Part shown: piece by piece, positions 1 through 64,000 of the stretch
Layout of the letters: each line of letters starts with the position of its first letter
How positions within the stretch are numbered: position 1 is the stretch's first letter
Source: Rebecca billardiae RCC1528
Lineage: Eukaryota > Protista > Haptophyta
Direction: 5' to 3'
Length of the DNA: 64,000 bases
Assembly (NCBI GenBank): GCA_965240325.2
Contig: OZ251233.1
Coordinates: forward strand, 2,046,001 to 2,110,000
Position numbers and translations under genes: made by a program
Notes under the pieces: model-generated
Databases searched by the model: none
The model's input: only the letters and a program-made list of their open reading frames with translations
What the model was told of the DNA's origin: nothing

Positions 1-1531
1 AAGGATTGATTGCCAAGTCGTCAGCCGACGACTGGGAAGTTGAGCCTGATGCTGCCCGCTGCCGGTTCGCGGGACGAATGACGAGCAGCCTATGGCCCGT
101 GAACCTGCTTCAGCTCCTAGAACTCTTCCAGACGTGGTGAGGATATCCCTCACGAACTCAGCCCTCTCGCGCTGACGCAGCGCGTCTTGCGGCCTGCTGC
201 GTGCCGCGAGCTATCGGACAGCGCGGCCCGCCGGCCGCGGGCCTTGGGCGGCGGGTCGACGGCTCCAGGCGGCTGCGGAGGACGCGGGGGCCGGTCGCAT
301 CCCGGCCAAGGCGTGGGCATCGGCTCGGCGGTTGGGCCCGTCAGCACGCCGGCAAGCGCTCTGATGCCACTCGAGACTGGCTGCCGAGCTGTCGCGCAAC
401 CGTGCCCGGCAAGACACGTGGGTCCGCGCCGAGCGTTCACCGGCCTCCGAACCCGCGCACGCCTACCAGCCCAGGGCCAGGGCACGCGCCGTCGAGCTGC
501 CCAGCCGCAAGCAGCTCGACAGCCCCGCTGTGTGCGCGCGCGCCTGCCGGTCCGTCTGCTGCCCGCTCGAGGGCGAGCACGCGGCGCCTCACCTGTCGAC
601 CACGACAGCGCGCCTCGCGTGCACACTCTGATGGCGAGGCCCGGGATCTGGGCAGGCGATGGCACTACCCGCGCCTCCGCCAAGTCTCGGCCTGGCCGAG
701 CCTGCCACAACGAGCAGCATGCACCACAGTCCGGCCGTCTCAGGTCACTGTCGTCGGCAGCCAGCATTCGCCGGGCGCGATGGCGCCGGACGCTCGCGCG
801 CGATCAAGGATTGATTGCCATCAAGTCGTCAGCCGTCGACTGGGAAGCTGAGCCTGATGCTGCCCGCTGCCGGGTCGCGGGACGAATAACGAGCAGCCTA
901 CGGTCCGTGAACCTGCGTTAGCTCCTAGAACGCTTTCAGACGTGGTGAGGATCTCCCTCACGACCTCAGCCCTCTCGCGCTGACGCAGCGCGTCCGCTGC
1001 CACTCTACGGCCCTGCTTCCTGCTGCGTGCCGCGAGCTCTCGGACAGCCCGGCCCGCCGGCCGCGGGCCGTGGGCAGCGGGTCGACGGCTCCAGGCGGCT
1101 GCGGAGGACGCGGAGGCCGGTCGCATCCCGGCCAAGGCGTGGGCATCGGCCCGGCGGCTGAGCCCGCCAGCACGCCGGCAAGCGCTCTGATGCCACTCAG
1201 CCTCGAGACTGGCTGCAGAGCTGTCGCGCAACCGTGCCCGGCAAGACACGTGGGTCCGCGCCGAGCGTTCACCGGCCTCCGAACCCGCGCACGCCTCCCA
1301 GACCAGGGCCAGGGCATGCGCCGTCGATCTAACCAGCCGGAAGCAGCTCGACAGCCCCGCTGTGTGCGCGCGCGCCTGCCGGTATGTCCGCTGCCCGCTC
1401 GAGGGCGAGCACGCGGCGCCTCACCTGTCGACCACGACAGCGCGCCTCGCGTGCACACTCTGACGGCGAGGCCCGGGATCTGGGCAGGCGATGGCACTAC
1501 CCGCGCCTCCGCCAAGTCTCGGCCTGGCCGA
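1..1531. repeat. Tandem duplication, unit about 806 bp (copy 1 may start before the window; copy 2 truncated near 1531)
   Basis: AAGGATTGATTGCC...AAGTCGTCAGCCG begins at 1 and again at 807. The copies stay collinear with small indels up to CTCGGCCTGGCCGAG (about 700 and 1532). No recognisable protein. Confidence 0.9.
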
Positions 1532-1977
1532 GGGGCACAACACCGGCCGAGCCCTCGGCCCGGCGCGCCGCCGCCAGCCTGTGCTGAAAAGCCCAAGCCG
1601 TGCGCGGCAGGCCTGCGCGTGCGAGCGGCGATGGGCGTGGGCGGCGTTGCGCGGCGCGAAGTGGGCCAGGGGCATGTCAGCCTCGACTTCGCCGCGTCGC
1701 GCGCGGCCGAGCGCGCGCTCTGCGCGCGGGGCGCGCGACGCGAGGCGGGCGCTCGCGCACGCACGCGGCCATCCCATCCAGCGCCAACGGGCGGCGCCAG
1801 CGGAGGGACTTCACTCGTCGAACGTGTGAAGGTCCCTCGAGACGTGTGAAGGTCCCAGTGGGAGGGACCTTCACACGAGTCCGAGTTCGGCCGTGCTCCC
1901 TCGGCCGAAGCCCTGGCCGGGCTCGATTTCGGTGGAGTGGCCTCGGTTGGTTCCCGTGCCCTCATCTGCTTTTTTTT

Positions 1978-4380
1978 GGCTTCATCCGGTTGCCACATTA
2001 AGCCTTGACCACCTGCCACATTAAGGGCCCCGCGACCGGCTACCACATTAAGGCGACCGGCTGCCACATTAATCTCGCCTGCCTGAGCTGTGTGCGTCTC
2101 TTATTCTTAGTAAACTGTAAGGATCCGCGCCAACGCTCGCACGGCCACCGACACGCCACGCGCGGAGCGATGCGCCGATGGTCTTCGGCTCGGTCGCAAC
2201 GTCCTGAACCGCGCTGGCCTGTTCAGTCGCCCTTTGCTCGACGCAGTCGTGCACTGGCCGGTGGAGGCAGTGGCGCCGGGCGTCGGGAAGCACTTCGAGT
2301 TCCTCGGTGAGGCTGGCGAGCCCGCGCCCGACAAGAAGTAGCGCGGCGGCGCGTGCGCGCCGTGCTCGCGGTGACGTACGTGCTGCTCGCGAAGGGAAAG
2401 CAGTTCAAGCAGGGACACCTCGAGCACTCGGCAGATTATCTCGCCTTGCTCGCCGCTGACGGCCAGCGTGCGAAGCGCGCTGCTGGCATACACGGCGTTG
2501 AGCAGGTCACCGTGCGAGAGTGCTCCGTCAGACCCGTGGCCAAGGCCCTTGTCGATCAGCTGCGCTGAAGGGCGCGCGCAAGAGTGCGTGATGGAGGTCA
2601 GTTCCAGGCAGGCTCCATGTTGGCTGCAGCGCTGCGTCTGCGCAGCATGCCCCCGCACGCGCGTCTGCACGCGCACGCCTGCGCTCAGCTGCAACTTGCG
2701 CTCGAGCTCAGCCTTGAGCGCGCTCAGCGTGCCCTTCAGCAGCTCGAGCGGTTCCTCCTAGCGCCACGCGTCCGCGTGGCGCCGCGAGTAGTTGCTTGTT
2801 CAGCGGCTGCACCTGCACCGCCGCGCGCTCGACGCTCGCCTCGACCACCTCCGCGCGCACGCGCTCGCCGACGCGCTCCAGGGACTGCTGCGTCAGCTCG
2901 TGCGCACAGTGGAGCGCCGGAGCGACACCTCCGCGCCATCCACCGCGCTTATCGCCTGGCTGGGCGCTATGGAGAGCTACACGCGCGCCGGGGGCGCGAG
3001 CCCGACGACGCATTCGCAGTTCACCTCGCTGTACGACGAACGCCACCTCGAGCGCACGAGCGCATGCGTCTGCAGCGGGAGCACCGACGGCCGCTCCGGT
3101 AGGCTCGCCGCCGACTTCCCCAGTAGTAACCAGCAGATCAAAGTCGTCTTCGGTAGCGCGCGAGGCTCGCTACAATACGGTGATGCTACACCACATGGTT
3201 TGCGTCACACGCAGCACCACATGGGTGGCCGGCAGCGGCGTACCATCGGCTGAGCTGTTCCTGAGTCACTGTTCCTCTGCAGAGACGTGCGCGCGTCGAC
3301 GAGCACTTGCGCGCTCTGCGGCCTTCGGCACCTTGACACCTTGACATCATTGCGCGTGCGCATGACAGGCGCGGATGGTTGCGCACTTGCGTGTCCGTCG
3401 GCGGCGCGCACGATCCGCGAGCACCGTCCGCCGGGGCCTTGCCATTGTCGACCTTGGACGGCGCACGGCGCACCGCGGCGCGCTCGCGGCCTTCGGTCGG
3501 GTAGCCCTCGCTGGACATGTGCTGGCCTCTGTTGCTCCGCTGCTCATCGGACCGGGTGCCAATCAGTGGCCCACAATTGACGACCCGTGCGCCTGCCCCG
3601 CATGCTCGCACACGGGATGACGCAGCCTGGAGCCACCCCGGTCGAGATTTCGGGATGTCAAAGCAGTGGCCGAGCATGCGCTCAAGCGCTCTCATCCTCA
3701 TGGAGCGTGACCTCTACCGTTCTACCGTCTGAGCGTCTGCCGTCACAGGAGTCGGACAAGTCCCCAAAGCTGGGTGCAACCAGTCCCTCGGGAGTAGCCG
3801 CCAGGCCTCCCGCCACCACCGCAGCCGCGCCGCCCAGGGTTGTGAGTCCTGGGATGACCCGGGGTGGTCAGGCTGGCGCGCACGCTCGCGGAACCTTGGA
3901 ACCCGCGCTCCCGCGCTGCGTCGCGTGTCACCCCTCGATCGCCGCCCCACCGCCACCTCTTCCCTCCCATCACCACCTCTTCCTCGACATCCTCGGCCTT
4001 CGCCGCAGCACCGACGCCCCGCGCGCGGCCGCTGTGGCAGCGGGCGATCAGCGTGCGCTGCGCCGCCGCGCCGCCGCGCCGCCCAGAGTTGTGCAGCGCG
4101 GCCTGTGAGTCCTGCGAGCTGCCCTGTGTGGTCAGGCTGGTACGCACGCTCGCTAACGCTTCGAACACGCGCTGCATAGCGTGTCGCCCCTCGATCGCCG
4201 CCCCACCGCCGCGTTTTCCTCCACGCACGGCGGCCGTCGCCGCAGCACGAGAGCCCCGCGCGCGGGCAGCGCGCGTTAATGTGGTGGCGGGATCCTTAAT
4301 GTGGCAGTGGTCAACCGGCTGCCACATTAAGGCTTAATGTGGTGGCGGGATTCGGCTTAATGTGGTAACCGGCTGAAGTC
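1978..4380. mobile_element. Non-autonomous MULE-like (Pack-MULE-like) DNA transposon
   Basis: 27-bp TIRs GGCTTCATCCGGTTGCCACATTAAGCC (1978-2004) and GGCTTAATGTGGTAACCGGCTGAAGTC (4354-4380), 3 mismatches. 9-bp TSD CTTTTTTTT at 1969-1977 and 4381-4389. Several subterminal CCACATTAAG motifs at both ends. No transposase recognised. Confidence 0.8.
2071..2119. repeat. Solo copy of the 49-bp Tc1/mariner-like TIR (same family as the MITE at 33628-33814), ending CTG+TA
   Basis: AATCTCGCCTGCCTGAGCTGTGTGCGTCTCTTATTCTTAGTAAACTG-TA is identical to the reverse complement of the left TIR at 33628. Confidence 0.85.
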
Positions 4381-4479
4381 CTTTTTTTTAGTCGGCTGAA
4401 TATCCGCGTCCGCCGCCATCATTCTGTCGTCGGCGCACTAGCTGAGACACCTGGACGCGATCCACGTCGTCGCGCCGCC

Positions 4480-5946
4480 ATGGTGCTCGTCGATCACACC
4501 GAGCGCGGCGTCGCCGCGGAGCTCGTGCACTTCCTCGCGCCGTACATGAACGGTGCGCCCGCGAGTGACGAGCCGCCAACGACTGGACCTGCCGGCGCGC
4601 TCGCCGGCCGCGCGGCGAAGCTCGCCGACAACGCCTCGGACGCCCCGGCCGTGCTGCGCGAGCTCACGGCCGCGCTCGGCAAGCACGCGTCCGACATCCC
4701 AGAGGAGGAGATGCTGCACGCATACACGCTGATGTGGGACGTCATCAGTGCGAACGCCCCAGCAGACGCGTCCAATCTCGCGCGCGACCTCGCCAAGCAG
4801 CTCGTGGCCGACCTCGCTGCCAAGCCAGCCGACCGGCCGGCGTCCCGCCTTGCAGCGTACGCGCGCGCGCTCCGCCTGCAGCTGCGGCGCCGGGGTCGCA
4901 CGCGGGCGGCGCAGGGCGGGCGGCGCATGTGCGCCGTCGCGTGCGTGCGTGCCTCGCCCGGCAGGGTTGGGCACAGCGCCCGCCACCGCGCGGGGCTCTG
5001 TGCGCCGCCTCTCGTGCGGGCCACTCTCTCTCACCGCCTGGCACGCCCGCCCGCCGTGTGCGTGTGTCGCGCGCGCGGTTCGCGACCGCGCAGCATCGTC
5101 GCGCTCTACGACCGGGTGGGCAAGGCGAACCCGGCGTGGCGGTACGAGCTGCTCCTCGTGCTCATCAAGTTCGCCGGCGAGAGCAGGCAGCTGCGCGCGC
5201 TGCCCAGCCCGGCCGAGGTCGAGCGCTGGCTCGCGCACTGGGGCTCAGACAAGGCCGAGCGGATCGCCGTGTACGACGCGGCGTGCGCGTGCAGCGCGGC
5301 GTGCGGCGCGGGCGACGACGAGACGCAGGCGTGGCTGCTGCTGCTGCTGCGCGAGTGCGACGGCGGCGACGCCAAGCTGCTCGGCGCGCACGCCAAGCAG
5401 GCGCTCGCCGCGGTCGGCGGCGCGCTCCGAAGCCCAAGCTTCCACCAGTACGACACGCTCGCCGAGCTCGACGTGGTCAAGCACCTGGCGCAGAGCGCGG
5501 AGCACAAGGGTGCGTTCGAGCTGCTGCGCATCTTCACCGAGGGCGGCGTGCCCGAGTACACCGCCTTCGCGCAGAAGCAGCCCAAGGTGCTCGAGCAGCT
5601 CGGCCTCGAGCCCGCGCGCGCGCTCGGCAAGATGCGTCTGCTGTCACTGGTCACGCTCGGGCACGCGGTCATGGCGACGGCGTCGCGGGAGACGAGCTTC
5701 GAGAAGGCGGCCGAGGCGACGGGCGTGGGCGCGGACGAGGTGGAGCTGCTCGTGCTCGACGCGATCTCCGCGGGGCTGCTCGAGGCGCGCATCGACGAGC
5801 TGCACCGCACCATCCGCGTGACGCGCGCCATGCACCGCACGTTTGGGCCGGCGCAGTGGAAGGCTCTGGGCCGCGAGCTGGGCGAATGGCGCACGCACGT
5901 GCAGGCGCTGCTCGAGGTGATCGGCACCGCGCCCGTCGCCGTGTGA
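4480..5946 (+). CDS. EIF3M: Eukaryotic translation initiation factor 3 subunit M (PCI domain); intron 4857-5093
   Basis: C-terminal PCI motif KMRLLSLVTL...EVELLVLDAISAGLLEARIDE...HRTFGPAQWKAL. Removing the 237-bp GT-AG intron (in frame) deletes the Arg/Ala-rich segment. Confidence 0.88.
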   Translation: MVLVDHTERGVAAELVHFLAPYMNGAPASDEPPTTGPAGALAGRAAKLADNASDAPAVLRELTAALGKHASDIPEEEMLHAYTLMWDVISANAPADASNLARDLAKQLVADLAAKPADRPASRLAAYARALRLQLRRRGRTRAAQGGRRMCAVACVRASPGRVGHSARHRAGLCAPPLVRATLSHRLARPPAVCVCRARGSRPRSIVALYDRVGKANPAWRYELLLVLIKFAGESRQLRALPSPAEVERWLAHWGSDKAERIAVYDAACACSAACGAGDDETQAWLLLLLRECDGGDAKLLGAHAKQALAAVGGALRSPSFHQYDTLAELDVVKHLAQSAEHKGAFELLRIFTEGGVPEYTAFAQKQPKVLEQLGLEPARALGKMRLLSLVTLGHAVMATASRETSFEKAAEATGVGADEVELLVLDAISAGLLEARIDELHRTIRVTRAMHRTFGPAQWKALGRELGEWRTHVQALLEVIGTAPVAV

Positions 5947-7175
5947 GCGCGGCGCGCGCGCCTCCGCGCACGCCGCACCTCGCGCACGCCGCACGGTGCA
6001 GCCGACGCCACCCCGCCCGCCGCCTGGGCGCGAGAGCCGCTGACGGGAGCGAGGCCTGGGCGCGCGGGCCGATCGCCGGTGCCGGTGAGACTGAGTGGTA
6101 CACTACCCACCACCGCCTCCTCGGCGCGTCCACGGCCAGCGCGGGGCCGGCGCACGCGAGTGCGCCGACCCGTGATTGCCTACACAGGTCGCCGCAAAAC
6201 GACCGGGCGATGGCGGTGTGCCCTGGGGACGGCGGTTTTGGGCGCGGCCCCTTTGGGGCTGCCGCGTCACGTCCGGTTGGCCCAGCGCACTCCGTGACCC
6301 GACTTGGAGTCGTCCATAGACCAAGCACCCTGGCGGTGCGTGGCGCGTGCGGCAATGCAGAACGACTGAGTCTAACTACCGACTACTGTCACGGCGATCT
6401 GAATTCGTCCCTTACTGATAATGACACTGCCGGACCGTAGACAGCCGGTCGTTACTTGAGACTGCTGACTAGTGACTGACGGAGTAGACCTCGGATAGGC
6501 GGATACTCTCTGATTTCCGATCCGGAATTTTTAATATACATATATATACTAAATACAAAATAATATTTAAATAATAAATCGATTCCCCTACCCGTGTCAG
6601 AGTATATTATTAGAATAGATCGACACGCAGGCTTGAATGATCGATACATATCGGACGGCGTCAGGACACTTAGGACTACACTTATTGCATGACAGGCATG
6701 GCCATGCGGCATGCGGCGCGGGCCCATGCGCCGCGCGATCGGCCGACGGCATGATGATGAGGCCGATGGCAATGGCCGTGCCCGTGGCGATTATCGGGCG
6801 ATTGGGTCGTCATCATCCGAATTTTAAGCGGATGCTCATCAGAATGCTCCTACTGGCTACTCATAGTCCTAAGCACACGAATGATGATGCCAGGCTTGCG
6901 GGCCTCATCAGCCCTGAGCAGTCTGACTGCATCAGACTATGCAGTCACGAGCTGGCGCTTGACGTGGTCGGGGGCGGTGAGGCGGTCGCCCGCGGTCCCG
7001 GTCCGCGGTGGGCACGACCGCGGGCCGCGCGCGCGTGGCGCGGACCGGGACTTGGTTCAGGTCAGCTTCGTGAGCTTGGACCTTGGTGCAGCCAGCCGGA
7101 CTTTTCGATTTTGCCGCTTCCCCGGCGTGGTCCGGTAGCTTCGCTCGAGTGAACGTACGTCGCGCCGTGGCCGGC

Positions 7176-9356
7176 ATGCGGCGCGCCTCCCGACTGCTGG
7201 CGGCGGCGCTGCTCGCGCATGCCCGCGCGTCCGAGGCGGCGGAGGTGGCGGCAAAGCTCGCGTACCGCGGCCCCCTCGATGAGTCCGTCACGACCCACCG
7301 CTGCAACATGTCGCGCGGCGAGGTCTTCAGCTCCGATCGGTGCGTGCGCGCCGAGCTGGCCGGCACGCCGAGTGAGCTCTACCTGCTGCCGCCGACGTGG
7401 AAGTTCGGCGTGGCGACGGCGTCGTATCAGGTCGAGGGCGGCGCCCGGGACGGCGGTCGCGGCCCCTCCATCTGGGACACGTTCTCGCACACGCCCGGGC
7501 GCACGGCCAAAGGCGCGACCGGCGACGTGGCGGTCGACCACTATCACCGCTGGCGCGAGGACTCGTCGCTCATCGCGGCGCTCGGCGTGCACTACTACCG
7601 GCTGAGCATCGCGTGGCCGCGCGTGATGCCCGACGGATACACGCTCAACCCCGAGGGGCTGCGCTTCTACCACGCGCTGCTCGACAAGCTGCTGGCGGCG
7701 GGCATTGAGCCGATGCTCACGCTATACCACTGGTGCGCGCGCGCGCGCACACCGGAGGCGCGCACGCGCGCGCCGCGCCGGAGGGCGGGCGGCGCGCTGA
7801 CGCGCCCACGCCGCCGCGGGCGCGCCGCCGCCCCTCCGCCGCAGGGACCTGCCGCAGGCGCTCGAGGACGCGGGCGGCTGGCGCAACAAGAGCATGATCG
7901 TGCCCGCGTTCACCGCGTACGCGCGCGCCATGTTTGGGGAGTTTGGGCGCAAGAGCAAGGACTGGGTGACGTTCAACGAGCCCGCGTCGTTCGTGTTCAT
8001 GGGGCTCGGCACCGGGCAGCACGCGCCGGGCCGGTGCTCCGACCGCGCGCGCTGCCCAGCCGGCAACTCGTCCACCGAGCCCTTCCTCGCCGCGCACAAT
8101 GTGCTGCTCGCACACGCGCGCACGTATGAGCTGCTGCGCGGGCTGCGCGGCCCCGGGGGCTCGTGCGAGGGGTGCCGGCTGGCGATGGCGAACTGCCTGC
8201 AGTGGTCGCAGCCGATGGACCTGGGCAGCGACGCCGACTGGCGCGCCGCCGAGCGGCGCATGGAGGCCGAGATCGGCATCTGGTACGACCCGCTCATCCT
8301 CGGCCACTGGCCGGCCGTCGTGCAGCGGGCGGTTGGAGACCGCCTGCCGCCGTTCAGCGAGGAGGAGGCGGCGCTGCTCAAGGGGTCTGTGGACTACGTC
8401 GGGCTGAACTACTACACGTCGCACTTCGTGCGCGCGCGGATGGAGTACGCCAACGACGCGGACACCGGCCAGTACACCGAGCCCGACCAGCCGGGGCGCG
8501 ACGAGGTCGTGCAGCGCGACCACGACGGCACGCCGGTCGGTGCGGTCGGCGGCGGCGCGGGCTGGGTGATGGCGACGCCTGGCGGCCTGCGCTCGGTGCT
8601 CGTGTGGCTCTCGATGCGCTACGGCCCCGAGCTCGAGGTGTACATCCTCGAGTCGGGCTGCCCCGCCCCCGCCGAGTCCGACCCGTCGTCCCCCGAGCGC
8701 GCGCAGCTCGACGACCAGTGGCGCATCGCGTACCTATTTGAGTACCTCCGCGCGGCCGCGCAGGCGCGGCTGTATGACGGGGTGAACGTGCAGGGCTACT
8801 TTGTCTGGTCGCTGCTGGACAACTACGAGTGTGCGTGCGCGCGCGGGCGTGCGCGCGCGCGGCCGCCGCGCCGCGCACGCGCCCACCGCCGCGCGCCGCG
8901 CGTCCGCCCCGCGCCCGCGCCACAGGGGCGGAGGGCTATGACTCCCGGTTCGGGATTGTGCGCGTCGACTATGAGCGAGACCTGCGGCGCATCCCGAAGG
9001 CGTCCTTCCACTGGTACCAGGCGGTGATCCAGTCGGTGCGCGCGCGGCTGGGTGCGCGCGCGGCGGAGCGGAGGGCCGCGGGTGACGAGCCGGGCGCCGC
9101 GCCGCGGCTGCTCGCGCCCGGCGCGGCGCCGCCCGCGAGCGGGCCGGCAGGGGGCGGCAGCACCGCACGGCATGCGCTGCGCTGGGCGGCGACGGCCGCA
9201 GCCGCTGCCGCCTGCTTTGCCCTCGGGGCGGCGTATGGACGCGGCGCTCGCGCGGGCGCCACGCGTGCTCCGGAGGGCCGATTCGCTGGCGACGGCGAGC
9301 TCGCGCAGCGCCTCGTCGCTCGGCAGCCTGCCGCCTGGGCCACGTCGGAGCTGTGA
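7176..9356 (+). CDS. Glycoside hydrolase family 1 beta-glucosidase with signal peptide and C-terminal hydrophobic segment; introns 7733-7844 and 8831-8925
   Basis: [31 protein letters not shown] across intron 1, TFNEP acid/base, YILESG nucleophile, [13 protein letters not shown] across intron 2. Confidence 0.95.
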
Positions 9357-9743
9357 CACGATCCGAGTAGCCATCAGGATCAGCCCGGCGGCTGCAGCGG
9401 TCGATCACTAAGCTAGGCACTAGCCGCAGCTTGGCGGAGCATCATCACCGCATGACCGCCGTCGCGGGCCGCATTCCTCATTCCTGGCCGCGCCCGCAGT
9501 GATGCCTGGCCGATGCCTCGCGCCGAGCGCCACTACGGCACTAGCCGTAGCGGCCACGGGCACGCGGCCCGCCGGGCCCCGCCCAATGGCCCATCCTCGA
9601 TCATCCTGCTTCTGACGCGTAGATGTAAACCACTACGATCGAATGATGCCGGAGCTAGTCTCATGACGGTGATTGGTCGTGCCATCATATGGTGGCGGCG
9701 GCAACGGCTGCCCACCGGCACCGTCCCGGACGGCTAACCGCCT

Positions 9744-9789
9744 ATCTCGCCTGCCTGAGCTGTGTGCGTCTCGTATTCTTAGTAAACTG
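9744..9789. repeat. Solo copy of the 49-bp TIR family
   Basis: ATCTCGCCTGCCTGAGCTGTGTGCGTCTCGTATTCTTAGTAAACTG (1 mismatch), about 190 bp upstream of the isochorismatase ATG. Confidence 0.85.
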
Positions 9790-9976
9790 AATAACTGTAG
9801 TGTGCACGTGAAAATACATAGTAAACTGTGGCGGTGTCTTTGTGCAGTGTTGGATGGCGTTAATCACGCCTTAACCAAGTGTGCACGTTAAATCATAGTA
9901 AACTGTCGTCGTATTGTACCGGACTCCACCATCATCGTAGCGCCCTCGCTGCAGTCTGGACGCGAATCTCGCGACG

Positions 9977-10762
9977 ATGTCCGTGTTGTGCCTGGCGCTC
10001 GTCGCGTCCGCGACATGGCTTCCGGCCTCGCGAGTGGTGCGTGCGCCGGCGGCCGGCCGCACGTCAACCAGCGCGATGGCGTTGGAATGGCAGCGCATCC
10101 GTGGCGGCGCGTCGGATCGCACCTACCCGGCGGCGGAGGCAAAGGGTGGCGATCCGATCGACCCGTCCACGACCGCGCTCGTGATGATTGAGTACCAGAA
10201 CGAGTTTGCGACGGAGGGCGGCAAGCTGCACGACGCGGTGAAGGACGTGATGACATCGAACGACATGCTCTCCAAGAGCGTGGCGGCCTGCGACGCCGCG
10301 CGCGCCGCCGGCGCCAAGGTGATCCACGCGCCGATCACCTTCTCAGAGGACATGTCCGACAACCCCAACAAGCGCCTCGGCATCCTGGCGGGCGTGAACA
10401 ACGACAAGCTCTTCGTGAAGGGGACGTGGAACGCCGAGATCTGCGAGCCGATGAAGCCCAAGGACGGCGACCTCGTCGTCGAGGGCAAGAAGGGCCTCGA
10501 CGCGTTCCCCGGCACCAACCTGGAGGCGCTGCTCGTGCAGAACGGCATCAAGACGGTCGTGCTCGGCGGCTTCCTCACCAACTGCTGCGTCGAGTCGACG
10601 ATGCGCACGGCGTACGAGAAGGGGTTCAACGTCGTCACGCTCACAGACTGCACCGCGGCCACCTCCGAGGGTGAGCAGACCGCGGCGGCGGCGGGCACGT
10701 ACAACATGTTCAGCAAGCCGATGTCCAAGGACGACTTCCTCGCTGAGCTGCGCAAGCAGTAG
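9977..10762 (+). CDS. Isochorismatase/cysteine hydrolase family protein with N-terminal signal plus transit-like extension
   Basis: TALVMIEYQNEF, KKGLDAF and GFLTNCCVESTMRTAYEKGF motifs. Intronless. Hydrophobic N-terminus followed by a Ser/Arg/Ala-rich stretch. Confidence 0.92.
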   Translation: MSVLCLALVASATWLPASRVVRAPAAGRTSTSAMALEWQRIRGGASDRTYPAAEAKGGDPIDPSTTALVMIEYQNEFATEGGKLHDAVKDVMTSNDMLSKSVAACDAARAAGAKVIHAPITFSEDMSDNPNKRLGILAGVNNDKLFVKGTWNAEICEPMKPKDGDLVVEGKKGLDAFPGTNLEALLVQNGIKTVVLGGFLTNCCVESTMRTAYEKGFNVVTLTDCTAATSEGEQTAAAAGTYNMFSKPMSKDDFLAELRKQ

Positions 10763-12160
10763 GAAGCCTCCGGAACATTTTCAGATGCTCTGAGCTTAGA
10801 TGATACGCGACGACTGTACTAGATGACAGTACAGTGTGCGCTAGTGACACTACTATACGTACGACTATATTGATGATGCTGACGATCATCGTCACAGTCG
10901 CGGGCCCGGCACGGTGACGGCGGGCACGGCGCCTGACAGTGCAGTACCCGCAGCGGGCGCGGCGGCGATGAATGCCCGAATCGCCGACGAATATTAATTA
11001 TAATGATATATATAATATCGTGACGAGGGCGCCGACGCCGCGCGGGCGCGCGAATCGGGCTGCTAACCGGGGCCGCCACCGCGGACCGTGGTATTCTGCT
11101 AGTGCTAGCTACGTCGGACTCGGAGCAATCCGAGTCGGCGCGGAGCTATGCCTATAGCTAGTAGAACGATTATATTATTTATTTATAATAATATATTATT
11201 GCTAGCGTAGTCATCGTGTCAGATGGCGCGATGCCGGGCCTCGCGCTGCCAGTGCCAGTGTCAACGGTGCATCCGAGACACTGACCGAGTGAGCGAGTCG
11301 CGCGGCCCTCGGCCTCGCGGCGGTCGCCGCGGCCTTAATCACGCGGCCCTCGCGGCCCCGGCCCCGCCGGCCCGGCCGTGCCCCGCCGCCCCGGCCTGAC
11401 GGGGGGCTCCACAGCCCCACTGGCCACTTCAGAGGGCCAGGGGGCCGGGTCGGCCCTCGTCGAGTCGTCGGGGCCGCGCGCGGCGACATCGTCAGACGTC
11501 ACATCGTGGCAGACAGGTCGCCAGGAGGCATAAGGAGTTCATCCTATATATATATATATATGTCACAGCTAAGCTACGACGGCTCTCTCTTAGCTTCAGT
11601 GTCTCAGCATGGCGGCAGATCAGCAGTCGTCTTATAATATACTACTGGCACAGACTGCGCTTATGGCTTAGGGCGCCGCCTGCTAGAGTTTCACACGAGC
11701 CCGTGCCGCGCCGGCGCGCCTGGCCCGCCTGCGGGGCCCGCCGGCCCGTCCGGCGTCCCTCGGCGGCGCGGCCCCGATGCGGCCGATACTACGGCCGTGT
11801 CGGCCGAGAGTGGCGGCGCATATACAGATCATCGGCACAGCAGTATACGGTCCGACATAACTCAGACAGTCAGACAGTCACGATGAGTCAGAGCGACAGA
11901 GCAACTCAGTCATCGATCCCCAGTCGTTCTCGCCGGGATGTCGAATGACGACAATCATGCTGATATGATGAAGCCTCAGCGGCCAGCTAGAAGTAGAACT
12001 GTCCGTCGTAGCAGTGTCCGTGATCTGCTATCGGAATCGGACTACTCTACTCGCTGCGGCTGTGATGGGCACCCGGCTCGGCTGCAAGGCCGCGCACCGC
12101 TCGTCCGGGGCTCGTGGCTCGTCCGTGTGCCATGCGCATTGTCTGCACGCGCCCCGGCTG

Positions 12161-12928
12161 CTATCGACGGCCGAAGACGTACAGCACGACGAACACGCCC
12201 ACGACGAAGAGGAAGAGGTAGATCATGTTCCTGCCGTCCTTTGTCTGCACGAGCGCGTCCAGCCGCTTCATCGTGCCGCCCAGCAGCCCACCCGTGCGGT
12301 CAAAGTCGCTCCCCTGCGCGCGGCGCGCGGCCGGGGCGCGGCGGTGGCGTCGGCTCGGAGGAAGGCGCGCCCGCGCACCAACACAGCCGGCACCGCCGCC
12401 TCTGCGCGCCGCCGCACCATCCCGTCGAGCAGCGTGTTGTCCTCCTTCACGTGGTTGCCGATCTGGATCGTCATCTCCTTGAGCGCGGACACCTGCGCGG
12501 CCGCGGGGCGGAGGGGCTGGTGCGGCTCAGCGCGAGGGCGCGTGCACCCAGCCGCGCGCAGCGCGGGCGCCGCGACCTGCCTTGCCGTGCAGCAGGCTGA
12601 TGTGATCGTCGTTCTCGCGCTCCATGAAGCTCGTGTTGTACGCGGCACCCTGCGGGCGCGGGGCCGCGCGGGCGCAGGCAGGGGCGGCGATGGTGAGCGG
12701 GCTGTGCCGCGCCGGGCGCGAGGCGCAGCTGCAGCGCCGGCGCGCGCTCACCGCACTCGCCGAGTCTGCCGGTCCGCCATACCCGTTACCGAAGAGGGCT
12801 GCCCGACTGCGCGCACGCGCGCGCGCGGTGGGGGCCACGTCACGCTCACGCGGCTTGCAACGCGCGCGCGTGCTGGCGTTCGCCACGCACTTCTTGTCCA
12901 CGTTCCGCTGGTGCATCGCTGCGGACAT
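12161..12928 (-). CDS. BET1: Bet1-like Qc-SNARE; exons 12928-12891, 12806-12752, 12649-12581, 12492-12418, 12313-12161
   Basis: Spliced protein ...MERENDDHISLLHGKVSALKEMTIQIGNHVKEDNTLLDGMGSDFDRTGGLLGGTMKRL...MIYLFLFVVGVFVVLYVFGRR*: SNARE coil plus C-terminal TM. Intron 3 needs a GC donor. Confidence 0.88.
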
Positions 12929-13223
12929 GCAGCTCTCGTCCAGCGCGAACGTCGCGAGCGACGGCAGGCGCCGGGAAGGTGATGATGCAGGCAGCGCTCG
13001 GCGCTTGCCTGCGTCTCAGTCCACTTCCGCACGATGGCGGCGTATTCAGTGCTCCGGTCGCAAGTCGCAAGGCTTGCCGGGCTGCCCGGACGGGCGATGG
13101 CAGTGGCCCTTGGTCGTGCGGCTTGACAGTGGCGCACCAGTAGTGTACGGTGCCTCCCCGACGCGTACTGTGACACATGTTTCGAATCATCCAGCTCCAT
13201 ATTATGAAGTGATTGTGCAGTTC

Positions 13224-16289
<3,066 letters not shown>

Positions 16290-16494
16290 GGCGCGCGGCG
16301 CGAGCGCGCGGCTGCGCGCGCGGCGCGCGGCGGCGAGGCACGGGCGGGGCGGGGCGGGGCGCGTGCGGCCGGTCGGCGGCGCGGGCGACGAGGGCGCGCG
16401 CGCAGGCCCGGGCAGCCACCCTCGCCCACCACCCACGCCCACCGCCCACGCCCACCACCCCCACCGCGGGGCCGGCAGCCGCGTGCGACAGCAG

Positions 16495-16580
16495 CAGCCT
16501 CAGACGCAATCGTAAACGTCCCTCATGCGTATGGGTTCGTCGGACATATGCTTGTCATGAGATATGCTCATCATCGGCTG
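16495..16580 (-). ncRNA. Box C/D snoRNA, U27/snR74-like (18S Am27/28 guide)
   Basis: Minus strand: CAGCC stem, box C ATGATGA (16574-16568), guide GACAAGCATATG complementary to the conserved 18S 5' CAUAUGCUUGUC, D' CCGA, box D CTGA (16503-16500), GGCTG stem. Confidence 0.88.
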
Positions 16581-16856
16581 TGCTGTGCCGTGCCGCGCCG
16601 CAGCCGGCCGAGGACCGGCCTGGCCCCGGGCGCGCGCGCGTGTGCGGGCGGGTGCGTGCGCACGCTTGCGTGTGTGTACGCGCTGGCTGCGCGCACCGAG
16701 GCGGACGGCGATGTGGCCCAGGCGGCGGGCGCCGAGCGCACTCGACCTATGAGCGCCAGGGCACGGGGGCCGGGAGTCGCCAGTGAGCCCGCCGCGGCGC
16801 GCGCGCACGCGCGCGGCGCGAGCGCGCCGTCGCGCCGCCTGCCCCCACCCCCCGCA

Positions 16857-16941
16857 GGCATTCAGCGTAAGGATGACACTGGGTTATCAGCACGGGTTGT
16901 GTGCTCAGCGAGATTCCCATTCGGTCGATCATCACAATGCC
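16857..16941 (-). ncRNA. Box C/D snoRNA, U79-like LSU guide (D') plus a U6-complementary guide (D)
   Basis: Minus strand: GGCAT/ATGCC stem, box C GTGATGA, guide TGGGAATCTCG (pairs LSU CGAGAUUCCCA), D' CTGA, internal hairpin, C' TGATAA, guide GTGTCATCCTT (pairs U6 AAGGAUGACAC), box D CTGA. Confidence 0.88.
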
Positions 16942-16997
16942 CGCGAGACGCGCGCGCACGCCCCCACCCCCCGGCCGCACCGCCAGCGCGCGCGCGC

Positions 16998-17088
16998 GTG
17001 TTACTCAGTCCTGTTGAGCTTTGAGTTCGGTGCCGCCACCCGGCCGCTGGGCCGTACGGTCGGTCGATCGATGTCTTCACCGCAACAC
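16998..17088 (-). ncRNA. Box C/D snoRNA, LSU rRNA guide
   Basis: Minus strand: terminal stem GTGTT/AACAC, variant box C GTGAAGA (17080-17074), guide AAGCTCAACAGG complementary to the conserved LSU CCUGUUGAGCUU, box D CTGA (17008-17005). Confidence 0.8.
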
Positions 17089-17403
17089 GCGCGCGGCGAG
17101 TGCAGGCGCGCGTGCATGGCGGGCGTCGAGCCCGCCCCCGGTGCGCATGCCCGCCCCTCACGCCCGTCGCGCACCCGCCCTGTCGCCCGGGTCGCCCCCG
17201 CGCGCGCACCGTCGCCGATGAGCCACGAGGTCCCCCCCTCCAGGGGCGAGGACCGGAAAAGCCGCCCGGACGCACTTCGCGCCTCGGCCCTCGCGCGGCT
17301 ATTTTCATTTTTTTGGCAGCATCAGAGTGCCCTCCCAAGCGCCGACATCCCTCCAGCCGGCGCCGCCATCATAATCGAAGCTACTACCTAGGGGCCGGCG
17401 GCC

Positions 17404-18514
17404 ATGCTGTACGCCGACAAACGCGCGCTCGAGACGAACCTCAAGGTGAGCTTGCTGCAGATCCGCGAGCGTGAGCTCAACTTTTACACGCAGAACTGCC
17501 TGGCGGTCGGCACGCAGTCGGCGCTGCTCGCCGGCTTTGCCTTTGCCGGCCTGACGCAGGTGTCCGTGCCGCACGACGCGCACTACGCGGTCAAGCTGCT
17601 GTACCTGCTGTTCACGACGGGCGCGATGAGCTGCGAGCTCATCGCGGTGCTCAACACGACGCTCCTCTCGATGCTCGGCCCCGGCCTCGCGCTGCGCGGG
17701 CCGGACGGCAGCATGCACAAGGCGGTGGACGGGATGATGTACGAGTACCGCAAGGCCTTCTTCACGTTTGGCCTCGGCCTGATCGCCTTCCACTTCTCCG
17801 CGCTGCTCTTCGGCTGGCTCATGTTCCGCACACGTGCGCGCGCGCGCGTCGGGCGCGCGGCCCGCCGACAGCGAGCGCGCGGGCGCCCGTCTGACCTGAC
17901 CCGCCCAGCACGCGTGCGCGCGCGCGCGCGCTCGCGCTCGGCGGCATGCGCGACTCGGCCGCAGCGGTCGCCATCAGCATCACGCTGTGTGTTGTTACCG
18001 CGCTGTACGTGCTGTACCGCTACGTCGTGCGCATCTTCGCCAAGTTCCAGCTCCCGAAGAACATGGTCATCTCCGGCCGCTTCTCGCCGGACACGGAGCT
18101 CACGGCGCCGGGCGCGTCCGGTGTGGATGCGCAGGAGCAGCAGACGCTCGGACGGTGTGCGCACGCCGCGCGGCGCGCGCAGCGCGGCGCCTCGCCTCGC
18201 GCCGGCGGCGCGCGAGTGTGCTCACACGCTCGAGCCCGCCAGCGCCCGCCTCGCTGCGCGCGCGCAGGCTGATCTCGAGGGAGCAGCATGGCTCCGTCCC
18301 GGCGGCGGGCGCCGGCGCGGCCGGCGCCGACCCTCCTGGCCAACCGTCCCTGGGTGGGCAATCGGCGTGCGGAGGTGGCGGCGCGGGCGAGCAGCCGGGC
18401 GCCAGCGCCGGTGCACCGCCGCCCGCCGGTGCTGGAGCGGGGCCGTCGCGCGCAGATGCCGACTTGCGACCTCACCGAGGTGGCGGCGGCTGGCTGAGGT
18501 TTGGCAGCAGCTGA
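17404..18514 (+). CDS. Orai-like four-TM channel protein; introns 17834-17964 and 18155-18267
   Basis: TM1 SALLAGFAFAGLTQV resembles Orai SALLSGFAMVAMVEV. TM3 ends LLFGWLMF (Orai LLCWVKF). TM4 PVAISITLCVV. Canonical GT-AG introns restore the frame. Confidence 0.72.
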
Positions 18515-18679
18515 GCCTGAGTTGCGCCAGCAGTATGTTCCACTGATCGTCGGTCTGCACTCTGCTCGCCAATCGCCATGGCTCGTGCTGATCACAGATC
18601 AGCAGAAATGCGCGCGCAGAGAGGATCATGCGCGGAGAGCCTGGTGACGTTGGCAAGTTGGCGCGTCACAGTCCGAGTC

Positions 18680-20428
18680 TAGGGGGGCCAAAGTGGCACT
18701 GTGACGTGACTGACGGCTACGAGCGCTGGTCCTAGCCTAGTACGGTCGGACGGTCCTAGCGAGTTAGTTTAGCGCTGAATTGGGGCTGGATCATATGCCC
18801 TCTGGAGGGGTCTGGGCCAGCCAAGTAAAAAAATCAGGTGCACATACCCTGAATATAGGGCGTAACGGCTAGCATATTTACTTATTAGAATGAGCCTGAA
18901 CTTATTGGAAACGGCATGTAACGGCTGCCTTATATGTGACATATAGACCATGTCGACTTCATTCTTTGATAGAGCTAATCTCGGCGAGATCGTTCTGAGT
19001 CCCCAGCAGCAGCAGGTCCCAACATGCGATATATAGGCTGTGTACTGGCAGGCTGTCAAACACGTAGTTTCCTAGAAGCCACTGGTCGTTACATACCCAC
19101 CGTGTATATAGACGCCATGCTGATGAATACAGTCTCGTCTGATCTCGAGCCGCGAGATACGTTTTCAGACTGTGTATACGGCCATGCGTACGGCGTATTG
19201 CAGACATAGTAGACCCAAAGCACCGGCCCCATGTCCTCAGCCCGGGAGTACTCTCGGTCATAATCAAGGTTTAAAGTCACTCGAGCCAACCGTCACCGCT
19301 CCATGGCCGAGACCTACGAGGCAGGTCAAATCTGTCGTCGTCGCAGTGCGGCACAGTGCCGAGCATGCGATTCGGCAGCAAACGCCTGCTCCAGGTGGTG
19401 GCTGGCGTCTCTGCACCAAACCAGGCCGGATGGGATCGGTCCATATATGTACGCCCTACCCTGTTCCGCGCTATTCCTGGGCGTTGGGGCGGATATTCGG
19501 CCTACAGAGGCTGATCCGGCGCTGTTCGGCGCTCCTGTCTGGCTGCGCGGAGCCCAATGGCAAGCGCCGGCGTGTGCAAGGTGTCAAGATTGAGACGGTC
19601 TCTGACGCTCCCGCCGGTCTTGGGCGCACCACGGTGCATTGAGGCCCATCTGCGTCTGTTTCTGCAGGCATGCGCGTCACAGGGGCGCGCTTGTAGGCAC
19701 GGTCGAGTGCACGTCGGACCTGTCGAATGAGCCATCCGCTGCCTGCGAGCACGTCCGCGACGTCCTGAGAGGCGAATGGGAGGCGCCCCGACGCCATCTG
19801 GGGGCACGCGTGACCCATACCCAACGTGCTGACCATCGCAAGTGCCACGGCAGGTGCAAACACGGGCCCTACGAGCGGAACATGACAGTTGCGGGCTCCG
19901 CGGAGGTGTTGCGCGCGAGCTCGCGCCGGTCTGCTGACGGCGATTCCGGCGCAGCACGGCAGGTTAGGCGAGCTGGGCATCCACGGATACACATGAACAC
20001 TTGGGGCGAGCATCGATCTCGCCGGGGCGAGTTGATCTTGAGCCACAAGGAGGGGTAGCTTGACGGGCGTACGCAGCGCAGCAATTCAAGCCGGCCGACG
20101 CGCGCCGCGCACGGCGCGAGGTGGCCAAGAACCGGGTGGTGAGCCGCTGGTGGCGCAAAGACAAGGGTCAGAAGCGCCCACCAGGGTCACGCGCGCGCGC
20201 TCCCGAGACCATCTCGGCGTATCATGGGACGCGAGCGCGCGGCGGTCCAATGCCTCCGGCCGCTCGTGCTCGAGCGGAACCGAGCTCTGAGCGCCCGAAC
20301 GCGTCGGAGCTCGATTTTCGAGCGGGGTCCGAGAAAAAGGCTCCGCGCCACCCTAAAAGGCCGAGGGAGGAGCGAAAATGCGCCGCGGCTTTGATTTTCT
20401 TTTTTAAATGAGCGGTTTGGCCCCCCTA
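18680..20428. mobile_element. Non-autonomous hAT-like DNA transposon
   Basis: Perfect 13-bp TIR TAGGGGGGCCAAA (18680-18692) / TTTGGCCCCCCTA (20416-20428). Flanking direct repeat CCGAGTC at 18673-18679 and 20429-20435. Confidence 0.75.
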
Positions 20429-20472
20429 CCGAGTCGGTCGAAGATACATACATACATACATACATACATACA

Positions 20473-21847
20473 TAGCGTCTTAACCCCTATTGTGGAACGG
20501 ACCCCTATTGTGGAACGGCGCCAGTTTTTCCTATGTAGAGCTCGGATGTCGCGGAGGCGATGAGATCGGCGGCTACCGCCGTGTGCGCCTGGCCAAGGCG
20601 CGTCCAACGAGCCCAAGAACGTCGCCATAGCCCCACCCCAGCGCCGTCCGCTGCCGATCGTTTGCTGGAGTCAGAGCTGAGAATCTGGTGTGAAAAAATG
20701 GTTTTCGGCTCCTGTAGGCCGAAGCTTCGGCCGGGAGGGCGCGCACGGTATTTTTGGGAGCTCCCCGAGAGCAGCCCGGGCAGGGAATCAAGCCGGCTTG
20801 CCGCTGCCGCACTCGTGGATGGAGCGCGAGTGACACGAATTGGGTCAGGTCAGCATGGCTGATTCCTGGGTTGGAGGGTCGAGGACGCCCCGCCGCGGCG
20901 GGGGGCGGTGCGGCGGCGCGAGCTGACTGGTGGCGATGATGAACGCGTAGCCGAAGGTGCCGGACCGTCAGGCGACGCCCAACCCCGCAAAGCAGCTTCA
21001 TCGCCTGCCGACCGCGCGAGAGCCGCGCCGCGCGAAGCGGCTGGGCGCGAGTGGACTACGACCCGCCGGATGCAGCCATCAGGGACTGTGTGTAGAGCGG
21101 GGAGCTGGCGTGAGGGCACAGCTGTCGCCGACTTCGGCTCATATGCCGTGACAACGGGCCACGCTCTGTCGGATGGTGAAGGACCCGACCAGCCCGTCGA
21201 GGCCGCTGGGGCTGAAGCCGCGGCTGAGCGGCTGTGACGGTCGAGCAGATGCACACCAACTGGGTCGCGGAGATAGCGCTACTCGGCTTCGCGCCGACCA
21301 CGCGGCAGGTCTGCATCGATGCGGCGCTCCTCTTCCTGCGTAGCGGCGCGCCCTTCTCGACGCTCTCCAGCATGCCCTGGAAGCGGTGGTGTCGGCGGCG
21401 GCTCCGGCGCCACGCGAAGGCGAGCGAGCGTCGATGACGGACACGCTCGTCGACCGCATCACTCATCGTGGAGAGGGTTCGCGCGGGCAAGACGTGCCCC
21501 CCGGCGGCTGCGGGGTCGAGGGCGGGTGCCCACACCACCAGCACGCCGGCGAGCGCCAGTGGGCCGACTGCGAACGCTCAGGAGCCAGCAGTGGCACCGT
21601 CCTGAGCGAGGAACCAAAATCGTTCCACAATAGGGGTCAGTCGACCCGTCGACGCACCCCGCGCGCGCGCGCGCGCGCGCGCGCGCGCGGGGGCTAGTTT
21701 CGAGCTCCGCACCTTCAGAGGTGTATGGTCCCTTCGGTAGGACCCATGGCCAGTACCTGACACCTTAAGATCGCTCGCCGAGCCGCACTACCTCGCCCTA
21801 GGGGCGGAAAACCCGAAAATCGTTCCACAATAGGGGTTAAGACGTTA
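20473..21847. mobile_element. Non-autonomous TIR element inside a (TACA)n tract, with a possible hAT transposase remnant
   Basis: 27-bp TIR TAGCGTCTTAACCCCTATTGTGGAACG / CGTTCCACAATAGGGGTTAAGACGTTA (1 mismatch). Extra CCCCTATTGTGGAACG copies near 20502 and 21621. Internal peptide AALLFLRSGAPFSTLSSMPWKRW resembles the hAT post-BED helix. TSD not resolvable. Confidence 0.75.
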
Positions 21848-21854
21848 CATGTGT

Positions 21855-21965
21855 ATACATACATACATACATACATACATACATACATACATACATACAT
21901 ACATACATACATACATACATACATACATACATACCGATACATATATATATATACATATATATATG

Positions 21966-22003
<38 letters not shown>

Positions 22004-22020
22004 TACATCACACACACACA
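21855..22020. repeat. Compound microsatellite (TACA)n-(TA)n-(CA)n
   Basis: Directly visible. Confidence 0.95.
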
Positions 22021-22599
22021 GTGCAGCGCGCATTATTGATGAGACTGCGACGACGCGGGCGTGTGCACTGCGGTGTGCACTGTGACACTCACACTGTGCG
22101 CCGCCCGCGGACCGGACGCCGGGCGGGCGATGCGACCGCGACGCCCGACGCCCCGACGGCGCACACGGCACAGTGACAGTAGCCGGCGGGCGGCAGCGCC
22201 GCGGCCCGGGCGCGCCGCGGGCCCGCCGCCACTACAGTGCCCATCGCCGTCGGCGCCGCGCAGCAGTGGACGGCGGTGCGCGGCCCGGGCAGCAGTGCCA
22301 GTGGGCGTGGCCCGGCCCGGGGCCCGGGGCCCGCAGCGCCAGCCCGTGACCGCCTGTCTGCTGGCGCGGCGACGGCGCACGAGACGCGACCGCGCAGCCT
22401 GTCTAGCGCAGGATACCGCCAGCCGGGCATGCCCATCAGGCGCCGGGCCGCATCTCTGCGGTGAGACTTGGCCTGCGTGGCAGCCTGCCCCGGAGCCCCA
22501 AGCCCGCAATTCCAGTCGAGCAGAGCTCGGCCCCCGCGTGCAACGACGCGCTTTGAGGCGCGGACGGCCTTGAGCGCGTCGCCGGGCCTTGGTGGGGAC

Positions 22600-23450
22600 A
22601 ACAGCTACCGTGCACGTCATCGTCGCGTCCGTGACCGCCCCCACCTCGACCGCATACGAGCGCGGAGGCAGCTCCCACTCGGAGAGCAGAGCGATGCACT
22701 CGAGGTCAGCCGCAAAGTAGCCGCGCAGAAAGCGCATGGAGGCCGCAGACAGCGAGCTGCGCGCGTGCCCGCTCGACGATGCGTGCGCGCGCGCAAGCAA
22801 CGGCGCAGCGGCACGGAGCGGGGCCTGCGCCGTCCAATCACTCCAGCCAAACGCGCGCGAGAGCGCAGGCATCATCGCCTTCCAGCTCTCCTCAAAATGC
22901 TCCGTCGTACCGACGAATGCCAGCCGTGCGCGCACGCGCTCGAGCCCCTCCGTGCCGCCCATGTAGTGCGCGATGCCGGTGGGTGTGCTGCACGTGCTCG
23001 AAGACCTGCTGCATCGCCTCGTGTGCGCGGGGGCTGGCGGCGATCACCTCCAGCAGGTTCCGGAGGTCGACGTGCAGCGCGCTCAGGCACTCATTAACCG
23101 ACCGACTGGGTCCCGGACCCAGAGCAAGATGGGCGCGTGCTGCGCCCTCTGGGCGAGCATGTCGGCGCGGGCGAAGATGAGCGTACTCCTCCTCTTGACG
23201 AAGCTGGGGCATGCGGTGTGATTGCTCTCGATAAGCGGGCCGCTGACGAACGCCATGGTGCAGGAACGACTCTTCTGTGATTACGTCGTCCACGAGGCCG
23301 TGGATGCACAGCTGCGTGAGCCAGGAGTCCACGCTCCCGCCACCGGCCTTTCCCATGTGCACGTAGACAATGCTCCGCGATCTTTCCGCCGACGCTGCCG
23401 CCCAGTAGGAGTACTGTTGCCAAGCAGGATCCTCCCTGCCATCGACGCCA
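22600..23450 (-). pseudogene. Frameshifted sulfotransferase-family gene
   Basis: 5'-PSB motif IVYVHMGKAGGGSV, 3'-PB motif LLWVRDPVGR and C-terminal FVGTTEHFEESW lie in alternating frames with no intron-sized gaps. Boundaries approximate. Confidence 0.62.
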
Positions 23451-23818
23451 TGCTGTCGCGACGCCTCGGGGCTTCGGGGTGCCTCCTCGGCATCACGATC
23501 ACATGCAAATTCTACTACTACGAATTCTTCATACGGTCATGTATGAATACATGATACTACTACCCATATTGATGATGCAAGATGACTGTGTGCACTGTAT
23601 GATATTCGGATAAGCCAGGCTTCGTCAATGTGCAGAGTAACATATAAGTAAAAGTTTGAAATGTACCTTCCTCTGAGAACCTCTCGGTCGCCGAACGAAT
23701 CTCGAATTGGTGCCACACAAGGTGCGGGTGCATCGCCAGCTGCTCATCAATCAGGCTTTGCTCGGCTGGACGCTGGTGAGCACCTGGGGCAGGGGGACGA
23801 GGCCCAGCCCTCGTGAGC

Positions 23819-26159
23819 ATGGGCAGCTCGGATGCCCTAGACGCGGCGGTGCGGAAGCTGTGGAATCACGACGTGGCGGGTGGCGACGCCATCTGCCTGC
23901 ACATGCCGCAGCAGCCGTTTGCCGTCACCCACGCCTCTGCCGCGTTCGGCCGGCTGGTCGCCGACCACCAGTTTGCGCGCGACCGGCCTGCGACGCTTGT
24001 CGAGCTGATGGCCAACGAGGCGGAGTTCACGGCTCGGGAGATGTACGGGCGCTTCGTGCGCGTGATACAGTCCGCCCGCCCCCGCAGCACGCTGCCGCGC
24101 CTCACGTGGAAGCCGTTCCACGACCAGTCGAAGGTGCTGGAGACGCAGATGCACGTGATCGACACCCTCACCTACGTCTCCGTCACGCGCGACGTGACGC
24201 TGACGGCGCACAAGGCGCGCCGCGCGGTGTACAAGGCGTCGATCACCGTCCACCGCACGCTCGTGCACGCGCTCAACGACTCGCACAAGAACTCCGTCCT
24301 GCGCGCGCTCACGTACGTGGAGAATGCAAACAACGACCTGCAGGCGATGATGGCGGCGGTCGACAAGTGCATGGGCAAGGACGCCGACGGCGCGGGCGCG
24401 GAGGCGGCGAAGCTGGTGCGCGGCGCGGACGAGACGCGCAGCACGCTCGCCGCCGCCTCGCACGAGCTGCACGTCTCGCTCGCCCACTTCTCCCTCGAGT
24501 GCGCGCGGCACGAGATCAGCGCGGGCGCGTACGTTGTCAACCCCACCTGGCAGGACGTGCGCGCGCTCTTCGCCGGGGCGCACGCGTTCCCGGCGGTGAG
24601 CGTGCGGGTGGCCGGCGCGGTGGGGCTCGTGCCGAGCCTGCGCGTGCCCGACGTCTTCCTCGACCCCACGCCGATGCGCCTCGCCGTCGCCGACGCGCTC
24701 GCGAACGCGCGCGCGTACGGGCTGCCGCCCTTCTGCGTCGACATCGCAGTGCGCTCGGGCGAGCTGCTCGTGAGCGTGAGCAACGCGCCCGGGACGGACC
24801 ACCACCGGATGTGCGAGGTGCTGAACGACAAGGAGACGCTGGAGAGGCTGTTCGAGCAGGACCTCAAGCTGTACGACGCGCTCGCCGGCCTCGCGGCCTC
24901 CGGCATGGACGACGACGACACCGCGTCGGATGGCTCGAACGACGGCGTGCCCAGACGACGAGACCTCGGCGCCGGCCTGCGGTGCGCCGCGCGCGCCACC
25001 GCGCGCGCGCGCGAGTGGGATGCGCGCCGCGCGGCGCTCACGCGCGCGCGCGCCGCCTGTGCCGCGCAGCTTCCTCCGCACCGCCGCCAAGATGCTCGGC
25101 GGAGACGTCTCGCTCGAGCTCACGCCCACGTCCGCAAAGACGACGATCCGCTGTCCCGTCACCGTCAAGTCGGAGGGACGGAGGCTGTGCGCGACGGACG
25201 TGCTGGCCATGTACCGCATCCCGCCGGGGGCGACGGTGCTCGTGGTGGACGACTCGCGCGTGGTGCGCACCACGATGAAGGCGCGCGCGAAGAAGCACCT
25301 CTGCACCGACGGCGTCGAGCTCGCCGTGCTGCCCGACGTGCGCGCCCCCGACGAGAGCGCGGACGCGCGCGACGCGCTCGGCCGGTACGAGGAGACGCTG
25401 AGCGCCATGGTGACCAAGGGGCGCGTGGTGCTGCTCACGGACCAGAACCTGGGCGCCGGGCTGCCGCTGGGCACCGACGTGATCGCCGCGGTGCGCGCGC
25501 GCGTGCCCCACGCGCAGTACAACCTGGTCGCCTTCGTCGTCTCCGCCAACACGGAGGGCACGGACAGGCAGTACTACCTGAGCAAGGGCGCGGACGGCGT
25601 GATGGGCAAGGGCAAGGACGACCTGCTCAACAGCCTGGTGGACATCATGAACGCGTGCACCAGGCGCTTCGAGCCCTCGGCGTGCCGCAAGCCGAAGGAG
25701 AAGGAGGAGAAGGGCGGCGGCGGCAAGAGCGTGCAGAAGACGCCGACCAGGCGCGAGTCCAACGCCAACGGCGGCAAGGCCGCCCCCGCCTCGCCCAAGC
25801 TCCTCCTCCCCCTCGCAGTCGATCCGCACAAGCTGCTCGCTCAGCCGATCGCCGAGGTGCCCGCAGAGGCGCAGGCGCGCGCCGACGCGGGCTCGGACGG
25901 CGGCAGCTCGGACACCACGTCGACCTCCGAGTCGGAGGACGAGGAGGACTCCGACTCGGACAGCCTCTTCACCGACTCGGACTCGGACCTCGACTTCTCA
26001 GCCATCAACATCGACCCGAGCCTGCTCAGCGCAATCGGCATGCCGCTGCCGTCGACGCCGCGGTACACGACGACGTGGAAGCCGCCGTCGCAGTTCGGCC
26101 TGGGCAACTCGGAGGAGATTCAGATCAGGCCGGAGATTGAGGTCACGCCGGCCAGGTAG
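23819..26159 (+). CDS. Hybrid histidine kinase / response regulator; intron 24982-25069 (5' end uncertain)
   Basis: HATPase N-box-like ADALANARAYG and G2-like DLGAGLR/FLRTAAKMLGGDV. Receiver domain VLVVDDS...LLTDQNLG...VVSAN...GADGVMGK. Acidic C-terminal tail. Confidence 0.75.
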
Positions 26160-26551
26160 CCGGGCGCGTGGGCGGCACGGGCGGCTCGGCGACGCCCGTT
26201 CCGATGGCTGGCGTACGCTGGCGGCCGGGGGCGCTCTCGCTCTCAGTCTCACTCGATCACAGTAATTGGCCGAAATCGGTTCCATCTGTCAAAATGACTA
26301 ATGCTCAACCTCGTCTACCGCATGAATGGCATGATAGACCGCGTATTATCGTACCCCCAACGAAGCGGCCGGATCTCCCACAAATCGGATAAGATCTCGA
26401 TGAGGGACGGCGACGAGTCGACAACGCGAATGAAGTTCTCAGTACTGCGCAGCGGCGATTGTAACGACGATCGCAGCCGCCACAAGCCGCGTGTGGGTCG
26501 GCCGCGCCGAAGCCTCTGCGCCCACGCGGCGCACGACGACCAGCACTCGGC

Positions 26552-28850
26552 ATGGGCACTGGTGAGCTCGTCGAAGAGGCGATCGAGCGTTCCCACATCG
26601 CTGGCAACCTCCTCAAGAAGACCATGTCCCCCGGCGCGACCGCGCTCACGGCCGAGCAGCTCGAGTCGGTGCTCGAGGACCTCACCGCCTCGCGCGCCGG
26701 GGAGCAGGACGTGAAGGGCTTCCTCGGCGCGCACCCGCCGGCGGCACTGCCCGGCACGCTCGATGCGCTCGCCGCCGTGTACAACGCGTACGTCGACTGG
26801 CGCGCTGGGTCAGGCGGAGGCGGCGGCGGCGGCGGCGCGAGCGCAGACCCGCTCGCCGCCCTCCAGGCGGCGATGGAGGCGGACGACGCGGATGCGCTGG
26901 AGGAGGCGATCGACGCCGGCGCCGACGCGAATGCGAAGCTCGGCGACGCGCCCGCCATCACGGTCGCCGCGGAGCACGGCTGCCTCGACCTCATCCAGGT
27001 GCTGCTCGAGAAGGGCGCGTCGGTCGACGCGGCGCGACCGGACGGCTCGACCGCGCTCATCCTCGCCGCGGCCAACAGCCACCAGGAGGTGGTGGAGAAC
27101 CTCGTGCAGCGCGGGGCGAGCGTGGGCGCGACGCGCGCCGACGGCGCGAGCGCGCTCACGCTCGCCACCCACGACGAGATCAAGGCCCTCCTCCACGAGG
27201 CCTCCGATGAGCACGGGCTGGACGAGCAGCTTGCCATGCCGGCCGCGGCCGCGCCGAAGCCCAAGAAGGGGCCCGGCCGGCGCTCGTCGGTCTCGGCGGA
27301 GTCGGTCGACCCGACGAAGACGCAGACGCAGGCGAAGAAGGTGATCGAGAAGGCCGAGGAGGACAAGGAGCGCATCCGCGCCACGCTGCGCAAGTGCTTC
27401 CTCTTCAAGAACAGCGATGCGATGCAGATCACAGACCTGGTGTGCGCGCGGCGCGCGCGCGCGCTCGCGCGGACGGCGCGCGCGCGCGCTCTCGCGCGCA
27501 CGGTCGTGCGCGCGGCCGCGCGGCGCGACGGCGCGGGCGCTTGCGCACGCTGTGGGACGTGTTGCCTCCTTCCCTGCGGCCTGCCGGCGCGCTCTCACCG
27601 GAAAACCCCCTCCACCGCCTTGCTCCGCTCTGGCCGCGTGCGCGCGCGTGTGTGCGTGCTGCTTCGGCCGCCCGGCTGCGGCTTGGTGGGGCCCGCAGGT
27701 GAACGCGATGTACGAGGTGCGCAAGCCAAAGGACGCGGACATCATCGTAGAGGGCGACCGCGAGGCGAACGAGTTCTTCATCGTCGACTCAGGTGCGCGC
27801 GCAGGCTCCCAGCGCGCGTGTGCGCGCGCACAGCCGCTGTGGCTGCACGCTGTGCCGTGCGTCCGTGCCCCGCGCGCGCGCGCGCACGCCGTGACACGGC
27901 CCGTCTCCGGCGCACGGCGCCCCGCAGGCGAGGTGGACGTGTACAAGGGCAAGAACGACGACGGCACTGACCGCAAGCTGATCACCTTGCCCGTCGGCGC
28001 CGTCTTTGGCGAGCTCGCGCTGATGTACAACACGCCGCGCGCCGCGACGATCCGCGCGGCGAGCGACGAGGTCGTGCTCTGGGCGATGGACCGCGACTCG
28101 TTCAAGCAGATCGTCCTCGTGCAGACGATGCAGAAGCGGCTGCGGTACGAGGCCTTCCTGGAGAAGGTGGAGCTGCTCAAAGCGCTGTCCAACTACGAGC
28201 GCGCCACCATCGCCGACTCGTTCGAAGAAGTCCACTTTGCGAGCGGGACCACGGTGCGCGCCGCGCCGCGCGCGCGCGCGCGGAGGCGGCGCGGAGGGCG
28301 CGGCCGCTGCGCCCCGCGCGCGCGGCGCCGCCCGCGCCATCCCGCCTTGGGCCCGAGCCCGCGCGCGTGGCCCCGCGCGCGCCCGTCCGCCTCGCGGCCG
28401 CAGATCATCGAGGAGGGCGCGGTGGGCGACAACATGTACTTCCTCGTCAGCGGCAAGGCGAAGGCGCTCAAGGCGGGCGCGCAGGTGGAGACCTACGAGG
28501 AAGGCCAGTACTTTGGAGAGCTCGCGCTGCTCAACGACGAGACGCGCCGCGCGAGCGTGGTCGCCGAGACGGACGTCGAGCTCGTCTCGATTGACAGGCC
28601 AGCGTTCGAGCGGTGAGGGCCGATGGGCGCGCGCGAGGGGGCGCGGGCGGGCGCGGGCGCGTGGCGGGTGGCGACAGCCCACAGCGCCGAGCGGCCGCGC
28701 GCATGGCGGCTCACGGAGTGCCGCGCTCGCGCTCGCCCGCGCCCCGACCCTGCGCGCGCGCCCACCCGCAGGCTGATGGGGCCGGTGGTGCAGGTGCTGC
28801 GGCGGCAAGCGTCGTCGTACGCCAAGTACGTCTCGAGCGAGCTGGAGTAG
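26552..28850 (+). CDS. cAMP-dependent protein kinase regulatory subunit with N-terminal ankyrin repeats; introns 27440-27698, 27793-27927, 28254-28403, 28613-28771
   Basis: Ankyrin repeats (DGSTALILAAANSHQEVVENLVQRGA), inhibitor site RRSSVSAE, and two phosphate-binding cassettes FGELALMYNTPRAATI and FGELALLNDETRRASV. All introns GT-AG and phase-consistent. Confidence 0.9.
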
Positions 28851-30222
28851 GCCGAGCGTGCGCGGGGGCCGGAGCCACGCCCGACCGCGGGAGGAGTGGA
28901 GAGACGCACGCGTGTGCGGGGGCTCACTGCGCACAGCACACGCCAACAGCTCGGCGCCGGATGGCAGGGCACACCGAGCTCGTGGTCGGCTGTGCGTGCG
29001 GCGCAATGGACACCGAGCACTCGCTCGCCAACAGGAAATGGCGGTGCGTGCATGCAAGGCTGCAAGCAGATCAACCCGTGCTCGTAGTACTCGGACTCCT
29101 CGCGCCGTGTGCCCGCGCTGCGGAGGAGCGGCGCGGCACGCGACTGCGGCGCCAACGTCACCGATGAATCGCCTATGCGCGCACAGTTCGTCGAGCACTG
29201 AACTCAACGTGCTCTCACAGTCGGACCAGGCCGAGTGCGAGAGCTGGACAGCGGCGCAGCCCGCATTCTCCTCGCGGCACGGGCGCAGGCAGCGTATGGC
29301 ATCGACAGAGTCCCGCTCCTGATGCCGAGCTGCAGCGGCGGAATCACGGTCCGGAGCCGCCGGACCGACGGAGTTCGGGCACTTGACCACGCAACGCTGC
29401 CAACGGCCGCCGGGCCGGTCCCGCAGTCCGTCGCGGTCCGTCCGGGACGCCATCCCGCCGATCATCCCGCGGACACCGGGACCGCCGTATGAGTGTAGTC
29501 AGACGACCTGTTATTAGTGGCGAGGCGGTCAGCTGCCACCCGGGAACTCAGGAAGTGCCGCAGTGGCCGATAACTCGGCAGTACGCCGTGATCTGTGATC
29601 ACACACTATGTCAAGCGTATGACAATCAGAGTCAGAGACAGAGAGAGTCGAGACGGACTGACGGTCTCAGAGTCATGTCAGTCGTAATAACAGACACAGG
29701 TAGGACGGCGCAGGAATCTCCTGATTCGTCGTCGGCAGTGCCCGCGATCGTCGACATTGACGAAGTCGGCGCTGGTGGCAGAGCATAGCCTGAACCGCGA
29801 TCGAATGGCTTGAGCGCGGCCTTGAGCTGCTGGAGCGCGATCCACCTGCGCTGCGCGGCTCGCTGAGACGCCGGAGCATATCTGCATATTCAGACGGCGG
29901 CGGTGCGGCCTGGGTTTATGATAATCATAAATCATCGGGTGCTGATATAATGAATAGTAGTTCTCTGACGGCAATCAGTCGGTTCCCGCAAAGCGTTGGA
30001 GAACTCGTGGTAGGCCCGCAACGACCTAGCAAAAATGTTGATTGGCAAGATTGCCCCTCTTGAACTCTAATAGTGATGAAAGTAGCCAGATGAATCACAA
30101 GCTGAACACGAGCGCGACGCTGGTTGGTCGATTTACAGTAGGAGCGATCAACGACATCACGGTTAGATTCATCTGATTGGTAGTTGGTGCCCGGGAAGAC
30201 CGGGACCATACCTCTTCGCGTG

Positions 30223-31883
30223 ATGGGCATCCGCGGCGAGGAGAGCGCGAGCGGCGGTGTCTCGCTGTACGTCCCAGAGTCAAGCGTCGCGTGCATCCAA
30301 GCCGCTACTTCGCTGGCGTCCGGCAACTTCTCTCTCGGCTGGTTCCTCTCGACCGCATACACAATCATCTTCCTCTTCCGGCTCGGCTTCCCGCGCACGC
30401 TCGCCGACACGCTGGCGATGAAAGTGCACATTCCGTTCGCGACGCTCTTCGTGCTTTGCTGCGCTTGGAACACCTACCACACGCCCAGCCACGGGGATCT
30501 ATACCGCAAGCTTCACGTCGTCGTCGGCTGGACTGCAATGGTGACGGGTGCGTGCCATGTGCTCTCCGGCGTGGCGTACTTTCTCGAGGGCTCGAGCACG
30601 CTACCGCTGAGCATGCAGGTCTTGATGTGCACGATCGCGCTGATGCAGCTCTCGCTTCAGGCGCTTGGCCTCTAGTGCGCCGCTCGCGCCTCGCGTGCTC
30701 ACTCACACGCTCCACCTTCCACGCACCGCTGTGGCTGCGCTCGCTCGGCACAAACTCTGATACTCACTCGAGCGTGCCGCCCACGCCTCCTCCTCCTCCT
30801 CCCGCCCTGCCTGTGCCGCTGCCAGCTACATCCGTGTGAACACGTGGGTGCACATGCACATGTCTATGTACGCGTGCCGCGCGATCCTCCGCGCCTGCAT
30901 CGCTGGGAGTCCCGCGGAAGCGTGGCCATGCCGACGAGCAGCTTTGCAGCGCCGCATGCATGCGAGTGTGCCGTGTGCGGCCGCTGACTGCAACTGCCGG
31001 CGCGCCCCGGCACCACCGCTGATTTGCGACGGCTCTGCGCAGGATGACCTACCTGTACTACACGTCGGGCGTCCTCATCGCAAGTGCGCGCCACCTTTAA
31101 TTTGCAGCGAGCGAGCGACGAGCCTGTCTGTCTGTCTGTTGGTTGGTTGGTTTGGAACGCCCAATGGGTGGCAACCTTCGCTGCCCGCCTGTGCACCCGT
31201 TGGGTGTGGCGCTCACTACTGCTCGCGCGAACCGAACCGCGCGGTCGCTTGCGTGTGCGCCAACCCGTGTGCGCGCAGTCAACGTGAGTGTGGAGGCGTG
31301 GAGGAGCGCATGCGTGCGCACCGCCACTGTCTGGCTGGCTGCGGGCCGCTGGCAGCCTGCGCTGGCCGTGCGCGCGCCGGGATGCAGATGGCGGGCGAGG
31401 CCTCCATCCGGTCTCCTGCACGCTGCGCGCTGACTGCCTGCGCAAGCTGCGTACGACCGCACGATGCGCGCACACGTGCTCGCCCCACCGACTGACACGC
31501 ACACACCCTGCCCCTGCGCGCGCTGTGGCATACACTCGCGGTGTCCCGCCCACTTGCCAACTGGGCGGACGCGATGCGCGTCGGCGCGCTCCCAGTGGGT
31601 CCCCAAGATGCTCAGTGGCCACCTGCTGGATGGCTCGCTCCAGACAAATTGGACGTTCCTTGCGATGGTCGGCGGACTCCTGCTCGGCCAGAGGGCGATC
31701 GACCACGCCAAGCGGACGATGGACTTGCGAAACGCAGCGCAGCTGCGTTGCCCGCATGCCGCAGCCCACGGAGGGTTGTGGGAAGGTGAGCCTTCCGACT
31801 CCGAGGCGGCGACGAGGGCTGTAAGTGTCGCCGAGGCGATGCGCTTTGCGCATCCTCACCTGCCCACCGGGGCGCACCTGTGA
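30223..31883 (+). CDS. Multi-pass membrane protein, DUF2306-like; exons 30223-30674, 30826-30867, 31043-31083, 31279-31283, 31596-31883
   Basis: Spliced reading ...KVHIP...KLHVVVGW...ALGLYYIRVNTWVHMHMSMMTYLYYTSGVLIAINWVPKML... Four canonical GT-AG introns keep the frame. His spacing resembles DUF2306 (from memory). Confidence 0.65.
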
Positions 31884-32772
31884 GGCGCGGCCTGCTGCTG
31901 AGTACCTCATGCCGCGTCATCGCCATCGTCTGGGGCCGCAGCGGCGTCGTCAGCGCTTAGTTTGAATGAAGCTGCTGTTATCGTCAGTCGTCTCTGTCGT
32001 CTGTGACATCGGGCTCGGCCCGACGGCCCAGCATCGGCGTCGGGGTCAGGCGGACCGATGTTCGGGCGCCATCGGCGCGACGACGATGCCGCGTATTGCT
32101 GATGCCGTAACTCACTCAGCACTAGCCACTGGATTGGCAGTACGGCCCCGCGGACCGCCGGCTGCGCCCGGCGGTCCGCGGCTGAGCCTGAGCACTCTGC
32201 ACGACTGTCGTCAGCAGATTCTGAGTCCGCCATCATATTATATATATATTATTATTAGCTGTTCGATGACTAGTCACGAGTCAATCTTGAACCTGAAGCC
32301 ACTTGAAGTCCATGCTGATTGAGATCTATAAGCAGGCGGAGGATAGCAGGCGGATGATGATCGATTGAAGCAGCCCGCCGCGCGCGCTTGGTCGCAAACG
32401 GCACTCGCGGCCCGTCGGCCGCGTGCATAAGCAGTGCATCGTCGGCCTCCGCTTCCGACTAGCGCGTCTCAGCGGCTCCCGGGACACTCACTCGGTAGTT
32501 ATAGCTGCTCTATAACGCCACGATATATATATATATGATGGGGATAGCTGATACGACGATTTATTACCGCGCCACGCTGTCAAAATATTATATAGATAGC
32601 TCTCGGCGGCGCAATGATCGCCAGATCGGAACCGTGACGCCACCGACGTAGCGAGCCGGCTGCGTGACCTCCCGTACAGACAGGTGCGAGCATATACGAT
32701 CCAGCACATGTGGCGGATGCATATGCGTCGTATATCCTGCTGCGTCGTCACTGCATGATGATGAGACCATCG

Positions 32773-33615
32773 TCATCGTCGCCGTCGGCGCAGCTCCACG
32801 TCCCACCGATGGTGCGCTGCGCAGACGGATGTGGATGCCATGGTGGAGAGGGGTGTGGCAAACGTCGCCAGCTCAGCAGCTGAGGCTGCGCACAGCCGGC
32901 GCATGCTCGCGTTCAAGGCCTGCGGGCGCAGCCGTGCGCGCGGTGCGCTGCCCGCCGGGACGGCGACGGAGAGCGGGCGCACGAAGCCCGGGTGCGCTTG
33001 CGCTCGCAGCGCAGCAGAGACTGTCTCAGCCGTGCCGATCAGCGTGTCCTTGCCCCTTGTGGAGCACAGCGAGTGCTGCGGCTGGAAGTGCGGTGTGATG
33101 CGGCGCACCGCCGAGATGGGCAGCGAGCTCAGCATCTCGATCGCCTGCGCGTACTCGTCCAGGTGCAGGCACGGGACGGTCGCCATCGTGCGCCTGAGCG
33201 GCAGTGGCACCACGTAGCGCAGCTCAAGGAAGGTGCGCGGACGGTCGCCATGCATGCACGGCATGCGCTGCTGCGGCGCGCGCGCGGGGCAGCACGCGGC
33301 GTAGCGGTGGAAGAGGGCGAGGTAACGCTCGGCCGGATCGGCGACGACGATGTACGCCTGCGTCCCCGGCGTCGCCTCGGAGAAGGCGAGCGACGCGTTG
33401 CCAGGCGGAGCCCCAACGCTGATCGGCGTGTCGGCCGGGTCGGGCACTCTGGGCGGAGAGGGCGCGCCCGTGATCGAGGTCCACAGCGCGCTGATCAAGT
33501 GCTCGCTGCCACACGCGTCGCACGTGCACAGGCTCAGCGAAGGGCCGTGCCGTGGGGACCAGCTCAAGCCCACGCCCGAGGCGCCCGCGATGAGTATCCG
33601 GAGCCAAGCCGCCAT
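32773..33615 (-). CDS. Sulfotransferase family 2-like protein (divergent)
   Basis: AYIVVADPAERYLALF (3'-PB-like) and PHFQPQHSLC motifs. The PSB loop reads CTCDACGSEHL, without the usual Lys. Confidence 0.55.
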   Translation of the reverse strand: MAAWLRILIAGASGVGLSWSPRHGPSLSLCTCDACGSEHLISALWTSITGAPSPPRVPDPADTPISVGAPPGNASLAFSEATPGTQAYIVVADPAERYLALFHRYAACCPARAPQQRMPCMHGDRPRTFLELRYVVPLPLRRTMATVPCLHLDEYAQAIEMLSSLPISAVRRITPHFQPQHSLCSTRGKDTLIGTAETVSAALRAQAHPGFVRPLSVAVPAGSAPRARLRPQALNASMRRLCAASAAELATFATPLSTMASTSVCAAHHRWDVELRRRRR

Positions 33616-33627
33616 CGTGACGACCTA

Positions 33628-33814
33628 CAGTTTACTAAGAATAAGAGACGCACACAGCTCAGGCAGGCGAGATTGATACAGGCCTCGCAGGCGGACGGCT
33701 GAACGATTTTTTCCGGCGGCGCTACCATCGGCGACGGCTTCATGGGCGGTGACAGTTGGCGGGCGTCAATCTCGCCTGCCTGAGCTGTGTGCGTCTCTTA
33801 TTCTTAGTTAACTG
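33628..33814. mobile_element. 187-bp Tc1/mariner-type MITE
   Basis: 49-bp TIRs beginning CAGTTTACTAAGAATAAGAG (33628-33676 and 33766-33814, 1 mismatch). TA TSD at 33626-27 and 33815-16. Confidence 0.9.
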
Positions 33815-34459
33815 TATCATCATACGTACAGGTGAATACGGGTGAACTGGACCACCGCCCTTGACTGGACAGTGGCCGACCCCACTCCGACGCAGAGGCC
33901 TCTCTGGGACTAGTGGGAGCATTGGGGTCCAAGGGGCGCCAGGGACGGACTTCAGGGGGTCCCTGGAGCCTTCCGCCGCAGCGCGCTTTCTGCGCTGCGG
34001 GCCCGTCTCCCCGGGCGCGTGGCGGCCGCAATGGCACTGTCCAATTAGCCCCTAGCACTGGCTGAGGCATGGGAATCGAGCTCAGGGACGCGCGCACGGA
34101 GGAAAAGCGTGTGCAGCGGCTCGGACGGTTGCTCTGGGACCTGCCCACGCCAGCGCAACCGCGCCTTGCCTCGGAGTCCGCCCTTCCTGAGTCCGCGCAC
34201 GCGCCTTGCGGCTTGAAACGCTGGCGTTCGGCCTTGTGCGCACAAGGCCGAACTCACGAAACAAGGCGAAGGCGGCGAGAAGCGCGACCTGGCGCGTGCG
34301 CACTGCGCAGAGTGACGAAGTCCCGCACGACTCCCACGGGCGCATTCGACCAGGTGAATTCAGCGATCTGCGATGAACATCGTGCGCCGTCGTGGCGACC
34401 TGTATACGTGTAATGGGGGTATAGGTCGTCCGTAAAAGCTAATGTAGCTACTAGTACTA

Positions 34460-34533
34460 CTCGCCTGCCTGACGGCTGTGTTCGATCGTCTCTGACTCTT
34501 ATAACTTATTATGAATTATCTGAGTAAACTGTA
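34460..34533. repeat. Degenerate solo copy of the 49-bp TIR family, expanded by small insertions
   Basis: CTCGCCTGCCTGA..GCTGTG..CGTCTC..TTAT..AGTAAACTGTA keeps the original order but spans 74 bp instead of 46 bp. Confidence 0.7.
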
Positions 34534-34580
34534 CTACGGTAACTACTGACTGAGTTACTGAGACGATCGTCGTTTACAAA

Positions 34581-35159
34581 CAGTGGGGTCAGAGCTCCGA
34601 CCGTTACACTCCCGAGTGACACAATCTCCCGAAATCTCGAAATGTGAAATATATATCTCCTCGGTTTGTAACTGCTTGAGTCCGTTTAAGTTCCGTTTAG
34701 GCCTAATTCCAGGGTGTCGTAGAATCCGCCGGGCGCCTGTGCCAATTTCAGACTGCCATCAAAATGTAGTGATCTAGCTAGACGGTGCGATTCTGCGGTG
34801 CAAATAGCGAGATCACCTTGGAGATCGTAGTGTATCTCCCCTACTAATGTTGCCGAGATCGTCGTCGAGATTGAGGCCTCGTATATCTCCAGTATGCATG
34901 TGCGTCGGACATTTTTTCGCAAAACTTGTCAGCATGACCCCATCAGCAGGACAGGGCGCTGGGCGGGCAGCACCCAGCAGGCCTGTCTGGTCGGACCGGA
35001 TATGAAGTTCACTACTATTCAATAAGGCGCGAATGATGACGGCCCGAATCAGTAATAATATTGACATCCCGCCGAATAAGAGTTTGAGCGCCTCATCTCA
35101 AGACGACAGGAAGTTGGAGTTTGGGCCACGCACCCCCCAGTGGGGCTCTGACCCCTCTA
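34581..35159. mobile_element. hAT-like MITE, about 580 bp
   Basis: Imperfect 18-bp TIR CAGTGGGGTCAGAGCTCC / GGGGCTCTGACCCCTCTA. Flanking direct repeat GTTTACAAA at 34572-34580 and 35160-35168 (8-9 bp TSD depending on end placement). Confidence 0.78.
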
Positions 35160-35261
35160 GTTTACAAATACAAGTGAAGCTGCTGGCTGATCCGATCTCC
35201 AACCGACGATGCCAATCACGGAGCCGTCGCACGCATCGCTTCTCGGCGGCCGCGTGGACGC

Positions 35262-36275
35262 TCAGCAGCACGCAGTGAGGCCAAGAAGAGCGCCCGTGTC
35301 ATGCAGCGGGACATTCTCGCGCCACGCGCGCCGGCTTGCCGCGCTGTGGTGCTCGCTGTGCTGTGCGCCCACCGCTGCGTCCGCGGGGTCACGTTGCCGC
35401 CGGGGCCACTGCCCGGATGGCCGCATGCCGTGGCGGTGCGCAGCGCCGGTGAGGCCCGAGTCGCCGAGGAGGGCGGACATCTCTGCCGTCGCGTCGAGTT
35501 CGCTCACGCACAGGCTTTCGAGCAGGGTGAACGCGCGCGGCGGGTGCCCCGCGACGTCGAAGAGGTCGGCGACGTCTCGGCGCAGCTTCATCGCGCCACC
35601 AAGCAGCTCGGCGCCGCCCGGGTGGATATTGATCAGCCCGGCGATCCGGTAGAAGCGGCCGTGGATGAGCAGCTTGGGGTCCCGATCCCAGATATCGCTC
35701 TGCGCGTGCAGCACGCGCTGGCGCCACGTGCGGTTCCACAGCCAGTACCGCAGCCGCCACGGCATCTCGAGCGCATCCTCTGCCATCGGCCGCGCCACCT
35801 CCGCCTCGACCCACGCGAACCGCTTCTCAAAGAGCGCACGCCACAGCTGCTCGTCGCACGCGGCTTGGCGGAGCTCCGAGCACGCCTGCCCCAGGGACAT
35901 GAGGTCGCACGGGCTCAGGTGCGCGCAGATCAGGTGCTGCACCGAGGTGGGCATCTGCTGCAGGAGGCCCTCGCCGTTCACGACCGCGGAGCGTGCGTGG
36001 TGCTGCTTTGGAGGGTCCTGGCGTGGCTGCGTGTAGTACTGACGGCGGAGCATGACGAGCACGCTGACGACGACGAGCCGGAAAACCGCCTCATGCACGT
36101 CGTGCGGCAGCACGTGCGGTGGGACCACCGTTGAGGACATGTTGTCGTCCGCCCACCCGCCGGTCCAATCGAGCGAGTTGAGTGCAGCAGGCGGCGGCTG
36201 GAGCCGTCGAGACCAACCACCGCGCGCGGCCGTGACAAAAGCGAGCGCCGCGGGAGCGCGCTTGCGCTTCGTCAT
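35262..36275 (-). CDS. TM-F-box-cytochrome b5-like heme-binding domain protein
   Basis: Hydrophobic VFRLVVVSVLVML; F-box LLQQMPTSVQHLICAHLSPCDLMSLGQACSELRQAACDEQLWRALF; cyt b5 LLIHGRFY...IHPGGAELL...DVADLFDVAGHPPRAFTLL. Start codon uncertain. Confidence 0.8.
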   Translation of the reverse strand: MTKRKRAPAALAFVTAARGGWSRRLQPPPAALNSLDWTGGWADDNMSSTVVPPHVLPHDVHEAVFRLVVVSVLVMLRRQYYTQPRQDPPKQHHARSAVVNGEGLLQQMPTSVQHLICAHLSPCDLMSLGQACSELRQAACDEQLWRALFEKRFAWVEAEVARPMAEDALEMPWRLRYWLWNRTWRQRVLHAQSDIWDRDPKLLIHGRFYRIAGLINIHPGGAELLGGAMKLRRDVADLFDVAGHPPRAFTLLESLCVSELDATAEMSALLGDSGLTGAAHRHGMRPSGQWPRRQRDPADAAVGAQHSEHHSAASRRAWRENVPLHDTGALLGLTACC

Positions 36276-36383
36276 TGCTAAGTGGGCTGACGAACGTGTG
36301 CAGCGCCCAAGACAGTCCGGTTGCTTTTCCCGCGTGACTTCAGACTGAGCGATGGGCGGCCGCGGCGACGGCCGTGCGGGCAG

Positions 36384-38864
36384 TCACGCGCGCGCACAAT
36401 CGCGGTAGAGGCCGTCGAAGGATCGCCGCGCGCGCCCCCCGCCCGAAGCGCCGTCACTTTCGCTCGCGTCGACACCGCCGCCATCCGCGCCCCCGTCCAC
36501 GTCGAGGGCATACAGCCTCGCACCGCGCAGCCGCACGTGCAGCTGGGCGTGCACGCCGCGCATCGCGCGCCCGTCAGTGCCGATGTGCGGCCCGCGCACG
36601 CCAACACGCATCACGCATGGCCGGGGCGGTGGATTGCCCTGCGCCCCAGCCCCGTCCGGAGGCGCGCGCTCAGTGAACGTGTGCGCTGCGACGTCCAGTG
36701 CGGCGAGTGGCGCGAGCGTCGGGAGGCCGCGCGTGTGCAGCAGGCTGAGCTCCACGCTGCCGTCCGCTCCGCCGCGGCGAGAGAGAGGCTCGACGAGCAC
36801 GGCTATGGCCGGCAGCCCGCGCCGCGCGCCCCTCCCGGCGCCGAGCTCGACGGGCTTGCTCCACGCCTCGCCGGGCGCCGCGTCGTCCCGCGGCTGCAGG
36901 CCGCCGAGCGCATGCAGCGGCCAGCGCGCGCCGTACGCTGTCGGCGGGCCTTTCCACTCGTGCGTGCCCGTGTGGCCCGTGTAGAAGAGCCACATGTGGC
37001 CGTGCGCGAAGACCGGCGCGCCGCACGGCGTGAGGACGCCCGAGTCGTCATCCGCCGCCCGCGGGCCCCGCGGCAGCAGCGGCTGCCGCGCGTACAGCCA
37101 GCCGGCATCAAAATGCATGCCGTCGCGTGCGGTCATGAGGTAAATGTCCACCGTGTCGCAGATGGGCTGCCCCGCGCGCAGCGCCGAGCAGTTGGGCGCA
37201 AAGAGCGGCACGTGCGCGGCCTTGGGGAAGTTGAGGATCACCGCGATGCCCACCGTCAGCGCCTGGGCCGGAGGCGCATCCTCCGGCGGCGAAGAGCTTC
37301 CTTCGGCGGCGGCGGCGGCGGCGGCGGCGGCGGAGAAGGAGGAGGCGGAGGCGGAGGCGGAGGAGGGTGCATTCTGAGACTCACGCGCAGCCGGCAGCGA
37401 CGACGACGGGTAGGGCGCCGCGTACAAGGTGTACGCCTGCATGCGATATCGGTCCGACTTGCCGTCGAGGTCGAAGTAGGCGACGACGCGCTCCCGCCAG
37501 AACGCAGCAGCCGAGCGCGACGTGCGCCCGAGCTCGCGCACCGACGCCTCCGCCTCGCGCACGTGCACGCCGCGGATCTCGCGCCAGCGCGGCCGGCCGG
37601 TCGGGTCGAGCGTGCAGTGGTGGGAGCGAGTGGAGAGCATCGCGCGGCCGCGGCCGGGGTGGTAGTACACGTGGGTGCACGTGTCGCCCGGCGCAGGTAT
37701 GAGCGAGTGGTTGGAGGACAGCCGCTCCCACATGCGCAGCCGCTTCACGTTGCATCGCACCCGCTTGCCACGGTCGTCCCGATCATCGGTGAGCCAGCTG
37801 CCGCGCTTGCCCTCGGCAAAGCCCGCGGGCAGCTGCGGCCGCGCGCTGCCGTTGCGAGGCTCGTCCACAGAATCTGGCTGGCCAAAGTCGAGCGCGCGGG
37901 CGCTCAGCGCGGGTCCGCGCTGCTTGTAGCTCGCCGCGTAGAGCCGCGGCTGCCGCAGCTTGCACGCCACGGCGCCATCGCCCGCGGCGAGCCACACGGG
38001 CGGGCCAGCGCCGTCGTCGACGCGCGAGATGCACACATCGAAGCCCGGGTTTGGCGCGAAGGAGGGCTTGTGCGAAGACGCGCTCCACGCGAGCCCGTCG
38101 TCGGAGCGCCAGATGCGCATGCGGTGCGTGAGCACGAACTGCTTGCCGTCGTGGAACGCCGCGCAGTACGAGTCCACCTCGCCGCGCTCGATGCCGCTCA
38201 GCCGCAGCCTCTCCGGCGGGCGCAAGGCGCGCGCGACGTTGCGCCACGCGTGCAGCGCGCGGTCGTCGAGCAGCGGCACTGCGCCGTGCGCCAGGAGCGA
38301 GGAGGGCTCCGCGTGCTCGTGCGCTTGCGCTTGCGCGCGCGCTTGGACCGGGCACCACGAGCACTCGTCCATGTGCGCGGTGTCGCAGTGGGCCGTCTCG
38401 AAGGTCGCGTGCTTGGTCATGTTGTCGCGCCGCAGCAGCAGCGAGTGCCGCTCGATCGTCTGCGCAAAGCCCACCTCGAGCTCGCGGAGCGCGCGGGCGT
38501 CCGGTGGGGCCCATGCGGCCCACGGCGGCACGTGCCGCGGCGGCGTGGCGCTGCTGCTCGCCACGTTGAACGATGCCGCCGCTGCTCCGCCAAGCTCGGC
38601 TCCCTCATCGGCTCGCCTCCGCGCCGCAGGCGGTGCGCCCAGGCTTGGACCATGCCGATGGTAGTGATCAGACGCGTCATCGCGGTGTGCAAGCTCGGGC
38701 GCGCCATGCGCGAGGGCAGCGAGCAGCGTCACTGTAGCGGCCGCCGCCGCGGCAGCGGCACGGAAGGATCGAGCACGAGCTAGGGGCAACGCTCTGCCAT
38801 CACGCGTGCGCATCGTGCGATGGCGTGCGTATGGTGAAGATGGCGGCCATGCGGCCTCCGGCAT
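36384..38864 (-). CDS. Probable type II membrane beta-propeller glycoside-hydrolase-like protein
   Basis: Long codon-biased ORF with an N-terminal hydrophobic anchor. Propeller-like motifs WRSDDGLAW, DIYLMTARDGMHF, DDDSGVL, HMWLFYTG. Family not resolved. Confidence 0.5.
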   Translation of the reverse strand: MPEAAWPPSSPYARHRTMRTRDGRALPLARARSFRAAAAAAAATVTLLAALAHGAPELAHRDDASDHYHRHGPSLGAPPAARRRADEGAELGGAAAASFNVASSSATPPRHVPPWAAWAPPDARALRELEVGFAQTIERHSLLLRRDNMTKHATFETAHCDTAHMDECSWCPVQARAQAQAHEHAEPSSLLAHGAVPLLDDRALHAWRNVARALRPPERLRLSGIERGEVDSYCAAFHDGKQFVLTHRMRIWRSDDGLAWSASSHKPSFAPNPGFDVCISRVDDGAGPPVWLAAGDGAVACKLRQPRLYAASYKQRGPALSARALDFGQPDSVDEPRNGSARPQLPAGFAEGKRGSWLTDDRDDRGKRVRCNVKRLRMWERLSSNHSLIPAPGDTCTHVYYHPGRGRAMLSTRSHHCTLDPTGRPRWREIRGVHVREAEASVRELGRTSRSAAAFWRERVVAYFDLDGKSDRYRMQAYTLYAAPYPSSSLPAARESQNAPSSASASASSFSAAAAAAAAAEGSSSPPEDAPPAQALTVGIAVILNFPKAAHVPLFAPNCSALRAGQPICDTVDIYLMTARDGMHFDAGWLYARQPLLPRGPRAADDDSGVLTPCGAPVFAHGHMWLFYTGHTGTHEWKGPPTAYGARWPLHALGGLQPRDDAAPGEAWSKPVELGAGRGARRGLPAIAVLVEPLSRRGGADGSVELSLLHTRGLPTLAPLAALDVAAHTFTERAPPDGAGAQGNPPPRPCVMRVGVRGPHIGTDGRAMRGVHAQLHVRLRGARLYALDVDGGADGGGVDASESDGASGGGRARRSFDGLYRDCARA

Positions 38865-39526
38865 CGCCCTTGTCAACTGGCGGGGCAGTTCTTGATTGGG
38901 CGACGAATCCGATTTGGAATTGGATTCGCGATCGGCGGCCGGAAAGTGCTTGCGGAACAATTCGACGTCATGACGACGCACGATGGCGGATGCCCGCCAC
39001 GCCGCTTGGCAATGGGCAAATCGCGCCTGCGCACGCACGCCGCCGGATAGACAGCGCGCAGGTAGCTGCGGACGTGCGCGAGGATGGACTGGCGGTGCAT
39101 GAGGGGCGTTGAGGCACCCTACGCCCACACGGTGGGCTGCCCAGGGCCGACACACGGGCGCGCGAGGAGAATCAGGTGCACATTGAACATCCGATCGCGC
39201 CTGGCAGATGCGATCGGATGGCAACGACGATAGCGCATGTGAGCAAGCGCGCATGTCAGGTAGTGCGTAGTACGCGATGACGACGCTCATGCTGACGCGT
39301 CACGGCGATCACTACAGTAGGCATTGCTGACAAGATAATCGGCGCGGTGGGGCTGGCCCGCTGGCGCGATGACAGCGTTACTCCGCCTCGCCGTTTAGAC
39401 AAGCGCGTGGAGAATCGATGACCTGACTGATGGCGCATTGGCGCCTGACTGCTGGACGATACGGATATAAATAGGTATGTGTACCTAGTAAAAATCACGC
39501 GCGATATCGCTGTCTACTGCTGACGA

Positions 39527-41566
39527 TCATGCGCGGCGCTCTTGCTGCAGTGGTGGGGAGTCGCGCGCCAGCACGCTTCCGACTGGGATGGTGGCGTGCG
39601 CCTGAGACATGGATCCCTCGCACCAGATGTGGCAAGCCTTCCAGCGGTACCTGAAGAGGCACGCCTCACGCGTCGCGTCGTCTGTCCAGCCGCTCGTGTC
39701 CCCGCCAAAGAGGGAGCAGGGAAGAGTTGGAGGTGGCGGCAGCGCTGGTGGTCCGTTCGCACCGCTTGCGTGGTGCCGCACGAGTGGTGCTGCGGTGGGC
39801 CCAGCGAGCACAAACTTGGAGCTCGCGTCCCAGTGCGCAGCGAGCTCGGGCGCTGTGGGCACGCTCCGCCGCTTGCCGTACGGGAAGATGCACTGCCGCA
39901 CGGAGTCAAGCTGCCCGCTGTTGCCATCGACGCCGCGCCGCTTGGGCCACGCGCTCCCCTCGGCCGCCTCAAAGTCGACGAGCTCCTGGTGCAGCAGCCC
40001 GTTGTCGTTGGGGGCGGCGCCGAGGATGACTGTGTGCACGCCCAGGAAGCACGCGAGGACGGCGAGCAGCCCGTCCAGCGAGCTGTACTCGTACCACGCG
40101 AACGAGTTGTTCGCGCTCTTGGCGGCCCTGCCGATGTCGTAGTGCGCACCGTTGCCGCAGATCGCGCTCCGCCAGTGCACCACGTAGGCTTTTGGGTCAG
40201 CAGCCATGCCTGGAGCGCGCAGCAGCAAGTGTTCGACGACATCGCTCGGAGCGAGCTTGCCCGCGCGTGCGGCCTGGACCCAGCGCGTCGAATTGAGCGC
40301 AGCATCGAGCTTCGCCTGCTCGTCCAGCCTCGAGTGCCCAGCGGTTCCGCACAGGCTGACGGCGGGCACGCCAGTCACGAGCACGGTCGCGGCGAGGGAC
40401 TCTCCGCCCAGCGCGGCAGGAAACCGCTCGAGCGTGCGGTTGAGCGCCTGCGCCAGGTGCAGCCGCCGGGCGATCTCCGCCAGCCGTGGCCCGACGCGCG
40501 ACGGCCGCGCGCGCTCGTGCTCAGCCTCGGCGCGCTCGAGCGCGTCGATCTCGATCAGCATCTCGGCGATGGCGGTCGCCTTGGAGAGCGAGGCGAACGG
40601 AGCGGAGACGCGCATGGACACGCCTGTGCCGCGCCAGATGTTGGCCCACGTGCCGCAGGTCGGCGGGCAATGCCTGAGCAGCGGCCCGCCGAGCTGCTCC
40701 ACCTCAAGCAGGTCGCCGTCACGCAGCTCTCGAAGCCGCTGCAGCCGGCCGGCCAGCCCACCCGCCAGGCTGTGCAGCGGATCGGTCGCACCGTTGGGCA
40801 GCGGCAGCGGCAGCGCAGGCTCATTCAACTCCCAAGATGCGCGAGACGGGCGCACCCACGGCGCCTCCGTAGTCGCGTTGGTCGGGCGACGGGCGCCGCC
40901 GACGCCCAACGCCGCGCCGACCCTGTGCTGCTCGTCGTGCACCGCGCGCACATCGGCCGCGCGCATGCCCACCGGCCACCACACGTACCGCACGATGGCG
41001 GACACGCTCGTCCACGATGGCTGCGGGCCGTGGCGCACTGCGAAGGCGGAGAAGAGGCGCATCGCGCCGTCCGCCACGTCCGCCCGCGGCACGTGCAGCA
41101 CGGGCTGGTGCCAGGGCTCGAGCCCGCTCTGGGTCGGTAGCCAAACCTTCCTGCTCTTCGCGTGCTTGAGCTTCCGCGGCGCGTACGAGTAGAAGATGCC
41201 CCTGGGCACGTATGGCAGCCGGGGCGGGTCGCCACCCACGCCGAGCGAGGGCGAGAGAGGTGCACACGGCGCAGCGGGCACGAAGAGCTGCGCGCGAGAC
41301 GGGTCACACGCGTAGAAGTAGTCGAGGGACTCGAAGAGCTCGATGAGCTCACGCGGGCCGCAGCTGTCGACGTGCGCGCGCGCCGCCGGGTAGACAGCGC
41401 GTAGGTAGCTGCGGACGAGCGCGAGGATGGTCGGGTGGTGCGTGGGTGGCGATGCCGCTCCCTGCAATGCCGTCGTCGGCTGGCCACGCAGGCTGCTGAA
41501 ACAGGCGTGCAACACGAGCACCAAGGCCAGCAAGCGGCGTGATCCCGGCTTCGCCGCGGCGGCCAT
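39527..41566 (-). CDS. Uncharacterised protein with signal/anchor peptide
   Basis: 679-aa intronless ORF with hydrophobic N-terminus (LLALVLVLHACFSSL) and Cys/Trp-containing globular segments (CGTWANIWRGTGV). Confidence 0.7.
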   Translation of the reverse strand: MAAAAKPGSRRLLALVLVLHACFSSLRGQPTTALQGAASPPTHHPTILALVRSYLRAVYPAARAHVDSCGPRELIELFESLDYFYACDPSRAQLFVPAAPCAPLSPSLGVGGDPPRLPYVPRGIFYSYAPRKLKHAKSRKVWLPTQSGLEPWHQPVLHVPRADVADGAMRLFSAFAVRHGPQPSWTSVSAIVRYVWWPVGMRAADVRAVHDEQHRVGAALGVGGARRPTNATTEAPWVRPSRASWELNEPALPLPLPNGATDPLHSLAGGLAGRLQRLRELRDGDLLEVEQLGGPLLRHCPPTCGTWANIWRGTGVSMRVSAPFASLSKATAIAEMLIEIDALERAEAEHERARPSRVGPRLAEIARRLHLAQALNRTLERFPAALGGESLAATVLVTGVPAVSLCGTAGHSRLDEQAKLDAALNSTRWVQAARAGKLAPSDVVEHLLLRAPGMAADPKAYVVHWRSAICGNGAHYDIGRAAKSANNSFAWYEYSSLDGLLAVLACFLGVHTVILGAAPNDNGLLHQELVDFEAAEGSAWPKRRGVDGNSGQLDSVRQCIFPYGKRRSVPTAPELAAHWDASSKFVLAGPTAAPLVRHHASGANGPPALPPPPTLPCSLFGGDTSGWTDDATREACLFRYRWKACHIWCEGSMSQAHATIPVGSVLARDSPPLQQERRA

Positions 41567-41715
41567 GCTGAGGCCAGATGATCGGGAGATCGGGAGATCG
41601 TCGTCGGAGCGGTGCAGATGGGACGAAACAATTTGCTCTCGTGGGACTGACCGCCGATTCTATGTCGTTTTATTTCACTGAATTGCAGGCCCTGCACCTG
41701 TGCATCCAGTGTACG

Positions 41716-43179
41716 ATGGAGACGGCGCGATGGCGGGCGCAATCACCACGTTCTCCGGGGGCGGCGGTGCGGCTGGCCGACTTGCCGCCCGAGGTCGTGG
41801 GGCGCGTGCTCGGCTTCCTTGAAGATGTTGGCGACCTCGCCGCCGCGAACGCCGCCACCCGCCTCTTCCGCGGCATGCCGCTCGAGCACGCGCTGCGCGA
41901 GCGCGTGCGCATGCGCGGGCACGCGCTGCCGACGGCGCCGTCTGCAGGCGTGCGCACATGGACAGAGGAGTTGTTCGCGCGTGAGCGCGTGAGCGAGCTC
42001 GCTCGCGCACACACGCACGTCCTGGCCGCCGGCGGCGCCGCCTCCGACTTCACGTTCAGCGCGTTTGTCGACGCGGAGGGCGGCCTGTACGCGTGCGGCG
42101 AGCATCGCGTCTGCGAAGCGTCCGTGTGGCGCATTCGGTGCCCCACGGCGACTGGCCTCTGCGAGCAGCTGGGCTCGCCCGCACTCGTCCCGACGCGCGT
42201 CGCCGCGCTCTCGGGCGTGCGCGTGCGCGCCGTGGCTGCCGGCAGCGCGCACCTGCTCGCGCTGAGCGACGCCGGCGCCGTGTACGCGTGCGGCGAGAAC
42301 TGGTTTGGCCAGCTGGGCGTGGGCGACCGGACCGAGCGGCGGTTGTTCGCGCCGCTGCCGGCGCTGCGCGCGGAGCACGTTGTCGGCATCTCCGCCGGGA
42401 TCCACCACAGCCTCGCGCACACCGCGGGCGGGTGCGCGCACAGCTGGGGCGGCAACTACCGCTCGCAGCTGGGCCGCGCCGCAGCGGACGGCCTCGAGCT
42501 GGAGCCACGGCGCGTGGAGGGGCTGGGCGGCGTGCGCGTGGGCGGCGTGGCGGCGGGTGGGTACTTCACGCTGCTGCTCTCGGCGTGCGGGGCCGTGTAC
42601 TGGTGCGGCAGCGCGCACGCGCGCGGTGCCAAGCAGGACCAGCCCACACCGACGCGCATCGAGGCGCTCGCTGCCGTGCGCGCCGTGCACGTGAGTGCGG
42701 GCCTGCAGCAGAGCCTTGTCGTGGACGCCGCGGGCGGCGTGCACTCCTTTGGCGTCGGCACCGCCGGCGTGCTGGGCCACGGCGACGAGTCCGACCAGCG
42801 CGCGCCCAAGCGTATCGGGGCGCTTGCGGGCGTGCACGCCGTGCGCGCGTGCGCGGGCATTGACGGCAGCGCGGTGCTGTGCGCAGACGGCAGCGTGCAC
42901 ACGTTCGGTGCCAACCAATGCGGCCAGCTCGGCGTGGGGCAATGCACGTGCCACTGGGTACCGCAGCCCGTGGGCGCCCTCGCGCACGCACGGGTCGTCG
43001 GCTGCTCGCTCGGCCGCGCCCACGCGCTCTTTCTGACGGCGGACGGCGGCGTGCACTCGTGCGGCAAGCAGTCGGGCGCGCTCGGCCACGGCGTTGGCCT
43101 GGGCACGGGTATGTCCGCCCTGAGGGCTCCGACCCGTGTGGCGCAGCTGGCGCCGCTCTGCAGCCGTGCGCTGCACTGA
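41716..43179 (+). CDS. F-box plus RCC1-repeat protein
   Basis: LADLPPEVVGRVLGFL F-box; repeated VAAGSAHLLAL...GAVYACGENWFGQLGVG RCC1 blades. Confidence 0.88.
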   Translation: METARWRAQSPRSPGAAVRLADLPPEVVGRVLGFLEDVGDLAAANAATRLFRGMPLEHALRERVRMRGHALPTAPSAGVRTWTEELFARERVSELARAHTHVLAAGGAASDFTFSAFVDAEGGLYACGEHRVCEASVWRIRCPTATGLCEQLGSPALVPTRVAALSGVRVRAVAAGSAHLLALSDAGAVYACGENWFGQLGVGDRTERRLFAPLPALRAEHVVGISAGIHHSLAHTAGGCAHSWGGNYRSQLGRAAADGLELEPRRVEGLGGVRVGGVAAGGYFTLLLSACGAVYWCGSAHARGAKQDQPTPTRIEALAAVRAVHVSAGLQQSLVVDAAGGVHSFGVGTAGVLGHGDESDQRAPKRIGALAGVHAVRACAGIDGSAVLCADGSVHTFGANQCGQLGVGQCTCHWVPQPVGALAHARVVGCSLGRAHALFLTADGGVHSCGKQSGALGHGVGLGTGMSALRAPTRVAQLAPLCSRALH

Positions 43180-44304
43180 CTATCTACGTCGTCGGCCTTG
43201 CCTGCAGGCAGGCGGGAGGCACCGCGCGCACAGCAGTCAGCAGCTAACATGAAGCCGGTCGGCGCCGTCACTGGACTACTAGTACTACTAGGAACAATGA
43301 GGCCGGTCGAATAATAACGACGTTTTTTGATTATTAGGCACGCGGGCTGCGGCACGCCTCGGGAATCGAGAAGGCGCATGTTGTTATACCTTTTTGCTGC
43401 TGAGCGCGCATCATAGTATAGGGACGATGTCGTTGCGATTTCCACTACGCGTACTGTATCAGACGCCGCCTTTAATTTTTTTCCTACTCGACGATGACCA
43501 TATCGGCATCCGCGCTCGGACCACGAGGAACCGCGATGAGTGCTTTCGCCGCCGCGCCGCGTGCGCTCGGCACACACGATTGAGTAATAATAGAGTACGA
43601 CTAGTACAGTCCGCTCTCCGAACAATTGATTATTGCCTTACTATGGAGAGCACACCTGCACTGCTGCACATCACACCTTCTTCTGGCCGCCTAGGCTTGC
43701 ATTCTGACGGGCACCTGCGGCCCCAGCACTCTCCATTCGGTCGAGCTGCACCCACCCATCATGACTTCAGCCGGGTGGGTGACAATTGGAGGACTCCTCT
43801 GGGCAGCACGTGAAGCCGGCCAACTCGGACGTGACCGTGGCCGACAGGCTCTCGGCTGGCTCCCACACCCCTTTCAGCCCAGCTTGTAGCACAGCGCGCC
43901 GCGCTGATTTTCGGCCTCGTGTGCTGTGCTACAGGGCGCATACCCAATCAGCAGGTGGGCCGCTGGCAGGCTAGGTGCATCTGGTGCACTGTGGTGGCCA
44001 TTCCCCGACCACCACCCGCAGAGACGTGGCCTGCGCACTGAAACCGCACTGCTCACGCCAGGCTGTACTGCTAGGCTGGCTGCTAGGCAGAGTATCAAAC
44101 ATTCAAAGGCCATGGCAGCTGCAGCGCCAGGGCCCACTATACAGCTGCTACACTCCCAGCCAGCCAGCCCACAGCCTGCTCAGGGGGTGAATTTCCATCT
44201 CTGCCTACCCTCGTGGTTGCCGCCGTGCCGCCGTCGCTGGCGTAGAGCCGCGCGCGGCGCTGGCGCGCCAGACGCGCCCGGTTGGGCAGCGCAGGCACCC
44301 TCAG

Positions 44305-44424
44305 CGGCCAGGACGACGACTTCCTCAACGGCAAGGGCGACGACTTCCTCTGCGGCCAGGGCGACGACTTCCTCAACGGCAAGGACGACGACTTCCTCAA
44401 CGGCAAGGGCGACTACTCCCTCAA
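44305..44424. repeat. 24-bp minisatellite, 5 copies (CGGCAAGGGCGACGACTTCCTCAA)
   Basis: Units start at 44305, 44329, 44353, 44377 and 44401. Confidence 0.9.
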
Positions 44425-45686
44425 CTCGGCAAGGCCACTAGGCCGCGCACACCGGCCCGGGCGACCACATCCACTACCTGCACTACGGCATCAACTTGAA
44501 CAGCCTCGGACGACGACGACGCGGGCAACTACATGATGACCAAGGCCGACGACGACTGCAAAACAGCGGCATCCCCGGGCGCCTACTACCTCAGTGACCG
44601 TGTGATCAGCATCGGTTACGACGACTCCCTCACCCGCGGCCAACGCGCTCCGACATCCTCCATTAACTCCATTCAGTACTTCGACAGACGAATCAGGAGA
44701 GCTGCGCCCTCGTGCCTGTGTCTTTAAATCATAGAATTGGTCCAGGCTCCAGCACCCCCGCGCAGCACCTGTCAGCCGGTTGTGCGCCTGCACTCAATTT
44801 CTCTGACTGACTCAGCCCACACACTCACTCCCGCCCAGGCTCATACCGCCACCTTGACCTGGTCTGTAAGGGCTATAGGTGCAGTAACAGATAGCAGGCA
44901 GCAGTGGGACTCAAACAGTGACTGAGCTGGTATAGACAGCCAAACACAAGGGTAACCAATTGTTGAGATCACTGTAGTACTGTATGACAAACGAGCGCGC
45001 TGCTGCAGGAGGCAAAGGCCGCGCGCGACACGCAGAATGGCGCTCAGCCGGCGTGGCTCGACGACACTGCTGGCACTCGCACTCGCACGCACAGCGACGG
45101 CTGCACGTCTACGCCGTGCAGGTTGTGCTCGCCCAGCGCCTGCAGACCAGTGGGCCATCCACGGTGCGTGCCGTTGCCGCGCCGTCGTGCACGAGCGGCC
45201 GTGCGCAGCGACGACTGCATCGACGCGCGTCTCGCCGTGCGCCTCGGTGGGCCTTGCAGAAGTGCCGCGCTGCCGCGCCTGGCTTAATCGCACGCGCGAC
45301 TGCGGCGCGCCACCGCGGATGACTGGCGTTAGTCGGCGCTGAACAGCCAACTCGTCGCATCGTCGTCGGGTCTGCCGGCCCTGGCGGCAAGCTTCTCTGT
45401 CGCGTCCTAGACGCGCTGTGTTCGACCAGCCCCACCGGGACAAGGCCGCCAGGCCCCCGCAGTTATATGCCGCGCATGCAACGCACCGCCGTCGCACGGC
45501 AACTCAACGGCTGCAGCGCCTCGCGCCGCGCACGCGCCAAGTGCCCATCGACGCCAACCCGCGCCCTCGCTTCATTTTAGTTCCGGCGCGACCGCGACCG
45601 CGAGGTTCCGTTTGGCGCGAATTCTCGGTGCGGTCCGGAGCCAACGCGTGTCCGGGCGCCGCGGTGGCGTCGCTCACAAGTCACGA

Positions 45687-47510
45687 ATGGCGGCGAACGC
45701 CTCCGCGGCGGTCAGGCTCCTCTGGCGCAAGTCGGGGCGCGGCGACGCGCGTGCGACGTTCCTTCTGGCGCGGCGGGCTGAGGATGGCGACGGTGTCGCG
45801 CAGGACGAGCGCGAAGCCTTTCGTCTGTACACCCTCGCCGCTGAGCGCGGCTTTGCCGATGCGCAGGCGAGAATGGGCCACGTCTACGTGAACGGCTCAC
45901 TTGGGCAACCAAAGGACTTGGAGGCAGCCGCGCGCTGGTACCGACTGGCGGCCGACCAGGGCGTTGCTCAAGCGCAGTACATTCTGGGCGTGTGCTACGC
46001 GCGTGGCAAGGGTGTGCAGCAGGATTGGGGCGAGGCAATGCGCTGGTTACGGCTGGCGGCAGAGCAGGGCGATGCTCAAGCGCAGTGCGGTCTGGGCACG
46101 TGCTACGCGCAAGGCGATGGTGTGCAGCAGGACTTGGGCGAGGCAGCGCGCTGGTACCGGCTGGCGGCCGAGCAGGGCGATGCTCAAGCACAGTACAATC
46201 TGGGCGTGTGCTACGCGCAAGGTAAGGGAGTGCAGCAGGATTGGGGCGAGGCGGCGCGCTGGTACCGGCTGGCGGCCGAGCAGGGCTATGCTCACGCGCA
46301 GTGCGGTCTGGGCACGTGCTACGCGCAAGGCGATGGTGTGCAGCAGGACTTGGGCGAGGCAGCGCGCTGGTACCGGCTGGCGGCCGAGCAGGGCGATGCT
46401 CAAGCGCAGTGCGGTCTGGGCACGTGCTACTCTCAAGGCGATGGTGCGCAGCAGGATTGGGGCGAGGCAGCGCGCTGGTACCGGCTGGCGGCCGAGCAGG
46501 GCGATGCTCAAGCACATTACAATCTGGGCGTGTGCTACGCGCAAGGTAAGGGAGTGCAGCAGGACTTGGGCGAGGCGGCGCGCTGGTACCGGCTGGCGGC
46601 CGAGCAGGGCGATGCTCAAGCGCAGCACAATCTGGGCACGTGCTACGCGCAAGGCGATGGTGTGCAGCAGGACTTGGGCGAGGCGGTGCGCTGGTACCGG
46701 CTGGCGGCCGAGCAGGGCGATGCTGAAGCACAGTACAATCTGGGCACGTGCTACTCTCAAGGCGATGGTGCGCAGCAGGATTGGGGCGAGGCGGTGCGCT
46801 GGTACCGGCTGGCGGCAGAGCAGGGCTGTGCTCAAGCGCAGCACAATCTGGGCGCGTGCTACTCTCAATGCGATGGTGTGCAGCAGGATTGGGGCGAGGC
46901 GGTGCGCTGGTACCGGCTGGCGGCAGAGCAGGGCTGTGCTCAAGCGCAGCACAATCTGGGCGCGTGCTACTCTCAAGGCGATGGTGTGCAGCAGGATTGG
47001 GGCGAGGCGGTGCGCTGGTACCGGCTGGCGGCAGAGCAGGGCTGTGCTCAAGCGCAGCACAATCTGGGCGCGTGCTACTCTCAAGGCGATGGTGTGCAGC
47101 AGGATTGGGGCGAGGCAGCGCACTGGTACAACTCGGCTGCTGCTAGCGGGAGCGCACGTGCACACATCTCGCTGGGGTCGCTGAGGCTGCGGGGTGAGGG
47201 AGTGGAGCGTGACGTGGAGGAGGGCGCGCGGCTGCTGCGCTCCGGCCAAGAGCTCGATCCCGACCTCAGAGATCCAGCGTGCGATGTGCTGGCGTCGTTA
47301 GCTGGAGCGCGTGAGGTGGTCTCCCTGTGCTGCATCGCCTGCGGACAGACAGGCCGTGGTCTGAAGAAGTGCGAGCGGTGCCACGTGGCGGTCTTCTGCT
47401 CGCGTGAGCACCTGCGCAGCTCGTGGAAGGTGCACAAGCCCCACTGCAACGAGTGGTGCGCACAGGCAGCAGGTGAAGCCTCTGCCGCAGCTGCGCCCGC
47501 TGCCGTGTAG
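45687..47510 (+). CDS. Sel1-like repeat (14 repeats) plus MYND zinc finger protein, paralog 1
   Basis: 36-aa repeats GDAQAQYNLGVCYAQGxGVQQDWGEAARWYRLAAEQ; C-terminal CIAC...CERC...FCSREH...W..HKPHC. Confidence 0.93.
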   Translation: MAANASAAVRLLWRKSGRGDARATFLLARRAEDGDGVAQDEREAFRLYTLAAERGFADAQARMGHVYVNGSLGQPKDLEAAARWYRLAADQGVAQAQYILGVCYARGKGVQQDWGEAMRWLRLAAEQGDAQAQCGLGTCYAQGDGVQQDLGEAARWYRLAAEQGDAQAQYNLGVCYAQGKGVQQDWGEAARWYRLAAEQGYAHAQCGLGTCYAQGDGVQQDLGEAARWYRLAAEQGDAQAQCGLGTCYSQGDGAQQDWGEAARWYRLAAEQGDAQAHYNLGVCYAQGKGVQQDLGEAARWYRLAAEQGDAQAQHNLGTCYAQGDGVQQDLGEAVRWYRLAAEQGDAEAQYNLGTCYSQGDGAQQDWGEAVRWYRLAAEQGCAQAQHNLGACYSQCDGVQQDWGEAVRWYRLAAEQGCAQAQHNLGACYSQGDGVQQDWGEAVRWYRLAAEQGCAQAQHNLGACYSQGDGVQQDWGEAAHWYNSAAASGSARAHISLGSLRLRGEGVERDVEEGARLLRSGQELDPDLRDPACDVLASLAGAREVVSLCCIACGQTGRGLKKCERCHVAVFCSREHLRSSWKVHKPHCNEWCAQAAGEASAAAAPAAV

Positions 47511-48377
47511 CCCCAGCCGCAGCACAGATCACGTATTCGCCGCGTAGTGGCAATTTTTTGCCGATCAGACTCGATCATATATCAGCCTAGATTGTGATCA
47601 GCCATCAGGGCGCAGGCTGACAGTGAGTGACACTGCGCGGGAGCCGCATGCGGCCATGTCCGCCATGTGTGTGATACGTGACCGCGTAGCCGTAGGCCGT
47701 AGTACCTCGCTAGTCGCTCGGTCAGAGTATGCGGCAGAGCAGCCCGTAAGACGCTGCCGGGCTACTATATGTACAGTCACGTTCTTGTCTAAGAGGACGA
47801 GGAGAGCGCCAGTGCACCATACCGCACTCATCACAACAGCTAAGCTTCCAGCAGGCTCCATCTAAAGCTGCATCAAATGGTGCATTCTCAGACGATCGAT
47901 AGTGTTTCAATAAATACCTCGGCAAGGCGGCGCTGCGCTTGCGCGAAGGTACGCCTGCTTCCTCGCTCGTCCACAGCGTGAGCCCCGAGACGATCGCATC
48001 GTGCGCCAGGCGTGCGCTCACGGCTGAGGCCAGCGCGGACTGCTCATCGCCTCAGAATTGCCTCATTCTCAGGCGATGCTCGCATCGCATGCGCGCTGAT
48101 TGTAGGCGCGGCAAAGTCCGTGTGAAGTCGACGACGAGCAAGCTGCGGGGCACAGAGCGAAGCATGGCTGCGTTTATATGCTGCGCATGCAACGCGGCGC
48201 CTTCGCACGGCAACTCAACGGCTGCAGCGCCTCGCGCCGCGCACGCGCCAAGTGCCCATCGACGCCAACCCGCGCTCTCGTTCGGGCGACCGCGAGGTTC
48301 CGTTTGGCGCGAATTCTCGGTGCGGTCCGGAGCCAACGCGTGTCCGGGCCGCTGGTGGCGTCGCTCACAAGTCACGA

Positions 48378-50207
48378 ATGGCGGCGAACGCCTCCGCGGC
48401 GGTCAGGCTCCTCTGGCGCAAGTCGGGGCGCGGCGACGCGCGTGCGACGTTCCTTCTGGCGCGGCGGGCTGAGGATGGCGACGGTGTCGCGCAGGACGAG
48501 CGTGAAGCCTTTCGTCTGTACACCCTCGCCGCTGAGCGCGGCTTTGCCGATGCGCAGGCGAGAATGGGCCACATCTACGTGAAGGGCTCACTTGGGCAAC
48601 CAAAGGACTTGGAGGCAGCCGCGCGCTGGTACCGACTGGCGGCCGAGCAGGGCGTTGCCAACGCGCAGGGCGTTCTGGGCGTGTGCTACGCGCGTGGCGA
48701 GGGTGTGCAGCAGGATTGGGGCGAGGCAGTGCGCTGGTACCGGCTGGCGGCCGAGCAGGGCGACGCTGGAGCGCAGTGCGGTCTGGGCACGTGCTACGGA
48801 CGTGGCAACGGTGTGCAGCAGGATTGGGGCGAGGCAGCGCGCTGGTACCGGCTGGCGGCCGAGCAGGGCGACGCTGGAGCGCAGTACAATCTGGCCCTGT
48901 GCTATGGACGTGGCGACGGTGTGCAGCAGGATTGGGGCGAGGCAGCGCGCTGGTACCGGCTGGCGGCCGAGCAGGGCGACGCTGGAGCGCAGTGCGGTCT
49001 GGGCACGTGCTACGGACGTGGCAACGGTGTGCAGCAGGATTGGGGCGAGGCAGCGCGCTGGTACCGGCTGGCGGCCGAGCAGGGCGACGCTGGAGCGCAG
49101 TGCGGTCTGGGCACGTGCTACGGACGTGGCAACGGTGTGCAGCAGGATTGGGGCGAGGCAGCGCGCTGGTACCGGCTGGCGGCCGAGCAGGGCTATGCTC
49201 GAGCGCAGGTCAATCTGGGCTCGTGCTACTCGCATGGCGGGGGAGTGCAGCAGGATTTGGGTGAGGCGGCGCGCTGGTACCGGCTGGCGGCCGAGCAGGG
49301 CGACGCTAACGCGCAGTACAATCTGGGCTCGTGTTACGTGCAAAGTGAGGGTGTGCAGCAGGATTGGGGCGAGGCGGTGCGCTGGTACCGGCTGGCGGCC
49401 GAGCAGGGCGTTGCTGACGCGCAGCACAATCTGGGAACGTGCTACGCGCAAGGCGACGGTGTGCAGCAGGATTGGGGCGAGGCGGTGCACTGGTACCGGC
49501 TGGCGGCCGAGCAGGGCGACGCTAACGCGCAGTACATTCTAGGCACGTGCTACGCGCAAGGCGACGGCGACGGTGTGCAGCAGGATTGGGGCGAGGCAGC
49601 GCGCTGGTACCGGCTGGCGGCCGAGCAGGGCGACGCTAACGCGCAGTACAATCTGGGCGTGTGCTACGCGCGTGGCGACGGTGTGCAGCGAAATTGGGAC
49701 GAGGCGGTGCGCTGGTACCGGCTGGCGGCCGAGCAGGGCGATGCTCAAGCGCAGCACAATCTGGGCGCGTGCTACTCTCAAGGCGACGGTGTGCAGCAGG
49801 ATTGGGGCGAGGCAGCGCACTGGTACAACTCGGCTGCTGCTAGCGGGAGCGCACGTGCACACATCTTGCTGGGGTCGCTGAGGCTGCGGGGTGAGGGAGT
49901 GGAGCGTGACGTGGAGGAGGGCGCGCGGCTGCTGCGCTCCGGCCAAGAGCTCGATCCCGACCTCAGAGATCCAGCGTGCGATGTGCTGGCGTCGTTAGCT
50001 GGAGCGCGTGAGGTGGTCTCCCTGTGCTGCATCGCCTGCGGACAGACAGGCCGTGGTCTGAAGAAGTGCGAGCGGTGCCACGTGGCGGTCTTCTGCTCGC
50101 GTGAGCACCTGCGCAGCTCGTGGAAGGTGCACAAGCCCCACTGCAACGAGTGGTGCGCACAGGCAGCAGGTGAAGCCTCTGCCGCAGCTGCGCCCGCTGC
50201 CGTGTAG
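48378..50207 (+). CDS. Sel1-like repeat (14 repeats) plus MYND zinc finger protein, paralog 2
   Basis: Same architecture. Duplicated block about 45463-47519 versus 48174-50216 includes about 200 bp of upstream DNA. Confidence 0.93.
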   Translation: MAANASAAVRLLWRKSGRGDARATFLLARRAEDGDGVAQDEREAFRLYTLAAERGFADAQARMGHIYVKGSLGQPKDLEAAARWYRLAAEQGVANAQGVLGVCYARGEGVQQDWGEAVRWYRLAAEQGDAGAQCGLGTCYGRGNGVQQDWGEAARWYRLAAEQGDAGAQYNLALCYGRGDGVQQDWGEAARWYRLAAEQGDAGAQCGLGTCYGRGNGVQQDWGEAARWYRLAAEQGDAGAQCGLGTCYGRGNGVQQDWGEAARWYRLAAEQGYARAQVNLGSCYSHGGGVQQDLGEAARWYRLAAEQGDANAQYNLGSCYVQSEGVQQDWGEAVRWYRLAAEQGVADAQHNLGTCYAQGDGVQQDWGEAVHWYRLAAEQGDANAQYILGTCYAQGDGDGVQQDWGEAARWYRLAAEQGDANAQYNLGVCYARGDGVQRNWDEAVRWYRLAAEQGDAQAQHNLGACYSQGDGVQQDWGEAAHWYNSAAASGSARAHILLGSLRLRGEGVERDVEEGARLLRSGQELDPDLRDPACDVLASLAGAREVVSLCCIACGQTGRGLKKCERCHVAVFCSREHLRSSWKVHKPHCNEWCAQAAGEASAAAAPAAV

Positions 50208-50523
50208 CCCCAGCCAGTATACGCTGATCATCACTACAGCACGTTAATGATGTATCGATCATATCGCGTCATTATTGTCAGTCATCTGATCATGTCGCCC
50301 GACTCACGCTGCGCCGGCAGCGGCGCCCCTGCCCCTGGCCCTGGCGGCTGACGCGGGGCCGCGGCGCCCCGGAGCGGCGGAGCGGCGAGCCCGCGAGGCC
50401 GATTCTGACGAATGATCCGATATGATGACGACGAATTGCAACTACGATGCTGCTACTAATTGAGTAGCAGTCGTCATTACATCAGCATAAGCCACAGTGA
50501 ACAAAAACGGGATTATCGTTATA

Positions 50524-52506
50524 CCGTAACCCGTCCGACACGAGCCGATTTTCGGGGAATTTCTCGCGCGGGCCGCACGAGCGCACAGACGACGCTACGG
50601 TGGTCGCGCAGGCGCCTGGCGAGTGCCCCGGGCATGGGACTGCAACATCCCACCCAGCCTCCCCATCCCTCCGCCCCTCTCTGCCTCGCCGGGTTGCACG
50701 CGGCTGGCCGGTCACGTAGCTCGTGGTGAGCCGATTCGTGAGCGTGGAGCCCTGCTGCTCAGTGCGGAGATGCAGTGAGGCGAAGCGGCGCGTAAGATGG
50801 CGCATCTTACTCCGAAGCAGTCTGCTACCAGCACAGCCGCCCTCGCCGGAGTGCCTGGTCGTCACCTTCGTCGTGTGCACCCGTGTCGCGCGCTGCCCAT
50901 CAACGAGCGATCGTAAGCCTTCTCCGGAGCCATTCAAACACGCTCGTCCTCGACGAGGCGTGCGCGAGGCACCGCGCGAGCGCGGGAGCGGCCCTTCCTA
51001 GCATACTCCTGCACGGCCATCCACCTCGCCACAGCCTGCCATGTCACACTCCTCCCCGCAACAGTGCCCGCGTGCCGCGTGCGAGGCCGGCCCAACCCCA
51101 GGCAGAAGGGTGCACAGATATTTTCGACTGCGAGGAGACGGCGGCGAGCACAGGCGCGCGGCGCCGTCCCGCGCTTCATTGGGATGTTCTAGACCAGTCG
51201 CACGCCCGCGGCACCGCACCCGCCCTCTCCGCGTCGCGTGCCACTCCACGCCGCGTGCGCCCTCTCGGGCGACGTGAGAGTCGCCGTCGTGGCGATCTTG
51301 CGGCGGATTCGTACCCGCATGTATTCAACAAATACGACAATTAGACAAATCGCCGAGCTGAAGCGCACTTGGTCGCGCTGTGTGACGTCGCTCGCCGCAG
51401 GAAATTCGGTACGCGACGAGAGCACGGCGCACGCGCACGGCGCGGCGTGGGAGGCGGGGCGGTGGTGTCCTCGAGCCATCCCGCCCGCGCTGCGGTGCGC
51501 CAGCCGCCACCTCGCCGCGCCGTGGTCCATGCCGTGCGGCAGGCGTCGACCAGACCGACCTTGCTGCCCAACAGAGGGCCGCACCAGAAATTCTGTATTT
51601 GTTGAATACAGACTTACCCACGTGCCCGCGGTGCGGCGGCGCCCGTGGCGGCGGCGTGGCGCGGCGGCGGCGGCGCGGGCAGCCTGACGGGCCAGATAGG
51701 GCACGCCAGGTCGGGGCGATCGTGATGGGATGGTTCCATACGCATCAGTGCGTGCTCCTGTGCATCTCAAGAGCGCGCTGGGCGCCCTCTCTCGCGCCTA
51801 TGCCCATCCCACGCGGTCTGAGAAGCCTCCCGGTTTGGCCATTGTCGTGCCGTGCTCGGTCGTGGCTGCCCGGCGGGTCGGAGAGGTCGAGGCGAGCCGG
51901 GTCGTTCGCGACGGACGATGCCTATGGGTCATGGCGAATGCCAGCACGCAGCTCGGGCGCGCGCCCGGCTCCTCCTCGCCGCGCTACATCCACACCAAGA
52001 TCTGGCCCAAAACCAGGCTTCAACGGAGCGAAACTCAGTCTGGGAGCTGCTCAGGCCGCTGTGTGCGGTTTGGCGGCGTACAAACTTGTGGAGCGGGTGC
52101 CCACATGGGTCGAGCACAATGCTACAGAGCGTTTTCCCGCGAAACACCACTTCCTCGCCTCTCCGCGCGCGTGCCGTGCGGCTACCGTGAACTAGCTCAT
52201 CTTAACAGGTCACGTGTGGCCCGGCCCGTGGGGCGAGGGTGGGCGAGGAGGGGCGGGCGAGGGTGACGCCGCCCCGGGAAACCGCCTTGACAAGCCGGCC
52301 GACGCCTAGCAGCCCCCCTCGCGGCACACATGCGCGCACGCCCTCCATCCATCCACTCGGAGCGCGCCATCGATTCGAATGGGCGTGCGCACAACCGACC
52401 ATGCTCGATCTAACGGCTTCGGCCCGGTCTTCGGCGCACGAACGCGATCCTCTGAAAAAAATCCAACTACGCATCCCCACTGGGCGGAAGTGCGGACGGG
52501 TTACGG
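50524..52506. mobile_element. Non-autonomous Tc1/mariner/pogo-like element with decayed gene-like interior
   Basis: TA-CCGTAACCCGTCCG (50522-50537) and CGGACGGGTTACGG-TA (52493-52508) form a perfect inverted repeat including the TA TSD. Confidence 0.68.
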
Positions 52507-52607
52507 TAACGCCGAAAATCGCTTTCTTTACTGTCGTGGCTATGATATCATATCGATATCATCGCGACCGATCAGCATGATACAGCAGCCACGTAGGCAA
52601 GCGCAGG

Positions 52608-52609
<2 letters not shown>

Positions 52610-52662
<53 letters not shown>

Positions 52663-52715
52663 TAGATAGATAGATAGATATATATATAGATATATATATA
52701 GATATATATATATAT

Positions 52716-52761
<46 letters not shown>

Positions 52762-52799
52762 CGATCGATCGATCGATCGATAGATAGATAGATAGATAG
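52610..52799. repeat. Compound microsatellite (TA)n-(GATA)n-(GATC)n
   Basis: Directly visible. Confidence 0.95.
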
Positions 52800-52801
52800 T
52801 A

Positions 52802-53850
52802 TGACCGCGTTCCGCGGTCCTTTCTGCATAGAAGTCAACGACGCAGTTGGGGGCCCGCGGTGGCCGTGCAATCGCGGCTCTCCGCCGTGGCACTAGTTCG
52901 CCAGTTGAAGTACGGTTCTGAGTCCGACCGAGTTGTGTTTATTGTGAATTGTGACAGATCTGAGATCAGCTCGGATCCGACCCGTCCGCGATCGTGCAGA
53001 GTGAGTCGTGCCGCGGAGCTCGGAGAGTACTGAAAGAGTCGCGGGTGTGACAGCAGGGTGCTTTAGCGCTGCGGCTCGTGCCAGCCAACGACCAGACGTA
53101 CTCTCACTCTGGCCACTTGCTTGACCCGTTGCACGGGTGAGTGACCGTATACGCCCTCAGCAGGCCAGTGACTGGCAGTGAAAATGCGACGTTGTCGTTG
53201 ATTGCAACTAGGGCTGGGGGAGGCGGCGGCCGGGCGCGACGAGCCGAGCGGATTGGTGCACTGGAGATCCAATTCCCCGTGCACCAATCCAATCCGCTCG
53301 TCGTCAGGTGGCGCCGTTGCTGAGATCGAGCTGCAAACCCCTCAGCAGAGTGGGCAACGGTGAAGAAAACGGGGAGGGCTGTCGCAGCGCGCGCAGCGGT
53401 GGGTCGTGGGAAGAGAGAAGACTTGCCTCCCATCTGCAGCTGTGGCAGCGTTCCCTCTCGCGGCGGTGGAAGCCGACGACGAAGAGGATTCTGACGACGC
53501 AATTGTCGACGACTGCTGGGAAGCCGCTGCGGTGCCCACTCGGTGCCGTGTGCACAGCTGCTCAGTGAAATGGTACTGCTGATGAATTATGCTACGACTG
53601 CGCGCGCCGCGCGACTCGGAGTGATGGAGAGCGGATGGCGACAGCAGCAGCAGTCCTCATGAAGACGATGAAGCTGGCGGCACGGGTGCACGAGGTGGCA
53701 GGCGAAAGCGCGCAGGCGAGACGCATTTGACACAGCACCTGAGCCGCACTAGGCGTGTGCTCGCCGCCCCCCTGGATGGAAACTACGTTGGTTCTGACGG
53801 AAGCTAGACGAGGATTATGAGTGATATTATCGGACCGCGGAACGCGGTCA
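52802..53850. mobile_element. Non-autonomous TIR element with TA TSD
   Basis: TA-TGACCGCGTTCCGCGGTCC (52800-52820) and GGACCGCGGAACGCGGTCA-TA (53832-53852): perfect 21-bp inverted repeat. Confidence 0.78.
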
Positions 53851-53978
53851 TATCGCGACGACTATAACTAGTATAGTAGTAGCTTATACATACACACATA
53901 TATATATATATATATATTATTTTTTTGATGGCGGATGCTGATCTGCTATATGATTGATGCTATTCGATATGGGCGACA

Positions 53979-56699
53979 TCACGACGTTTGACGCTGCTCG
54001 TCGCGGCGGAGCTCTTGGACGATGCGTTCTGCCAGGCGGCTGCCCACGCCCGGACAGCGCCACTCCGCGGCCGAGAGCGAGAACGGGTCGCGCGCGCCGA
54101 CGTGCGCACGCAGCGAGAGGCCTCTGGCGTGCGAGAGGCCCTTCACGCTCGCGACGAGGCGGTCGATGACGTCTTCGGCGCGCGCTTCTCCGCGGCCGTC
54201 GGCGCTGCCGGTCGCGGCGTCGCTCGGCTTGCTCGGTGGCAGCGCGCGCGGAGCCTCGCGCCCGTTGGCTCGCGGCGGCGCGGCAGCGGGCTCGGCGGGC
54301 TCGGCGGGTGCAGCGGCCGTCGCCAGGAGCGCGTGCAGGTACTCGGCCTTCCGCGCCGCCGTGTGCAGCGCGCCCCACTCCCACCACGGCACGTCCACCA
54401 CCGTCCAGCCCGCCAGCTGCAGGTGCCTCACCTTCATCGCCGACTCGGGCCGCGCGCGCCGCGCCGCGTCGTAGTGCGAAGGCCCGTTCACCTCGACAAC
54501 GAGGCCCTCCCGCGCGCGCGCGCACGCGGCGAGCGCGAGGGCCTCGAGCGACGACGCGCCGGCGGCGGGGCCGCCGCCGCCCCGCGCCGCGCGCACGATC
54601 GCGATGTCCACGTGGTACCCCAGCCCTGGCACACACAGCTCGTTCACGTGCTCCACACCCAGCCGGCGGAGAGTTCCGGAAACGTCCATGTGCAGCTGCG
54701 AGGACGAGGCGGGCGTCTGCATCGACATCGCCTCGAGGCATGCGGCACGCATCGCGGGCGGCAGGCTCGGGACGGGTGCCCGAGGCCCCGCCGGCGTCAG
54801 CGCCGGCGCCGCGCGCCTATGCGCGCCCTCGCCCACGCCACCAGTGCCCTCGGCCGCGCCCTCGGCCGCGCTCGGCCCGGAGCCGCCCGCCGCCTCTGCG
54901 CGCGCGCGCTGTGCGCGGCTGCCCGCGCCCTCGAGCTGCAGCGACGCCTGGAACTGGTGGAGGGCGGCGCGCTCCTCGAGCGTGAGCGCGGCCTCGCCCA
55001 GCGCCGCCGCGCGCGCGACCAGCGCCGCCGCCAGCGCCTCGGGCACGTGCCGGCTCAGCGCAAACGCCCAGGCGAGCGTCGAGCACTCGGCGGCGCTCAG
55101 CGCGGGAGCGCGCGCTCGCACCTCCTCCGCCAGGCAGCCCATCAGCGCGTCCGCGTCGCGGAGCGGCCAGCTCGCCTTGGCGAAGGCGAGGACGGTGTTG
55201 CACAGCCCCGGCGGGCTGAGCGCGCGCACGTCGGCGCACAGCCGCGCCGCGATCGCCTCGAGCAGCCGGCCGTTCGCCACGCCGACCGCCGCGTGCGCCC
55301 ACGCGAGGTTGGCGAGCTCTTGCTCGTTGAACTCGTGCAGTCGGGGTAGCGCCTCCGCGCCGACGGCGGCGAAGAGGCGCTCGTCGCGGTGGCCGACGCG
55401 GGCGAAGGCGTACGCGGTGTTCGCGAGCTCCTGCGACTTGAACGCCGCGACGCGCGACGGCCGCCGCTCCCCCGCCACCGTCGAGCCGCCGACGATCTCG
55501 CGAGCGACCGCCTCGAACAGAAAGTCGCACGACTCGACGCCCGCCTTGCCGTACGCCCACACGAGGTTGGAGAGGCCCTGCGGCGTGAACGCGCCGACGC
55601 GCGCGAAGGCGTCGTGCGCGATGGCGTCGAAGAGGCGCTCCGCGGGCACGCCCGCCGTCGCGTACGCCCACGCCAGGTTCGCCACCTCCTGCGGCTTGAA
55701 CGCGTGCAGCCGAGGCGCCGCCTCTGCGCCGAGCGAGTCAAAGAAGCCCTCGGCGCGCACGCCCGCGGTCGCAAAGGCCCACGCGGTGTTGGCGAGGCCC
55801 TGCGGGATGAACTCGGGGAGGCGCGGCTCCGCCTCGGCGGCGATCGCCTGCAGCAGCCGCGCGCACTCGCTCCCCGCGCCCTCGGCCGACGGCGACGCCT
55901 GCGCCGGCTGCGGCACCGGCGCGTCGCCGGCGGCAGCGGCCGCCTTTGCAAACGCCCACGCGGTGTTGGCCAGCTCCTGCGCGTTGTACTGGTGCAGGCG
56001 CGGCAGGGCCTCGCGCGCGATGGCCCTGAACAGCGCGGGCGCGGCCACGCCCGCCGTCGCGAACGCCAGGCACAGGTTGGCCAGCTCCTGCGAGCTCAGC
56101 TCGTGCGTGCGCGTGGCGGCCACCTCGCCAATCGTCGCCATCGTCGCGCGCGCCGGCGGGAAGCCGAGGCGCGCCATGCCGTGGGGCACGCCGGCGAGGT
56201 TGCGCGGCGTGAGCCGGTCGATGATGCGCTCCGTGCGCGACTGCAGCAGCAGCAGCGAGAGCTCGTGCTGCCGGAACAGCTCGGCGCGCTCGCGGCGGCT
56301 CATGCGCGCCTTGCCCAGCTGGTTCCACATCGTGCACACGTTGATGTCGTTGAAGGAGGCGCTGTCGCGCTCGAAGACGCCGATGATCTCCTCCGCGCTG
56401 CACGCGCGCGCTAGCCGAAGCGTGATCTCGCGCCCGCCCTTCGAGCCGGGCGCGCTCTTCTCGCTGCGATGCACGCGCGCCGACGACGGCGGCATCGTCC
56501 GCCCGTGCAGCGGGCGCGGCCGCGATCGATGCCGGTGCGCGCCGCCTCGGCCGCCGCCCCCGTAGGGGCGGCGGACGGGATCAGCGGACGGGATCGGTAC
56601 GCTGCACGCCAGCCACACCAGCAGCACACATCCCACGCGCAGCGCGCGCAGCGGGCGCAGCTGGCGGGCGCGTGCCACCTTGCCGATGCGCCCCGCCAT
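53979..56699 (-). CDS. OPR/FASTK-like helical-repeat protein with C-terminal RAP domain (probably organellar RNA binding)
   Basis: About 38-aa repeats F(K/N/T)PQELANLAWAFA..G...LF.A; RAP motifs GYHVDIA, VEVNGPSHY, KVRHLQLAGWTVVDVPWWEW. Confidence 0.88.
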   Translation of the reverse strand: MAGRIGKVARARQLRPLRALRVGCVLLVWLACSVPIPSADPVRRPYGGGGRGGAHRHRSRPRPLHGRTMPPSSARVHRSEKSAPGSKGGREITLRLARACSAEEIIGVFERDSASFNDINVCTMWNQLGKARMSRRERAELFRQHELSLLLLQSRTERIIDRLTPRNLAGVPHGMARLGFPPARATMATIGEVAATRTHELSSQELANLCLAFATAGVAAPALFRAIAREALPRLHQYNAQELANTAWAFAKAAAAAGDAPVPQPAQASPSAEGAGSECARLLQAIAAEAEPRLPEFIPQGLANTAWAFATAGVRAEGFFDSLGAEAAPRLHAFKPQEVANLAWAYATAGVPAERLFDAIAHDAFARVGAFTPQGLSNLVWAYGKAGVESCDFLFEAVAREIVGGSTVAGERRPSRVAAFKSQELANTAYAFARVGHRDERLFAAVGAEALPRLHEFNEQELANLAWAHAAVGVANGRLLEAIAARLCADVRALSPPGLCNTVLAFAKASWPLRDADALMGCLAEEVRARAPALSAAECSTLAWAFALSRHVPEALAAALVARAAALGEAALTLEERAALHQFQASLQLEGAGSRAQRARAEAAGGSGPSAAEGAAEGTGGVGEGAHRRAAPALTPAGPRAPVPSLPPAMRAACLEAMSMQTPASSSQLHMDVSGTLRRLGVEHVNELCVPGLGYHVDIAIVRAARGGGGPAAGASSLEALALAACARAREGLVVEVNGPSHYDAARRARPESAMKVRHLQLAGWTVVDVPWWEWGALHTAARKAEYLHALLATAAAPAEPAEPAAAPPRANGREAPRALPPSKPSDAATGSADGRGEARAEDVIDRLVASVKGLSHARGLSLRAHVGARDPFSLSAAEWRCPGVGSRLAERIVQELRRDEQRQTS

Positions 56700-56950
56700 C
56701 GTCTGGCCTGTTTGTAGTAAATTACACGCGCTCAAATTCAGTCAAAATGGAAGCAAATGGAATGGTGGCCTCCACAGTGGTTCCCTGGTCTTGGAGGTCC
56801 CTTTGCACCCACGGAACGGCCCTTGCACGGAACCCCCTTGCTCCCCCTTGCCGCAATGCCGCGCCAGTCGTTTGTCTGGTGCGCGGAGCCAGCGCGCACA
56901 CGGCGAGCTTTGACCTGCGCGGCGGGTTGACGGCGTCGTGGCGCGAGCTC

Positions 56951-59191
56951 ATGACCGTCGTCGCGGCCGCTTCGGCACTCGACGCGGAGCTGCGCGCGCT
57001 GTGTCTCAGCGTTCGGGAGGACTGGCTCTCAGCGTGCGCATCCGACGCCGCCGCGCCGCCGCCGCCGGAGCTCACCGCGTACGCGGTCGGCCAGGTGCTG
57101 GCGTCCGACCTGCGCGGAGTCGCAGCGGCGCCTGCGCTGCCTGCTGGCATCGACGCCCTCGAGAAGGGCCGGCTGCCCGGCTCGTTCGTGCTGCAGGTGG
57201 ACGAGCAGGTGGACGTGTCCCGGCGCAAGGAGGACCGTGGCGTCGAGCGAGCGGGCGCGCGCGTGCTCAAGCTGCGGCTGACCGATGGCTTCCAAGCCGC
57301 GAGCGCCATGGAGTACGAGCGGCTGCCCGACCTCGCGACGACGGCCGAGGCTGGGACCAAGCTGGTCGTGCGCGATCCGGTCGTGCGCCACGGCATGCTC
57401 CTCCTCAGCCCGGAGAACACGCGCGTGCTGGGAGGATCGTCCGCCGCGGTCGAGGAGCTGCGACGCGCGTCGACCGCGCCGCCTGGTGCTGAGCCAGCGG
57501 CGGGCTCGGCCGCGCGGCGGGCGGCGCAGCCCACGGGTGCCCCGACGGCCTTGGGCGTCGCTGGGCCCGGGGCACCCGGCCACACCGCGAACGGCGCCGC
57601 TGGCGCCGCGATCGGCACGTCCCGCGCGCTCACGTGCCACGGGGGCTGTGGCACAAGCGCTGGGTCTGCCGCTGGCCCCCTGGCAGCTCCGCCCTCGCGC
57701 CACCCAGCACAGGCCGTGCCGGCGGCGGCAGCGGGCGTCGGCGTCGTGGGCGAGCGCGGCGCGCAGCCCCACTCGGCGCAGGCGCGTGGCATGGGGTCTG
57801 TGCCCGCGGCGGGCGGTGGGAGCTGCTCGCGGCCGCCCGAAGCAGCGCGCTTGGCCGCTCCGCCGGCTCAGCTTGTGCCGACCGCTGCATGCGCGAGCGG
57901 CCACCCGCCAGCCCACAGGCCGTCGCCGCAAGCGGCGCAGGCAGTGCCGCCGAGCGGCGGCGTCCAGCTCGGCGCCGCGCCAGGGCCGCGCGTGCACCTC
58001 AAGCGCGTGTGGGTCTGCCCCGTGTGCAACGCCACAGACAACCGCGAGGAGCAGCAGGCGTGCGCGTTCTGTGAGTGCGAGCGGCCGGCGGCACCCGCGT
58101 GGCGGCAGCTGCGGATCGCCGGCGCGAGCGCTCCCGACTCAGAGCGGCACGCGCAGCCACCGGCGGCGCCGGCGCAGCAGGCGCAGCTCGTCGGCGCGCG
58201 CGGTCATCCGCCGCCAGCGCAGTACCCACCAGGCGAAGCGCGCGCGCTCGGTGGGCCGGGGAGCGGCGGAGGCCCGGGCGCGGGAGCCGCCGTGCGAGCT
58301 GCAGCTGCGCCGTGGCCTCCGTGCGCCTCGGCTCAGCTGCCGCCGAGAACGGAGGGAGGAGAGCAGCGAGGGCTCGCGGGCGCGATCGCCGCGCCGGCAC
58401 ACGAGCGCGCTGCCGGCACGCACCGCGACTCTGGCGTGCCCGAGCAGCACGGTCCTGTGCAGCCTGCCGTGCTCAGCGACGCTGCCGGCGGCGCGGCCGG
58501 TGACCCTGACGCGCAGGGCAAGGCCCCACGCCGGAAGCTCTCGCTGGCGCGCAAGCGACAGGCCACGGAGCAGCTTGGCGCGCAAGGCGAGCCGCCACCG
58601 AGCGTCGCTGCGCCGAGCGAGCCGACGGCGCCGCCGCAAGCGTCCGCGGAGCTGAGCACGCCTCAGGAGCTCGTCGACGCGCGAGGCCCGGCGGTGGCTG
58701 GCGCCGAGCCGGCCGCCACCTCCGCAGGCGCGCGCGCGCTCGAGCTGCGCGAGATCCGCTGGGACGAGGCCCGCCCAGGCGACAGGTACACGGTGCGCGT
58801 CGGGGAATGCCGGGTGGAGGCGTTCGGCTTCGAGCCGCTGTGGGACGCGGCACGCCCCGACGGGGAGCCCTCGTGGGAATACGCGGTGCGCTGCACCATC
58901 GTGAGCGCGCCCGCGGGCGACGCAGCCACCGCGCTTGTGCCCGTGGTCAGCCTGCCGGCTTTGCTCGCGCCCGACCTCGTCCGAGATCTCGTGCACGGCC
59001 GGAGCGCAGCCGAGCTACTCGCACAGAGCCACAGCACGGGGGACGACGCGAAGGTGGCGCGCAAGCTGATGCGCAAGTGCACGCGCGCAATGGAGGGAGC
59101 GACGTGCGTCATCGAGGTGCGCGCCGGGCCCCAGCTGCACGTGCTCACGTACGAGGCCGCCCGCCGGCAGACTACGTACGAGCATAGCTGA
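56951..59191 (+). CDS. RMI1: RecQ-mediated genome instability protein 1-like (N-terminal OB fold) with RanBP2-type zinc finger
   Basis: VLQVDEQVDVS, RVLKLRLTDG, AMEY, GTKLVV, GMLLLSPENTRVLGG; WVCPVCNATDN...CAFCECERP. TDRD3 shares this OB fold, so orthology is not proven. Confidence 0.75.
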   Translation: MTVVAAASALDAELRALCLSVREDWLSACASDAAAPPPPELTAYAVGQVLASDLRGVAAAPALPAGIDALEKGRLPGSFVLQVDEQVDVSRRKEDRGVERAGARVLKLRLTDGFQAASAMEYERLPDLATTAEAGTKLVVRDPVVRHGMLLLSPENTRVLGGSSAAVEELRRASTAPPGAEPAAGSAARRAAQPTGAPTALGVAGPGAPGHTANGAAGAAIGTSRALTCHGGCGTSAGSAAGPLAAPPSRHPAQAVPAAAAGVGVVGERGAQPHSAQARGMGSVPAAGGGSCSRPPEAARLAAPPAQLVPTAACASGHPPAHRPSPQAAQAVPPSGGVQLGAAPGPRVHLKRVWVCPVCNATDNREEQQACAFCECERPAAPAWRQLRIAGASAPDSERHAQPPAAPAQQAQLVGARGHPPPAQYPPGEARALGGPGSGGGPGAGAAVRAAAAPWPPCASAQLPPRTEGGEQRGLAGAIAAPAHERAAGTHRDSGVPEQHGPVQPAVLSDAAGGAAGDPDAQGKAPRRKLSLARKRQATEQLGAQGEPPPSVAAPSEPTAPPQASAELSTPQELVDARGPAVAGAEPAATSAGARALELREIRWDEARPGDRYTVRVGECRVEAFGFEPLWDAARPDGEPSWEYAVRCTIVSAPAGDAATALVPVVSLPALLAPDLVRDLVHGRSAAELLAQSHSTGDDAKVARKLMRKCTRAMEGATCVIEVRAGPQLHVLTYEAARRQTTYEHS

Positions 59192-59849
59192 TCAGCCGGG
59201 CAATAAATATAGCGCGCGTTATTAGCGCAGCATGCGCAGTAGTATAGCGTATACGAGTATATAATATATATATACATATATATATATATGTATGCACATA
59301 TATATATATATATATATATATAGTTGATGCGCGCCTCATCGTCAGCTGCTGATTTAAATCGGACGACGTCGGAGTCTAATGACGATGATGTCACTCGACA
59401 AGTGTCAAGTCACTCGTCAGCGTACACAGTCTGATGAGTCGAGTGCGTGCTGACGATGATGAGATATGCGATGATCGACGCGATGACGACGACGTCGACG
59501 GTCACTCACGACGCGAGTAACGCCGCGCCGTAACGGCGTAGTATAGTCAGTAGCGCAGTCTGCTGATGATATACGCGGACTAGTCTCTGACGGTCATCAC
59601 TGAATGAATTCATCACTCACTCAGTCTGGCGCCGTCAAGTCCGTGAGTCATCAGTGTCATCCGAGAATGTCATCTCGCCTCTCGGCGCACGCCGTCAGCG
59701 CACGCAGCTACAGACGTATACTACGCACGGATGCATCATCAGCGCCGTCGCCTATACGCGCGCGTAACGCGCGCAGCTAGTGCTGCTGACTGCGGATGAT
59801 GTCGTCATCATGGATGAGTGGATGACGATCGATGATGTGCGCGGATGAA

Positions 59850-61016
59850 TCAGACCCCGCCACAAAGCGCCGGGTCGGTGAACTCCGTCACAGTGACGCC
59901 CTCCGAGCCCTCTTTCGCGCACAGCGCGGCAATCGCGCCGACATCGGCCTTGGTGTACGCAGAGAAGATGCGCACGAGGTACTCGCCGATGCGCTCGAAC
60001 CCGACCTCCTTGGGGAGATCCTGGGGCAGGTCCAGGAGCACCTCGTCGATGACGTGCGGCGCGCCGTGGTTGAGGCCGTCGAAGAGCACGTACCCCTTGG
60101 GGCTGCTCAGCCGGCCGAACAGCAGCGGCGCATCCACGGCCGTCGAGGTCTGCGGGAAGCCGTCCTTCGCGCCCTGCAGCATGATCACCGGGGTCTTCAC
60201 GTCGAGCAGCGGCGTCGTGAGCGTGGGCAGCGAGAGCGGCGGCAGGCCCACCGCCGTGCTCGGGTCGAGCTCCTCAGGGTACGACGAGCCGTACCCGACA
60301 ACCGCCTTGATCGGGTCGGTGACTGCAAAGTCAAAGCTCTGCATCAGCGTGACGTCCGAGAAGGCCGGGTTGCCACCGATGAAGTTCAGGACGGCATTCG
60401 TGTCGGGGAGCGCGGCGAGGCCCGACGCCTCACCGCACATGGGCCAGAAGCAGTTGCCTGACACCGTGTTCATGGCAGCGATGGCCGCGCCCCCGCCCCA
60501 CGAGTGGCCGAAGACCACGATGTTGGCGGCGTCAACCTTGCCGTAGAGTGGCGACGACGAGTCAGCCGCGAGCTGCTTGGCGGTGGCGATCGCGTCATTG
60601 ATGACGGAGGGCTCGACGGCCCCACGCTCTCCGTACAGCGGTGACGTAGGCGGGAGGCCGGACGGGAACTGCTGCGTGTGCGTCGGCGCAACGACGACAA
60701 AACCGCTCGCGGCGATGAGCGTGAAGAGAGGCGTGTAGATGGCCGGGACGCCATCAAGGCCGTGGAGCGCGACGACGAGGGGGAAGCGGCCCTCCACCGT
60801 CGGGTAGTGCACAGCGGCGCCCGGCGATCCCCCAGCCGTAGTGGTCACAAGGGACTCGGGCGGCGTCGGCGGCGCCGGTGTCGGCGTGGGCGTCGGCACG
60901 GGTGTCGGCGTTGGTGCCTTGTCGAACGAGCCGAACAGGAGAGAGCGCATCGCGCCATCGTCGGCCCGCGCGATGGCCGCCCCCAGCAGGAGCGCGAGGC
61001 CGCGGCAGGTGAGCAT
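59850..61016 (-). CDS. Secreted alpha/beta hydrolase (chlorophyllase/cutinase-like)
   Basis: Signal peptide, PT linker, FPLVVALHG, IAASGFVVVAP, nucleophile GHSWGGG, candidate Asp GAKDG and His GLNHG. Confidence 0.85.
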   Translation of the reverse strand: MLTCRGLALLLGAAIARADDGAMRSLLFGSFDKAPTPTPVPTPTPTPAPPTPPESLVTTTAGGSPGAAVHYPTVEGRFPLVVALHGLDGVPAIYTPLFTLIAASGFVVVAPTHTQQFPSGLPPTSPLYGERGAVEPSVINDAIATAKQLAADSSSPLYGKVDAANIVVFGHSWGGGAAIAAMNTVSGNCFWPMCGEASGLAALPDTNAVLNFIGGNPAFSDVTLMQSFDFAVTDPIKAVVGYGSSYPEELDPSTAVGLPPLSLPTLTTPLLDVKTPVIMLQGAKDGFPQTSTAVDAPLLFGRLSSPKGYVLFDGLNHGAPHVIDEVLLDLPQDLPKEVGFERIGEYLVRIFSAYTKADVGAIAALCAKEGSEGVTVTEFTDPALCGGV

Positions 61017-61469
61017 GGTTCAGCAGGCTCGCCTCTCGTAACTTCTCCGCGCCGCAAGTGACGCCGACGAACTGACGAAAGGCTATGGGGTTTACGGGGT
61101 TTACGGGGGTACGATGAAATGCTACGTTACGGGTAACATCATCATCAATTCACTAATTCGCTTGAGCGCGCGGTCCACCGGGTTTGCCAAAAACATAGCG
61201 TCTGGACAAGAACGTAACGTCAGCGCAAGAACGTAACGTGTTTGCGCTGAATTGAGCCGTTTTCATCGCGTTGTATTCACTGCTTGGCGTCAGCACAAGA
61301 TATCGTATTTGCAAGGTGCTGATAATTATGAGCATTTTCTAATTCTGAGACTCGGTCTAAGTGACTGTGTACATGATAGTCAGCACGCTAGAGTTACTGA
61401 TGATTAGTTACCGCGCGGTGATGATCATCAGATGATTCTGCGACGGACGGTCTCAGACTCAGTCGTCTG

Positions 61470-63998
61470 TCAGACGAGCACGGCTGCCTTCCCATCCGTC
61501 GTCGATGTCGTCGGCTTCGTTTGACGAGTGCTGCGCAGCTGATGCTGGTGGCAGCGTGACTCTGCAGCCTGCATGATGCGCTGGCGGGCCCAGCTCGCGT
61601 CCCAAGAAGCTGCCCGGGGCGGCACATCGGCGTCGCAGCCGGCGCCATCGTCGCCGAGATGCGCCAGCGTTGGCCACGCGAGGAGTCGGCGTTTGAAGCC
61701 GAGCGCGCTGGCAGCCACGAACCCAGCGAGCGCCGCTGCCGCTGCTGCCACGGCGCACAGGGCAGCCCAGGCGGCCAATCCGCGCGCGCGCGCCGAGCCG
61801 TCCCCCCGCGCCACCGCGCCGGCGTGCGTGGCCGAGGCGGCCGCCGGCGTGCGCATCGCCGCGTGCATCGCGACCAGCTCGTCCGCCGAGACGGGCGGCG
61901 GCGGCGGCGAGGGCGGGATCCAGTGGAAGTGGTGGTGGCGGCGGGTGCGGCGCGAGTGGTGCCGGCCTGCCGCCTCCTCCGCCTCTCGGAAGAACGCGCG
62001 CGCGTCGAAGTCGCCGCCCGCGGCGGCGGCGGCCGCCGCGGCCGCCTCGCTCGGTGGCGGGCTCGGCGACGGCGGCGGCGGGCTCGGCGGGCGGTGCGGC
62101 CGCGGATGGCGCTCGCGCCTGTGCCGATGCCGTCCGGGCGGCGAGGGCGGCGAGGCCGGCGCAGGCGGCGAGGGCGGCTCGAGGGGCGGCGGAGGCGGCG
62201 GGCTCGGCGGAGGCGGCGGGCTCGGCGATGGCGGCGGCGGCGGCGGCGGGCTCGGCGGGTTGTGTGGCCGCCAGCGGCGACCCCAGTGCCGCTCCGAATC
62301 CTCCTCCTCCTCCTCCTCCTCCTCAGCTGCGCTGCTGCCATCCGGGTCGGCAGAAGACGACGGCTCGTCGGCACCGTCGTCGCCGCCGTCGCCGCCGTCG
62401 TCGCGGCGGCTCGCGCGGTGGCGCCTGTGCCGATGGCGGCCAGCCGGTGACGGCGGCGACGGCGGCGAAGCCGGCGGCAGAGGCGGCGCGGGCAGAGGCG
62501 GGGAGGCCGGCGGCGGCGCCAGCGGGCTCGGCGGGCTCGGCGGCTCGGCCGGTGGCGGGCCGGGCGGTGGCGGGCTCGGCGAGGGCGGCGGCGGCATGGG
62601 CGGCTCGTGCGGGTGCGGCTGCCTCGCCCGTCGATGCCGATGGTGGCGCCCCGGCGGCGAGGGCGGCGACGCGGGCGGCACAGGCGGCGGCACCGGCATC
62701 GGCGGCGAGTGCGGTGGGCTGGGCGGCAGTGGCGGGAAGGCGGACACGCTGTGGTGCCGCCGGCTGTGCCCGAGCCGGCTTCGGTGGTGCCGCCTGTGCC
62801 GGGATGGAGGCGGCGGCTGCGAGGGCGGAGACGGCGGCTGCGACGGAGGCGGCGAGAGCGGTGGCGAGAGCGGCGGAGACGAGGGCGGCGGCGGCGGTGG
62901 CGCGAAGGGCGGCGGGTGGTGCGGCGGTGGCGGCGGTGGCGCGAAGGGCGGCGGGTGGTGCGGCGGTGGCGGCGGTGGCGCGGCCGGCGGCGGTGGCGGC
63001 GCCGGCGGTGGCGGCGGCTGGTGCGGCGGCGGCGGCGGCGGGTGAAGGGGGGGCTCGGCGGGCGGCGGCGGCGGCTGCTTGGGCGGCGGCGGCGGCGGCG
63101 GCGTCGGAGGCGGCGGCGGCGGCGAGATGTCCTTCCAGCCACTCCAGGGCGGCGGGGACGGGAACGCGGGCGGTGGCGGCGGAGCCGAGGGCGAGGGCGG
63201 CGGCGGCGGCGGGACCGGCGGCTCCTGCGGCGGCTGAGACGGGCTGGGCGGCGGCGGCCCGAGGGGCGAGGGCGGCGGCGGCGGCGGCGGCGGGTACGGC
63301 GGCGCGGGCGATGGCGGCGGCGGCGCATGCAGCACGGGCGCCGGTGGCTGCGGCGGCGGCGGCCCAGGACTCCCCAGCGCCGTCCCGGCCCCCAGAGCAG
63401 GCGCGGGCGGCTGAGGCGGCGCCGCGGGGCTGCCGTCGGCACCGCCGGCCACAAGCACCCCGCCCAGAGGCCCCGTGCCGCGCAGTGGCCCGCCGCGCAC
63501 GCCGCCGCCGCCGCCGCCGTCGCCGCCGCTCCCGCCGCCGCCCGGCGTATGCATCCCGCCGCCACCCTCCCCGGGCGCGGGCGAGGGCGATGGCGCGCCG
63601 TCGCCCGCCGCGCCCCCGCCCCCCACGCGCCCCGTGACCACCAGCATGGCCGCCACAACCAGGAAGAGGACACCGCAGCAGAGCACGGCCAGCGCGTACA
63701 GAGGCACCCCGCACACGGCCGCGCCCTTGCGCCGCCGGCCGCGCGAGCGCCGGCCGCGCCGCTGCGCGGAGAGCGAGGAGAAGCCCGAGTAGTCGGACGC
63801 CGTGTGGCTGTTGCGACGGGAGCTTGCGCGCGACGAGCGCGCCCCGTCGCGCCGCGCGCTCGGCGAGTGCGCCGCGCCGTCGAACGGGTTGAACTCAGCG
63901 CCGCCGGCCGCGCTGCCGCTCGCCTCCTCGGCGACGATGGCGGAGGGCAGGGGGACGGTGTACGCGCGCGCGCGCGCGCCCGCCGCGGCGGCGTGCTC
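61470..63998 (-). CDS. Proline-rich extensin-like membrane protein (5' end beyond the window)
   Basis: Frame open to the window edge. TM segments VPLYALAVLCCGVLFLVVAAMLVV and LAAWAALCAVAAAAAALAGFVAA flank SPn/PPn tracts. Confidence 0.72.
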   Translation of the reverse strand, partial: EHAAAAGARARAYTVPLPSAIVAEEASGSAAGGAEFNPFDGAAHSPSARRDGARSSRASSRRNSHTASDYSGFSSLSAQRRGRRSRGRRRKGAAVCGVPLYALAVLCCGVLFLVVAAMLVVTGRVGGGGAAGDGAPSPSPAPGEGGGGMHTPGGGGSGGDGGGGGGVRGGPLRGTGPLGGVLVAGGADGSPAAPPQPPAPALGAGTALGSPGPPPPQPPAPVLHAPPPPSPAPPYPPPPPPPPSPLGPPPPSPSQPPQEPPVPPPPPPSPSAPPPPPAFPSPPPWSGWKDISPPPPPPTPPPPPPPKQPPPPPAEPPLHPPPPPPHQPPPPPAPPPPPAAPPPPPPHHPPPFAPPPPPPHHPPPFAPPPPPPSSPPLSPPLSPPPSQPPSPPSQPPPPSRHRRHHRSRLGHSRRHHSVSAFPPLPPSPPHSPPMPVPPPVPPASPPSPPGRHHRHRRARQPHPHEPPMPPPPSPSPPPPGPPPAEPPSPPSPLAPPPASPPLPAPPLPPASPPSPPSPAGRHRHRRHRASRRDDGGDGGDDGADEPSSSADPDGSSAAEEEEEEEEDSERHWGRRWRPHNPPSPPPPPPPSPSPPPPPSPPPPPPLEPPSPPAPASPPSPPGRHRHRRERHPRPHRPPSPPPPSPSPPPSEAAAAAAAAAGGDFDARAFFREAEEAAGRHHSRRTRRHHHFHWIPPSPPPPPVSADELVAMHAAMRTPAAASATHAGAVARGDGSARARGLAAWAALCAVAAAAAALAGFVAASALGFKRRLLAWPTLAHLGDDGAGCDADVPPRAASWDASWARQRIMQAAESRCHQHQLRSTRQTKPTTSTTDGKAAVLV

Positions 63999-64000
63999 GT

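Follow-up and report, generated by a model that had tools for sequence, protein, structure and literature searches.

A tandem pair of Sel1-MYND genes with eight hypervariable positions per repeat in the haptophyte Rebecca billardiae

Among the systems that resemble the genes described here are the NLR genes of fungi. In the HET-e/HET-d/NWD genes of Podospora, near-identical WD40, ANK or TPR repeats occur in varying number, positive selection acts on few positions (on the concave binding face in TPR and ANK repeats), and the reshuffling of units is seen as a source of new binding surfaces (Dyrka et al. 2014, PMC4986451). The LRR-ROCO and NB-ARC-TPR candidate receptors of Ectocarpus are clustered and evolve by birth and death; their selected LRR sites are concave, each repeat occupies one exon, exon shuffling has been proposed as the mechanism, and positive selection on the TPR exon is weak (Zambounis et al. 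2012, PMC3341825). The slr genes of Helicobacter are likewise under positive selection (Ogura et al. 2007, PMC1941758). Near-identical repeat DNA together with few hypervariable codons at the binding face is a hallmark of fast-adapting recognition repertoires, and this regime has so far been found mainly in fungal NLRs and in brown-algal ROCO and NB-ARC genes. Full-text literature searches yielded no paper describing a hypervariable Sel1-MYND family.

The DNA analysed is a window of 64,000 nt from Rebecca billardiae RCC1528 (Haptophyta), contig OZ251233.1, 2,046,001-2,110,000 of the forward strand, and all positions below refer to this window (Table 1). A preliminary description of the window had reported two Sel1-MYND genes with 14 repeats each. 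This count agrees with the present annotation: in each gene, Pfam recognizes 13 Sel1 stretches and one zf-MYND, and the AF2 model adds an N-terminal helix pair. For Sel1 (PF08238, cut-off 30.7 bits), gene 1 reaches 366.1 bits (E = 4.8e-113) and gene 2 351.6 bits (E = 1.8e-108); for zf-MYND (cut-off 22.7 bits), the values are 29.3 and 30.6 bits, respectively.

Table 1. Positions of the two Sel1-MYND genes and their parts within the 64,000-nt window
Feature	Position	Strand	Remarks
Upstream block of gene 1 (promoter or 5' leader), common to gene 2	45463..45686	+	Homology start
Gene 1, Sel1(14)-MYND, 607 aa, single exon	45687..47510	+	Continuous ORF, ATG start at 45687
Gene 1 N-cap: cap helix, repeat 0, degenerate repeat 1	45687..45926	+	
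Gene 1 array, 11 regular 108-bp units (units 2-12)	45927..47114	+	
Gene 1 unit 13, degenerate C-cap Sel1 unit	47115..47222	+	
Gene 1 MYND zinc finger, residues 548-587	47328..47447	+	Pfam PF01753
Spacer between genes 1 and 2, unique, 655 bp	47519..48173	none	
Upstream block of gene 2	48174..48377	+	Homologous to 45463-45686
Gene 2, Sel1(14)-MYND, 609 aa, single exon	48378..50207	+	ORF with ATG start at 48378
Gene 2 array, 11 units (units 2-12)	48618..49811	+	2-codon insertion in unit 10
Gene 2 MYND zinc finger	50025..50144	+	Pfam PF01753, residues 593-631 of the longer ORF

The two genes belong to a lineage-specific Sel1-MYND family of about 130 loci or more, which are dispersed and also arranged in tandem clusters; the genome search gave at least 144 matches to the C-cap plus MYND among 150 candidates scored. 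The layout is fixed and consists of an N-cap with the common motif AAV.LL.RKSGRGDARATFLLARR, 7-26 Sel1-like units, a degenerate C-cap unit, a short helical linker and the MYND zinc finger. In the 66 genes analysed, the caps are common to all, whereas the number of Sel1 units varies from 6 to 26 (7 to 26 in complete genes). Genes 1 and 2 are the closest pair sampled in the family. The domain content of both genes, as of nine long paralogues, is limited to Sel1 and MYND, with no NOD, TIR or other signalling domain. The two proteins are 88% identical in amino acid sequence.

Concerning the repeat units, Tandem Repeats Finder delimits two 108-bp arrays of 11.1 copies each with 90% and 87% matches and scores of 1777 and 1635, far above chance. 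The mean pairwise identity among interior units is 0.89 (nucleotides) and 0.82 (amino acids) in gene 1 and 0.87 and 0.79 in gene 2. A nearly invariant helix-B half and variable helix-A positions 2, 4, 7-8, 11, 14-15 and 17 had been noted beforehand, and both are found again in the unit table, including the alternative residues that had been listed for the variable positions. The codons of RWYRLAAEQG and VQQDWGE are nearly invariant across units, also at synonymous sites: the scaffold codons CGC, TGG, CTG, GCG, CAG and GGC are each present in 21 of 21 units, and non-preferred codons are likewise fixed (GCT in 20 of 21, GGT in 18 of 21). The variable helix-A sites correspond to unit positions 13, 15, 18-19, 22, 25-26 and 28, with an entropy of 1.4-2.2 bits in the gene pair. 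The same eight positions are hypervariable in the whole family (627 units of 66 paralogues), where they reach 2.1-3.7 bits as against at most 0.7 bits at 21 scaffold positions; the 627 units carry 550 distinct eight-residue signatures, whereas one scaffold string is common to 271 of them. A target of a diversity-generating retroelement was considered and rejected, the variable codons differing at all bases, at first and second positions, and not specifically at adenines; the spread of the family over about 130 or more loci also disfavours this reading.

The AF2 model of gene 1 (mean pLDDT 90.7) contains 14 helix pairs, among them the N-terminal pair missed by Pfam. The predicted fold is a right-handed alpha-alpha superhelix like that of solved Sel1-like repeat structures; the top Foldseek matches are the solved Sel1 proteins 6ok3 (E = 2e-30, TM 0.78 by target), 4bwr, 8sxq (TM 0.90 by target), LpnE, SEL1L and HcpC. 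A signal peptide or membrane anchor was rejected by inspection. In the model, helix A comprises unit positions 14-26. When L20-G21-x2-Y24 of the unit is aligned with L7-G8-x2-Y11 of the TPR consensus, the variable sites fall on TPR positions 34, 2, 5, 6, 9, 12 and 13. These TPR positions are concave and contact the ligand (PMC1261162). The eight positions make up a single stripe that follows helix A and its flanks and probably lines the concave binding groove, a mapping based on helical periodicity and the TPR alignment. It is consistent with the earlier suggestion that the variable sites lie on a groove-lining helix A, of which they would occupy one face.

The MYND finger aligns ligand for ligand with that of SMYD2, and seven of its eight zinc ligands are canonical for the C4-C2HC pattern. 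The ligands of gene 1 (C549, C552, C562, C565, C571, H575, H583, C587) are invariant in 37 family members; the sixth is a His (REH) in all 37 members aligned, as opposed to the Cys (VEC) of SMYD2. His is able to bind zinc, and MYND fingers bind PxLxP-type peptides of partner proteins; with His in place of Cys as its sixth ligand, this finger is assumed here to bind zinc and peptides.

The duplicated block extends from 45463 to 47518 and aligns with 48174-50215. In agreement with the preliminary description, caps and MYND region are almost identical at the DNA level (99-100%), whereas the interior 108-bp arrays are only about 87% identical. In bins of 54 bp, 52-54 bases are identical at the N-cap (45679-45948) and in the C-terminal region (47077-47518), but only 42-51 in the interior (45949-47076). 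According to codon counts, 3 of 240 nt differ in the N-cap and 1 of 393 nt in the C-cap plus MYND, and the finger has the same protein sequence in both genes. The upstream blocks are about 93% identical (6.6% diverged), with indels of 19 and 1 nt, and the spacer is not homologous to the sequence that follows gene 2 on its 3' side. The last 251 bp of the spacer (47923-48173; spacer bases 405-655) are one arm of a dispersed inverted-pair repeat, which was matched at no fewer than 35 loci with 71-74% identity (81% in one shorter match), the copies lying mostly as inverted pairs around 520 bp apart.

Within the array of gene 1, unit 11 has the same sequence as unit 12, and unit 10 is 1 nt away from both (units 10-12, 108 aa, are 97-100% identical); in gene 2, the same holds for units 5 and 6, with unit 3 at a distance of 1 nt. 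An interior unit is most similar to another unit of its own gene, whereas edge units 2, 12 and 13 are most similar to units of the paralogue, and unit 13 is identical at 107 of 108 bases between the genes as against around 60 of 108 in comparison with interior units. Interior units have been duplicated and lost within each array, and edge units remain orthologous. The terms shuffled and recombination-driven, under which the repeats had been introduced, apply only in part, at the level of whole units: the arrays have no unit-for-unit correspondence, and different units were amplified by duplication and loss in each gene. They find no counterpart within units, where the 19 distinct units of the window showed no recombination signal in a PHI-like permutation test (p = 0.58, at low power), nor in a donor locus: searches of the genome with the 970-bp arrays and with two-unit blocks gave, among the 40 candidates scored per search, none above 87-89% outside the locus.

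The caps, formerly called invariant, are indeed near-identical, but they are not simply invariant. Their synonymous divergence between the genes (0-0.016) is far below both that of the array scaffold codons (0.108) and the divergence of the upstream non-coding DNA (6.6%), a contrast suggestive of cap gene conversion or of a mixed history. Such near-identity may result from gene conversion between neighbours, or from a recent duplication with rapid array turnover. The synonymous and upstream divergence (7-11%) suggests an older duplicate with homogenised caps. A very recent duplication, followed by extremely fast interior divergence through unit gain and loss plus selection, appears to us possible, though with the lower probability of the two. 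It would account for the mere 4 of 633 nt that differ between the caps, but hardly for an upstream block of 224 nt that is 6.6% diverged and contains indels. The edge units are still recognizable as orthologues and the identical units within each array indicate ongoing amplification, both as expected after a recent event; the scaffold synonymous divergence of positionally matched interior units (0.108), however, is equal to that of any two units within a gene (0.12-0.14), and every shared interior unit would have to be lost from either copy while both still have 14 repeats. The best gene 1 match of every gene 2 interior unit is at most 92% identical, which counts against recency, whereas in every close gene pair, regardless of cap identity, the identity of best-matching units levels off at 0.85-0.92, which counts in its favour.

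With respect to selection, dN/dS at the variable sites had been proposed as a check, and its outcome supports the initial suggestion on this point: at the eight variable codons dN/dS is about 2 by three methods, as against 0.3-0.4 elsewhere, and the scaffold is under purifying selection. Parsimony counts gave an omega of 1.3-3.1 per site at the eight codons, 192 independent close unit pairs an omega of 2.0 (95% CI 1.75-2.29) versus 0.40 elsewhere, and a maximum-likelihood codon model an omega of 2.19 versus 0.29 (2 delta lnL = 31.5 against omega = 1); these estimates derive from short units, a weak tree and paralogous repeats with possible recombination, dS may be depressed by codon-usage selection, and the eight sites were picked post hoc from the data, the same sites emerging in independent subsets. 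Non-synonymous change in the eight codons exceeds the synonymous rate of four-fold scaffold codons by a factor of 2.3. Within the pair, pN/pS at these codons is 2.1 in gene 1 and 1.5 in gene 2, and four edge units that correspond by position between the genes, as orthologues, differ by 9 non-synonymous codon changes, 7 of which fall on the eight positions (synonymous changes: 3).

The genes could also constitute an ordinary fast-turnover repeat family without adaptive diversification, in which concerted evolution (unequal crossing-over, conversion) homogenises the scaffold, the eight sites drift neutrally as unconstrained surface, and values of dN/dS above 1 arise spuriously from a depressed dS together with a poor tree. 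We consider this quite improbable. The scaffold codons are strongly biased (GC3 of 0.87), few synonymous changes are seen at those with two-fold degeneracy, and set against their own local pS the eight codons reach only 1.58 (CI 1.28-2.02); nevertheless, omega exceeds 1 by three methods, including the comparison with four-fold sites only and the likelihood test, and NG86 counting is conservative under transition bias. Furthermore, the generic Sel1/TPR consensus is likewise unconstrained at these helix A positions (PMC1261162), but the exposed helix B residues R3, R6, E10 and Q11 are frozen (at most 0.6 bits), so exposure alone does not explain the variation, and the composition of the variable sites (GC12 of 0.44, with many E, N, Q, D, Y and H residues) is far from a GC-rich neutral expectation. 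It is extremely improbable that gene 2 is an artefact of the assembly or of haplotypes, for although near-identical tandem repeats are difficult to assemble, the two copies share a contig (the assembly comprises 41 contigs and 72 Mb) and have a unique 655-bp spacer between them and unrelated 3' flanks, their arrays differ by 13% and their upstream blocks by 6.6% with indels, a 151-nt contig of an independent run crosses the junction of spacer and copy 2 (48119-48269) with one mismatch (among public sequencing runs, one contained 5% of the region's words, as short fragments), and the genome contains further tandem clusters of the family.

Relatives were sought in several collections. A profile search of 1.84 billion representatives, with a profile that contained the last Sel1 unit, returned a single whole-module match among the best 150, P0158, most others being Sel1 arrays. 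A word-index protein search with the full-length sequence returned an excess of generic Sel1 proteins, most of them bacterial, and with the C-terminal region, both as a region and stand-alone, it gave no match in a collection that is length-windowed and seemingly lacks the proteins of this genome. No relative was found in the viral contigs searched, and only MYND-level matches in the metagenome contigs searched.

Taken together, the two genes are quite likely the most recently related sampled members of a large, lineage-specific Sel1-MYND family with a hypervariable groove stripe on a frozen scaffold and a constant MYND finger; the pair, being the youngest sampled, therefore offers the most direct view of the first steps of divergence. 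Each protein would be a soluble superhelical solenoid, in which an almost frozen scaffold, composed in every 36-residue unit of helix B, the loop and those helix A residues that serve packing, alternates with nothing but small changes, whereas the eight-position stripe would line the concave groove and set ligand specificity. The constant MYND finger could dock all members onto a common partner, in the way MYND fingers bind PxLxP-type peptides, such that the family would act as an adaptor repertoire with many specificities and one output. Its genes multiply in tandem and at dispersed sites, and its arrays turn over by unit duplication and loss. By analogy to the systems introduced above, a role in immunity or allorecognition is conceivable. 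In its full form, this would mean a NOD-free intracellular recognition repertoire, in which about 130 or more germline solenoids sense variable non-self ligands (viral or intracellular bacterial proteins) or mating or self partners and all signal via one MYND-docked partner; at present we regard this as rather unlikely. If true, it would represent a new innate recognition architecture, independent of NLRs, in a unicellular alga, and a tractable entry to virus or partner sensing by marine microalgae. Even otherwise, the family would provide a naturally occurring library in which Sel1 solenoids vary on a single fixed scaffold, of use in the study and engineering of binding specificity.

Compared with known Sel1-like repeat proteins (SEL1L/Hrd3, Helicobacter Hcp, Legionella LpnE/LceB, E. 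coli c5321), the fold is the same according to Pfam and Foldseek. Those proteins, however, are encoded by single genes or small families, have diverged repeats and are mostly secreted or luminal; they have no DNA-homogeneous arrays, MYND finger or expansion to more than 100 genes, all three of which are present here. Closer in architecture are the ESM Atlas clusters 'Sel1 repeat/MYND finger' (Eukaryota/Haptophyta), which have the same domain layout, and P0158 (Logan assemblies), which shares layout and N-cap motif and is 50% identical in C-cap, linker and MYND, whereas its repeats are ordinary and diverged, without the 108-bp DNA periodicity, and its finger has the canonical Cys ligand. We know of no expansion or hypervariability in these protist relatives. 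Among MYND proteins (SMYD1-3, DEAF1, ZMYND11/BS69, ETO), the likeness is confined to the finger, which here scores above the Pfam cut-off and can be aligned to SMYD2; it differs in its sixth ligand, His, and is fused to a Sel1 array, whereas a SET or SAND domain is found there.

With the Ectocarpus receptors, the family shares repeat modules, gene clustering and birth-and-death evolution in an alga. The differences are the distribution of repeats, one per exon there and in intronless, continuous ORF arrays here, and the ROC-COR or NB-ARC signalling domain there, in place of which only MYND is present here.

A further resemblance is to the fungal NLRs, with which the preliminary description had already compared the repeats, a comparison that is apt as regards the evolutionary regime (PMC4986451), although the NOD domain is missing here. 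Common to both are DNA-homogeneous repeats, a varying number of repeats (7 to 26 units among the Sel1-MYND paralogues of this one genome), a large duplicating family and selection at few positions per repeat. The fungal criterion is more than 85% amino acid identity across 100 residues or more (Dyrka et al. 2014); the interior means of the two genes, 0.82 and 0.79, are slightly lower, whereas the 108 aa of gene 1 units 10-12 exceed it at 97-100%. The fungal proteins possess a NACHT or NB-ARC domain and an N-terminal effector domain, neither of which occurs in the Sel1-MYND genes. What differs here is the repeat type, Sel1, the constant module, a C-terminal MYND that replaces the NOD, and the lineage, the host being an alga instead of a fungus.

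The duplicated block of the two neighbouring Sel1-MYND genes extends from 224 nt 5' of the ATG to 8 nt beyond the stop codon. Between the copies, the upstream non-coding part is ~93% identical (6.6% diverged, plus one 19-nt and one 1-nt indel), the N-cap is identical at 52-54/54 sites per bin and the part from the last unit to the block end at 53-54/54, whereas the interior arrays are identical at 42-51/54. These bin identities and the codon table of the units confirm the core of the preliminary description, i.e., near-identical caps, differing interior repeats and position-specific variation.

Features of the Sel1-MYND gene pair and its surroundings (positions in the window)
Feature	Position	Strand	Remarks
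Adjoining upstream ORF with RCC1 repeats	41578-43179	+	533 aa; RCC1-like domain (Pfam E = 4e-55); no relation to the Sel1-MYND family
24-bp tandem repeat	44299-44434		5.6 copies; upstream of gene 1
Duplicated block, copy 1	45463-47518	+	homologous to 48174-50215
Gene 1	45687-47510	+	intronless ORF, 607 aa; first ATG yielding the family-common N-terminus
MYND finger with His as sixth zinc ligand, gene 1	47328-47447
Spacer end	47923-48173		251 bp; dispersed repeat
Duplicated block, copy 2	48174-50215	+	homologous to 45463-47518
Gene 2	48378-50207	+	intronless ORF, 609 aa; first ATG yielding the family-common N-terminus
MYND finger with His as sixth zinc ligand, gene 2	50025-50144
(ATAG)n microsatellite	52610-52799		48 copies; downstream of gene 2

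Pfam recognizes 13 Sel1 repeats per gene (366 bits in gene 1, 352 bits in gene 2; cut-off 30.7 bits) and a C-terminal MYND finger in both (zf-MYND, 29.3 and 30.6 bits; cut-off 22.7 bits). The 14 repeats per gene counted previously are nevertheless correct, since the AlphaFold2 model of gene 1 (alignment of 36 paralogues, mean pLDDT 90.7) contains 14 helix pairs besides a single cap helix, a linker of two helices, and the zinc finger. Foldseek matches of the model are solved Sel1-like repeat proteins (6ok3, 4bwr, LceB (8sxq), LpnE, SEL1L, HcpC). The protein has no hydrophobic N-terminus and is therefore probably soluble and intracellular.

According to Tandem Repeats Finder, each gene contains 11.1 copies of the 108-bp unit, with 90% and 87% matches. 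Residues are numbered within the unit from the A of AARWYRLAAEQG; in the model, residues 34-36 plus 1-10 form helix B, residues 14-26 helix A, and residues 27-33 the loop. Among the 21 regular units of both genes, the scaffold codons are near-fixed including their synonymous sites. This extends to codons that are not the preferred ones, with GCT occupying position 14 in 20/21 units, GGT position 29 in 18/21, and CAA encoding every Gln at positions 15 and 26. Positions 13, 15, 18, 19, 22, 25, 26, and 28, by contrast, exhibit 3-7 different residues each, and correspond exactly to the helix A positions 2, 4, 7-8, 11, 14-15, and 17 previously listed as variable.

The arrays changed by duplication and loss of units within each gene, with anchored edges, because the nearest relative of interior units 3-11 always lies within their own gene, and only units 2, 12, and 13 have their best partner at the same position of the other gene. 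Units 11 and 12 of gene 1 have the same sequence, 1 nt away from that of unit 10; in gene 2, units 5 and 6 likewise coincide, and unit 3 deviates from them by 1 nt. Synonymous divergence at scaffold codons of positionally matched interior units amounts to 0.108, on a par with that of unit pairs taken from within one gene (0.12-0.14), and to 0-0.016 in the caps. The interior arrays are 87% identical between the two genes and 84-85% identical to arrays of unlinked paralogues. In the genome, two-unit blocks reached at most 89% identity beyond their own gene among the candidates scored, such that no recent donor locus was found among these.

Taken together, the upstream divergence, the interior and cap values, and the array identities favour an older tandem duplicate with a neutral divergence of ~7-11%, in which gene conversion would have homogenised both caps. 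A very recent duplication, after which all interior units were replaced, is the less probable history; it has in its favour that in other close gene pairs the best-match unit identity saturates at 0.85-0.92, whatever the identity of the caps. Of the shuffling by recombination proposed previously, turnover of units within each gene and a probable gene conversion of the caps are retained; a PHI-like test gave no signal of recombination inside units. That the second copy is an assembly artefact is very unlikely, since the copies are set apart by a unique spacer of 655 bp, are followed by unrelated 3' flanks, and differ by 13% in their arrays, and since the junction of spacer and copy 2 is spanned, with one mismatch, by a contig of an independent run.

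The end of this spacer belongs to a dispersed repeat with at least 35 loci that are 71-74% identical (81% in one shorter match). Two inverted arms of ~210 bp, situated ~520 bp apart, are present at most of these loci, an arrangement that looks MITE-like; the spacer carries a single arm, which directly abuts the start of copy 2 homology at 48174.

The gene pair belongs to a very large family within this eukaryotic genome (72 Mb, 41 contigs, ~68% GC). A six-frame search with gene 1 yielded at least 126 matching pieces of 60-81% identity on many contigs, and a search with the last unit, linker, and MYND region at least 144 matches among 150 candidates scored, ~130 or more of which span nearly the whole module at ≥46% identity. 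In this module the pair is 99-100% identical, the next best among the matches listed being 83%; the pair is the youngest duplicate sampled and exposes the contrast between caps and array. The 66 genes extracted from 70 retrieved loci have the N-cap motif, degenerate C-cap unit, linker, and MYND finger in common, and contain 6-26 Sel1 units (7-26 in complete genes). The longest members contain Sel1 and MYND as their only Pfam domains; no NACHT, NB-ARC, TIR, or kinase domain was found in them. All eight zinc-ligand positions of the MYND finger are invariant in the 37 members aligned, and the sixth ligand is His (REH) in all of them, whereas SMYD2 and other MYND fingers possess the canonical Cys. 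Some members look broken: at one locus (L031, G000:C10:2888000-2891000) MYND lies in another frame than the Sel1 array and the open frame is 143 aa long, and several C-terminal-module matches contain stop codons, some of which may be the natural stop. This is consistent with birth-and-death evolution.

Across 627 full units of the family, entropy is 2.1-3.7 bits at the same eight positions and ≤0.7 bits at 21 positions of the scaffold. As the family singles out the same sites as the gene pair, their choice is no artefact of the latter. The eight residues form 550 different signatures, while one scaffold string is common to 271 of the 627 units. Four estimates agree that non-synonymous exceeds synonymous change at the eight codons. 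Parsimony counting, with a FastTree phylogeny of 594 unique units, gave omega values of 1.3-3.1 per site against global dS, and sites 22, 18, 25, 15, and 26 are significant also against their own dS; most scaffold codons are significantly below 1. In 192 non-overlapping pairs of nearest-neighbour units, on average 6 nt apart, the ratio is 2.0 at the eight codons (bootstrap 95% CI 1.75-2.29; 1.58, 1.28-2.02, against their own pS) and 0.40 at the scaffold. A maximum-likelihood codon model (GY+F3X4, 140 random units, fixed topology) gave omega values of 2.19 and 0.29, respectively, and fixing omega at 1 for the eight codons cost 15.75 log-likelihood units (2*delta lnL = 31.5). The parsimony counts further yield a non-synonymous rate per site at the eight codons that exceeds the synonymous rate of four-fold scaffold codons 2.3-fold. 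Within the pair, pN/pS at these codons is 2.1 in gene 1 and 1.5 in gene 2, and in the four edge units with clear positional orthology 7/9 non-synonymous codon changes fall on the eight positions, versus 3 synonymous changes. The dN/dS check suggested previously thus gave omega ~2 at the eight codons and 0.3-0.4 at the scaffold. Diversifying selection is well supported but not proven, because the units are short, the tree is weak, the paralogous repeats may exchange sequence, codon bias is strong, and the eight sites were picked after inspection of the data. In the 66 genes, the eight codons moreover have a higher AT content than the remaining unit (GC12 0.44 vs. 0.69), and their GC3 of 0.62, compared to 0.87 at scaffold codons, suggests that their turnover is too rapid for the codon-usage equilibrium of the genome to be reached.

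The variable sites of helix A are spaced i, i+3, i+4, i+7, i+10, i+11 and thus occupy one helix face; the interleaved A14, A16, L20, G21, C23/Y24, and G27 are small or hydrophobic packing residues. We take L20-G21-x2-Y24 to correspond to the TPR signature L7-G8-x2-Y11, which would place the variable sites at TPR positions 34, 2, 5, 6, 9, 12, and 13; Foldseek matches to consensus TPR proteins (34-37% identity) are consistent with this register. According to Magliery and Regan (PMC1261162), TPR positions 2, 5, 9, 12, 13, 33, and 34 are the most variable, all on the concave face, and HOP contacts its ligands at 2, 5, 6, 9, 12, and 13. The variable residues, mostly polar or aromatic, would accordingly line the concave groove; the exposed helix B residues R3, R6, E10, and Q11 are frozen across the family units. 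Of the previously proposed location in the helix A groove, the single helix face follows from the spacing of the sites along helix A of the model, and the groove itself from the TPR alignment.

As to evolutionary mechanism, the data are best read as a diversifying repertoire of binding surfaces, carried by a frozen scaffold and joined to a constant MYND output module, a reading that is in our view rather probable. The earlier interpretation as a recombination-driven variable sensor is partly supported, namely for the diversifying sites, with recombination reduced to within-gene turnover of units and probable cap conversion; an immune or allorecognition function of the family, proposed by analogy, has a low probability.

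In the ESM Atlas, clusters auto-named 'Sel1 repeat/MYND finger' are found in Eukaryota, with Haptophyta as the commonest labelled phylum. A profile of the C-terminal module against 1.84 billion representatives yielded, among the matches listed, one relative with the full module (P0158, 490 aa, from two Logan assemblies). It shares the N-cap motif and is 50% identical in C-cap, linker, and MYND, but its sixth ligand is the canonical Cys, and its Sel1 repeats are of the ordinary, diverged kind and lack 108-bp DNA periodicity. No relatives were found in viral contigs, and JGI metagenome contigs gave only MYND-level matches. From these results, the layout appears to predate the genome studied, whereas both the expansion and the arrays, homogeneous yet hypervariable, appear to be specific to the lineage.

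Full-text literature searches gave no description of an expanded Sel1-MYND family; species-specific expansions of MYND-containing alpha-solenoid proteins have been noted, with no further analysis, in green algae (PMC13126933). Positive selection is known for Helicobacter Sel1 genes (PMC1941758), which are, however, single genes with diverged repeats. The high-internal-conservation repeats of fungal NLRs consist of near-identical WD40, ANK, or TPR units, vary in repeat number, and exhibit positive selection at concave-face positions (Dyrka et al. 2014, PMC4986451). The likeness to them claimed in the preliminary description extends to the near-identical units and to selection at few positions, but there is no NOD domain, and mean amino acid identity between units (0.79-0.82 in the gene pair) lies just below the fungal threshold of 85%. 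Fungal NLRs and the Ectocarpus candidate receptors (Zambounis et al. 2012, PMC3341825) carry a NOD or ROC domain, of which the present family has neither, and the one-repeat-per-exon structure of Ectocarpus is absent, since the arrays are intronless. On these defining features the family falls outside both groups, while its evolutionary regime matches that of the fungal NLR repeats and resembles that of the Ectocarpus receptors.
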